A DNA stretch of 34,825 nt, taken from a virus. Lineage: Duplodnaviria > Heunggongvirae > Uroviricota > Caudoviricetes. Within the stretch, counting starts at the first letter, position 1. Each line of letters begins with the position of its first letter. Shown here piece after piece: positions 1 through 34,825 of this stretch. The position numbers and the translations under genes were made by a program. The notes beneath the pieces were generated by a model. The model did not search any database and was not told the DNA's origin. It saw only the letters and a list, made by a program, of their open reading frames with translations. The stretch is taken from the IMG/VR virus record IMGVR_UViG_2563366951_000001, positions 1-34,825 of that record; one strand, given 5' to 3'.

Positions 1-7685: not shown

Positions 7686-8174
7686 ATGAGTCTTTTGAAT
7701 GAAGTTCAGAAATTCATTGAAGCCCATCCGGGATGTACTTCCGGAGACATTGCGGATGCTTTTGCAGGTTACTCACGGCAGCGCGTTCTGCAGTCAGCAA
7801 GCAAGTTACGTCAGAGTGGGCGTGTGGCTCACCGTTGTGAAGGAGATACACGCAGACATTTCCCGCGCCTGACTGAGAGAGCGCAGGAACCGGAACCACA
7901 ACCAGTTCGAGAAACCAGACCTGTGCGCAATTTCTATGTCGGCACTAACGATCCACGGGTGATTTTGTGCCTGACCCGCCAGGCTGAAGAACTGGAGTCC
8001 AGGGGCTTATACCGTCGTGCTGCAACCGTGTGGATGGCGGCATTCCGTGAAAGCCACTCCCAGCCAGAACGAAACAATTTTCTGGCGCGTCGTGAGCGGT
8101 GCTTACGGAAAAGCAGCAAGCGCGCTGCATCGGGTGAAGAGTGGTATCTGTCAGGGAATTACGTGGGGGCTTAA
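7686..8174 (+). CDS. PerC-family-like transcriptional regulator
   Basis: C-terminal AEELESRGLYRRAATVWMAAF resembles the PerC motif (from memory); N-terminal HTH-like region; ATG at 7686 with AGGGGG SD (track start 7680 is GTG). Confidence 0.5.
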   Translation: MSLLNEVQKFIEAHPGCTSGDIADAFAGYSRQRVLQSASKLRQSGRVAHRCEGDTRRHFPRLTERAQEPEPQPVRETRPVRNFYVGTNDPRVILCLTRQAEELESRGLYRRAATVWMAAFRESHSQPERNNFLARRERCLRKSSKRAASGEEWYLSGNYVGA

Positions 8175-8827
8175 TGAGTAATAAATATTGCCAGGCGCTG
8201 GTGGAACTGCGGAACAAACCAGCCCATGAACTGAAGGAAGTGGGCGATCAGTGGCGCACGCCGGACAACATTTTCTGGGGAATTAACACCCTGTTTGGCC
8301 CGTTTGTTCTGGATCTGTTTACTGACGGTGATAACGCCAAATGTGCCGCGTATTACACGGCGGAAGATAACGCGCTGGCGCATGACTGGTCAGAACGTCT
8401 TGCGGAGCTTAAAGGTGCTGCCTTTGGTAATCCCCCATACAGCCGCGCCAGTCAGCATGAGGGGCAATACATCACCGGCATGCGTTACATCATGAAACAT
8501 GCCAGTGCCATGCGTGATAAGGGCGGGCGCTATGTTTTCCTGATCAAAGCTGCCACCAGCGAAGTGTGGTGGCCGGAAGATGCGGACCATATTGCTTTTA
8601 TTCGCGGGCGTATTGGTTTTGAACTGCCTGCCTGGTTTATCCCGAAGGATGAGAAGCAGGTGCCGACAGGCGCTTTCTTCGCTGGTGCTATTGCTGTTTT
8701 CGACAAGACCTGGAAGGGACCGGCAATCAGCTACATCGGGCGCGATGAACTTGAGGCATGTGGTGAAGCCTTTCTGGTGCAGGTTCGCCAGCAGGCGGAA
8801 AAACTGGTCAGGGAGATGGCGGCATGA
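8174..8827 (+). CDS. phage N6-adenine DNA methyltransferase (Dam-like, phage Dam family)
   Basis: Catalytic NPPY motif (AAFGNPPYS); TAATG stop-start overlap with upstream gene at 8172-8176. Confidence 0.85.
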   Translation: MSNKYCQALVELRNKPAHELKEVGDQWRTPDNIFWGINTLFGPFVLDLFTDGDNAKCAAYYTAEDNALAHDWSERLAELKGAAFGNPPYSRASQHEGQYITGMRYIMKHASAMRDKGGRYVFLIKAATSEVWWPEDADHIAFIRGRIGFELPAWFIPKDEKQVPTGAFFAGAIAVFDKTWKGPAISYIGRDELEACGEAFLVQVRQQAEKLVREMAA

Positions 8828-9150
8828 CGACGTTAACTCAATGCCAGCAGCAGGTGCTGGATATGCTGATTTCTTACCAGAAAGAGCGTGGCTTTCCGCC
8901 AACCAATCAGGAGGTGGCAACCATGCTGGGATACCGTTCAGTGAATGCAGCGGTAGAGCATCTTCGTGCACTGGAGAAAAAAGGCGTCATCACGATAAAG
9001 CGTGGCGTGGCCCGGGGGATAACGCTTCATACCGCGGTGAAGGACGACGACAGCGAGGCGGTCGGGATTATCCGCGCACTGCTTGCCGGTGAGGAAAACG
9101 CCAGGCTGCGTGCAGCCCACTGGTTACATGAGAGGGGCCTGAAAGTATGA
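8824..9150 (+). CDS. LexA N-terminal DNA-binding-domain-only protein
   Basis: TQCQQQVLDMLISYQKERGFPPTNQEVATMLGYRSVNAAVEHLRALEKKGVITI parallels the LexA N-terminal domain ([54 protein letters not shown], from memory); no S24 peptidase domain. Confidence 0.6.
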   Translation: MTTLTQCQQQVLDMLISYQKERGFPPTNQEVATMLGYRSVNAAVEHLRALEKKGVITIKRGVARGITLHTAVKDDDSEAVGIIRALLAGEENARLRAAHWLHERGLKV

Positions 9151-9536
9151 AGCTGATCCTGCCTTTCCCGCCCAGCGTGAACACGTACTGGCGACACCCC
9201 AACAAAGGGGCGTTTGCTGGTAAGAGCCTGATAAGCGCGGCGGGGCGCAAATTCCAGAGCGCGGCGTGCGCAGCAATAGTTGAGCAGTTACGTCGTCTGC
9301 CGAAACCAACGTCGGCACCTGCTGCAGTGGAGATCGTGTTGTTTCCACCGGATAACCGGATCCGCGATCTGGACAACTATAACAAGGCGCTGTTTGACGC
9401 CCTGACCCACGCGGGTGTGTGGGAAGACGACAGTCAGGTGAAAAGAATGCTGGTGGAGTGGGGACCGGTTGTCCCGGAAGGGAAGGTCGAGATCACTATC
9501 AGTAAGTACGAGAAAACGGCGGGTGCAGCCGCCTGA
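9147..9536 (+). CDS. rusA: RusA Holliday junction resolvase
   Basis: ILPFPPSVNTYWRH...RDLDNYNKALFDALTHAGVWEDDSQV matches RusA signature (PWPPSNNRYYRH...[26 protein letters not shown], from memory). Confidence 0.9.
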   Translation: MKLILPFPPSVNTYWRHPNKGAFAGKSLISAAGRKFQSAACAAIVEQLRRLPKPTSAPAAVEIVLFPPDNRIRDLDNYNKALFDALTHAGVWEDDSQVKRMLVEWGPVVPEGKVEITISKYEKTAGAAA

Positions 9537-9555
9537 TTAAGAGGAGAAACGAAGT

Positions 9556-10353
9556 ATGAATAATCTGATGGTCATTGATGGTATTGAAGTTCGTCGTGAT
9601 GCTTATGGGCGTTACAGCCTGAACGATCTGCACAGGGCTGCCGGTTCTCTGGATAAGCATAAGCCTGCATTCTGGCTCCGCAATGAGCAAACTGAACGTT
9701 TAATAAGCGAGTTGCAGATTTGCAACTCGGTCAATATAGAGCCAGTTAACGTTATTCGTGGCGGAAATAACCAAGGGACGTATGTCTGCAAAGAACTGGT
9801 GTATGCCTATGCAATGTGGATCAGCCCGTCATTCCATCTGAAGGTGATCCGTACTTTCGATATGGTAACCAGCACACCGGAAAAATTATCCGGGCAGGCT
9901 GCTGACAAGATGCAGGCTGGCGTGATCCTGCTGGACTTTATGCGCCGGGAATTAAACCTGTCTAACTCATCAGTGCTTGGAGCCTGTCAGAAGCTTCAGG
10001 AGGCTGTTGGCTTACCGAATCTGGCACCGCGCTATGCTATTGATGCTCCTGCTGACGCGCCTGATGGCTCAAGCCGCCCGACACTGTCACTGAGTGCACT
10101 GCTGAAACAGTATGGTATCTGCCTGACGGCTAATCAGGCATATCACCAGATGGCGAAGCTGGGGATCGTTGAACAACGCGAACGATACAGCCGTACCGCG
10201 ATTAACAACATCAAAAAATTCTGGTCGCTGACAGCGAAAGGCTGCATGTTCGGCAAGAACATCACCAGTCCTGCAAATCCGCGTGAGACGCAGCCGCATT
10301 TCTTCGAATCCCGATTCACTGAGCTGTTAAAGCTGCTCGATACCGTTCATTGA
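9556..10353 (+). CDS. KilA-N domain protein (antirepressor-like)
   Basis: N-terminal KilA-N-type region (IDGIEVRRDAYGRYSLNDLHRAAG...FWLRNEQTERLISEL); strong GAGGAGA SD. Confidence 0.75.
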   Translation: MNNLMVIDGIEVRRDAYGRYSLNDLHRAAGSLDKHKPAFWLRNEQTERLISELQICNSVNIEPVNVIRGGNNQGTYVCKELVYAYAMWISPSFHLKVIRTFDMVTSTPEKLSGQAADKMQAGVILLDFMRRELNLSNSSVLGACQKLQEAVGLPNLAPRYAIDAPADAPDGSSRPTLSLSALLKQYGICLTANQAYHQMAKLGIVEQRERYSRTAINNIKKFWSLTAKGCMFGKNITSPANPRETQPHFFESRFTELLKLLDTVH

Positions 10354-10354
10354 G

Positions 10355-11350
10355 GTGACCGTGAGAGCACTACTGACCCCTGAAATTGCCCCGCGTATGG
10401 GGATCGTATTGTTCAGGCCAGGTTCAGAGCTGATGCCCCTGTTTATGCAGGGGCGTGTCCTGCTGGAGCCTGAGCCGGAACGTTATTCATCTTTCGCCAG
10501 TGGTGCCGTTCCGGCGGCATCACAACCGCTGGCGGATGATCCTGCCGTTCGGGCCGTGTTCCGCAATGAGGCAGTGATCCGTCGTGCTGGTGGCGTGGAA
10601 TGTCTTGAAAGCTGGTTACTTCGTGAAAAAGGCTGCCAGTGGCCTCATTCCGACTGGCACAGCGAGAACATGACAACAATGCGACACGCTCCGGGCGCAA
10701 TCCGTTTGTGCTGGCACTGCGATAACCAGCTGCGCGATCAGTTCACGGAACGGCTGGAATCAATGGCAACGGATAACAGTGCCCGCTGGGTGTTGTCTGT
10801 TGTGCGTCGGGATCTCGGTTTTGATGACAGTCATGTTGTGACAATGCCGGAACTGTGCTGGTGGCTGATTCGTAATGATCTGGCGGATGCCTTACCGGAA
10901 AGTGCAGCCCGTAAGGCACTGAGATTACCGAAGCCTGTTGTGCTGTCTGTTACCCGGGAAAGTGACCTTGTGCCTTCGGTTCCTGCCACCAGCATCATCC
11001 AGGATAAGGCGAAAAAGGTGCTGGCGCTGAAAGTGGATCCGGAGTCGCCGGAGTCTTTTATGTTACGCCCCAAACGTCGCCGCTGGGTTAATGAAAAGTA
11101 CACGCGCTGGGTTAAGACGCAGCCGTGCGCATGTTGTGGAAAACCTGCTGATGATCCCCACCACCTGATAGGTCACGGTCAGGGTGGAATGGCTACAAAA
11201 GCGCATGACCTCTTTGTGTTGCCTTTGTGCAGAAAGCATCACGACGAGCTGCATGCGGATACCGTGGCATTTGAAGAGAAGTATGGCTCCCAGCTGGAGC
11301 TGATATTTCGTTTTATCGATCGTGCACTGGCAATTGGCGTGCTGGCCTGA
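10355..11350 (+). CDS. DUF968-family protein with C-terminal HNH-like Cys/His cluster
   Basis: C-terminal CACCGKPADDPHHLIGHGQGGMATKAHDLFVLPLCRKHHDELH; conserved position between RusA/KilA-N and Q; start codon uncertain (GTG at 10355 or 10361). Confidence 0.7.
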   Translation: MTVRALLTPEIAPRMGIVLFRPGSELMPLFMQGRVLLEPEPERYSSFASGAVPAASQPLADDPAVRAVFRNEAVIRRAGGVECLESWLLREKGCQWPHSDWHSENMTTMRHAPGAIRLCWHCDNQLRDQFTERLESMATDNSARWVLSVVRRDLGFDDSHVVTMPELCWWLIRNDLADALPESAARKALRLPKPVVLSVTRESDLVPSVPATSIIQDKAKKVLALKVDPESPESFMLRPKRRRWVNEKYTRWVKTQPCACCGKPADDPHHLIGHGQGGMATKAHDLFVLPLCRKHHDELHADTVAFEEKYGSQLELIFRFIDRALAIGVLA

Positions 11351-11367
11351 TTTTGTGGAGAAAGTTG

Positions 11368-11709
11368 ATGCGTGATATGTATGAAGTATTGGACCGCTGG
11401 GGTGCATGGGCTGCAGCAGATAACAGTGGTGTGGACTGGCAGCCTGTTGCTGCAGGGTTTAAAGGTTTACTACCTCATGGAAAGAAAACACGCCAACAAT
11501 GCGATGATGATGAAGGAATCATGATTGACAGCTGTGTTGCGCGATTGCGGAAATATAAGCCCGAAGAGTATGAGTTGGTTATTGCTCATTTTGTTATCGG
11601 CATCTCACTAAGAACTATTGCAAAGAAGCAGAAGTGTTCTGATGGGACAATAAGAAAAGAGTTGCAAACAGCTCTTGGTTTTCTGGATGGTGTGCTTTCA
11701 ATGTTGTAA
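11368..11709 (+). CDS. Q: antitermination protein Q (Phage_antitermQ family)
   Basis: MRDMYEVLDRWGAWAAADN...AAGFKGLLP...QQCDDDEG matches remembered family members (MRDIQMVLERWGAWAANN...); GGAG SD 7 nt before ATG at 11368 (track start 11353 is TTG). Confidence 0.8.
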   Translation: MRDMYEVLDRWGAWAAADNSGVDWQPVAAGFKGLLPHGKKTRQQCDDDEGIMIDSCVARLRKYKPEEYELVIAHFVIGISLRTIAKKQKCSDGTIRKELQTALGFLDGVLSML

Positions 11710-11714
11710 TATTA

Positions 11715-11737
11715 GGGGGAATTACCCCCCTTTTTTT
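11715..11737 (+). terminator. intrinsic terminator immediately after Q (GGGGG-loop-CCCCC + T7)
   Basis: GGGGGAATTACCCCCC followed by TTTTTTT; the stem also overlaps the last codons (KKGG*) of the convergent minus-strand membrane-protein gene. Confidence 0.6.
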
Positions 11738-12270
11738 CTCTGTTGCTTTAATAAAATTTTAATATTTTGTCTGATTATGATGAGGCAATGTAATAAAAGA
11801 AATACCGTTAGTATTGCAAGCCATACGCAAAATAAGCATGCATATAAATTAGTTGAAAGTCCAATAGTGAATTGTGCAATTGCTGTTGTGATAGAACATA
11901 ATATTGATGTATTAATAAATGAGGATAAATTGTCTAAAGGTTTATAAAGTACACTATCATTGATTTTGTCAATAGGTATACCAGTGGCAATGCTATAAAT
12001 TTCCTTATATTCCTGAGTTGCAAAAACCTTATCGCGTAAATTTATTATGACAAAGGTATGCAGGCTCAATAAAAATGAGCCCACGGAAATAAAACCGGAG
12101 AAGAGATAGCCTCGTAAGTTTTTATGATAAAAATCAAAAAAGTTAACACTTACTTTAGGTGTGTTTCTGTACAATAGGTAAAGTGCAAGCAATGCCAGGA
12201 TCGAGAATGCAAGCAGTGTAAGGTACTGATACCTCAATCTTTTATTTATTAGCCATTCATATAAAGGCAT
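11722..12270 (-). CDS. predicted 4-TM small membrane protein (182 aa), cassette gene 2; unknown function
   Basis: Four hydrophobic helices (LTLLAFSILALLALYLLY; LFSGFISVGSFLLSLHTFVIINL; FINTSILCSITTAIAQFTIGL; LYACLFCVWLAILTVFLLLHCLIII) and basic C-terminus; AT-rich; start overlaps upstream gene stop by 14 nt. Confidence 0.7.
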   Translation of the reverse strand: MPLYEWLINKRLRYQYLTLLAFSILALLALYLLYRNTPKVSVNFFDFYHKNLRGYLFSGFISVGSFLLSLHTFVIINLRDKVFATQEYKEIYSIATGIPIDKINDSVLYKPLDNLSSFINTSILCSITTAIAQFTIGLSTNLYACLFCVWLAILTVFLLLHCLIIIRQNIKILLKQQRKKGG

Positions 12271-13183
12271 TTTTATTCGTCCCGTTCAGCATTTCTTCTT
12301 TTATCATATCAAAAACAGGGTTTGTTGTATAATTATCGTTTGTCAATCCATTGACTTTATCGGCAATTATATCGAAATCGTATGTTTCAAAAAAAACAGG
12401 GCAGTTCATAAAATCAATGGTTTTTTCTATTCCTGCATGGTTTACTGCAATAACCTGTGCTTTAGCAACTCCACTCATAGAATTATAAATATTTGAAAGA
12501 TTCTGAGATAGTTGTTGCACTTTTGTTCTGTCGCTAGAATTAAAATTCATATCTATTGTGGTGGTGTTAACAAATTGTTCAAGCGCAGTCATTGGTCCAC
12601 CTTTAAAATCTATATAATTAAATTTAAAGCTTGTGCTTTTAATCTCTTTGAATTGACATAAAACACTCTGAATGTTGTTTTTATTTGTCATAAGGCTGAA
12701 AGTCAGTCTTTCTTTGTATTTTTTATTTATTGCAGTTACTTCTTTTTGTTTTGGTTTATCACCAAGTTTTTTTATTTCTTCTTTATTTTGATTTCTGATA
12801 AATTCATTACTTATTGTTTCTAAATGAGAAAAGAGAGTGTTCAGACTGCATGAACCGTGGTGATACATATAGAGACCAGAAAGATTAGATTTTTTAATTA
12901 AGAAAAAGTTGAAATTAGCAAGTTTGTCACTTCCTTGAAGATCTTCAATTTTAAGCTGGAATTTACCATCAACAAATTGCGACTTACAGTTCTTTTTTTG
13001 GTTTCTGAATGTGACAACTAATCCATAATAGAAATCATTCACATCCGAAATGAGAATTTTACGAGTATAGTCTGTGCGACTGTGTTCTCTGTTTGATGCG
13101 TTGATAAAAGCATTCATTACGTCAACGGTATTAATATTTTTGTTATTGTTATTTATTGTAAATCCTATGCTTCTAACTTTCAT
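12257..13183 (-). CDS. hypothetical soluble protein (308 aa), cassette gene 1; unknown function
   Basis: Long AT-rich ORF, Asn/Lys-rich, no TM segments, no P-loop, HEPN or PD-(D/E)xK motif recognisable by eye; antisense to the flanking phage operons. Confidence 0.7.
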   Translation of the reverse strand: MKVRSIGFTINNNNKNINTVDVMNAFINASNREHSRTDYTRKILISDVNDFYYGLVVTFRNQKKNCKSQFVDGKFQLKIEDLQGSDKLANFNFFLIKKSNLSGLYMYHHGSCSLNTLFSHLETISNEFIRNQNKEEIKKLGDKPKQKEVTAINKKYKERLTFSLMTNKNNIQSVLCQFKEIKSTSFKFNYIDFKGGPMTALEQFVNTTTIDMNFNSSDRTKVQQLSQNLSNIYNSMSGVAKAQVIAVNHAGIEKTIDFMNCPVFFETYDFDIIADKVNGLTNDNYTTNPVFDMIKEEMLNGTNKNAFI

Positions 13184-13301
13184 GTGTATTCCAGGACCGA
13201 CTAAAGATAGCGAGAATGGGGACGCATAGTTTATAAAAATCCTAACGCGTACGCAAAAAGTATTATATCGTGTTAAGAGTGGTTACTTCGCCACACAACT
13301 T

Positions 13302-13326
13302 AAACCCGCCGCTGAGCGGTTTTTTT
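13302..13326 (+). terminator. possible short intrinsic terminator (tR-prime-like) upstream of late-region genes
   Basis: AAACCCGCCGCTGAGCGGTTTTTTT: short GC stem CCGC/GCGG followed by T7, flanked by an A-tract. Confidence 0.4.
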
Positions 13327-13447
13327 GTACCTGTAAACCTTGTGCAGTACAGTAAACACGCTGGTGGTCGTGAATACTGGCTTTTTATCTTGCTGGCTTT
13401 TTAGACAAGAGTTATTGGTATGTCATGTTAACCAGAAGGGAAAAGAC

Positions 13448-13651
13448 ATGCTAAAACAGCAAGATATGACAGAAACCGCCGCCGCAGTCCTTCATTTCTT
13501 ACCTGCTGACAAGTGGGTAACGCCACGCATGATGACGAGAACTACCGGAGTAAGCGAAGCCCGGTGCCAGTTAATACTGACTCAGTTAGTTCTGGCGGGT
13601 CTGGCGAAGGATAACGGCGGGTACGGGAATAAATTCAGACGCTGCCAGTAA
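13448..13651 (+). CDS. hypothetical small protein (67 aa), possibly DNA-binding
   Basis: ATG at 13448 with GAAGGGA SD; track start 13340 is TTG and unlikely; no confident domain. Confidence 0.45.
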   Translation: MLKQQDMTETAAAVLHFLPADKWVTPRMMTRTTGVSEARCQLILTQLVLAGLAKDNGGYGNKFRRCQ

Positions 13652-13801
13652 TGGCGGTTTCCTGCTGTGAAAATGGGCGGCTGGTGGGTGTTGGTAGCAC
13701 CTGCCAGCCATTCGCTCATGCTTACTGGTCACAAGCGAACCACGGCCCACTGCTTTAGCGCAAAAGCAGAGTGAGCCTACCAGAGTTACGCTTACTGATC
13801 C

Positions 13802-14854
13802 ATGAAAAATACTGTAAAAATAAACAGTGTTGATTTAATCAACGCTGATTGCCTGCATTTTATTCAGTCCCTGCCTGATGATTCCATTGACCTGATTGTT
13901 ACCGATCCGCCTTACTTCAAGGTGAAACCTAACGGTTGGGACAATCAGTGGAAAGGGGACGAAGATTACCTTAAGTGGCTGGACCACTGTCTGGCCCAGT
14001 TCTGGCGGGTGTTAAAACCTGCCGGAAGCCTTTACCTGTTCTGTGGGCATCGCCTGGCATCTGATATTGAGATCATGATGCGTGAACGTTTCAACGTGCT
14101 TAACCATATCATCTGGGCGAAGCCGTCCGGACGTTGGAATGGGTGTAATAAAGAAAGTCTGCGCGCATATTTTCCTGCCACAGAGCGCGTTCTGTTTGCT
14201 GAACATTACCAGGGGCCATATCGCGGCAAAAGTGACGGCTATGCGGCAAAAGAAAGGGAACTCAAACAGCACATAATGGCACCGCTGATATCGTATTTCA
14301 GGGATGCTCGTGCCGAACTGGGTATAACGGCAAAACAAATTGCCGAAGCCACAGGTAAGAAAAATATGGTTTCCCACTGGTTTGGTGCCAGTCAGTGGCA
14401 GTTGCCGAATGAGGCTGACTATCGGAAGTTACAGGCACTGTTTTCCCGTATAGCGGCAGAGAAGTTTCAGGAACAACAACTGGAACAACCACACCACCAG
14501 CTGGTGGCATCTTATGATTCACTGAATCGCAAATATTCTGAATTGCTGGATGAGTTTAAATCTCTCCGGCGCTATTTCTCCGTATCAGTCTCCGTGCCTT
14601 ATACCGATGTCTGGACGCATAAGCCCGTTCAGTTCTACCCGGGTAAACATCCGTGCGAGAAACCGGCGGATATGCTCCGGCAAATAATCAATGCCAGTAG
14701 TCGACCTGGTGATCTGGTTGCTGATTTCTTTATGGGATCCGGTTCCACAATAAAAGCAGCAATGGCGCTGGGGCGTCGGGCGTTAGGTGTTGAACTTGAG
14801 TCAGAGCGGTTTAATCAGACGGTGAAAGAGGTAAGTGAACTGGTGGGGAAATAA
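13802..14854 (+). CDS. DNA methyltransferase, beta-class amino-MTase (N6-adenine or N4-cytosine), orphan
   Basis: DPPY catalytic motif near N-terminus (IVTDPPYF) and FxGxG AdoMet motif near C-terminus (DFFMGSGST); motif order IV then I indicates beta class; no adjacent restriction gene. Confidence 0.85.
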   Translation: MKNTVKINSVDLINADCLHFIQSLPDDSIDLIVTDPPYFKVKPNGWDNQWKGDEDYLKWLDHCLAQFWRVLKPAGSLYLFCGHRLASDIEIMMRERFNVLNHIIWAKPSGRWNGCNKESLRAYFPATERVLFAEHYQGPYRGKSDGYAAKERELKQHIMAPLISYFRDARAELGITAKQIAEATGKKNMVSHWFGASQWQLPNEADYRKLQALFSRIAAEKFQEQQLEQPHHQLVASYDSLNRKYSELLDEFKSLRRYFSVSVSVPYTDVWTHKPVQFYPGKHPCEKPADMLRQIINASSRPGDLVADFFMGSGSTIKAAMALGRRALGVELESERFNQTVKEVSELVGK

Positions 14855-14861
14855 TTCTGGT

Positions 14862-14887
14862 GGCCACGTTGCGTGGCCTTTTTATTT
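14862..14887 (+). terminator. intrinsic terminator after methyltransferase gene
   Basis: GGCCACG-TTG-CGTGGCC perfect 7-bp stem followed by TTTTTATTT. Confidence 0.6.
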
Positions 14888-14930
14888 CCAACACAGCACC
14901 CGCAAATATCGCGAGGTGAGAGATGACGAA

Positions 14931-15257
14931 ATGCCTCATAACCCAAATACCTGGCTGGACTTGGTCCAGAGCTGGTGGCGTGGAGACACACCGCTGGGTG
15001 CAGTGATTATGTCGATCGTTATGGCTGGTTTGCGCATCGCCTATTTTGGCGGTGGTGGTGGCTGGAAGCGAAAAACGCTCGAGATTTTGCTATGTGGCGC
15101 TCTGACGCTGACCTTTGCATCCGCTCTTGAGTATGTCGGATGGCCTAAATCACTTTCTGTTGCCATTGGTGGTGGTGTTGGGCTGATCGGTGTCGATGCT
15201 ATTCGTGGGGCAGCAATGCGAGTAATCGGTAACAAATTTGGTAGCTCGAAGGAGTAA
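14931..15257 (+). CDS. S: holin (lambda S-like class I, 3 TM)
   Basis: Three hydrophobic segments and charged C-terminus; motif GGGVGLIGVDAIRGAAMRVIGNKF parallels lambda S ([21 protein letters not shown], from memory); immediately upstream of endolysin; the track's long N-terminal extension from 14835 rejected. Confidence 0.75.
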   Translation: MPHNPNTWLDLVQSWWRGDTPLGAVIMSIVMAGLRIAYFGGGGGWKRKTLEILLCGALTLTFASALEYVGWPKSLSVAIGGGVGLIGVDAIRGAAMRVIGNKFGSSKE

Positions 15258-15260
15258 TTT

Positions 15261-15737
15261 ATGCAGGCACTAAATTCCCAGCGTAAAGCTTTCCTTGATA
15301 TGGTGGCATGGTCAGAAGGAACGGATAACGGGCGACAACCGACACGTAACCACGGTTATGACGTTATTGTTGGTGGTGAACTGTTTACTGATTACTCCGA
15401 TCATCCTCGCAAACTTGTCACGCTAAACTCCAAACTCAAATCAACAGCCGCCGGACGTTACCAGCTTCTTTCACGTTGGTGGGATGCTTACCGTAAACAG
15501 CTTGGTTTGAAAGACTTCTCCCCCAAAAGCCAGGACGCTGTGGCATTGCAGCAGATTAAAGAACGTGGCGCTTTACCGATGATTGATCGTGGTGATATTC
15601 GTCAGGCTATCGACCGTTGCAGCAATATCTGGGCTTCGTTGCCGGGCGCTGGTTACGGTCAGTATGAACATAAAATTGGTGACCTGATTGCCAGGTTTAA
15701 AGAGGTTGGCGGGGTGGTAAATGAAGTTGAGCTATAA
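15261..15737 (+). CDS. R: endolysin, lambda R-like lytic transglycosylase
   Basis: Near-identical over most of its length to lambda R as remembered (NSQRKAFLDMVAWSEGTDNGRQPTRNHGYDVIVGGELFTDYSDHPRKLVTLN...). Confidence 0.95.
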   Translation: MQALNSQRKAFLDMVAWSEGTDNGRQPTRNHGYDVIVGGELFTDYSDHPRKLVTLNSKLKSTAAGRYQLLSRWWDAYRKQLGLKDFSPKSQDAVALQQIKERGALPMIDRGDIRQAIDRCSNIWASLPGAGYGQYEHKIGDLIARFKEVGGVVNEVEL

Positions 15738-16182
15738 GCTAGTTATCGCTGCTTTCTTCGTTACTATTATTGGTTCTTTCATCTGGTCAGCGAATCATTA
15801 CCACAATCAAGCCATTGAATACAAAAAGCAGCGCGACGAAAACGCTATGGCATTACATTCGGCTATGGCGACGATCTCTGATATGCAGAAGCGTCAACGT
15901 GACGTAGCTGAACTTGACGCCAGATACACAAAGGAGCTTGCTGATGCTAACACGACTCTCGAAAGTCTCCGTACTGATGTCTCTGCTGGTCGTAAACGCT
16001 TGCAAATCGCCGCCACCTGTGCAAAGTCAACGACCGGAGCCAGCGGCATGGGCTATGGAGAAAGTCCAAGACTTACAGCTGATGCTGAACTCAATTATTA
16101 CCGCCTCCGAAGTGGGATCGACAAGATAACTGCACAGGTTAACTACTTGCAGGAGTACATCAAGACACAGTGCCAGAAATGA
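15721..16182 (+). CDS. Rz: i-spanin Rz
   Basis: N-terminal TM anchor then coiled-coil; AVNHY..NAI.YK.QRD...MQ.RQRDVA.LDA.YTKELADA matches lambda Rz pattern; overlaps end of R. Confidence 0.9.
   Translation: MKLSYKLVIAAFFVTIIGSFIWSANHYHNQAIEYKKQRDENAMALHSAMATISDMQKRQRDVAELDARYTKELADANTTLESLRTDVSAGRKRLQIAATCAKSTTGASGMGYGESPRLTADAELNYYRLRSGIDKITAQVNYLQEYIKTQCQK
15944..16129 (+). CDS. Rz1: o-spanin Rz1 (lipoprotein), embedded in +1 frame of Rz
   Basis: AAGGAG SD 7 nt before ATG at 15944; signal peptide with lipobox-like VVNAC and proline-rich mature region (KSPPPVQSQRPEPAAWAME) like lambda Rz1. Confidence 0.8.
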   Translation: MLTRLSKVSVLMSLLVVNACKSPPPVQSQRPEPAAWAMEKVQDLQLMLNSIITASEVGSTR

Positions 16183-16254
16183 ATCTATAGATGACACTCC
16201 ACGTTCGTATAAGATAATGCTAAATTACTATTAGCTTAATCACAGGAGACGGAC

Positions 16255-17118
16255 ATGGAAAGAGGTGTGGTATTTAGTGCATGCGAATTACTTAAAACCG
16301 AGGATGGAAAAGGCATCCGTACAGGTAAATGGATTAGTCAATTAGAAATAAACTATCTATGTCTTTATTGGGATAAACTAGTTTCACCCACTAATAATAT
16401 TATACATACAGCATTAAATAACGAGGATGAATTAGAAAAATGTGGATTGCTAACCAGACCTGTATATAGACATCATGGTTGTTTTGATGGCCAATATATG
16501 GCTGATTTTTATGCTGAAACTCATGCCAAAACAATAGATATACTTAGGCATGCGGATTCTTCTGTCGATTGGCGCATGCATTTTTTAAGTGACCAAATAA
16601 ACTTGGTGCCTGAATTATCTAGAACCTCAGAAGTGATACGTTTTGAGCTAGCAAATTTATTACCCGTTCCCACAGAAGATGTGCACCTACATGATATTCT
16701 TGATTTCAAGGAAAGAAGAAAACCTGAATTAATCGCTTTACATGAATATCTTGATGAGCTTTACTTGGAAATAAAACGTTCTGGTGATATCAATCTTCAG
16801 AAAGCAAAAGCTCTTTCTAATCTTAAACAAGCAATAAAGGATATTGAACGCTTAAATTGTGAAGTGTGGAAAAGTCCAATAAAATTTAGCATCTCTACTT
16901 CCTTTGAGTTCGATTTTTCACAAATATTTACTCTGGCGGGAACTGTTTTATCTATGTCAGTAGATTATCCTTATAATGTTATTGGAGGGGTAAGTAGTTT
17001 TGCTTATTTTTTGGGAGGATGCATAAAAATAAAGCCACAATTTCAACAAGTGTTATCATTAGGTAATGATAAATTAGTTTACATAAGCAAAGGAAAATCG
17101 GAGGGTATTATTTCCTGA
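16255..17118 (+). CDS. hypothetical protein (287 aa), AT-rich moron downstream of lysis cassette
   Basis: Strong AGGAGA SD before ATG; sharply AT-rich versus flanks; no recognisable motif by eye. Confidence 0.7.
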   Translation: MERGVVFSACELLKTEDGKGIRTGKWISQLEINYLCLYWDKLVSPTNNIIHTALNNEDELEKCGLLTRPVYRHHGCFDGQYMADFYAETHAKTIDILRHADSSVDWRMHFLSDQINLVPELSRTSEVIRFELANLLPVPTEDVHLHDILDFKERRKPELIALHEYLDELYLEIKRSGDINLQKAKALSNLKQAIKDIERLNCEVWKSPIKFSISTSFEFDFSQIFTLAGTVLSMSVDYPYNVIGGVSSFAYFLGGCIKIKPQFQQVLSLGNDKLVYISKGKSEGIIS

Positions 17119-17194
17119 TTTTTGATTCTCATAATCAATGAATGTTTTTTGTGAATATACTTATTTTAACCATATAAATAATCAAGGTAATAAA

Positions 17195-17545
17195 GTGCCT
17201 CCTCGTATCCCGAAAGCCTGCCGTGCTCGAGGTTGCCGTAATACCACCACAGACCCGTCAGGCTACTGCGAAAGCCACAAAAGCGAAGGCTGGAAGCAAT
17301 ACAAGTCGGGACAATCCCGTCATCAGCGCGGTTATGGTTCTAAGTGGGATGTTATCCGTGTGCGTGTGCTGCAACGTGACAAAGGCCTGTGTCAGTTATG
17401 TCTGCGTGCTGGTGTGGCGCGTGAAGCGAAAACCGTTGACCACATCATCCCTAAAGCACATGGCGGCACTGATGCCGACAGTAATCTGCAGAGTCTGTGC
17501 TGGCCGTGTCATAAGGCGAAGACGGCCCGTGAACGGTTGAAGTGA
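17195..17545 (+). CDS. HNH endonuclease (terminase-associated)
   Basis: Cys/His-rich: CRARGC...C.SH, DHIIPKAHGGTDADSNLQSLCWPCHKAKT; start taken at GTG 17195 (AAGG SD) because the ATG at 17138 adds an AT-rich 19-aa extension. Confidence 0.8.
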   Translation: MPPRIPKACRARGCRNTTTDPSGYCESHKSEGWKQYKSGQSRHQRGYGSKWDVIRVRVLQRDKGLCQLCLRAGVAREAKTVDHIIPKAHGGTDADSNLQSLCWPCHKAKTARERLK

Positions 17546-17571
17546 TAATGATTCTCAACTGCCTGAGGGGA

Positions 17572-17631
17572 GGGGCGGGTCAAATCTCTGTGACCTGACG
17601 TCTTCCGGACTGCCCGCCCCATCGTTTTTTT
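17572..17631 (+). other. GC-rich 8-bp inverted repeat with about 33-nt loop followed by T-tract; terminator or cos-proximal structure
   Basis: GGGGCGGG (17572-17579) pairs with CCCGCCCC (17613-17620), followed by ATCGTTTTTTT; sits between HNH and terS where HK97-type cos sites lie. Confidence 0.35.
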
Positions 17632-17670
17632 ATACCCGCGAAAAATGAAATTTAACCAGGAGTGCCGCAT

Positions 17671-18165
17671 ATGGCTGGAACGGCGGGGCGTTCCGGGCGT
17701 CGCCCCAAGCCAACGGCGCGCAAGGCGCTGGCCGGAAACCCCGGCAAGCGAGCCCTGAATAAAGATGAACCTGTTTTTACGCCCATCAAAGGTGTTGAGC
17801 CACCGGAGTGGTTCGCTGAAGAAGATCTCCCTCTCGCCACGATCATGTGGCAACTGACAACTAAAGAACTCTGCGGTCAGGGCCTGCTGTGCGTGACTGA
17901 CCTCGCAGTGCTTGAGCGGTGGTGTGTGGCCTATGAGTTCTGGCGACGTGCCGTGAAAAATATTGCCAGACAGGGCAACACCATCACCGGTGCAATGGGC
18001 GGTATGGTCAAAAATCCGGAGCTGACCGCCAAAAAAGAACAGGAGTCCGAGATGAGCAGTACGGGGGCAATGCTCGGACTCGACCCCAGCAGCCGCCAGC
18101 GTCTGATTGGCCTGGCGGGGAAGAAGAAAGCCACTAACCCGTTTCTGAAAATCATCGAATCATGA
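17671..18165 (+). CDS. terminase small subunit (P27-family-like)
   Basis: Position between HNH and large terminase; AGGAG SD 9 nt before ATG at 17671 (track start 17662 is GTG); basic N-terminus. Confidence 0.8.
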
Positions 18166-19895
18166 GCCGGAAATCTTACCCCAACGTAAATGCTGCCAAT
18201 CAGTATGCCCGTGATGTCGTGCGCGGAAAGATTGTGGCCTGCCAGTTTGTGATTCAGGCCTGCCAGCGGCATCTTGATGACCTGATGGCGGAAAAAAGTA
18301 AGTCGTTTCGTTACCGCTTCGACAAGGACCTGGCTGAACGGGCCGCTAAATTTATTCAGCTGTTGCCGCACACCAAGGGTGAGTGGGCATTTAAGAGGAT
18401 GCCCATCACGCTGGAGCTGTGGCAGCTCTTTGTGATCTGCTGCGCGTTTGGCTGGGTCAATAAAGGCTCCCGGCTGCGCCGCTTCCGTGAGGTGTATACC
18501 GAAATCCCCCGTAAGAACGGCAAATCGGCAATCTCTGCCGGTGTCGCCCTGTATTGTTTTGCCTGTGATAACGAGTTCGGCGCGGAAGTGTATTCCGGTG
18601 CCACGACGGAGAAACAGGCATGGGAAGTCTTTCGTCCGGCAAGACTGATGTGTAAACGCACACCCATGCTGACGGAAGCGTTCGGGATTGAGGTTAACGC
18701 CTCAAACATGAATCGTCCGGAGGATGGTGCGCGTTTTGAACCGCTGATCGGTAACCCCGGTGATGGTTCATCACCCCACTGTGCGGTGGTGGATGAATAT
18801 CACGAGCACGCCACCGATGCGCTTTACACCACGATGCTTACCGGGATGGGGGCGCGACGTCAGCCACTGATGTGGGCCATTACTACTGCCGGGTACAACA
18901 TTGAGGGGCCGTGCTACGACAAGCGGCGGGAAGTTATCGAGATGCTCAACGGGTCGGTACCCAACGATGAACTGTTCGGGATCATCTATACTGTTGACGA
19001 AGGCGATGACTGGACCGACCCGCAGGTGCTGGAAAAAGCCAATCCAAATATTGGCGTGTCGGTTTATCGCGAATTTTTGTTAAGTCAGCAGCAGCGTGCG
19101 AAAAATAACGCCCGTCTGGCAAACGTCTTTAAAACAAAACACCTCAATATCTGGGTGTCGGCGCGTTCGGCGTATTTCAATCTGGTGAGCTGGCAGAGCT
19201 GCGAGGATAAATCACTGACCCTTGAGCAGTTCGAGGGGCAGCCGTGCATTCTGGCCTTTGACCTGGCGCGTAAGCTGGATATGAACAGTATGGCGCGACT
19301 TTATACCCGCGAGATTGACGGTAAAACGCATTACTACAGTGTGGCCCCGCGTTTCTGGGTACCGTATGACACGGTGTACAGCGTCGAGAAAAATGAAGAT
19401 CGACGGACAGCCGAACGCTTTCAGAAATGGGTGGAAATGGGCGTTCTGACCGTTACCGATGGTGCGGAGGTGGATTATCGCTACATCCTCGAGGAGGCCA
19501 AAGCGGCGAACAAAATCAGCCCGGTCAGTGAGTCACCCATCGACCCCTTCGGGGCGACCGGGTTGTCACATGACCTTGCTGATGAAGACCTGAACCCCAT
19601 CACTATCATTCAGAACTACACCAACATGTCCGACCCGATGAAAGAGCTGGAAGCGGCAATTGAATCGGGGCGCTTTCATCATGATGGCAATCCCATCATG
19701 ACCTGGTGTATCGGCAACGTGGTCGGCAAAACCATTCCGGGTAACGATGATGTGGTGAAGCCCGTCAAAGAGCAGGCGGAAAACAAAATCGATGGTGCAG
19801 TTGCGCTGATTATGGCGGTTGGCAGAGCCATGCTGTACGAGAAAGAAGACACGCTGTCTGACCACATTGAGTCCTATGGGATCCGCTCGCTTTAA
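18162..19895 (+). CDS. terminase large subunit
   Basis: 577 aa, ATGA coupling to terS; ATPase region followed by nuclease region; gene order with portal/protease/capsid is HK97-like. Confidence 0.93.
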
Positions 19896-19906
19896 CTGAG
19901 GTAATT

Positions 19907-20089
19907 ATGATCATGCTGATTCTCGCGCCTCTGGTGGGCGTGCTGGGGGCGCTTTTGCTGGCGTATGGTGCCTGGCTGATTTATCCCCCGGCGGGGTTTG
20001 TTGTTGCCGGGGCGTTGTGCCTGTTCTGGTCGTGGCTGGTGGCGCGATATCTCGACCGTACACAGTCGTCTGTCGGCGGAGGTAAATAG
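19907..20089 (+). CDS. small predicted membrane protein (60 aa, about 2 TM)
   Basis: GAGG SD 5 nt before ATG; two hydrophobic stretches; 1-nt overlap with portal GTG start. Confidence 0.5.
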
Positions 20090-21330
20090 TGTTCTTTTCG
20101 GGATTATTTCAACGAAAAAGTGACGCACCGGTGACCACGCCAGCAGAGCTGGCGGATGCTATCGGGTTGTCCTACGACACCTATACCGGAAAGCAGATCA
20201 GCAGCCAGCGGGCCATGCGACTGACGGCGGTTTTTTCCTGTGTCAGGGTGCTGGCGGAGTCGGTCGGGATGTTGCCCTGCAACCTGTATCACCTGAACGG
20301 CAGCCTGAAGCAGAGAGCCACTGGCGAACGTCTGCATAAGCTGATCTCCACGCATCCCAATGGCTATATGACGCCGCAGGAGTTCTGGGAGCTGGTGGTC
20401 ACCTGTCTGTGTCTGCGGGGAAACTTTTACGCCTACAAAGTGAAAGCATTTGGCGAAGTGGCTGAACTGCTGCCCGTCGATCCCGGCTGTGTGGTACCGA
20501 AGCTTAACAGTAGCTGGGGGCCGGTCTATCAGGTCACATTCCCGGATGGCTCCACGGATGTACTGAGCCAGGAGGATATCTGGCATGTGCGCACGCTGAC
20601 GCTGGACGGACTGGTGGGGCTGAATCCCATCGCCTATGCCCGCGAGGCAATATCGCTGGCGGCAGCGACCGAAGAGCACGGGGCCAGACTGTTCAGCAAT
20701 GGCGCGGTGACGTCGGGTGTGTTGCGTACAGAGCAGACGCTGTCAGATCAGGCTTATGAGCGCCTGAAGAAAGATTTTGAGGAGCGTCACACCGGGCTTG
20801 GCAATGCTCACCGCCCGATGATCCTTGAGATGGGGCTGGACTGGAAGTCGATGGCGCTGAACGCCGAGGACAGCCAGTTCCTGGAAACCCGCAAGTTTCA
20901 GCTTGAAGAAATCTGTCGTCTGTTCCGGGTGCCGTTGCACATGGTGCAGAACACCGATCGCGCCACCTTCAACAATATCGAAGAGCTGGGGCTGGGATTT
21001 ATCAACTATTCACTGGTGCCGTATCTGACCCGCATCGAACAGCGGATCAACACCGGACTGGTACGAAAAAGTAAGCAGGGCGTTTATTACGCCAAATTTA
21101 ACGCCGGGGCGTTACTGCGCGGGGATATGAAGTCCCGTTTTGAAGCCTACGCCACCGGGATCAACTGGGGAATTTACTCTCCCAATGACTGCCGCGACCT
21201 GGAAGATATGAATCCGCGTCCCGGTGGTGATGTCTATCTCACACCGATGAACATGACCACGAAGCCCTCCGATGGCAGTAAAGCCGGTAAGCAGAAGGAT
21301 AACGCCAATGCAGACGAAACAACGTCTTGA
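20089..21330 (+). CDS. portal protein (HK97 family)
   Basis: Size and position after terL; GGAGG SD before GTG start; followed by overlapping prohead protease gene. Confidence 0.9.
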   Translation: MFFSGLFQRKSDAPVTTPAELADAIGLSYDTYTGKQISSQRAMRLTAVFSCVRVLAESVGMLPCNLYHLNGSLKQRATGERLHKLISTHPNGYMTPQEFWELVVTCLCLRGNFYAYKVKAFGEVAELLPVDPGCVVPKLNSSWGPVYQVTFPDGSTDVLSQEDIWHVRTLTLDGLVGLNPIAYAREAISLAAATEEHGARLFSNGAVTSGVLRTEQTLSDQAYERLKKDFEERHTGLGNAHRPMILEMGLDWKSMALNAEDSQFLETRKFQLEEICRLFRVPLHMVQNTDRATFNNIEELGLGFINYSLVPYLTRIEQRINTGLVRKSKQGVYYAKFNAGALLRGDMKSRFEAYATGINWGIYSPNDCRDLEDMNPRPGGDVYLTPMNMTTKPSDGSKAGKQKDNANADETTS

Positions 21331-21958
21331 TGTACCGCTGAGTCTGAAATCTGTCAGTGACTCCGGTGAGTTTGAAGGGTATGGCTCCGTCTTTGGTGTA
21401 AAGGACAGCCACGATGATGTGGTGATGTCCGGGGCATTTGCTGCTTCCCTGCGGGCGTGGAGTGACAGAAAAGCGTTACCTGCGCTGCTCTGGCAGCACC
21501 GCATGGATGAACCCATCGGTGTTTACACCGAAATGAAGGAAGACGATGTCGGGCTTTACGTCAGGGGACGGTTGCTTATTGATGATGATCCCCTCGCAAA
21601 ACGCGCACATGCACACATGAAGGCCGGTTCGTTAACCGGCCTTTCTATTGGGTACGTCCTGAAAGACTGGGAATACGACCGGAGCAAAGAAGCCTTTCTG
21701 CTGAAAGAAATCGACCTCTGGGAAGTCAGCCTGGTGACGTTCCCGTCTAACGACGAGGCGCGGATCAGCGACGTCAAGAACGCACTGGCCCGCGGGGAAA
21801 TCCCCGAACAGAAAAAAATCGAAAGAGTCCTGCGTGATGTCGGACTCTCCCGTACCCAGGCCAAAGCATTCATGGCCGGGGGCTATGGCGCACTGTCCCT
21901 GCGCGACGCTGAGGATGTGGGCTCTGCACTGAATGCACTGAAAAATCTGAACTTCTAA
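21308..21958 (+). CDS. prohead maturation protease (HK97-type)
   Basis: Position between portal and major capsid; start ATG at 21308 overlaps portal end by 23 nt. Confidence 0.85.
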   Translation: MQTKQRLDVPLSLKSVSDSGEFEGYGSVFGVKDSHDDVVMSGAFAASLRAWSDRKALPALLWQHRMDEPIGVYTEMKEDDVGLYVRGRLLIDDDPLAKRAHAHMKAGSLTGLSIGYVLKDWEYDRSKEAFLLKEIDLWEVSLVTFPSNDEARISDVKNALARGEIPEQKKIERVLRDVGLSRTQAKAFMAGGYGALSLRDAEDVGSALNALKNLNF

Positions 21959-21972
21959 TCAGGAGAAATACG

Positions 21973-23178
21973 ATGGCGGTTGATATTAAAGATGTCGAAC
22001 AGGTCGCGCAGGAGCTGCAGCAGAAGTTTGACGACTTCAAAGCAAAGAACGACAAGCGCGTGGATGCGATTGAGCAGGAAAAAGGCAAGCTTGCCGGGCA
22101 GATGGAAACCCTGAACGGAAAACTCAGCGAGCTGGAAAACCTCAAAAGCGATCTTGAAAAAGAGCTGCTTGAGCTGAAACGTCCGGCAGGTGGTGCGCAA
22201 AATAAACTGACCACCGAGCATAAAGAAGCGTTTGTGGGCTTCCTGCGTAAAGGCCGTGAAGATGGTCTGCGCGATCTGGAGCGCAAGGCATTACAGGTGG
22301 GCACCGATGAAGACGGCGGCTATGCCGTGCCGGAAGCGCTGGATCGCAACATTCTGACCTTGCTGAAAGATGAAGTGGTGATGCGTCAGGAAGCCACGGT
22401 GATCACCATTGGTGGTTCCGACTACAAAAAACTGGTGAATCTGGGCGGCACGGCTTCCGGATGGGTTGGCGAGACTGACGCGCGCTCCCAGACTGCCACC
22501 TCAAAACTGGGCCTGATTGAACCTTTCATGGGGGAAATCTACGGTAACCCGCAGGCCACCCAGAAAATGCTGGATGATGCCTTTTTCAACGTGGAAGCAT
22601 GGATCAACAGCGAGCTGGCAACCGAATTTGCCGAACAGGAAGAAATTGCCTTTACCTCAGGCGATGGCACCAAGAAGCCGAAAGGGTTCCTGGCGTATGA
22701 ATCCACTGATGAAACCGATAAGGTCCGGGCGTTCGGCAAACTTCAGCATATTGTATCCGGCGAAGCGACGGCGGTGACCGCAGACGCCATTATCAAACTG
22801 ATTTACACGCTGCGTAAGGCACACCGCACTGGCGCGAAGTTCATGATGAACAACAACAGCCTGTTTGCCATCCGTCTGCTGAAAGACAGCGAGGGTAACT
22901 ATCTGTGGCGTCCGGGGCTGGAGCTGGGGCAGCCGTCCTCTCTGGCGGGTTACGGTATCGCTGAAAACGAACAGATGCCGGATATCGCCGCTGATGCGAA
23001 AGCCATTGCATTTGGTAACTTCAAACGGGGTTACACCATCGTTGACCGTATCGGCACCCGCATTCTGCGTGACCCGTACACCAATAAACCGTTTGTCGGT
23101 TTTTATACCACCAAGCGCACCGGCGGGATGCTGGTCGATTCGCAGGCCATCAAACTGCTGAAGATTGCAGAGAAGTAA
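21973..23178 (+). CDS. major capsid protein (HK97 fold) with N-terminal coiled-coil scaffolding (delta) domain
   Basis: N-terminal roughly 100 aa strongly coiled-coil (KFDDFKAKNDKRVDAIEQEKGKLAGQMETLNGKLSELENLKSDLEKELLELK) then capsid domain; AGGAGA SD. Confidence 0.9.
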   Translation: MAVDIKDVEQVAQELQQKFDDFKAKNDKRVDAIEQEKGKLAGQMETLNGKLSELENLKSDLEKELLELKRPAGGAQNKLTTEHKEAFVGFLRKGREDGLRDLERKALQVGTDEDGGYAVPEALDRNILTLLKDEVVMRQEATVITIGGSDYKKLVNLGGTASGWVGETDARSQTATSKLGLIEPFMGEIYGNPQATQKMLDDAFFNVEAWINSELATEFAEQEEIAFTSGDGTKKPKGFLAYESTDETDKVRAFGKLQHIVSGEATAVTADAIIKLIYTLRKAHRTGAKFMMNNNSLFAIRLLKDSEGNYLWRPGLELGQPSSLAGYGIAENEQMPDIAADAKAIAFGNFKRGYTIVDRIGTRILRDPYTNKPFVGFYTTKRTGGMLVDSQAIKLLKIAEK

Positions 23179-23227
23179 TCGCTCATGGGCGCGGAACCGC
23201 GCCCCCTGTTCTGACGGGTGAAGAATC

Positions 23228-23428
23228 ATGATCCTGAAACAAGATCTGAAATGGTCACCGGACGGTATGCGTGTTGAGGTCATTCGGGCCGGTGAGTATG
23301 ACGACGGGGCACTTCCTGCCCGGGTGCAGGAGATTGCACTTCAGGCCGGGTTAGCAGAGCGCGGAATCAGTGCAAAAAGCAGTAAAGCGGCAAAAGAGAA
23401 AAAAGCCACGACCAGTAAAGAGGGCTGA
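23228..23428 (+). CDS. hypothetical small protein (66 aa) after capsid gene
   Basis: ATG ORF with Lys-rich C-terminus; position typical of small head accessory proteins. Confidence 0.4.
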   Translation: MILKQDLKWSPDGMRVEVIRAGEYDDGALPARVQEIALQAGLAERGISAKSSKAAKEKKATTSKEG

Positions 23429-23430
23429 GT

Positions 23431-23754
23431 ATGCTTCTGACAATGGAAGAGATTAAAGCCCAACTCCGGCTGGATGAGGATTTCGATGCTGATGACCGCC
23501 ATCTGCAACTGCTGGCCTGTGCGGCACAAAAGCGGACGGAAACGTATCTGAACCGGAAGCTCTATGCACCGGATGAAACCATTCCGGACAGCGACCCGGA
23601 CGGGCTACACCTGCCGGATGATATTCGTCTGGGGATGCTGATGCTTATCAGCCATTTTTACGAAAACCGCTCGTCGGTTACGGAAGTGGAGAAACTCGAC
23701 ATGCCGCAGAGTTTTGGCTGGCTTGTTGGCCCGTACAGGTACTTTCCGCAATGA
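23431..23754 (+). CDS. head-tail connector protein (gp6-like)
   Basis: Position and size; acidic N-terminus MEEIKAQLRLDEDFDADD typical of gp6-like connectors. Confidence 0.7.
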   Translation: MLLTMEEIKAQLRLDEDFDADDRHLQLLACAAQKRTETYLNRKLYAPDETIPDSDPDGLHLPDDIRLGMLMLISHFYENRSSVTEVEKLDMPQSFGWLVGPYRYFPQ

Positions 23755-24161
23755 AAATTCGTCAGGCGCAGACCAGCGCAACCTACATTCTGCCGGACCC
23801 CGGCGAACTGAATAAACGCGTCCTGATCCGCCAGCGGGTGGATATGCCCGCGGATAACTTTGGCGTGGAGTCTCAATACCCGGTTACGTTCCGGACATGG
23901 GCGAAGGTTATCCAGACCAGTGCCACCACCTGGCAGGAAACCGCGCAGACCGGGGACGCCATCACCCATTACATCACCATTCGTTACCGCCGGGGGATCA
24001 CTGCTGATTATGAGGTGGTCTGTGATGACAGTGTGTACCGGGTGAAACGTCAGCGTGATCTGAACGGGGCGCGGCGCTTTCTGCTGCTGGAGTGTACGGA
24101 GCTGGGCGAATGTAGGCAGAGTCACGGAGGCAGCAATGGCGACTCCCTTTTTTCACGTTGA
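23751..24161 (+). CDS. head closure / head-tail adaptor protein
   Basis: Overlapping gene string after connector; size and order consistent. Confidence 0.65.
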   Translation: MKIRQAQTSATYILPDPGELNKRVLIRQRVDMPADNFGVESQYPVTFRTWAKVIQTSATTWQETAQTGDAITHYITIRYRRGITADYEVVCDDSVYRVKRQRDLNGARRFLLLECTELGECRQSHGGSNGDSLFSR

Positions 24162-24642
24162 TGTTCAGCAGCCCGCCGAGATGCGCTTTAACCGCGCCCG
24201 TGTCCGGCGGGCGTTTGTCACGATTGGGCAGCGTCATATGCGTGATGCCCGTCGGCTGGTGATGCGCCGTGCGCGGTCGGCACCGGGTGAAAACCCCGGT
24301 TATCAGACCGGACGCCTGGCTCGTTCGATTGGTTATATGGTGCCGAGAGCCAGTAAAAAGCGAGCCGGTTTTATGACACGCATTGCCCCTAACCAGCGCA
24401 ACGGGAAGGGGAACCGGATGATCTCTGGTGACTTCTATCCGGCGTTTCTGTTTTTTGGTGTCCGGGGAGGAGCAAAACGTCGTCGTAGTCATCATCGTGG
24501 TGCATCCGGTGGCAGCGGCTGGCGACTGGCTCCACGTAATAACTTCATGGTGGAAACGCTTGAAAAGAACCGCAGCTGGACACGCTATTTTCTGGCGCGG
24601 GAATTGCGTAAATCACTGAAGCCGGAGCGACGACACAGATGA
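24136..24642 (+). CDS. HK97 gp10-like tail/neck component
   Basis: Arg-rich basic protein in neck module; order consistent. Confidence 0.65.
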   Translation: MATPFFHVDVQQPAEMRFNRARVRRAFVTIGQRHMRDARRLVMRRARSAPGENPGYQTGRLARSIGYMVPRASKKRAGFMTRIAPNQRNGKGNRMISGDFYPAFLFFGVRGGAKRRRSHHRGASGGSGWRLAPRNNFMVETLEKNRSWTRYFLARELRKSLKPERRHR

Positions 24643-25199
24643 AACTGACGCCTGTTATTGCTGCGCTGCGTGCCCGCTGCCCGTATTTTGAAAACCGGGT
24701 GGCAGGCGCGGCACAGTTCAAAAATCTGCCGGAGGTCGGAAAGCTGAGACTCCCGGCGGCGTATGTGGTACCGGGTGATGACTCTCCGGGAGAAAACAAA
24801 AGCCAGACCGACTACTGGCAGGAGCTGAAAGAGGGCTTCTCCGTGGTTGTCATACTGAGTAACGGGCGTGATGAGCGCGGTCAGTTTGCCTCGTATGATG
24901 TGGTGGACGATGTCCGGCAGATGCTCTTTAAGGCCCTGCTGGGCTGGAACCCGGAAGCGTGCGGTAACCCGATTACCTATGACGGCGGCACGCTGCTGGA
25001 TCTGAATCGTCATGAGCTGATTTATCAGTTCGATTTTTCGGTCATCAGCGAGCTGACTGAAGACGATACCCGCCAGCAGGATGATCTGAACAGTCTGGAT
25101 GAACTGCAAACGCTGGCGATTGATGTTGATTATCTCGAGCCCGGTAACGGGCCTGACGGCGATATCGAACATCACACCGAAATAACCCTTCCTTCCTGA
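24639..25199 (+). CDS. tail completion/terminator-like protein (Mu gp37-like)
   Basis: Synteny immediately upstream of Mu-like sheath module; acidic C-terminus. Confidence 0.55.
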   Translation: MKLTPVIAALRARCPYFENRVAGAAQFKNLPEVGKLRLPAAYVVPGDDSPGENKSQTDYWQELKEGFSVVVILSNGRDERGQFASYDVVDDVRQMLFKALLGWNPEACGNPITYDGGTLLDLNRHELIYQFDFSVISELTEDDTRQQDDLNSLDELQTLAIDVDYLEPGNGPDGDIEHHTEITLPS

Positions 25200-25207
25200 G
25201 GATCCTC

Positions 25208-25378
25208 ATGTTTGTCAAACCTGTTAAAGGGCGGTCAGTTCCTGACCCTGCCCGCGGCGACCTTTTGCCCGCCGAAGGGCGAAATGTTGACGAGAACAAC
25301 TACTGGCTGCGCCGTGAAGTAGCGGGTGATATCCGGCGCGTGAATAAAAAGGTGAACACCGATGACGATAAGCTTTAA
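25208..25378 (+). CDS. small conserved protein upstream of tail sheath (about 56 aa, DUF2635-like by position)
   Basis: Not in ORF track (under 60 aa); GAGGA SD 5 nt before ATG at 25208; reads MFVKPVKGRSVPDPARGDLLPAEGRNVDENNYWLRREVAGDIRRVNKKVNTDDDKL*; overlaps sheath start. Confidence 0.5.
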   Translation: MFVKPVKGRSVPDPARGDLLPAEGRNVDENNYWLRREVAGDIRRVNKKVNTDDDKL

Positions 25379-26858
25379 CACCATTCCGTCGAATACGCTG
25401 GTTCCGCTGTTTTATGCGGAAATGGATAACCAGGCTGCGAATACTGCACAGGACAGCGGAGCATCGCTGCTGATTGGTCATGCCAATAACGGTGCAGAGA
25501 TTGTTGCCAACAGTCTGGTGCTGATGCCGTCGGCAGACTATGCACGCCAGATTTGTGGTGCGGGAAGTCAGCTGGCGCGTATGGTCGAGGCTTATCGCCA
25601 GACCGACCCGTTTGGTGAGCTGTATGTGATTGCCGTTCCGGAAGCCACAGGCGCGGCGGCAACGGTTACGCTGACGGTGACCGGGGAAGCAACCGAAAGC
25701 GGCACGGTGAATGTCTATGTGGGACGTACCCGCGTGCAGGCTCCGGTGACCAACGGCGATAACGTCACGACGATTGCCAGCAGTATCAAAGATGCCATCA
25801 ATGCCGTTCCGGCCCTGCCGTTTACGGCTTCATCTTCGGCAGGTGTGGTCACACTGACCGCGCGTCATAAGGGGCTTTGCGGGAATGAAATTCCTGTCAG
25901 CCTCAATTACTACGGCTTTGGTGGGGGCGAAGTGCTGCCAGCGGGCGTACAGATTGCCGTGGCGACGGGTACCGCCGGAACGGGTGCTCCGGTTCTCACC
26001 GGCGTGGTGGCTGCAATGGCGGATGAGCCGTTTGATTATATCGGCCTGCCGTTCAACGACACGGCCTCCGTTAACACGCTGGTGACCGAGATGAACGATA
26101 CCAGCGGTCGCTGGAGCTATGCGCGTCAGCTGTATGGTCATGTGTATACGGCAAAGATCGGCACGCTGTCAGAACTGGTGACCGCAGGTGACCAGTTTAA
26201 CCAGCAGCACATTACCCTGGCGGGGTACGAAAAAGAGACCCAGACGCCTGCCGACGAACTGGCGGCAAGCCGTACCGCCCGCGCAGCGGTGTTTATTCGC
26301 AACGATCCGGCACGTCCCACGCAGACCGGTGAGCTGGTGGGTATGCTGCCTGCGCCGAAGGGGAAACGGTTCACGATGACCGAACAACAGACCCTGCTGT
26401 CTCATGGCGTGGCAACGGCGTATGTCGAAAGCGGGGTACTGCGCATTCAGCGTGATGTCACCACGTACAGGAAAAACGCTTACGGGGTTGCGGATAACAG
26501 CTACCTCGACAGTGAGACACTGCATACCAGCGCGTATGTACTGCGCAAACTGAAATCCGTCATTACCAGTAAGTACGGGCGTCACAAGCTTGCCAGTGAC
26601 GGTACCCGCTTTGGTCCCGGTCAGGCGATTGTCACCCCGGCGGTGATCAAAGGGGAACTGCTGGCAACCTACCGTCAGCTTGAGCGTGCGGGGATCGTGG
26701 AAAACTACGAACTGTTTAAGCAGTACCTGGTTGTGGAGCGTGATGCCAGCGATCCGAACCGCCTGAACACGCTGTTCCCGCCTGACTATGTTAACCAGTT
26801 GCGTGTCTTTGCCGTGGTTAACCAGTTCCGTCTTCAGTATTCAGAGGAGTCTGCATAA
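25362..26858 (+). CDS. contractile tail sheath protein (Mu gpL-like)
   Basis: 498 aa, followed directly by a 118-aa tube protein with ATAATG coupling; order sheath-tube-chaperone-TMP. Confidence 0.85.
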   Translation: MTISFNTIPSNTLVPLFYAEMDNQAANTAQDSGASLLIGHANNGAEIVANSLVLMPSADYARQICGAGSQLARMVEAYRQTDPFGELYVIAVPEATGAAATVTLTVTGEATESGTVNVYVGRTRVQAPVTNGDNVTTIASSIKDAINAVPALPFTASSSAGVVTLTARHKGLCGNEIPVSLNYYGFGGGEVLPAGVQIAVATGTAGTGAPVLTGVVAAMADEPFDYIGLPFNDTASVNTLVTEMNDTSGRWSYARQLYGHVYTAKIGTLSELVTAGDQFNQQHITLAGYEKETQTPADELAASRTARAAVFIRNDPARPTQTGELVGMLPAPKGKRFTMTEQQTLLSHGVATAYVESGVLRIQRDVTTYRKNAYGVADNSYLDSETLHTSAYVLRKLKSVITSKYGRHKLASDGTRFGPGQAIVTPAVIKGELLATYRQLERAGIVENYELFKQYLVVERDASDPNRLNTLFPPDYVNQLRVFAVVNQFRLQYSEESA

Positions 26859-27214
26859 TGGCCCGTATCGGGGGAACCTGTTATTTCAAAATTGACGGTC
26901 AGCAGCTATCGCTGACCGGCGGCATTGAGGTGCCCATGAACAGGACGGTCAATGATGACATCATCGGCCTGGACGGTTCAGTGGACCGCAAGGAAACTCA
27001 CCGTGCGCCCTATGTCAAAGGGACCTTCAAGGTGCCGAAGAATTTTCCGGTGAGCAAAATCACCTCGTCTGATGAGATGACCATCACTGCCGAGCTGGCG
27101 AACGGTCAGGTCTATGTACTGTCGTCTGCCTGGCTGCACGGCGAAGCGAACCATAATGCCGAAGAAGGCACGGTTGATCTTGAGTTCCACGGTGAAGAAG
27201 GGGATTACCAGTAA
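26858..27214 (+). CDS. tail tube protein (Mu gpM-like)
   Basis: 118 aa between sheath and chaperone; size as Mu tube protein. Confidence 0.8.
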   Translation: MARIGGTCYFKIDGQQLSLTGGIEVPMNRTVNDDIIGLDGSVDRKETHRAPYVKGTFKVPKNFPVSKITSSDEMTITAELANGQVYVLSSAWLHGEANHNAEEGTVDLEFHGEEGDYQ

Positions 27215-27483
27215 TGAAAGAGCTTGAGTTAAAGAAACCGATTACTGCTCATGGCGAGACACTCTCCGTACTTGAGTTTGATGAGCCCACCGGGAAAGAT
27301 GTCCGCGAGCTGGGGTATCCCTACCAGATGAATCAGGATGAGTCAGTCAGACTTCTGGCGCATGTGGTATCGAAATACATTGTGCGGCTGGCGAAAGTGC
27401 CGCAAAACTCTGTCGACCAGATGTCTCCGGCAGACCTGAATGCTGCGGCGTGGCTTGTGGCTGGTTTTTTCCTCCAGGCCTGA
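27214..27483 (+). CDS. tail assembly chaperone (short form)
   Basis: 89-aa protein immediately upstream of tape measure; contains slippery TTTTTTC near its 3-prime end. Confidence 0.75.
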   Translation: MKELELKKPITAHGETLSVLEFDEPTGKDVRELGYPYQMNQDESVRLLAHVVSKYIVRLAKVPQNSVDQMSPADLNAAAWLVAGFFLQA

Positions 27484-27632
27484 CGGCTGAATACCTCACT
27501 GATCGCTTCTTTGACTGCGCCAGTTACTGGCGCATTAATCCCTTCGAATTGCTGAATATGCCGATCAGTGAAATTCCCTTGCTGGTCAGTCAGGCAAACA
27601 GGATAGAGCAGGAGAAACGCACACATGGCTGA
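27214..27632 (+). CDS. tail assembly chaperone, -1 frameshift-extended isoform (predicted)
   Basis: Slippery heptamer T_TTT_TTC at 27465-27471 in the 0 frame; -1 frame continues FFPPGLTAEYLTDRFFDCASYWRINPFELLNMPISEIPLLVSQANRIEQEKRTHG* to 27632, overlapping tape measure start. Confidence 0.55.
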
Positions 27633-29460
27633 ATTTGAGCTTAAGGCGTTGATCACCGGTGTCGACAGACTTTCTCCCGCGCTGTCGAAAATGCAAAAGA
27701 AAATCCGGGGATTTAAACGCCAGGCGGAAGAAGCGTCACAGGGTGGGCTGGCGCTTGGTGGCGGACTGGCAGCGGGTCTGACGCTTTCCCTGAAATCTTA
27801 TGCCGATCAGGAAAACGCCGCCACCGGGCTGAAAGTCGCCATGATGGATGCGAACGGCGAGGTTGGAAAGAGCTTTCAGGACATCAATAAACTGGCTATT
27901 GGCCTGGGTAACCAGCTACCCGGTACAACGGCTGATTTCCAGAACATGATGCAGATGCTGGTGCGTCAGGGGATCCCGGCAGAAAACATTCTTGGTGGTG
28001 TGGGTAAAGCGACAGCTTATCTTGCGGTACAACTGAAAAAAACACCGGAAGCGGCTGCTGAGTTTGCTGCAAAGATGCAGGATGCTACCGGAACGGCGTC
28101 AGAAGACATGATGGGGCTGTTCGACACTATCCAGAAGGCGTTTTATCTGGGCGTTGACGATACCAACATGTTGTCCTTCTTCACTAAAACCAGTTCTGTT
28201 CTGAAGATGGTGAGCAAGGACGGTCTTCAGGCTGCACAGAGCCTTGCCCCCATCAGCGTCATGATGGATCAGATGGGGATGAACGGGGAGTCGGCAGGTA
28301 ATGCCCTGCGAAAAGTTATCCAGTCCGGATTAAGTGTTAAGAAAATCAGGGACGTCAATAAAGTCATGGCCCGCCAGAAACTCGGGATACAGCTCGATTT
28401 TACTGACGGCAAAGGAAGTTTTGGCGGTCTTGATAACATGTTCAGGCAACTGGCAAAGTTGCGAAAACTGACCGACGTTAAGCGAACAGGCGTACTTAAG
28501 GCAATATTTGGTGATGATGCTGAAACCCTTCAGGTGGTCAATGCTCTGATCGATAAAGGAAAGGATGGTTACGATCAGATCCAGCAGAAGATGAATAAAC
28601 AGGCCAGCCTGAATAAACGTGTTCAGGCACAGCTTGGTACGCTGTCCAACCTGTGGGAGGCAATGACGGGGACCGCAACTAACGGTCTTGCAGCTATTGG
28701 CGGCGCATTTTCTGGTGACGCTAAAAATATCACGCAATGGCTGGGGGAGTTGGGGGAAAAATTCACGAAGTTTGCGGATGAAAATCCCCGGGTTATTCGC
28801 GGCGTCGTCGGGCTTGCTGCCGGTCTTGCGATTCTGAAGCTGGGATTGATGGGCGTGGGCAGTGCCATCAGTATTGTCAGCAGGATCATGTCGATGACGC
28901 CGATTGGCATGATTGCGACGGTGATAGCCCTGGCTGCGGGATTAATTATCACTAACTGGGATGTTGTCGGACCTTATTTTAAGAAACTCTGGGAAACCAT
29001 TGGTCCTTATTTTGAGACTGGCTGGGAACTTCTTAAGAAGGTTTTTGCCTGGTCGCCGCTGGGGATGGTGATCAATAACTGGGGACCGGTTGTTAAGTGG
29101 TTTCAGGATATGTGGGACAAGCTGAAGCCAATTATTGAGTGGTTTACCGACAGTTCCGGTGACACGGTCGATGCCATTAACTCTGCGCAGTGGGGCGCGG
29201 GTGCTTATGATGCTTATGGGACGGGAATACCGGCGCGGGGATACACACCTTATCCGGCGGTGGATCCGGCTCAGGCAAACAACGCCTCCGATGCCACAGG
29301 CTCGAATCCCTTCATGATTAACAAAGCTTCTGCGCCAAAAGTCGATGGTGAGATCAAGGTCTCTTTTGTGAATTCGCCTCCGGGTATGCGGGTTATGGAA
29401 ACGCGATCCAGCGGTTTTGATGTCAGCCATGATGTTGGCTATACGCGCTTTGGCAGGTAA
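27625..29460 (+). CDS. tail tape measure protein
   Basis: 611 aa, Ala/Gly/Leu-rich helical protein with C-terminal hydrophobic segment, after chaperone pair. Confidence 0.9.
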   Translation: MAEFELKALITGVDRLSPALSKMQKKIRGFKRQAEEASQGGLALGGGLAAGLTLSLKSYADQENAATGLKVAMMDANGEVGKSFQDINKLAIGLGNQLPGTTADFQNMMQMLVRQGIPAENILGGVGKATAYLAVQLKKTPEAAAEFAAKMQDATGTASEDMMGLFDTIQKAFYLGVDDTNMLSFFTKTSSVLKMVSKDGLQAAQSLAPISVMMDQMGMNGESAGNALRKVIQSGLSVKKIRDVNKVMARQKLGIQLDFTDGKGSFGGLDNMFRQLAKLRKLTDVKRTGVLKAIFGDDAETLQVVNALIDKGKDGYDQIQQKMNKQASLNKRVQAQLGTLSNLWEAMTGTATNGLAAIGGAFSGDAKNITQWLGELGEKFTKFADENPRVIRGVVGLAAGLAILKLGLMGVGSAISIVSRIMSMTPIGMIATVIALAAGLIITNWDVVGPYFKKLWETIGPYFETGWELLKKVFAWSPLGMVINNWGPVVKWFQDMWDKLKPIIEWFTDSSGDTVDAINSAQWGAGAYDAYGTGIPARGYTPYPAVDPAQANNASDATGSNPFMINKASAPKVDGEIKVSFVNSPPGMRVMETRSSGFDVSHDVGYTRFGR

Positions 29461-29483
29461 TGAAAAATTAATCTGTTAATGAG

Positions 29484-29506
29484 TCCCACTCCGGTGGGAT
29501 TTTTTA
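29484..29506 (+). terminator. possible intrinsic terminator/attenuator after tape measure gene
   Basis: TCCCAC-TCCG-GTGGGA hairpin followed by TTTTTT. Confidence 0.45.
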
Positions 29507-29520
29507 TGTACGGAGTTTAT

Positions 29521-30849
29521 ATGACGTGGAAAGACAGACTTCAGGACGCGTCATTTCGCGGTGTGCCGTTTAAGGTTGAAGAAGAAAGTGCGGGAACCGG
29601 TCGTCGTGTGGAAACGCACGAATACCCGAACCGCGACAAACCCTATACCGAAGACCTGGGGAAAATCACTTTCCGCCCGTCCATCACAGCTTATGTGGTG
29701 GGAGATGACTGCTTTGACCAGCGCGATCGCCTGATTGACGCGCTGAATAAACCCGGTCCCGGCACGCTTGTCCATCCGACATACGGTGAGCTGAAAGTCT
29801 GTGTTGACGGGGAAGTTCGGGTCAGCACATCGAAGAATGAAGGGCGTATTGTCCGCTTTGACCTGAAGTTTGTCGAAGCGGGAGAACTCTCTTACCCCAC
29901 ATCAGGTACGGCGACGGCGCAGACGCTGATGTCATCCTGTTCTGCACTGGATGACTGCATCCGTGACAGTTTCAGAGGTTTCAGTATCGATGGCGTGGCG
30001 GATTTTGTGCAGAACGACGTCGTCGGTAATGCCAGCACAATGCTGGGGTATGTTTCTGATGCGATGAAAGTGGTGGATTCTGCCGTATCGGATGCCGCCA
30101 GGCTGTTGCAGGGGGATATCTCGGTACTTCTGCCGCCGCCATCGTCAGGCAAAAATTTCGTTGAGCAGGTGCAGAAAATGTGGCGTACCGGGAAACGCCT
30201 TTATGGTAACGCCAGCGACCTGGTCACCATGATCAAAACGCTTTCCGGTGTCAGCCTTGGCAGCGATCTGCAACCGCGCGGCGTCTGGAAAACGGACAGT
30301 AAAACCACCGCCACGGCGACACAGCAGCGTAACGTGGTTGCCAGCATCCTTCGTACGACCGCAATCAGCGAAGTGGCGTATGCCGTCACCCGATTGCCTG
30401 CGCCAACAACTTCCGCGGTGATGCAGAATGCCGCAGTGGGGCAGGCAACAACACCCGCGCAGAGCACTGGCTGGCCTTCCGTCACGCATCCGGCACTGAA
30501 CAATGCACCGGCGGTGAAAAGCACGGTTGACCTGCCAACGTGGGAAGAACTGACTGACATTCGCGACACACTGAATACGGCAATTGATAAGGAGTTGTCC
30601 CGTACAACCAGTGATGCGCTGTTTCTGGCGCTGCGCCGGGTGAAAGCAGATCTGAATGCGGATATCAACACGCGCCTTGAACAGTCTGCACGGATCATTC
30701 AGCGCACGCCGGATGAGGTTTTACCCGCGCTGGTGCTGGCGGCGACCTGGTTTGATAACGCGGCGCGTGACGGGGACATTATCCGGCGTAATGCCATTAC
30801 GCATCCCGGCTTTGTGCCGGTGATCCCTCTGAAGGTGCCAGTGCAATGA
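29521..30849 (+). CDS. DNA circulation protein (Mu gpN-like)
   Basis: N-terminus MTWKDRLQDASFRGVPFKVEEE...ETHEYPNRDKPYTEDLG typical of Mu N family; GGAG SD before ATG 29521. Confidence 0.8.
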   Translation: MTWKDRLQDASFRGVPFKVEEESAGTGRRVETHEYPNRDKPYTEDLGKITFRPSITAYVVGDDCFDQRDRLIDALNKPGPGTLVHPTYGELKVCVDGEVRVSTSKNEGRIVRFDLKFVEAGELSYPTSGTATAQTLMSSCSALDDCIRDSFRGFSIDGVADFVQNDVVGNASTMLGYVSDAMKVVDSAVSDAARLLQGDISVLLPPPSSGKNFVEQVQKMWRTGKRLYGNASDLVTMIKTLSGVSLGSDLQPRGVWKTDSKTTATATQQRNVVASILRTTAISEVAYAVTRLPAPTTSAVMQNAAVGQATTPAQSTGWPSVTHPALNNAPAVKSTVDLPTWEELTDIRDTLNTAIDKELSRTTSDALFLALRRVKADLNADINTRLEQSARIIQRTPDEVLPALVLAATWFDNAARDGDIIRRNAITHPGFVPVIPLKVPVQ

Positions 30850-31925
30850 ACGATAACGTCACGCTACGGGTAAATGGCCGGGAGTGGAATGGCTGGACAT
30901 CGGTGCGCATCGGTGCCGGTGTTGAACGACTGGCGCGGGATTTCAGTGTGGAGATCACTCGCCAGTGGCCGGGAGATGAGGGTATCACCACGCTTCAGCC
31001 GCGCATTAAAAACGGTTCAAAAGTGGAAGTGCTGATTGGTGATGAGCTGGTGATCACCGGCTGGGTGGAGGCGACGCCCGTTCGTTACGATGCCCGTTCG
31101 GTCAGCACCGGTATTGCCGGACGTAGTCTGACCGCTGACCTGATTGACTGTGCAGCCGAACCGACACAGTTTAACGGACGCTCGCTGGTGCAGATTGCGC
31201 AGGCGCTTGCTGCGCCTTTCGGCATTGAGGTGGTGAACAGCGGTGCGCCGTCGGGTGTTATTCCTGATGTTCAGCCTGATCACGGTGAAACGGTGATTGA
31301 GGTAATCAACAAAATACTCGGTCAGCAGCAGGCGCTGGCTTACGACGACCCGCACGGCAGGCTGGTGATTGGCGGTATTGGCTCAACGCGGGCACATACC
31401 GCGCTGGTACTTGGGGAAAACATCCTTTCCTGTGATACGGAGAAGAGTATCCGGGAGCGGTTTTCTGTTTACCAGGTGGCGGGGCAGCGTGCCGGAAACG
31501 ACGATGATTTCGGTGAGGCCACCACCACCGCGCTGCGGGCCCGCACAGAGGACGCATTTATTGCCCGTTACCGTCCGATGTATATCAGGCAGACAGGGCA
31601 GGCCACGGGGGCAGGTTGTATTGCGCGTGCTGACTTTGAAGCCCGACAACGGGCGGCGCGGACGGATGAAACCACCTATGTGGTGCAGGGCTGGCGACAG
31701 GGTAACGGTACGCTGTGGCAGCCCAACCAGCGGGTGATTGTCTTCGATCCGGTCTGTGGTTTCGACAATACCGAACTGCTTGTCTCGGAAGTCACGTTTA
31801 CTCAGGACCAGAACGGCACCCTGACGGAAATCCGTGTCGGCCCACCTGATGCTTATCTGCCTGAACCCGAAGCCCCCGGCGCGCGGAAAAAGAAAAAAGC
31901 CAGAGTACAGGAGGACCCGTTCTGA
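30846..31925 (+). CDS. baseplate hub/tail protein (Mu gpP-like)
   Basis: Synteny and size (359 aa) after DNA circulation protein; ATGA coupling. Confidence 0.8.
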   Translation: MNDNVTLRVNGREWNGWTSVRIGAGVERLARDFSVEITRQWPGDEGITTLQPRIKNGSKVEVLIGDELVITGWVEATPVRYDARSVSTGIAGRSLTADLIDCAAEPTQFNGRSLVQIAQALAAPFGIEVVNSGAPSGVIPDVQPDHGETVIEVINKILGQQQALAYDDPHGRLVIGGIGSTRAHTALVLGENILSCDTEKSIRERFSVYQVAGQRAGNDDDFGEATTTALRARTEDAFIARYRPMYIRQTGQATGAGCIARADFEARQRAARTDETTYVVQGWRQGNGTLWQPNQRVIVFDPVCGFDNTELLVSEVTFTQDQNGTLTEIRVGPPDAYLPEPEAPGARKKKKARVQEDPF

Positions 31926-32473
31926 TGAGGACGATTGAAGCCATGCAGCGACAACTTCTCGGCCTGATTGGGCGGGCAGTGGTGAAAAGCATCAGTGCCG
32001 CCACGAAATGTCAGACCGTGGATGTGTCCCTGATTGCCGGTGAACCCAAAGCCGGGGTTGAACATCTTGAACCCTACGGTTTTACCGCAAGGGCAAACAG
32101 CGGTGCGGAAGCGGTGGTGTTGTTTCCGGATGGCGACCGTTCTCATGCGGTGGTTGTTACGGTGTCGGACCGGCGCTACCGCCTGAAAGGGCTGCAGACG
32201 GGTGAGGTGGCTGTCTATGACGATCAGGGGCAGTCTGTGACGCTGACCCGGGAGGGGATCGTGGTGGACGGTGCAGGTAAAACGATCACGTTTCGCAATG
32301 CGCCCAGAGCACGTTTTGAAATGGACCTGGAAGTGACCGGACAGGTGAAAGACCTGTGCGACTCCGGCGGTACCACCATGTCAGCGATGCGGCTTGCCTA
32401 TAACGGGCATCGTCACAGAGAGAACGGTCAGGGCAGTAACACCGACAAACCTGATAAAGCGATGGAGGCATGA
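31925..32473 (+). CDS. baseplate assembly protein V-like spike (Mu gp45-like)
   Basis: 182 aa; synteny in Mu-like baseplate block. Confidence 0.8.
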   Translation: MRTIEAMQRQLLGLIGRAVVKSISAATKCQTVDVSLIAGEPKAGVEHLEPYGFTARANSGAEAVVLFPDGDRSHAVVVTVSDRRYRLKGLQTGEVAVYDDQGQSVTLTREGIVVDGAGKTITFRNAPRARFEMDLEVTGQVKDLCDSGGTTMSAMRLAYNGHRHRENGQGSNTDKPDKAMEA

Positions 32474-32898
32474 TGGAACTGTGGCTGACGGTGAACGGTA
32501 AACGCACCTGCGCCAGCGCACCGCTGGATCCGCTGACCCGCGCCGTGGTGATTTCCCTGTTTACCTGGCGGCGGGCGGAGCCTGATGACAACGCCGATGT
32601 CCCGATGGGATGGTGGGGGGATACCTGGCCTGCGGTACAGAATGACCGTTACGGCTCCCGACTGTGGCTGCTTCAGCGCAGCAAACTGACCAATCAGCTG
32701 GTGCAGACGGTAAGGGGGTATATCCGCGAATGCCTGCAATGGATGATTGATGACGGCGTGGTGTCCCGTATTGATCTGGATATCCGCCGCACCGGGATTA
32801 ATGAACTGGGTAACAGTATCACTCTCTGGCGTCGTGACGGACCGGTAATGATTTCTTTTGATGATCTGTGGAGTGCGATAACGCATGGCGGACAGTGA
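32470..32898 (+). CDS. baseplate protein, GP46 family (gpW-like)
   Basis: 142 aa; synteny between V-like and J-like genes. Confidence 0.8.
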   Translation: MMELWLTVNGKRTCASAPLDPLTRAVVISLFTWRRAEPDDNADVPMGWWGDTWPAVQNDRYGSRLWLLQRSKLTNQLVQTVRGYIRECLQWMIDDGVVSRIDLDIRRTGINELGNSITLWRRDGPVMISFDDLWSAITHGGQ

Positions 32899-33943
32899 AT
32901 TTCAGCGCCCGACGCTGGCAGAAAATATCAGTATACTCCGTAACGATTTATTCGCCAGGCTGGACGTCAGCGACACGCTCCGGCGCATGGATGAAGACGT
33001 GCGGGCAAAGGTGTATGCGGCGGCGCTGCATACGGTTTACGGGTACATCGATTATCTGGCAATGAACATGCTGCCTGACCTGTGCGATGAGTCCTGGCTG
33101 GCGCGACATGCTGCGATGAAACGGTGTCCGCGCAAGGGGGCCACGACTGCCAGCGGGTATATGCGCTGGGAAGGCGTCAGCGATGGCCTGAAGGTGACTG
33201 CCGGGAGCGTGATTCAGCGCGATGACCTGGTTCAGTACACGGCAACTGCCGATGCAACCAGCTCCGGTGGTGTCCTACGTGTGCCGATCACTTGCTCAAC
33301 TACAGGCGCGGTCGGTAACGCTGACGACGGTACGGCATTAATCCTGGTCACGCCGGTGAATGGTCTGCCGTCTTCCGGTGTTGCAGATACCCTGACTGGC
33401 GGATTCGATACTGAAGATCTGGAAACGTGGCGCGCCCGCGTCATTGAGCGGTATTACTGGACGCCGCAGGGCGGGGCTGACGGGGACTATGTCGTCTGGG
33501 CTAAAGAAGTGCCCGGCATTACCCGCGCATGGACATACCGTCACTGGATGGGAACGGGAACTGTCGGTGTGATGATTGCCAGCAGTGACCTGATTAATCC
33601 CATTCCGGAAGAATCAACGGAAACGGCGGCAAGACAACATATCGAGCCACTGGCCCCGGTGGCAGGCTCTGATTTGTATGTGTTCAGGCCGGTGGCACAT
33701 ACGGTGGATTTTCATATCCGCGTGACGCCGGACACACCGGAAATACGGGCTGCCATCACCGCGGAGTTGCGTTCGTTCCTGCTGCGTGATGGTTATCCGC
33801 AGGGAGAACTGAAGGTGTCGCGTATCAGTGAAGCGATTTCCGGTGCGAACGGGGAATACAGCCATCAGTTGCTTGCCCCGGCGGACAATATCTCCATTGC
33901 GAAAAATGAGCTGGCGGTTCTGGGGACGATTTCATGGACGTGA
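32885..33943 (+). CDS. baseplate J-like protein (Mu gp47-like)
   Basis: 352 aa; synteny and size. Confidence 0.85.
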
Positions 33944-34518
33944 CAAACGATGATTACATCCGCCTGTTATCGGCACTGTTGCCGCCCGGTCCGGCGTGGT
34001 CAGCCAGCGATCCGGCGATTGCCGGTGCGGCACCGTCATTAACCCGCGTTCATCAGCGTGCGGATGCCCTGATGCGGGAGCTGGATCCGCGCACCACCAC
34101 CGAACTGATAAACCGCTGGGAGCGTCTGTGCGGCCTGCCGGATGAATGTATTCCCGCAGGGACACAGACCCTTCGCCAGCGTCAGCAACGACTGGATGCG
34201 AAGGTTAACCTGGCGGGCGGCATCAATGAGGATTTTTACCTTGCACAGCTTGCTGCCCTGGGCAGACCAGACGCTACCATCACGCGATACGACAAAAGCA
34301 CGTTCACCTGCTCATCAGCCTGCACTGACGCTGTGAATGCGCCGGAATGGCGGTATTACTGGCAGGTCAACATGCCAGCCGCCACCAACACCACCTGGAT
34401 GACATGTGGCGATCCCTGTGATTCCGCACTGCGTATCTGGGGCGACACCGTTGTCGAGTGTGTGCTTAACAAACTCTGCCCGTCGCATACCTACGTAATT
34501 TTTAAATATCCGGAGTAA
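33934..34518 (+). CDS. tail protein, DUF2313/YmfQ-like (Mu gp48-like)
   Basis: 194 aa directly upstream of tail fibre gene; synteny. Confidence 0.8.
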
Positions 34519-34521
34519 TTC

Positions 34522-34825
34522 ATGCATCGTATAGACACGAAAACCGCGCAGAAGGATAAGTTCGGCGCGGGTAAGAACGGTTTTACCCGTGGTAACCCCC
34601 AGACCGGCACACCTGCCACCGATCTGGATGATGACTACTTTGACATGTTGCAGGAGGAGCTTTGCAGCGTTGTGGAGGCATCCGGTGCCAGCCTGGAGAA
34701 AGGGCGGCACGACCAGTTGCTTACCGCGCTTCGTGCGCTGCTATTAAGCCGCAAGAATCCGTTTGGCGATATCAAATCGGATGGCACGGTGAAAATGGCT
34801 CTCGAAAACCTTGGTTTGGGAGAAG
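34522..34825 (+). CDS. side tail fibre protein, N-terminal part (3-prime end beyond window)
   Basis: Not in ORF track (no stop in window); GGAG SD; reads [47 protein letters not shown]..., the conserved N-terminal anchor region of enterobacterial prophage tail fibres as remembered. Confidence 0.75.

Follow-up and report, generated by a model that had tools for sequence, protein, structure and literature searches.

Can a phage that carries the DNA-binding half of LexA intervene in the SOS response of its host, or has it turned a borrowed fold to an operator of its own? The question is raised by a small LexA-like protein encoded in a lambdoid phage with its own cI(S24) repressor, within a 34,825-nucleotide stretch of DNA (IMG/VR record IMGVR_UViG_2563366951_000001; hereafter the window, meaning that whole stretch). 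A preliminary description made from the sequence had proposed that such a protein might bind SOS boxes, or the phage's own operators, beyond the reach of RecA. Our best reading, to which we give a probability of about 0.45, is that of a phage-specific dimeric DNA-binding regulator with its own operator, which is not the SOS box.

Gene context

The open reading frame was recovered exactly as first described (Table 1), and its assignment to a NinR-like region held as well, with the gene lying between the replication gene (6742-7683) and Q (11353-11709). The pR operon comprises cro, cII, an O-like gene, PerC, Dam, the LexA-like gene, RusA, KilA-N, DUF968/HNH, and Q. Both junctions of the gene are ATGA overlaps, one joining the dam stop to its own start (8824-8827) and the other joining its stop to the rusA start (9147-9150). 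Judged from this place in the operon, the gene would belong to the delayed-early pR transcript and be expressed early, so that the protein should appear after induction or infection.

Table 1. Coordinates of the LexA-like gene, its parts, and its operon neighbors in the window
Feature	Position	Strand	Basis or remark
Phage Dam methylase, 5' operon neighbor	8141..8827	+	PF05869, E=1.1e-45
Shine-Dalgarno GGGAG of the LexA-like gene	8811..8815	+	Read from sequence; 8 nt 5' of ATG
LexA-like protein ORF, complete (108 aa + stop)	8824..9150	+	ATG start
LexA-type winged helix-turn-helix, residues 1-68	8824..9027	+	Pfam PF01726, AF2, fit to 3jso
Winged-helix secondary structure: helices 6-22, 28-35, 40-52; strands 56-58, 66-68			
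Recognition helix region, residues 39-52 (SVNAAVEHLRALEK)	8938..8979	+	Ungapped LexA alignment
Flexible acidic linker, residues 69-74 (HTAVKD, then DD)	9028..9045	+	pLDDT, family alignment
Two-helix hairpin (helices 74-88, 93-103) and last residues, proposed dimerization module	9043..9147	+	
RusA Holliday-junction resolvase, 3' operon neighbor	9147..9536	+	PF05866, E=5.3e-15

A LexA winged helix without the protease

Profile searches bore out the proposed fold: LexA_DNA_bind (PF01726) was the best match, covering residues 1-65 over all 65 model positions (E=2.9e-19; score 69 bits, cutoff 23.7), and no other winged-helix family rose above its cutoff, the next best Pfam family being HTH_Crp_2 (E=1.4e-3, under its own threshold). 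The domain is homologous to the N-terminal winged helix of E. coli LexA (1lea, 1jhh, 3jso; TIGR00498). Residues 2-70 align to 1lea without a gap (E=6.5e-16), and the AF2 model, with a pLDDT of ~78-89 across the winged helix, superposes on the LexA-DNA complex 3jso with an rmsd of 1.0 Å over 68 residues at 50% identity. Kept from E. coli LexA are S39, N41, A42, E45, H46, R64, and G65, whereas R28 is replaced by Asn and E44 by Val, and both residues are lost throughout the family. Genetic setting differs too: the phage copy belongs to an early operon, whereas lexA is chromosomal and autoregulated, with SOS boxes of its own.

The alignment to LexA, initially thought to run the length of the protein, stands for residues 1 to ~70; residues 71-108 form a separate linker and two-helix tail, a hairpin where LexA has its C-terminal domain. 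Compared with E. coli LexA, the phage protein is without the catalytic Ser119/Lys156 and the entire S24 protease/dimerization domain. A Pfam search of the 108 residues gave no Peptidase_S24 match, the NCBIfam lexA model (TIGR00498) aligned at positions 1-91 of 203 only and scored 70.5 bits, below its equivalog cutoff of 110.95, and the protein ends at residue 108. Because the S24 autoprotease is absent, the earlier suggestion that the protein escapes RecA is well supported: RecA-stimulated self-cleavage cannot inactivate it. A88-G89 does align with LexA Ala84-Gly85 in HMMER ('ALLAGE' against 'RVAAGE'), and we considered a remnant cleavage site that LexA or cI might cut in trans, but rejected it, as the AG pair is not conserved (relatives have LLANE, VERE, LTRK, IDDQ, or LACS) and a profile of the family tail found no match among S24-bearing LexAs at E<0.01.

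The linker is poorly ordered in the AF2 model (pLDDT <50 at residues 71-75) and variable in length in the family alignment; the hairpin block is predicted at a pLDDT of 87-89. Relatives at 42-53% identity conserve its pattern EA..hhR.Lh...A...A..hL...G, and among them A97 and L101 do not vary. The sole full-length Foldseek matches, all weak, were winged-helix regulators with short C-terminal dimerization helices, namely YtrA-type GntR proteins (6sbs/3tqn), MecI (1sd7), Rv1846c (2g9w), and MntR. The likeness to YtrA-type GntR and BlaI/MecI-like regulators lies in a winged helix followed by a few helices that serve as the dimer interface; at 13-26% identity and an rmsd of 4.5-10 Å there is no kinship in sequence. 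Since this architecture resembles that of small dimeric winged-helix regulators, the hairpin probably mediates dimerization.

Distribution and selection

The gene is real, very common in prophages, and already annotated in databases as LexA-like. The protein matches PHROG 362 from end to end (residues 1-108 against 1-106 of 106, E=1.6e-59), and 41% of complete E. coli genomes (2,233 of 5,426) carry the gene, in up to four copies each and with ~2,850 E. coli copies overall. Fifty phage records hold the same gene at 95-99% nucleotide and 96-99% protein identity with identical neighbors. Among the carriers are Shigella serotype-converting phages, Stx2c and some Stx2a phages, and, by name, SfII (SfII_44), SfV (orf42), SfIV, mEp460, cdtI, and phi1720a-02. 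NCBI names the product 'LexA family transcriptional regulator'; this label and that of PHROG 362 derive from homology alone, and targeted literature searches found no functional or experimental study of the family.

Among close copies the gene is under purifying selection, as indicated by a dN/dS of 0.075 against a Shigella copy (L009). Across 18 related loci, in which the protein is 42-99% identical and the immunity and replication modules vary, the order LexA-like, RusA, (KilA-N/Ant), DUF968 is retained, and rusA lies 3' of the LexA-like gene, either adjacent or one small gene away (identified by tblastn in 15 loci and by Pfam in L007 and L008, and unconfirmed in L020). At the same loci dN of the LexA-like gene is ~1.5-4.6 times that of RusA; at L011, for instance, the values are 0.224 for the LexA-like gene, 0.049 for RusA, and 0.064 for DUF968. 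Such an excess over RusA is as expected of a specificity determinant. We rejected a role in anti-phage defense, for which a PADLOC search returned a weak generic wHTH match and nothing more.

The GIL01 gp6 precedent

The closest characterized analogue is gp6 of the Bacillus phage GIL01, a truncated LexA homologue that binds its own palindrome (GaCACAnnTGTGaC) and activates a late promoter (PMC6182141). It is experimental proof that a truncated LexA of this sort can gain an operator of its own and regulate transcription in a phage. GIL01 is a tectivirus that relies on host LexA to maintain lysogeny (PMC6182141), and gp6, at 66 aa, has no C-terminal hairpin and is 44% identical to the LexA of B. 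thuringiensis (Fornelos et al. 2018, PMC6182141). Both proteins are phage-borne LexA DNA-binding domains without a protease, encoded in early operons, and they share the same winged-helix layout at 35% identity in a MAFFT alignment. In contrast to gp6, the protein described here shares 50% identity with E. coli LexA, possesses the hairpin, and belongs to a lambdoid phage with cI(S24) and Q-dependent late transcription. Judged by these comparisons, the two are analogous, independent captures, since each is nearer to the LexA of its own host and BLASTP yielded no alignment between them.

Recognition residues and the SOS box

The alternative that fares best is an uncleavable LexA mimic that would bind canonical SOS boxes and, with host LexA cleaved during lytic growth, repress host SOS genes or LexA-controlled elements anew or hold them in repression. 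The close structural match to the E. coli DNA-binding domain and the missing protease speak for it, as do S39, N41, A42, E45, and the wing residues R64-G65, all retained in the E. coli variant. It would also carry a plausible benefit, as some functions under LexA control can damage an induced phage or compete with it. Candidates for such functions, as suggested by PMC12626290 and PMC3121763, are SOS-induced TisB and the LexA-controlled antirepressors of other prophages.

The contacts that helix 3 of LexA makes with DNA are S39, N41, A42, E44, and E45 (PMC3091678). The phage protein keeps four of the five and has V44 in place of Glu44, so SOS-box-like (CTG-containing) half-sites are possible for the E. 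coli variant on this comparison of sequences. On the other hand, none of the 89 tail-bearing family members has Glu at position 44 or Arg at position 28; among S24-bearing LexAs, E44 is kept in 19 of 23 cases and R28 in 20 of 23. The family shows little or no variation at S39, N41, R64, G65, and I66. The recognition helix itself reads NAAVEH, NTIAGH, NAATDM, NGAFEH, NAAAEH, NAVLLH, or NTVFIH among relatives and differs among those from Citrobacter, Kosakonia, Enterobacter, and Buttiauxella; a Citrobacter protein, 66% identical overall, has four consecutive changes at positions 42-45. The SOS box and the LexA DNA-binding domain are regarded as essentially invariant across these hosts, and variable recognition helices are not expected if all relatives read one conserved host site. 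Half-site spacing in LexA is moreover fixed by the S24 dimer, which here gives way to another module. The evidence therefore leans against plain mimicry at SOS boxes. With R28 and E44 gone family-wide, the helix variable, and the S24 dimer absent, the SOS-box half of the preliminary interpretation, that of a LexA competitor, goes unsupported, and its other half, binding to the phage's own operators, is the better founded.

Sites in the window add to this argument. The CTGT-N8-ACAG search that had been put forward turned up a single canonical SOS box across the 34.8 kb, and this is not a dedicated target. The perfect motif occurs once, and the number of sites with one mismatch (17 against 12.3 expected) is not significant. 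A PWM scan likewise found a single box at 13810-13829 (22.4 bits, the second-best site in the window scoring 9.8), which lies where a methylase gene of the late region begins. Citrobacter phage phiNP has an identical box, and tblastn of its 14.6-kb locus found neither a LexA-like gene nor rusA; of the 50 phages that carry the LexA-like gene, 22 are without the methylase gene. We consequently rejected the box as a dedicated target. The Kp4866-6 box keeps CTG-N10-CAG, with A44 and T45 in the sibling protein. Set beside the residue data, these observations make the LexA mimic rather unlikely.

In a related reading, which we regard as fairly improbable, the uncleavable protein would compete for LexA-type operators, and an induced prophage would use it to silence SOS functions (for instance antirepressors of rival prophages, colicins, or toxins such as TisB) once host LexA has been destroyed. 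Phage phi1720a-02 has the gene too, and the 'bully phage' preprint devoted to it credits prophage interference to Cro alone.

Proposed origin and mode of action

We propose instead that a lambdoid phage lineage made the gene from a proteobacterial lexA, of which it took the 5' half; the winged helix is kept and, where LexA has its S24 domain, the protein has a short two-helix hairpin that most likely makes it a dimer. As a delayed-early product it would act after induction or infection and would not be inactivated through RecA-stimulated self-cleavage. Its DNA-reading surface has diverged from that of LexA, and the protein would most likely recognize an operator of its own as a transcription factor.

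The operator searches furnish a counterpoint to the reading as a phage-specific regulator, in that no palindromic half-site pair is enriched in the window and the sole candidate, at 13331, shows no association with the LexA-like gene. Palindromes with 5-mer half-sites at spacings of 0-14 nowhere reached three occurrences in the window, and an excess of CTG/CAG at all spacings most likely reflects codon usage. Between 3300 and 14000 the inverted repeats were iterons of ori type and weak pairs lying here and there, without any link to the LexA-like gene. The candidate CTGTA-N12-TACAG at 13331, just past a tR'-like terminator, was rejected: it is absent from all 60 loci compared, the SfII and Shigella copies bearing the LexA-like gene among them, and the surrounding segment is present in 383 phage records, most of them without the gene. 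Late transcription in such lambdoid phages depends on Q, and there is for that reason no obvious regulatory gap for the protein to fill.

Roles outside transcription

The conserved gene neighborhood invites a different role, in which the winged helix is a DNA-targeting or accessory subunit of the phage recombination module and works with RusA, the DUF968 HNH nuclease, or both, for instance by steering or restraining cleavage, with no part in transcriptional regulation. The gene order shared by the 18 loci and the start/stop overlap with rusA fit such a role, as does one natural fusion of a winged helix to a DUF968 HNH C-terminus (P0159). That fusion, however, is a single contig from a seemingly decaying prophage and resembles a deletion, and gene order in the nin region is generally conserved, which makes synteny weak evidence. 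Dam directly abuts a RusA of the same clade (60-81% identity), with no LexA-like gene, in ST64B, YeP1/2, yong2, and most Klebsiella phages, and phiNP has DUF968 with no LexA-like gene detected. Nor do the LexA-like gene and RusA show tight coevolution, given the difference in their rates. We consider the role highly doubtful, and in the stricter form of an obligate RusA partner we rejected it, because related RusA genes exist without a LexA-like gene.

A second possibility is that specific DNA binding has been lost and the LexA fold serves as a scaffold for a host or phage protein. Rapid divergence and a variable recognition-helix surface would also fit an arms-race interface of this kind, but the near-invariance of the helix cap (S39, N41) and wing (R64, G65, I66), together with the net basic charge of the protein, points to retained contact with DNA. 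To our knowledge, the known partners of LexA all contact its C-terminal domain, a part that the phage protein lacks; 8trg, LexA bound to the RecA filament, was among the structure matches. We hold such an adaptor to be very improbable. A non-functional remnant of a captured lexA, suggested by the truncated look of the protein and the likeness of 'ALLAGE' to the LexA cleavage region, is effectively refuted by the low dN/dS, a frame intact across thousands of genomes, a tail conserved in distant relatives, and a good Shine-Dalgarno with start/stop overlaps on either side.

Implications

Should the protein act on the SOS network or on rival prophages, it would matter for the induction of Shiga-toxin phages and for competition between prophages, and would be a second, independent reuse of a host LexA DNA-binding domain by a phage, after GIL01 gp6. 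As an uncleavable competitor, it would amount to an SOS 'off-switch' and an inter-prophage weapon in ~40% of E. coli genomes, including those with Stx2c and some Stx2a phages. The evidence points rather to a phage-specific regulator, in which case the gene would be an ordinary accessory one, and the practical value of the analysis would lie mostly in annotation repair: some records name the product 'SOS-response repressor and protease LexA' or 'RecA-mediated autopeptidase', and neither the 'protease' nor the 'autopeptidase' label can be right.

A LexA winged helix without its protease

The placement of the LexA-like gene in the preliminary description is correct, with an ATG start and 108 codons read from the sequence; its start codon and the stop of the Dam gene overlap as ATGA, as do its own stop and the rusA start. 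In Pfam searches of the product, LexA_DNA_bind matched end to end (1-65/65, E=2.9e-19; 69 bits, cutoff 23.7), all other winged-helix families fell below their own cutoffs and Peptidase_S24 had no match, while only positions 1-91 of the 203 in the NCBI lexA equivalog model were covered (70.5 bits, cutoff 110.95). These matches bear out the proposed LexA winged helix lacking the S24 autoprotease. The protein differs from canonical LexA in three of five membership features (S24 domain, cleavage site and equivalog score), and RecA-stimulated self-cleavage cannot inactivate it. The E. coli LexA N-terminal domain gave an ungapped alignment spanning residues 2-70 (E=6.5e-16), and in the superposition of the AlphaFold2 model (mean pLDDT 83) with DNA-bound LexA (3jso), 68 residues fitted to within 1.0 Å rmsd (50% identity). 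The original observation thus stands overall, but the likeness, described as running along the whole length, covers residues 1 to ~70 and not the rest of the 108 aa.

In the AlphaFold2 model, that remainder comprises a flexible acidic linker (residues 69-75, pLDDT <50 at 71-75) and a confidently predicted helical hairpin (residues 74-88 and 93-103). An exhaustive homologue search of 1.8 billion representative proteins returned mostly ordinary LexAs, together with a separate set of ~105-135 aa at 42-53% identity whose match runs to residue ~105, and in whose alignment the tail pattern EA..hhR.Lh...A...A..hL...G is conserved, with A97 and L101 invariant. Structural matches to the whole model were weak and confined to small dimeric winged-helix regulators (YtrA-type GntR, MecI/BlaI-like and MntR), in which short C-terminal helices make the dimer interface. 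We infer that the hairpin may take over the dimerization role of the missing S24 domain.

DNA-reading residues and evolutionary rate

LexA contacts DNA from helix 3 through Ser39, Asn41, Ala42, Glu44, and Glu45 (PMC3091678), where the LexA-like protein has S39, N41, A42, V44, and E45. The collected homologues split into S24-bearing LexAs (n=23) and a tail-bearing family (n=89, a redundant set). S39, N41, R64, and G65 are kept in the former and almost invariant in the latter; position 28 is Arg in 20/23 S24-bearing LexAs but in none of the 89, and position 44 is Glu in 19/23 but never in the 89, which carry V, A, F, L, Y, T, or R. The recognition helix varies by subfamily (NAAVEH, NTIAGH, NAATDM, NGAFEH, NAAAEH, NAVLLH, and NTVFIH), and in one Citrobacter protein with 66% overall identity, four consecutive positions (42-45) are changed. 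LexA and its SOS box are essentially alike across these enterobacterial hosts, so the residues that read the SOS box would be expected to stay the same throughout a family that recognized it. The protein also lacks the S24 dimer, which sets the half-site spacing of LexA. The earlier interpretation is supported for a LexA-type winged helix without protease, but not for SOS-box binding, and we consider an uncleavable LexA mimic acting at SOS boxes, the main rival reading, fairly unlikely.

We instead favor, with a probability of roughly 45%, a reading in which the LexA N-terminal domain became a phage-specific DNA-binding regulator, which would be made delayed-early, probably as a dimer, would escape inactivation by RecA-stimulated self-cleavage, and would recognize a putative operator diverged from the SOS box. 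In more distant comparisons, no other gene of the module evolves as fast: dN against the Citrobacter locus (L011) was 0.224, compared to 0.049 for RusA and 0.064 for DUF968, and against more distant loci 0.42-0.54, compared to 0.15-0.32 and 0.27-0.45, respectively. Such rates would suit a specificity determinant coevolving with its own target. Closest in mode of action would be gp6 of the tectivirus GIL01, a 66-aa truncated LexA homologue that has a palindrome of its own, centered at -43.5 in the late promoter, and acts there as a DNA-binding activator (PMC6182141). BLASTP gave no alignment between gp6 and the LexA-like protein, MAFFT gave 35% identity, and each is nearer to the LexA of its own host; the two are analogous, not orthologous, representing two independent captures of the lexA 5' half.

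Genomic neighborhood and distribution

The window is a lambdoid prophage, and from its position in the pR operon the LexA-like gene is inferred to be delayed-early.

Features of the lambdoid prophage
Feature	Position	Strand	Details
IS110-family transposase	691-1968	-	DEDD_Tnp_IS110 + Transposase_20; adjoins integrase, element's left end
Integrase	2233-3363	-	
cI	4884-5510	-	HTH_3 + S24 domains
Probable cro	starts ~5609		
CII-like gene	5732-6397		
O-like replication gene	6742-7683		
Inverted repeats	7044-7106		inside O-like gene
PerC-like	7680-8174		
Dam methylase	8141-8827		
Shine-Dalgarno GGGAG	8 nt upstream of LexA-like ATG	+	from sequence
LexA-like gene	8824-9150	+	
RusA	9147-9536		
KilA-N protein	9556-10353		
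DUF968/HNH	10355-11350		phrog_96
Q	11353-11709		
Two overlapping ORFs	11722-13183	-	between Q and late promoter region
phrog_331 protein gene	13448-13651		just upstream of methylase
N6/N4 DNA methylase	13802-14854		late region
SOS box	13810-13829		TACTGTAAAAATAAACAGTG; codons 3-9 of methylase gene
Inverted repeat I4	13822-13850		
Palindrome GTTGATT-T-AATCAAC	13826-13842		perfect; part of I4, directly after SOS box
Lysis and morphogenesis genes	after Q		

The order LexA-like, RusA, (KilA-N or Ant), DUF968 holds in 18 loci that range over 42-99% identity and differ in their immunity and replication modules (rusA by tblastn in 15 and by Pfam in L007 and L008; not confirmed in L020), with a variable upstream neighbor. 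Within the module rusA, (Ant/KilA-N), DUF968, Q, no partner is more constant than DUF968, an HNH nuclease with a weak match to the P1 Ref-type RecA-dependent nuclease (PF16786, E=0.036). This order would fit an accessory of the recombination module; however, in Salmonella ST64B, Yersinia YeP1/2, Hafnia yong2, and most Klebsiella phages, Dam directly adjoins a RusA of the same clade (60-81% identity) and the LexA-like gene is lacking. This rules out an obligate RusA partner and makes the LexA-like gene an optional insert; a recombination accessory is improbable. One protein on a single contig (P0159) fuses the winged helix to a DUF968 HNH C terminus; its locus resembles a prophage in decay.

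A sibling family in Klebsiella phages (Kp4866-6, L060:2368-2760; proteins P0135 and P0141), also upstream of rusA, shares the N-terminal domain (66% identity over residues 1-68, with A44 and T45 in Kp4866-6), and an unrelated C-terminal extension replaces the two-helix hairpin. Such a pattern points to the winged helix as functional core, with the C terminus as an exchangeable oligomerization or adaptor module; that the protein itself is a protein-binding adaptor has only a slim chance. Further proteins of 160-350 aa (P0133, P0148, P0151, P0152, P0157, P0161, and P0164), of which P0133 and P0157 were inspected individually, carry two tandem LexA_DNA_bind domains and no S24. Each is in effect a LexA winged-helix "dimer" in one covalent chain, another route to a two-headed, protease-less LexA-like binder. 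Close copies of the gene are under purifying selection (dN/dS 0.075 against a Shigella copy), and a dead remnant is very hard to credit.

At ≥95% nucleotide identity the gene occurs in 2,233 of 5,426 complete E. coli genomes, reaching four copies per genome, and it is present in 50 phage records, including SfII, SfIV, SfV, mEp460, cdtI, phi1720a-02, Stx2c phages, and some Stx2a phages. Tail-bearing members were found only in Enterobacterales (Shigella, Citrobacter, Kosakonia, Buttiauxella, Enterobacter, and Hafnia), and literature searches found no experimental study of the family. A preprint on phi1720a-02 names Cro as the sole cause of that phage's interference with a co-resident prophage. 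The significance of the gene is modest unless an SOS or prophage-competition reading is true. Annotated as "LexA family transcriptional regulator," "LexA DNA binding domain protein," or PHROG 362 "transcriptional repressor," it is an uncharacterized LexA-type member already visible in every annotation pipeline. In KF030445.1, LR595868.1, LR595862.1, AB285204.1, and MT225100.1 the protease-less gene is labeled "SOS-response repressor and protease LexA," "RecA-mediated autopeptidases," or "LexA repressor," and in RefSeq copies the neighboring Dam gene is labeled "phosphoadenosine phosphosulfate reductase"; both sets of labels look like errors carried over by homology, and calling the gene a protease is wrong.

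An SOS box at the late methylase gene

The suggested scan for CTGT-N8-ACAG sites yielded no significant excess in the window (17 matches with ≤1 mismatch, 12.3 expected). A weight matrix trained on E. coli SOS boxes from the literature gave a sole convincing site, a near-consensus box at the start of the methylase gene (22.4 bits; training-site median 20.9, best of 50 shuffles 16.3, next site in the window 9.8). All 28 E. coli/Shigella phage records with the methylase also have the LexA-like gene; however, the two genes lie only ~4.5 kb apart, and the methylase is missing from 22 of the 50 phages that carry the LexA-like gene. Citrobacter phage phiNP, in whose 14.6-kb locus tblastn found neither the LexA-like gene nor rusA, has an identical box; in Kp4866-6, whose sibling protein has A44 and T45, the right arm of the box differs at four positions but CTG-N10-CAG is kept. 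Most simply, the box would be an operator for host LexA, suggesting an orphan phage methylase that is under host LexA control and SOS-inducible. The adjoining palindrome could be a second operator, perhaps recognized by the small phrog_331 protein, which some phage records label a TrmB-family regulator.

No enriched palindromic half-site pairs were found in the window, and early-region inverted repeats were only ori-like iterons or weak scattered pairs. The one operator candidate, CTGTA-N12-TACAG at 13331, was rejected, being absent from other phages carrying the gene. The two adjacent near-perfect inverted repeats inside the O-like gene (GTCAGATTCTGAC / GTCAAAATCTGAC and GACGCATCAAAATCTGAC / GTCAAAATTTGATGCGTC) are probably origin iterons. 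The minus-strand ORFs after Q (181 and 307 aa) had no match in Pfam or PADLOC; the larger belongs to phrog_2802, a family of unknown function. SfII has two genes, SfII_49 and SfII_50, at the same position, and the two ORFs of the window look like a lysogen-expressed moron cassette.

Follow-up and report, generated by a model that had tools for sequence, protein, structure and literature searches.

An AT-rich DUF6236-family accessory gene in the Rz-to-HNH slot of an SfV-like Escherichia coli prophage

Why does a single AT-rich gene stand between the lysis cassette and the HNH and terminase genes of a tailed-phage genome, does it belong to the phage backbone or is it cargo, and what might it do for phage or host? 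These questions were raised by a locus in a window of 34,825 nucleotides (the whole stretch of DNA analysed here, IMG/VR record IMGVR_UViG_2563366951_000001), which belongs to an SfV-like E. coli myovirus prophage located beside icd in the matching genome ECONIH5. Positions are those of the window, and all genes, signals and protein segments given with coordinates lie on the plus strand.

A cassette set exactly between Rz and HNH

The gene occupies positions 16255–17118 and encodes 287 amino acids from an ATG start, its product being identical to RefSeq WP_000439452.1. A Shine-Dalgarno sequence, AGGAGA, was read at 16244–16249, 5 nt upstream of the ATG, and the N-terminal residues MERGVV line up with the point where homologues begin, which makes ATG 16255 the right start; the open reading frame and ribosome-binding site that a first-pass annotation had called from the letters alone were thus borne out. 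The dN/dS values of 0.07–0.29 indicate purifying selection and mark the reading frame as a real gene. Its GC content is 0.338 and its GC3 0.226, against GC contents of 0.48 in R, 0.47 in Rz, 0.56 in HNH, 0.58 in TerS and 0.54 in TerL (GC3 0.43–0.69), so that the AT-richness noted earlier relative to the lysis and terminase neighbours (0.34 and, for GC3, 0.23, versus neighbour GC of 0.47–0.58) held on measurement. Over the 1,012-nt block at 16183–17194 the GC content is 0.328, with 0.49 in the left flank and 0.55 in the right, which corresponds to z = -2.75 relative to all same-size windows of the stretch; just 2.5% of these are equally low, and nearly all of them fall in one other AT-rich island at about 11250–13680. 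Kinship with the 308-aa protein of that island was considered and rejected, as an hhalign comparison with DUF6236, the family of the present protein, shows no relation.

The AT-rich block fits exactly between the stop codon of Rz and the start codon of HNH. To its left lies the last gene of the lysis cassette, the i-spanin gene Rz with Rz1 embedded in it (15721–16182; Pfam Phage_lysis, E = 7.6e-39), and to its right an HNH endonuclease gene with a GTG start (17195–17545; Pfam HNH), followed by genes for a P27-family TerS and for TerL. When seven related prophages were compared, homology was lost at both cassette junctions: that of CT29 stops at 16180, and that of all seven comparators is back at 17196. 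The slot is empty in SfV and vB_EcoM-720R4 and filled with other cargo in the five further comparators, the alternative contents being iss, DUF6979, KilA-N with Gp49, a 168-aa hypothetical protein and a small reverse ORF. In O157:H7 FRIK944 the gene that separates rzpD from this HNH gene is iss, which agrees with the earlier suggestion of a bor-type slot after Rz, and the comparison across relatives that had been proposed revealed a polymorphic locus from which the DUF6236 gene can be missing altogether. We use the term moron in the sense of Hendrix and Juhala, for an extra, autonomous gene set among conserved genes of a phage. Presence or absence among close relatives with precise junctions, replacement by other genes and foreign composition together make it nearly certain that 16183–17194 is a self-contained moron, or cargo cassette, in a recombination-prone slot bounded by the Rz stop and HNH start codons, as the single-gene moron of the first-pass annotation implied.

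The right-hand junction also bears on where the HNH gene begins. GTG 17195 is preceded in frame, 19 codons earlier, by an ATG at 17138, and conservation of the N-terminal extension that this ATG would add was not found among orthologous HNH genes. In relatives with an empty slot the gene begins with ATG-PPRTPKACR at the position equivalent to 17195, and the PGAP annotation has a 351-nt HNH gene from the same position. The start at ATG 17138 was rejected on these orthologue starts and on the return of homology at 17196. Judged by these sequence comparisons, the true HNH start is GTG 17195, as had been supposed, and the correction is a gain for annotation.

The cassette carries signals of its own. 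A promoter-like region (16191–16226) comprises a -35 hexamer, ATGACA, at 16191–16196 and a -10 hexamer, GATAAT, at 16213–16218, with 10/12 positions matching in a consensus scan, and an extended -10 sequence, TGcTAAATT (16218–26), overlaps GATAAT. Within this region lies a conserved 13-nt element, ATAATGCTAAATT (16214–16226). About 20 non-redundant cassettes of homologues share it, with at least 10/13 positions matching and a spacing of 28–33 nt to the start codon. These cassettes sit in different phage backbones, and the promoter-like element moves with the DUF6236 gene. Many homologues have a strong hairpin over the Shine-Dalgarno sequence, which the window copy does not (dG -2.8). The 3' spacer of the cassette (17119–17194), read from the sequence and folded, provides the ribosome-binding site of HNH, AAGG, and contains a weak AT-rich hairpin, TTGATT/AATCAA, at 17122–17138 followed by T6 at 17144–17149. 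No terminator 3' of the gene passes the scan, and clear rho-independent terminators were detected in the homologous cassettes L012, L017, L040, L043, L049 and L053. The scan found none between Rz and the DUF6236 gene either, and an Rfam search of 15900–17700 returned no match.

An ordinary member of a widespread protein family

The product was assigned to Pfam DUF6236 (PF19749) with 110.5 bits against a cut-off of 26.2 (E = 1.3e-31) and matches phrog_23128 over its full length (E = 7e-144); PF19749 is also matched by 128/128 aligned relatives. The first-pass annotation had seen no recognisable motif, which did not hold at the level of family and did hold at the level of role, as the family has none assigned. 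DUF6236 was the only family found in Pfam, NCBIfam gave no match, and neither Pfam nor PHROG gave a match to a holin, antiholin, spanin or endolysin family. The earlier proposal would have fallen on a clear structural or housekeeping homologue among phage proteins, or on a gene with backbone-like composition present in all relatives; profile and structure searches detected no such homologue, and the gene is absent from SfV and vB_EcoM-720R4. Members of the family are standalone proteins, nearly all of the best 150 representatives being 270–310 aa long with one matched stretch, and the window protein carries all the nearly invariant motifs, namely RG, LYWD..P, W, LPxP, ILxFKxRR, LDELY and a C-terminal Y. 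It is thus an ordinary member, about 285 aa and standalone, with no difference in kind from DUF6236, phrog_23128 or WP_000439452.1. The family itself is uncharacterised and has no solved structure. The terms DUF6236, PF19749 and WP_000439452 had zero main-text mentions in the literature searched and appeared only in the supplements of DefensePredictor.

An AlphaFold2 model of the window protein (pLDDT 85.8, pTM 0.84) predicts an N-terminal alpha/beta domain (codons 1–140, 16255–16674; pLDDT about 90–98) followed by a long helical hairpin of three helices (codons 145–204, 16687–16866). The first of these holds R3-G4, L37-Y38-W39-D40, P45, W106 and L136-P137-x-P139, all nearly invariant columns of the 128-sequence alignment, and the second holds ILxFKxRR (147–155), LDELY (166–170) and D178. 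Two uncharged, marginally hydrophobic segments rich in Gly, Ala, Ser and Thr follow at codons 221–257 (16915–17025), which form the hydrophobic maximum family-wide (median KD19 1.47) and the part modelled with the lowest confidence (pLDDT below 50 at 232–253). At the best 19-residue window the Hessa dG is +6.5 (family median +5.2), on a scale where the transmembrane helices of Rz and holin score 1.1–2.6 and the soluble endolysin 13.7, and a canonical transmembrane helix was rejected on this low hydrophobicity. A membrane-active or oligomerisation segment is possible, and because the stretch is partly modelled as a core beta-strand it may simply be buried. Weak matches of family members to Bacteriocin_IIc, DUF1269, SLATT_6 and 2TM effectors were seen as well.

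Searches for a structural relative returned little. Profiles built from 37 and 128 sequences found in the PDB just matches at E > 0.3 to 14-3-3 and Rop helices, and Foldseek of the AlphaFold model against BFVD gave nothing at E <= 0.001, so that neither PDB nor BFVD yielded a relative of the fold. Foldseek alignments to GT-A or nucleotidyltransferase-like proteins (TM about 0.2) were weak and judged uninformative. No catalytic or known effector motif, and no enzymatic or regulatory domain, was found in the window protein.

The gene is rare in E. coli and its family is widespread. WP_000439452.1 was detected in 32 of 5,426 complete E. coli genomes (0.6%), all copies at least 99.5% identical, and the reading frame is intact and full length in 31 of the 32. 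The DUF6236 family, which evolves under purifying selection, comprises at least 1,730 clusters at 50% identity in many phyla and on both phages and plasmids; the pattern search of the genome collection was run with a 37-sequence alignment. Low GC content is a general property of the gene, lying below the flanks in nearly all of 68 viral loci and below the surroundings in about nine-tenths of 49 genomic loci from many phyla. Of 62 non-redundant viral loci, 34 or more have it downstream of lysis genes and no further than 1.5 kb from them, these lysis genes being of four unrelated types, and in Enterobacteriaceae prophages it follows four non-homologous lysis cassettes. Other sites include a position beside int in phage Mulock, the end of Vibrio prophages, small Acinetobacter plasmids and large Vibrio plasmids, and orphan chromosomal copies stand among ordinary genes in Pseudoalteromonas and Psychrobacter. 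A conserved neighbour outside the Enterobacteria was looked for and rejected, as among 150 neighbouring ORFs no family turned up more than twice. Restriction-modification, PD-Lambda or PIN genes neighbour some of the genomic copies; on pALWED1.3 the DUF6236 gene is preceded, at a distance of 21 nt, by an AbiD/PD-T4-5-like HEPN gene, and on another plasmid an AbiEi-like gene adjoins it. These Abi-type neighbours are anecdotal and come from two plasmid types. One clade of the family is accompanied by a small partner ORF of about 50 aa with two transmembrane segments.

Weighing a role in phage exclusion

The earlier interpretation has been supported in part, and its suggestion that the gene serves defence or host fitness is not established. 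The machine-learning model DefensePredictor (Science 2026) lists the cluster of the window protein as a putative defence gene with log-odds of 7.5, and two further DUF6236 entries at 8.6 and 11; this score uses GC content and neighbourhood and is thus not independent of the features seen here. A homologue, WP_097421955.1, as distinct from the window protein WP_000439452.1, was non-protective against 24 coliphages (DefensePredictor Table S6), and it was the sole DUF6236 member tried experimentally there. The window protein matches no known defence family: in PADLOC-DB v2 it had no match at E up to 1, and its 128 relatives gave scattered single matches only, at E of 0.001 or weaker.

Like BstA (PMC8585504), GiPD474 (PMC12724215) and the P2/P4 hotspot systems (PMC9122126), the gene is AT-rich and sporadic, a lone piece of prophage cargo at a variable locus of fixed position, and DefensePredictor predicts it to be defensive. 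It has no homology to these systems, and a member of its family tested negative. GiPD474, a defence protein of a Gifsy prophage (PMC12724215), was rejected as a relative because it is an ATPase-domain protein. The likeness to lambda bor and E. coli iss lies in the slot 3' of Rz and in being an optional, compositionally foreign moron that may be expressed independently. The DUF6236 protein is unlike Bor and Iss, which are small lipoproteins of the outer membrane with their genes on the opposite strand: it is unrelated in sequence, 287 aa long, co-directional with the late operon and free of a signal peptide as judged by eye.

Membrane-acting exclusion and abortive-infection proteins include RexB, SieA/SieB, HK97 gp15, AbiZ, CBASS 2TM and SLATT effectors. 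We compared them with DUF6236 by mode of action, not family membership, and the conserved Gly-rich hydrophobic segment and the two-transmembrane partner of one clade recall them, as do the few members that match 2TM-effector, SLATT_6 and Bacteriocin_IIc models at a non-significant E of 0.01–0.1. The hydrophobicity of the segment, however, is below that of true transmembrane helices, and the protein is mostly a soluble alpha/beta and helical fold. Alpha-pore-forming toxins of the ClyA/AhlC type, with a helical hairpin and a hydrophobic 'tongue', offer a further comparison.

Our best guess, which we hold tentatively and with somewhat less than even confidence, is a role in conflict or defence. 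The gene would be transcribed in the lysogen from its own sigma-70 promoter, and during lytic growth may also be read through in the Q-dependent late transcript. Its product might be a conflict protein acting alone in phage exclusion or abortive infection; its well-folded N-terminal alpha/beta domain and helical hairpin would handle sensing or regulation, while the Gly-rich segment (aa 221–257) would execute the response through conditional membrane insertion or oligomerisation. In sister clades the executing role is apparently supplemented by the two-transmembrane partner of about 50 aa or the AbiD-like HEPN neighbour. That the mechanism acts on the membrane is doubtful on present evidence.

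Each of the other explanations that we considered is less probable. A phage-unrelated factor in lysogenic conversion or host fitness, acting in stress tolerance, metabolism or virulence like bor or iss, would suit a slot shared with those genes, a promoter-like element that would permit lysogen expression and the orphan copies among ordinary genes of Pseudoalteromonas and Psychrobacter. The N-terminus, MERGVVFSACELLK, was read by eye as having neither a hydrophobic signal peptide nor a lipobox, and this, together with the lack of any family besides DUF6236, makes a surface role like that of Bor, Iss or Lom unlikely; the want of an enzymatic or regulatory domain and a distribution scattered through the phages and plasmids of many phyla, tied to no particular niche, also weigh against such a factor, and we regard it as unlikely. 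A late helper or timer of lysis, or of the transition from lysis to packaging, kept beside the spanins as a functional partner, is a little harder still to credit. The co-directional position directly after cassettes with four non-homologous endolysin types at over half of the viral loci (the 34 or more of 62 above), the lack of a terminator between Rz and the gene in the scan and a small two-transmembrane ORF that could be holin- or antiholin-like in one clade all favour it, but SfV and 720R4, with empty slots, lyse without DUF6236, and the family has further members that face endolysin genes convergently, stand between int and the tail fibre, or reside on plasmids and in chromosomes without phage genes. 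The gene has its own conserved promoter-like element, and the occurrence of unrelated cargo such as iss in the same slot means that a permissive module junction explains the position.

The gene could instead help the phage, by inhibiting an immune system of the host or of a rival prophage, or by hindering satellites or competing phages during lytic growth. Presumed read-through within the late operon, occurrence on phages and plasmids alike and a fast-evolving, AT-rich, sporadic character are consistent with such a counter-defence or competition factor, which would also explain the negative plasmid-borne defence assay. Anti-defence genes are usually small and early; a protein of 287 aa with a predicted constitutive-type promoter, encoded after the last of the late lysis genes, is atypical for them, and orphan chromosomal copies are hard to explain, so we consider this very unlikely. 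Least probable of all is a selfish or neutral passenger that benefits neither host nor phage, such as cargo in decay or a gene of the addiction or toxin-like kind. Rarity in E. coli, the negative screen of the homologue and the lack of a recognisable partner or function fit this idea, but strong purifying selection, the nearly universal integrity of the reading frame, the conservation of the putative regulatory element and a large, ancient family with conserved motifs and a confident fold do not.

Implications for the family and the slot

The DUF6236 cassette is a well-behaved moron, and the genuine accessory gene that it carries is a plausible anti-phage candidate. A stronger version of the exclusion reading, which we advance only as a long shot, is that DUF6236 forms a new widespread family of single-protein exclusion or Abi factors with a fold absent from the PDB, a conserved moron promoter active in lysogens, a conditionally membrane-active Gly-rich segment, narrow targets and clade-specific add-on effectors, namely the two-transmembrane partner of 50 aa or an AbiD-like HEPN protein; with narrow targets, such as temperate or related phages, the 24-phage screen would have missed the activity. 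If DUF6236 proves to act in defence or exclusion, a function would be gained for at least 1,730 clusters at 50% identity and for a fold with no solved relative, and if the exclusion-family reading is true, SfV/HK97-type E. coli prophages would have, in their Rz-to-HNH junction, a mineable defence hotspot comparable to those of P2/P4. Whatever DUF6236 does, the locus is a cleanly delimited cargo slot, and its alternation in E. coli between iss/bor, DUF6979, KilA-N with Gp49, DUF6236 and others makes systematic mining possible.

A moron cassette in a swappable slot behind the lysis genes

In this SfV-like myovirus prophage, the block between the Rz stop codon and the start of the HNH gene (16183-17194; 1,012 nt) is a hotspot filled by a moron cassette. 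Its one gene (16255-17118, + strand, 287 aa) starts with an ATG 5 nt downstream of the Shine-Dalgarno sequence AGGAGA (16244-16249, + strand), and this start is correct because homologues align from residue 1 of the N-terminus (MERGVV...). The gene has a GC content of 0.338 and a GC3 of 0.226, compared with 0.47-0.58 and 0.43-0.69 in the neighboring R, Rz, HNH, TerS, TerL, and portal genes; the strong ribosome-binding site and sharp AT-richness described in the first-pass annotation are both present. The whole block has a GC content of 0.328 (z = -2.75 against all same-size stretches of the window), matched in the 34.8-kb window by a single other AT-rich island at ~11250-13680.

That second island (GC 0.26-0.35) lies downstream of the Q antiterminator and carries genes for a 308-aa protein (12257-13183, - strand; phrog_2802, unknown function) and a 182-aa protein (11722-12270, - strand). 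Pfam and PADLOC searches with both came back empty, and the larger protein has no relation to DUF6236, the family of the cassette protein.

The matching genome, E. coli ECONIH5, is 100% identical over 16190-17195, and its prophage adjoins icd, the e14 site. Gene order there runs from Q through two reverse-strand AT-rich genes, a DNA methylase, holin, endolysin, and Rz/Rz1 to the DUF6236 gene, followed by HNH, P27-type TerS, TerL, portal, HK97-type head genes, and a contractile tail. An ISEc33 element (IS630-like; 16418-17449 of the ECONIH5 locus) sits between endolysin and Rz in this otherwise identical prophage and is missing from the window, which must therefore stem from another strain or from a copy without the interruption. 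Embedded in Rz in the +1 frame is an ORF (15914-16129) whose LVVNAC resembles a lipobox. With this ORF as the probable Rz1 o-spanin, nothing seems to be missing from the lysis cassette ahead of the slot.

BLAST comparisons set the window against seven related loci: vB_EcoM-720R4, vB_EcoM-689R6, SfV, and E. coli CT29, KN13-4, O157:H7 FRIK944, and TUM13936. On the right, homology returns in all seven at 17196, position 2 of the start codon of HNH (ATG in the relatives, GTG in the window); on the left, homology to CT29, which has the same Rz allele, stops at 16180 within the Rz stop codon. The slot is empty in SfV and 720R4, where only 26 nt separate Rz1 from the HNH start (ATG-PPRTPKACR), and holds other cargo in the remaining five: an unrelated 168-aa AT-rich ORF in 689R6; KilA-N, a hypothetical gene, and Gp49 in CT29; DUF6979 with a small ORF in KN13-4; the bor homologue iss, on the opposite strand, in FRIK944; and a small reverse ORF in TUM13936. 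A GrlR-family gene is listed for one further genome. These varying contents, iss among them, identify the slot as the bor/iss accessory slot, as had been proposed from its position after Rz. The right junction common to all alternative cargos implies that recombination recurs at that exact boundary or that selection favors it. The PGAP start of HNH is the equivalent of GTG 17195, so the earlier placement of the true start there is supported, and the 19 codons from ATG 17138 are cassette sequence outside HNH, as the annotation had suspected. Among 5,426 complete E. coli genomes, 32 carry the DUF6236 gene, with copies no less than 99.5% identical, and 31 of the 32 have the same R-Rz...HNH-TerS flanks.

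A conserved protein of a mobile-element family

The cassette encodes a conserved protein that is under selection and belongs to a mobile-element family whose fold is uncharacterised. The product scores 110.5 bits against Pfam DUF6236 (PF19749; cut-off 26.2) and also matches phrog_23128 (unknown function), and its RefSeq entry, WP_000439452.1, reads "DUF6236 family protein"; NCBIfam and PADLOC searches gave no match. Searched with a profile, 1.84 billion representatives yielded 1,730 clusters at E<=0.001 and 397 at E<=1e-30. Nearly all members measure 270-310 aa and match over one stretch only, hence no fusions; pairwise dN/dS values of 0.07-0.29 indicate purifying selection. Near-invariant residues are R3, G4, L37-Y38-W39-D40, P45, W106, L132, P137, and P139 in the N-terminal part, followed by L149, F151, K152, Y170, D178, and Y276. 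The claim that the product had no recognisable motif gives way to a Pfam match; no recognisable catalytic motif was found among these residues. An AlphaFold2 model from 128 sequences (pLDDT 85.8, pTM 0.84) predicts an alpha/beta domain at the N-terminus (aa 1-140), followed by three long helices (aa 145-204) and a C-terminal beta-sheet broken by a low-confidence excursion (aa 232-253).

Across the family, the hydrophobic maximum always falls ~80-84% along the protein. In the window protein this segment (aa 221-257) comprises two uncharged Gly/Ala/Ser/Thr-rich stretches around a short polar loop; its length and sequence vary between members while its composition is kept. Family hydrophobicity over 19 residues has a median KD19 of 1.47 and reaches at least 1.6 in 31 of 128 members. 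On the Hessa scale, the best 19-mer scores +6.5 kcal in the window protein (family median +5.2), between Rz and holin (1.1-2.6) and soluble endolysin (13.7), which makes the segment marginally hydrophobic and rules out a canonical transmembrane helix. A few members weakly match Bacteriocin_IIc, DUF1269, SLATT_6, and PADLOC "2TM effector" models, at most a hint of a membrane link.

Three homologue groups directly follow spanin genes in the same orientation, with HNH/terminase or other cargo downstream: Klebsiella (47% identity), Enterobacter (52%), and a distant Enterobacter clade (28-33%). Their lysis cassettes differ, with GH108, GH19, or Phage_lysozyme endolysins and different holins. In at least 34 of 62 non-redundant IMG/VR loci, a recognisable lysis gene precedes the DUF6236 gene by no more than 1.5 kb in the same orientation, a lower bound given queries of six endolysins, four spanins, and two holins. 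Other copies are convergent to endolysin genes or beside an integrase, lie between int and tail fibre in Klebsiella phage Mulock or at the element end in Vibrio prophage elements, are carried on plasmids (small in Acinetobacter, large in Vibrio), or stand as orphans in Pseudoalteromonas and Psychrobacter chromosomes. Relatives also turned up in a genome scan at species level, in Alpha-, Beta-, and Gammaproteobacteria, Campylobacterota, Desulfobacterota, Nitrospirota, Acidobacteriota, Bacteroidota, and one cyanobacterium. The gene has lower GC than its flanks at nearly all viral loci and about nine in ten genomic loci, and no neighbor family recurred in more than 2 of 150 neighboring ORFs. These varied settings, low GC, and lack of a recurrent neighbor mark DUF6236 as standalone mobile-element cargo.

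A minority of neighbors are restriction-modification, PD-Lambda-1, PD-Lambda-5, PIN, or integrase genes. On Acinetobacter lwoffii plasmid pALWED1.3 (L146 3934-5882), a gap of 21 nt separates the end of an AbiD/PD-T4-5-like HEPN gene from DUF6236 downstream, and on A. wuhouensis plasmid p6_010062 (L149 394-1800) the divergent neighbor is AbiEi-like (DUF6088). In one clade, a conserved two-TM ORF of ~50 aa (MRLMWSGRKFALSFSMLCIGSVLQF..., MSISWYGKKMGSAYLLITIGSFIQFWF...) missed by the original gene caller starts 1-18 nt past the DUF6236 stop (L005 6889-7047; L054 5866-6015; L047, L048, L050-L052, L055-L059, L062); the window lacks it.

Putative expression signals

A promoter scan returned ATGACA-16-GATAAT at 16191-16218. 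A stronger sign is the 13-nt element ATAATGCTAAATT (16214-16226), which includes the GATAAT hexamer and an overlapping extended -10, TGcTAAATT. Similar elements (at least 10 of 13 matches) recur at a fixed 28-33 nt ahead of the start in ~20 non-redundant homologous cassettes on different phage backbones, among loci L005, L012, L026-L050, and L053. A further clade has the variant TGATAATTT 32-33 nt from the start while surrounding bases diverge; judged by sequence, the element travels with the gene. Another copy with 2 mismatches (GTAATGATAAATT, 17063-17075) falls within the 3' part of the ORF and precedes the start of HNH by ~120 nt. The window holds 3 such matches versus 0.85 expected; this copy is probably chance in AT-rich DNA but could drive HNH/terminase.

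In many homologous leaders, a hairpin pairs with the Shine-Dalgarno sequence (L005 5970-6000, L012, L026-L030, L049, L053-L062), and compensatory changes (CCCC/GGGG, CCTC/GAGG, GACTAC/GTAGTC) suggest translational control in those cassettes; the folded window leader has no such occluding hairpin (dG -2.8). Several homologous cassettes end in clear rho-independent terminators, and the window cassette in only a weak AT hairpin and T6. On sequence grounds, the cassette is a putative autonomous expression unit. As it is co-directional with the late operon, the gene would also be transcribed late by read-through, on the model of lambdoid late transcription.

Possible roles of DUF6236

The literature searched names neither DUF6236, nor PF19749, nor the accession in any main text; mentions come from the DefensePredictor supplementary tables (Science 2026, PMC13092281). 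There, the WP_000439452.1 cluster is a "Putative novel defense gene" (mean log-odds 7.5, with 8.6 and 11.0 for two further DUF6236 entries). The randomly chosen, cloned candidate "6236" (Table S6; WP_097421955.1, 289 aa, assembly GCF_003333425.1), a DUF6236 homologue, was recorded as defensive = FALSE in tests with 24 coliphages. In that screen 42 of 94 candidates were validated, and its authors note that failures may stem from phage panel, host, or construct boundaries (PMC13092281).

We hypothesize, as did the first-pass annotation, that the gene serves defense or host fitness. The most likely category, tentatively held at somewhat under even chances, is a conflict role along the lines of phage exclusion or abortive infection, favored by the cargo signature, the putative autonomous promoter, occurrence on phages as well as plasmids, the occasional presence of Abi-type or TM add-on neighbors, and the machine-learning score. 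It is weakened by the negative homologue and the lack of a known defense domain, and because that score is not independent of GC and context. In such a role, the N-terminal module might conceivably sense a trigger and control a conditionally membrane-active Gly-rich segment, a doubtful scheme.

A fitness factor unrelated to phages is unlikely. Less probable again is a lysis accessory: many copies follow lysis genes, and the family's status as standalone mobile-element cargo argues against an obligatory lysis role. A counter-defense or competition factor ranks lower still, and a selfish or neutral passenger is the least likely of these readings. The DUF family of this prophage moron is already catalogued; if the conflict role is true, DUF6236 would be a new defense family.

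What the first reader, a model, noticed from the sequence alone, without database searches (positions are those of the whole stretch)
27214..27632. Programmed -1 ribosomal frameshift in the tail assembly chaperone (TTTTTTC slippery site)
The 0-frame chaperone (27214-27483) contains T_TTT_TTC at 27465-27471 a few codons before its stop; the -1 frame is open from there for about 54 further codons to 27632, ending inside the tape-measure start. This reproduces the conserved G/GT chaperone arrangement of long-tailed phages, and the ORF track independently shows the overlapping -1 ORF (27450-27632).
Basis: partly seen in the sequence, partly recalled or inferred. Interest (0 to 1): 0.45.

Follow-up and report, generated by a model that had tools for sequence, protein, structure and literature searches.

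The report
Phage tail chaperone programmed frameshift
This is the usual two-proteins-from-one-gene trick of tailed phages: a small share of ribosomes probably slip back one base at TTTTTTC near the end of the tail assembly chaperone gene and make a longer protein. It is real and strongly conserved, but it is an ordinary feature that database records have simply left unannotated.

Summary
The window is an SfV/SfI/SfII-like E. coli prophage with a Mu-type contractile tail.

- **Anatomy:** between the tube gene (26858-27214) and the tape-measure gene (27625-29460) lies an 89-aa chaperone (27214-27483, Pfam PF10109). It carries T_TTT_TTC at 27465-27471 in the correct register. From there the -1 frame runs 53 codons to a TGA (27630-27632) that overlaps the tape-measure ATG by 8 nt. 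The predicted fusion is 139 aa.
- **Conservation:** in 25 lineages below 85% nt identity, heptamer positions 1-6 are T in 25/25 and position 7 is C or T. Neighbouring wobble sites are nearly randomised.
- **Coding signal:** the annotated "intergenic" 141 nt evolves as coding sequence in the -1 frame (dN/dS 0.03-0.25).
- **No own start:** most diverged lineages have no start codon for that frame.
- **Closest relative:** the geometry copies phage P2 E/E+E' (GGT TTT TTG, 91/142 aa, the same 8-nt overlap). Mu itself uses a -2 shift.
- **Efficiency:** no stimulatory RNA structure was found, so the shift is probably rare.
- **Correction:** the junction peptide is VAGFF|PPGL, not VAGFF-FPPGL.

This is a new, unannotated member of a well-known kind, and interest is low.

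The parts
26858..27214 (+). Tail tube protein gene (118 aa). It is the upstream neighbour, and its TAA stop overlaps the chaperone ATG (TAATG).
   Evidence: Pfam PF10618 Tail_tube E=2.4e-33 and phrog_185; ORF list.
27214..27483 (+). 0-frame tail assembly chaperone, the 'G'/E analogue (89 aa). This is the product of ribosomes that do not slip.
   Evidence: Pfam PF10109 Phage_TAC_7, 59.4 bits against a cutoff of 25, residues 4-86 on profile positions 2-78 of 79. phrog_166. RefSeq annotates it as 'phage tail assembly protein'.
27465..27471 (+). Slippery heptamer T_TTT_TTC (0 frame GGT TTT TTC). The proposed event is tandem re-pairing of two tRNA-Phe from UUU-UUC to UUU-UUU.
   Evidence: Sequence and register check. 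Positions 1-6 are T in 25/25 diverged lineages and position 7 is C in 13 and T in 12. Six different amino acids are encoded by the preceding codon, yet its third base is always T.
27471..27632 (+). -1 frame extension, the 'T'/E' analogue: 53 codons (PPGLTAEYL...RIEQEKRTHG) plus TGA. Public records leave this stretch as an intergenic gap or call it a separate hypothetical ORF.
   Evidence: Translation. phrog_32181 E=4e-40. Substitutions fall 4/1/23 on codon positions 1/2/3 and dN/dS is 0.03-0.25 in this frame against mostly >1 (0.77-3.9) in the other two. The motif [YF]W[RK][ILM]NP...A.RI is conserved.
27214..27632 (+). Predicted 139-aa frameshift fusion: 86 aa from the 0 frame (27214-27471) plus 53 aa from the -1 frame (27471-27629).
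   Evidence: Constructed. Relatives give fusions of 138-142 aa even though their 0-frame products vary from 89 to 111 aa. The AlphaFold2 model has pLDDT 87 and pTM 0.78. Best viral fold matches are tape-measure and tail assembly chaperones, E=1.5e-5.
27610..27614 (+). AGGAG Shine-Dalgarno sequence of the tape-measure gene, lying inside the end of the -1 extension, 10 nt upstream of the ATG.
   Evidence: Read directly from the sequence.
27625..29460 (+). Tail tape measure protein gene (611 aa). This is the downstream neighbour and the presumed client of the chaperone.
   Evidence: Pfam PF10145 E=9e-27 and phrog_28/phrog_17727.

Best explanation
This is a programmed -1 ribosomal frameshift in the tail assembly chaperone gene of an SfV-like prophage with a Mu-type contractile tail.

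Most ribosomes translate 27214-27483 and release the 89-aa chaperone. A minority slip while the two tRNA-Phe occupy UUU (P site) and UUC (A site) of U_UUU_UUC at 27465-27471. They re-pair one base back on UUU-UUU and then read 53 further codons in the -1 frame. They terminate at the UGA (27630-27632) that overlaps the tape-measure start. The result is a 139-aa fusion with the same N-terminal 86 residues.

By analogy with lambda gpG/gpGT and P2 E/E+E', the shared N-terminal domain would bind the tape-measure protein. The -1-encoded C-terminal domain would recruit the tube protein so that the tube polymerises around the tape measure. Neither product would stay in the virion.

Shown here: the anatomy, the nucleotide-level conservation of the slip site, protein-level selection on the -1 frame, and the lack of an independent start. 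Inferred: that slippage occurs on the ribosome, its efficiency (probably about 0.1 to a few percent, since no stimulator was found), and the assembly function.
For: - **Gene order:** sheath, tube, chaperone, tape measure, DNA-circulation protein, baseplate hub, all with Pfam/PHROG support.
- **Heptamer:** it is in register three sense codons before the stop. The -1 frame stays open for 53 codons and ends 8 nt into the tape-measure gene.
- **Uniqueness:** it is the only one of 18 in-register heptamers in the window whose product runs past the 0-frame stop.
- **Conservation:** eight phages (SfV, EPP-1, AH07, SfIV, phiP27, ST64B, YeP1) and about 35 genomic loci keep TTTTTTC or TTTTTTT in register at codons about 83-89. 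The genomic loci are mostly Enterobacterales, plus a Derxia, a Methylococcales MAG and two uncultured proteobacteria. All keep a 50-59-aa -1 extension, while the 0-frame tail after the site varies from 3 to 26 codons.
- **Wobble positions:** in 25 lineages below 85% nt identity, both wobble positions inside the heptamer are T in 25/25. Other wobble sites average 0.48 majority frequency.
- **Coding signal:** dN/dS in the -1 frame downstream of the G stop is 0.03-0.25.
- **No start codon:** 31 of 72 distinct loci have no ATG/GTG/TTG in the -1 frame upstream of the site. Most of the loci that do have one are near-identical SfV-clade copies.
- **Motif class:** both U_UUU_UUC and U_UUU_UUU belong to the shift-prone class H_HH.U_UU.Y measured in E. 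coli (PMC4066793).
- **P2 comparison:** P2 E/E+E', annotated as a -1 frameshift, has GGT TTT TTG at the same PF10109 profile position, 91/142-aa products and the same 8-nt overlap with its tape-measure gene.
Against: - There is no protein or reporter evidence for this lineage.
- No stimulatory element was found. Downstream folds are not better than shuffles (z=-1.44 and -0.79). There is no conserved structure (consensus -2.9 kcal/mol), no Rfam match and no clear upstream SD-like sequence.
- Measured frameshifting on bare U_UUU_UUC in E. coli is only 0.12% (PMC4066793 Table S3).
- Two near-identical prophage copies lack the first T: GGG TTT TTT in L091 and GGG TTT TTC in L122.
- An extra U inserted by RNA polymerase in the T6 run would give exactly the same protein. 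Sequence data alone cannot separate that from ribosomal slippage.
Confidence: 0.85

Rival explanations
1. Transcriptional slippage. RNA polymerase adds one extra U while copying the T6 run (T7 in sister lineages). Ordinary translation of that minority mRNA then yields the same 139-aa fusion (...GFF PPGL...).
For: Inserting one U puts the downstream sequence into the same frame and gives an identical peptide; this follows directly from the sequence. What is conserved is a homopolymeric T run of 6-8 nt. Variant L091 keeps a T6 run through two changes (GGG TTT TTT CTC) although it loses the canonical X_XXY_YYZ first base. Slippage on U/A runs is documented in bacteria (review PMC5009743).
Against: From general knowledge, efficient slippage by E. 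coli RNA polymerase is usually reported for runs of about 8-9 or more, and here the run is only 6. The run starts at the wobble base of the preceding codon in all 79 distinct sequences, and position 7 is restricted to C or T. That is what tRNA-Phe re-pairing requires, although conservation of the Phe-Phe dipeptide confounds this argument. The homologous P2 site is annotated as a translational frameshift.
Confidence: 0.08
2. The -1 ORF is a separate small gene. It would be translated from its own start (GTG 27450, as in the mechanical ORF list and in one GenBank record) or by re-initiation after the chaperone stop, giving a free 60-aa protein.
For: The ORF list shows a GTG-initiated 60-aa ORF at 27450-27632. 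Phage vB_EcoM-689R6 annotates it as a hypothetical protein. PHROG 32181 and several database proteins consist of this ORF alone.
Against: There is no Shine-Dalgarno sequence upstream of GTG 27450 (CCTGAATGCTGCGGC). 31 of 72 distinct loci, almost all of them outside the near-identical SfV clade, have no ATG/GTG/TTG at all in this frame before the conserved motif. The -1 frame opens at very different distances upstream, from 0 to 273 nt. The predicted fusion length is constant at 138-142 aa.
Confidence: 0.03
3. There is no functional recoding. The T run and the open -1 frame would be inherited relics or by-products of the conserved Phe-Phe dipeptide, and only the 89-aa protein would matter.
For: Bare U_UUU_UUC shifts only about 0.1% in reporters. 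No stimulator was found. Public annotation pipelines list only the short product.
Against: The -1 frame is under strong purifying selection in a stretch that codes for nothing else. The wobble bases of the heptamer are invariant while neighbouring wobble sites are randomised. The -1 stop is always placed 7-10 nt past the tape-measure start. The P2 record describes E+E' as an essential tail protein.
Confidence: 0.04

Closest known systems
Phage P2 E / E+E' (-1 frameshift at T_TTT_TTG; Christie et al. 2002; annotated in NC_001895)
   Same: - It belongs to a contractile-tail phage and the gene lies between the tube (FII) and tape-measure (T) genes.
- The N-terminal domain is in the same Pfam family, PF10109, and that domain ends at the slip site (profile position 78 of 79) in both proteins.
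- The slip codons are GGT TTT TTN at codons 83-85 in P2 and 84-86 here.
- The products are 91/142 aa in P2 and 89/139 aa here.
- The -1 stop overlaps the tape-measure start by 8 nt in both.
- No downstream stimulatory structure is reported for P2 (PMC3091744), and none was found here.
   Different: - The seventh base is C (T in sister lineages) instead of G, so the A-site tRNA is Phe rather than Leu.
- The -1 domain does not reach Pfam PF06528 (Phage_P2_GpE). Its similarity to P2 E' is only weak by profile comparison (E=6.7e-4, probability 27%).
- The rest of the tail module is Mu-like, not P2-like.
Phage lambda gpG / gpGT (-1 frameshift at G_GGA_AAG; Levin et al. 1993; Xu, Hendrix & Duda 2004, 2013, 2014)
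   Same: The logic and gene position are the same. A chaperone and a rarer C-terminally extended fusion are made from one start, between the major tail and tape-measure genes. This is the source of the functional model, in which the G domain binds the tape measure and the T domain recruits the tail tube subunit (as summarised in PMC5009743).
   Different: - Lambda has a non-contractile tail.
- The slippery heptamer and the tRNAs involved are different.
- No hit to lambda-type chaperone families appeared in the Pfam scan.
Phage Mu gp41 (tail assembly chaperone with a -2 frameshift; Xu et al. 2004, as cited in PMC2628397 and PMC5009743)
   Same: The surrounding tail module is Mu-type: sheath L, tube M, gp42-like tape measure, gp43 DNA-circulation protein and gp44 hub. 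Mu gp41 scores just under the PF10109 cutoff (24.7 bits against 25). The Mu extension shows weak profile similarity to the -1 domain here (E=2.5e-4, probability 43%).
   Different: - Mu shifts by -2 at a G-rich site near the end of a 144-aa protein, and its best Pfam family is PF23746, which the window protein does not hit.
- In the window the +1/-2 frame closes two codons after the chaperone stop, so only a -1 shift is productive.

Membership tests
G/GT-type tail assembly chaperone frameshift (Xu, Hendrix & Duda 2004) | The gene lies between the major tail/tube gene and the tape-measure gene. | tested here: met
   Tube 26858-27214, chaperone 27214-27483, tape measure 27625-29460.
G/GT-type tail assembly chaperone frameshift (Xu, Hendrix & Duda 2004) | [quoted passage not shown] | tested here: met
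   T_TTT_TTC at 27465-27471, read as GGT TTT TTC, three sense codons before the stop. The motif class is shift-prone in E. coli.
G/GT-type tail assembly chaperone frameshift (Xu, Hendrix & Duda 2004) | An overlapping downstream ORF in the shifted frame lacks its own translation start and ends at or near the tape-measure start. | tested here: met
   The -1 frame gives 53 codons and its stop overlaps the tape-measure ATG by 8 nt. There is no conserved start codon or SD.
G/GT-type tail assembly chaperone frameshift (Xu, Hendrix & Duda 2004) | The slip site and the shifted-frame coding capacity are conserved among relatives. | tested here: met
   25 lineages show an invariant T6. dN/dS is 0.03-0.25 in the -1 frame. 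Predicted fusions are 138-142 aa in 8 phages.
G/GT-type tail assembly chaperone frameshift (Xu, Hendrix & Duda 2004) | Both the short and the frameshifted proteins are made, and both are needed for tail assembly. | not testable with these tools
   This needs protein detection and genetics. No paper on this lineage was found in the searchable library.
P2 E / E+E' family | The N-terminal domain belongs to Pfam PF10109 (Phage_TAC_7). | tested here: met
   Window protein 59.4 bits and P2 E+E' 47.8 bits, against a cutoff of 25.
P2 E / E+E' family | The -1 slip site lies at the end of the PF10109 domain, on a GGT TTT TTN sequence. | tested here: met
   Both domains end at profile position 78 of 79, at residue 86 here and residue 85 in P2.
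P2 E / E+E' family | The -1 encoded domain belongs to Pfam PF06528 (Phage_P2_GpE). | tested here: not met
   None of 18 diverse -1 domains hits PF06528 at E<=1. hhalign against P2 E' gives only E=6.7e-4 with probability 27%.
Mu gp41 family (-2 frameshift) | The protein matches Pfam PF23746 (Gp41_Mu), and the productive shift is -2 into the +1 frame. | tested here: not met
   There is no PF23746 hit. The +1/-2 frame closes at 27490, two codons after the chaperone stop.

The most novel reading that the evidence does not exclude
The GGT-TTT-TTY/G slip site may be one ancient recoding site inherited at the same structural position by both the P2-type and the SfV/Mu-type chaperone families. Mu itself would then have switched secondarily to a -2 shift at a different site. 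If so, one tail-module family would hold both frameshift modes, and the T-run variants (T6C, T7, and natural G_TTT_TTT or G_TTT_TTC copies) would form a natural series for tuning the G:GT ratio. A sub-reading also remains open: part or all of the long product could come from RNA-polymerase slippage on the T run rather than from the ribosome.
Probability: 0.3. Interest if true: 0.35.

Novelty: new member of a known kind. Interest (0 to 1): 0.2.

Why it matters
The main value is for annotation. This prophage family holds at least 80% of the 843-nt query in 896 of 5,426 complete E. coli genomes. In every record inspected (RefSeq, GenBank SfV, SfIV, phiP27, ST64B, YeP1, EPP-1, AH07) only the short protein is annotated. 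The 85-141 nt before the tape-measure gene are left as a gap or as a stray hypothetical ORF.

The 139-aa fusion is probably an essential tail-assembly protein, as E+E' is described in the P2 record. It should be annotated as a ribosomal-slippage CDS. Its -1 domain has no Pfam or NCBIfam model, and its PHROG is labelled 'unknown function'.

Biologically it adds nothing unexpected to the picture drawn by Xu, Hendrix and Duda. It does show that a Mu-type tail module can use the P2-type -1 site rather than Mu's -2 shift.

Tried and rejected
- **Downstream stimulatory structure:** none was found. Single-sequence folds are not better than shuffles, the 13-sequence consensus fold is -2.9 kcal/mol and there is no Rfam family. 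The perfect hairpin at 27517-27533 lies 46 nt downstream, too far to act on a ribosome at the slip site. It is lost in lineages L022 and L025.
- **-2/+1 shift as in Mu:** rejected, because that frame closes after two codons.
- **Independent start for the -1 ORF:** rejected.
- **Full-length 'fused' database proteins P0001-P0003 (137-139 aa):** these looked like natural in-frame fusions. Their junctions are aberrant (e.g. AGFSSSLTAEY, GFFLQARRLNTSLIAFFDC), and each is a singleton from a metagenome or read-archive assembly. I treat them as indel artefacts.
- **NCBIfam:** no model matches either product.
- **Literature:** Xu et al. 2004, Christie et al. 2002 and Allison et al. 2002 are not held in the library. 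I could not check whether SfV was already listed among the predicted frameshifts in 2004.

Full report
**1. What the window is.** The 843 nt around the finding are 100% identical to a prophage in E. coli ECONIH5. They are 97.7-98.6% identical to the Shigella/E. coli phages SfI, SfV, SfII, vB_EcoM-689R6 and SKA5. At least 80% of the query is present in 896 of 5,426 complete E. coli genomes. The window carries an IS110-type transposase, a lambda-type integrase, a CI-like repressor, a DNA methylase, a terminase, a portal and an HK97-type capsid. These are followed by a Mu-type contractile-tail module:
- DUF2635 (Mu gp38-like)
- sheath, 25362-26858
- tube, 26858-27214
- a small chaperone, 27214-27483
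- tape measure, 27625-29460
- DNA-circulation protein
- gp44-like baseplate hub

**2. The observation.**
- The 0-frame ORF 27214-27483 encodes 89 aa ending ...AAWLVAGFFLQA*.
- TTTTTTC occupies 27465-27471, and 27465 is the third base of a GGT codon. The 0-frame reading is therefore GGT TTT TTC, the X_XXY_YYZ register needed for tandem -1 slippage.
- The -1 frame is open from 27342 to a TGA at 27630-27632.
- After a slip, the next codon is CCT at 27471. Fifty-three sense codons follow (PPGLTAEYLTDRFFDCASYWRINPFELLNMPISEIPLLVSQANRIEQEKRTHG), giving an 86+53 = 139-aa fusion.
- The -1 stop overlaps the tape-measure ATG (27625) by 8 nt (ATGGCTGA).
- The tape-measure Shine-Dalgarno sequence AGGAG (27610-27614) lies inside the end of the extension.
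Whichever tRNA-Phe slips, the peptide is VAGFFPPGL.
- The +1/-2 frame closes two codons after the chaperone stop, so only a -1 shift is productive.

**3. More than chance.** I took 36 plus-strand ORFs of the window as genes (8,688 codons). They hold 18 in-register XXXYYYZ heptamers. The one at 27465 is the only one whose -1 product runs past the 0-frame stop. A -1 frame open for at least 53 codons is found at 5.7% of codon positions.

**4. Comparative evidence.** This is the decisive part.

Seven further phages were examined: SfV, Edwardsiella EPP-1, Pantoea AH07, SfIV, phiP27, ST64B and Yersinia YeP1. Their chaperones are as little as 28% identical to the window's. All have TTTTTTC or TTTTTTT in the same register at the same place in the protein (...GFF...RFF...NFF). 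All have a -1 frame that stays open to 7-10 nt past the tape-measure start. The 0-frame products vary from 89 to 111 aa, but the predicted fusions are all 138-142 aa.

A scan of one genome per species found 38 loci. About 35 keep the same arrangement. Most are Enterobacterales, plus a Derxia (Betaproteobacteria), a Methylococcales MAG and two uncultured proteobacteria. The exceptions are degraded copies in insect endosymbionts.

Among 79 distinct sequences the heptamer is TTTTTTC in 59 and TTTTTTT in 20. The codon before it ends in T whatever it encodes: Gly, Asn, Arg, Ser, Asp or Val. In 25 lineages below 85% nucleotide identity, heptamer positions 1-6 are T in 25/25 and position 7 is C in 13 and T in 12. 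The other 23 wobble positions nearby have a mean majority frequency of only 0.48. The site is therefore selected at the nucleotide level, beyond the conserved Phe-Phe dipeptide.

**5. The 'intergenic' stretch is coding in the -1 frame.** I looked downstream of the chaperone stop, where nothing else is annotated. Differences between the window and relatives fall mainly on the third position of -1 frame codons, for example 4/1/23 against Buttiauxella and 3/2/20 against Scandinavium. Nei-Gojobori dN/dS is 0.03-0.25 in the -1 frame, against 0.77-3.9 (above 1 in 9 of 10 comparisons) in the other two frames. The peptide carries a conserved motif, [YF]W[RK][ILM]NP...A.RI.

**6. It cannot be a separate gene.** The GTG at 27450 that begins the mechanical 60-aa ORF has no Shine-Dalgarno sequence. 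In 31 of 72 distinct loci there is no ATG, GTG or TTG in that frame upstream of the slip site. Most of the loci that do have one are near-identical SfV-clade copies. Start codons between the slip site and the conserved motif are also nearly absent. Expression of this conserved peptide therefore requires a frame change from the chaperone ORF.

**7. Mechanism and efficiency.** In E. coli reporter assays H_HH.U_UU.Y heptamers are among the efficient classes (PMC4066793).

| Heptamer | No stimulator | IS911 stimulator | IS3 pseudoknot |
|---|---|---|---|
| U_UUU_UUC | 0.12% | 0.89% | 7.6% |
| U_UUU_UUU | 0.33% | 0.45% | 10.2% |
| U_UUU_UUG (P2) | 0.12% | 0.25% | 0.77% |

These values are from Table S3 of that paper.

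I found no stimulator here:
- The 89 nt and 201 nt around the site do not fold better than shuffles (z=-1.44 and -0.79).
- Folds of 22 lineages show nothing consistent at a 5-9 nt spacing.
- A 13-sequence consensus fold is -2.9 kcal/mol.
- Rfam finds nothing.

This matches what is reported for P2 and most phage G/GT sites (PMC3091744). The likely outcome is a low ratio of long to short product, in the range of 0.1% to a few percent. That figure is an inference.

**8. Rival: transcriptional slippage.** One extra U inserted in the T6 run would produce the identical protein, so sequence alone cannot exclude it. The run is short for efficient slippage by E. coli RNA polymerase (general knowledge), and the restriction of position 7 to C or T fits tRNA-Phe re-pairing. 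However, one natural copy (L091, GGG TTT TTT CTC) keeps a T6 run while losing the canonical first base. Another (L122, GGG TTT TTC) has only T5. I give this rival about 8%.

**9. Comparison with known systems.**

*P2.* The P2 record annotates E (91 aa) and E+E' (142 aa, a joined CDS noted as '-1 frameshift; essential tail protein'). The slip is at GGT TTT TTG, and E+E' ends 8 nt into the tape-measure gene T. Pfam PF10109 covers residues 7-85 of P2 E and residues 4-86 of the window protein. In both cases it ends at profile position 78 of 79, which is the slip site. The site is therefore positionally homologous. The -1 domains are only weakly similar. hhalign gives E=6.7e-4 and probability 27%, a full-length collinear alignment gives E=0.0027, and none of 18 -1 domains hits Pfam PF06528.

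*Mu.* Mu's tail module is the closest overall, but it uses a -2 shift (PMC2628397 and PMC5009743). Its gp41 is 144 aa and matches PF23746, which the window protein does not hit. The Mu extension shows weak similarity to the -1 domain here (E=2.5e-4, probability 43%).

**10. Annotation status and novelty.** None of the records inspected annotates a joined CDS. These are RefSeq E. coli ECONIH5 and ECCHD184, and GenBank SfV, vB_EcoM-689R6, EPP-1, AH07, SfIV, phiP27, ST64B and YeP1. The -1 part is left as a gap or, in one record, called a hypothetical protein. Its PHROG (32181) is labelled 'unknown function', and NCBIfam has no model. No paper in the searchable library describes this frameshift for the SfV lineage. 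The 2004 survey by Xu et al. is not held, so I cannot exclude that SfV was already listed there. The phenomenon itself is textbook.

**Verdict.** This is a new, unannotated member of a known kind, closest to P2 E/E+E'. Interest is 0.2.

Noticed in passing
window 27517-27533: A perfect inverted repeat, GCGCCAGT-T-ACTGGCGC (8-nt arms), lies inside the -1 extension at codons C-A-S-Y-W-R, 46 nt downstream of the slip site. It forms the only strong hairpin in the region. It is conserved in the lineages that keep DCASYWR but broken in L022 and L025. It is too far downstream to act as a classical frameshift stimulator.
   Followed up: partly
L091:2745-2765 and L122:2745-2765 (IMG/VR prophage contigs, 99% identical to the window): These are natural slip-site variants. 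L091 has GGG TTT TTT CTC, with the T6 run kept but shifted by one base. L122 has GGG TTT TTC, with only T5. Both keep an intact -1 extension. They may be decaying prophages, or the site may tolerate loss of the first base.
   Followed up: partly
L015, L019, L025-L027, L039, L042 (around locus position 2749-2767): In several lineages the Gly codon is preceded by a G. This gives two overlapping in-register heptamers, G_GGT_TTT and T_TTT_TTC.
   Followed up: no
proteins P0122, P0127, P0129, P0131, P0133: NCBI names contig-edge fragments that consist only of the -1 frame domain 'phage tail assembly protein, partial'. Yet complete genomes of the same lineages carry only the short 0-frame CDS. The annotation of this gene pair is therefore inconsistent.
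   Followed up: partly
proteins P0001-P0003: These are three singleton 137-139-aa 'full-length fusion' proteins from metagenome or read-archive assemblies. Their junctions are aberrant, consistent with indel errors rather than natural in-frame fusions.
   Followed up: yes
window 691-1968 (-) and 2233-3363 (-): An IS110-family transposase (PF01548/PF02371) lies immediately next to the lambda-type prophage integrase at the left end of the window.
   Followed up: no
window 11722-12270 (-) and 12257-13183 (-): Two overlapping minus-strand ORFs (182 and 308 aa) have no Pfam match. They are embedded among plus-strand phage genes, just upstream of a DNA methylase (13802-14854). They could be an accessory ('moron') cassette.
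   Followed up: no
literature, PMC7067206 (ST64B prophage): [quoted passage not shown] I did not establish whether this refers to a baseplate gene or to the programmed chaperone frameshift seen at L008:2584-2590.
   Followed up: no
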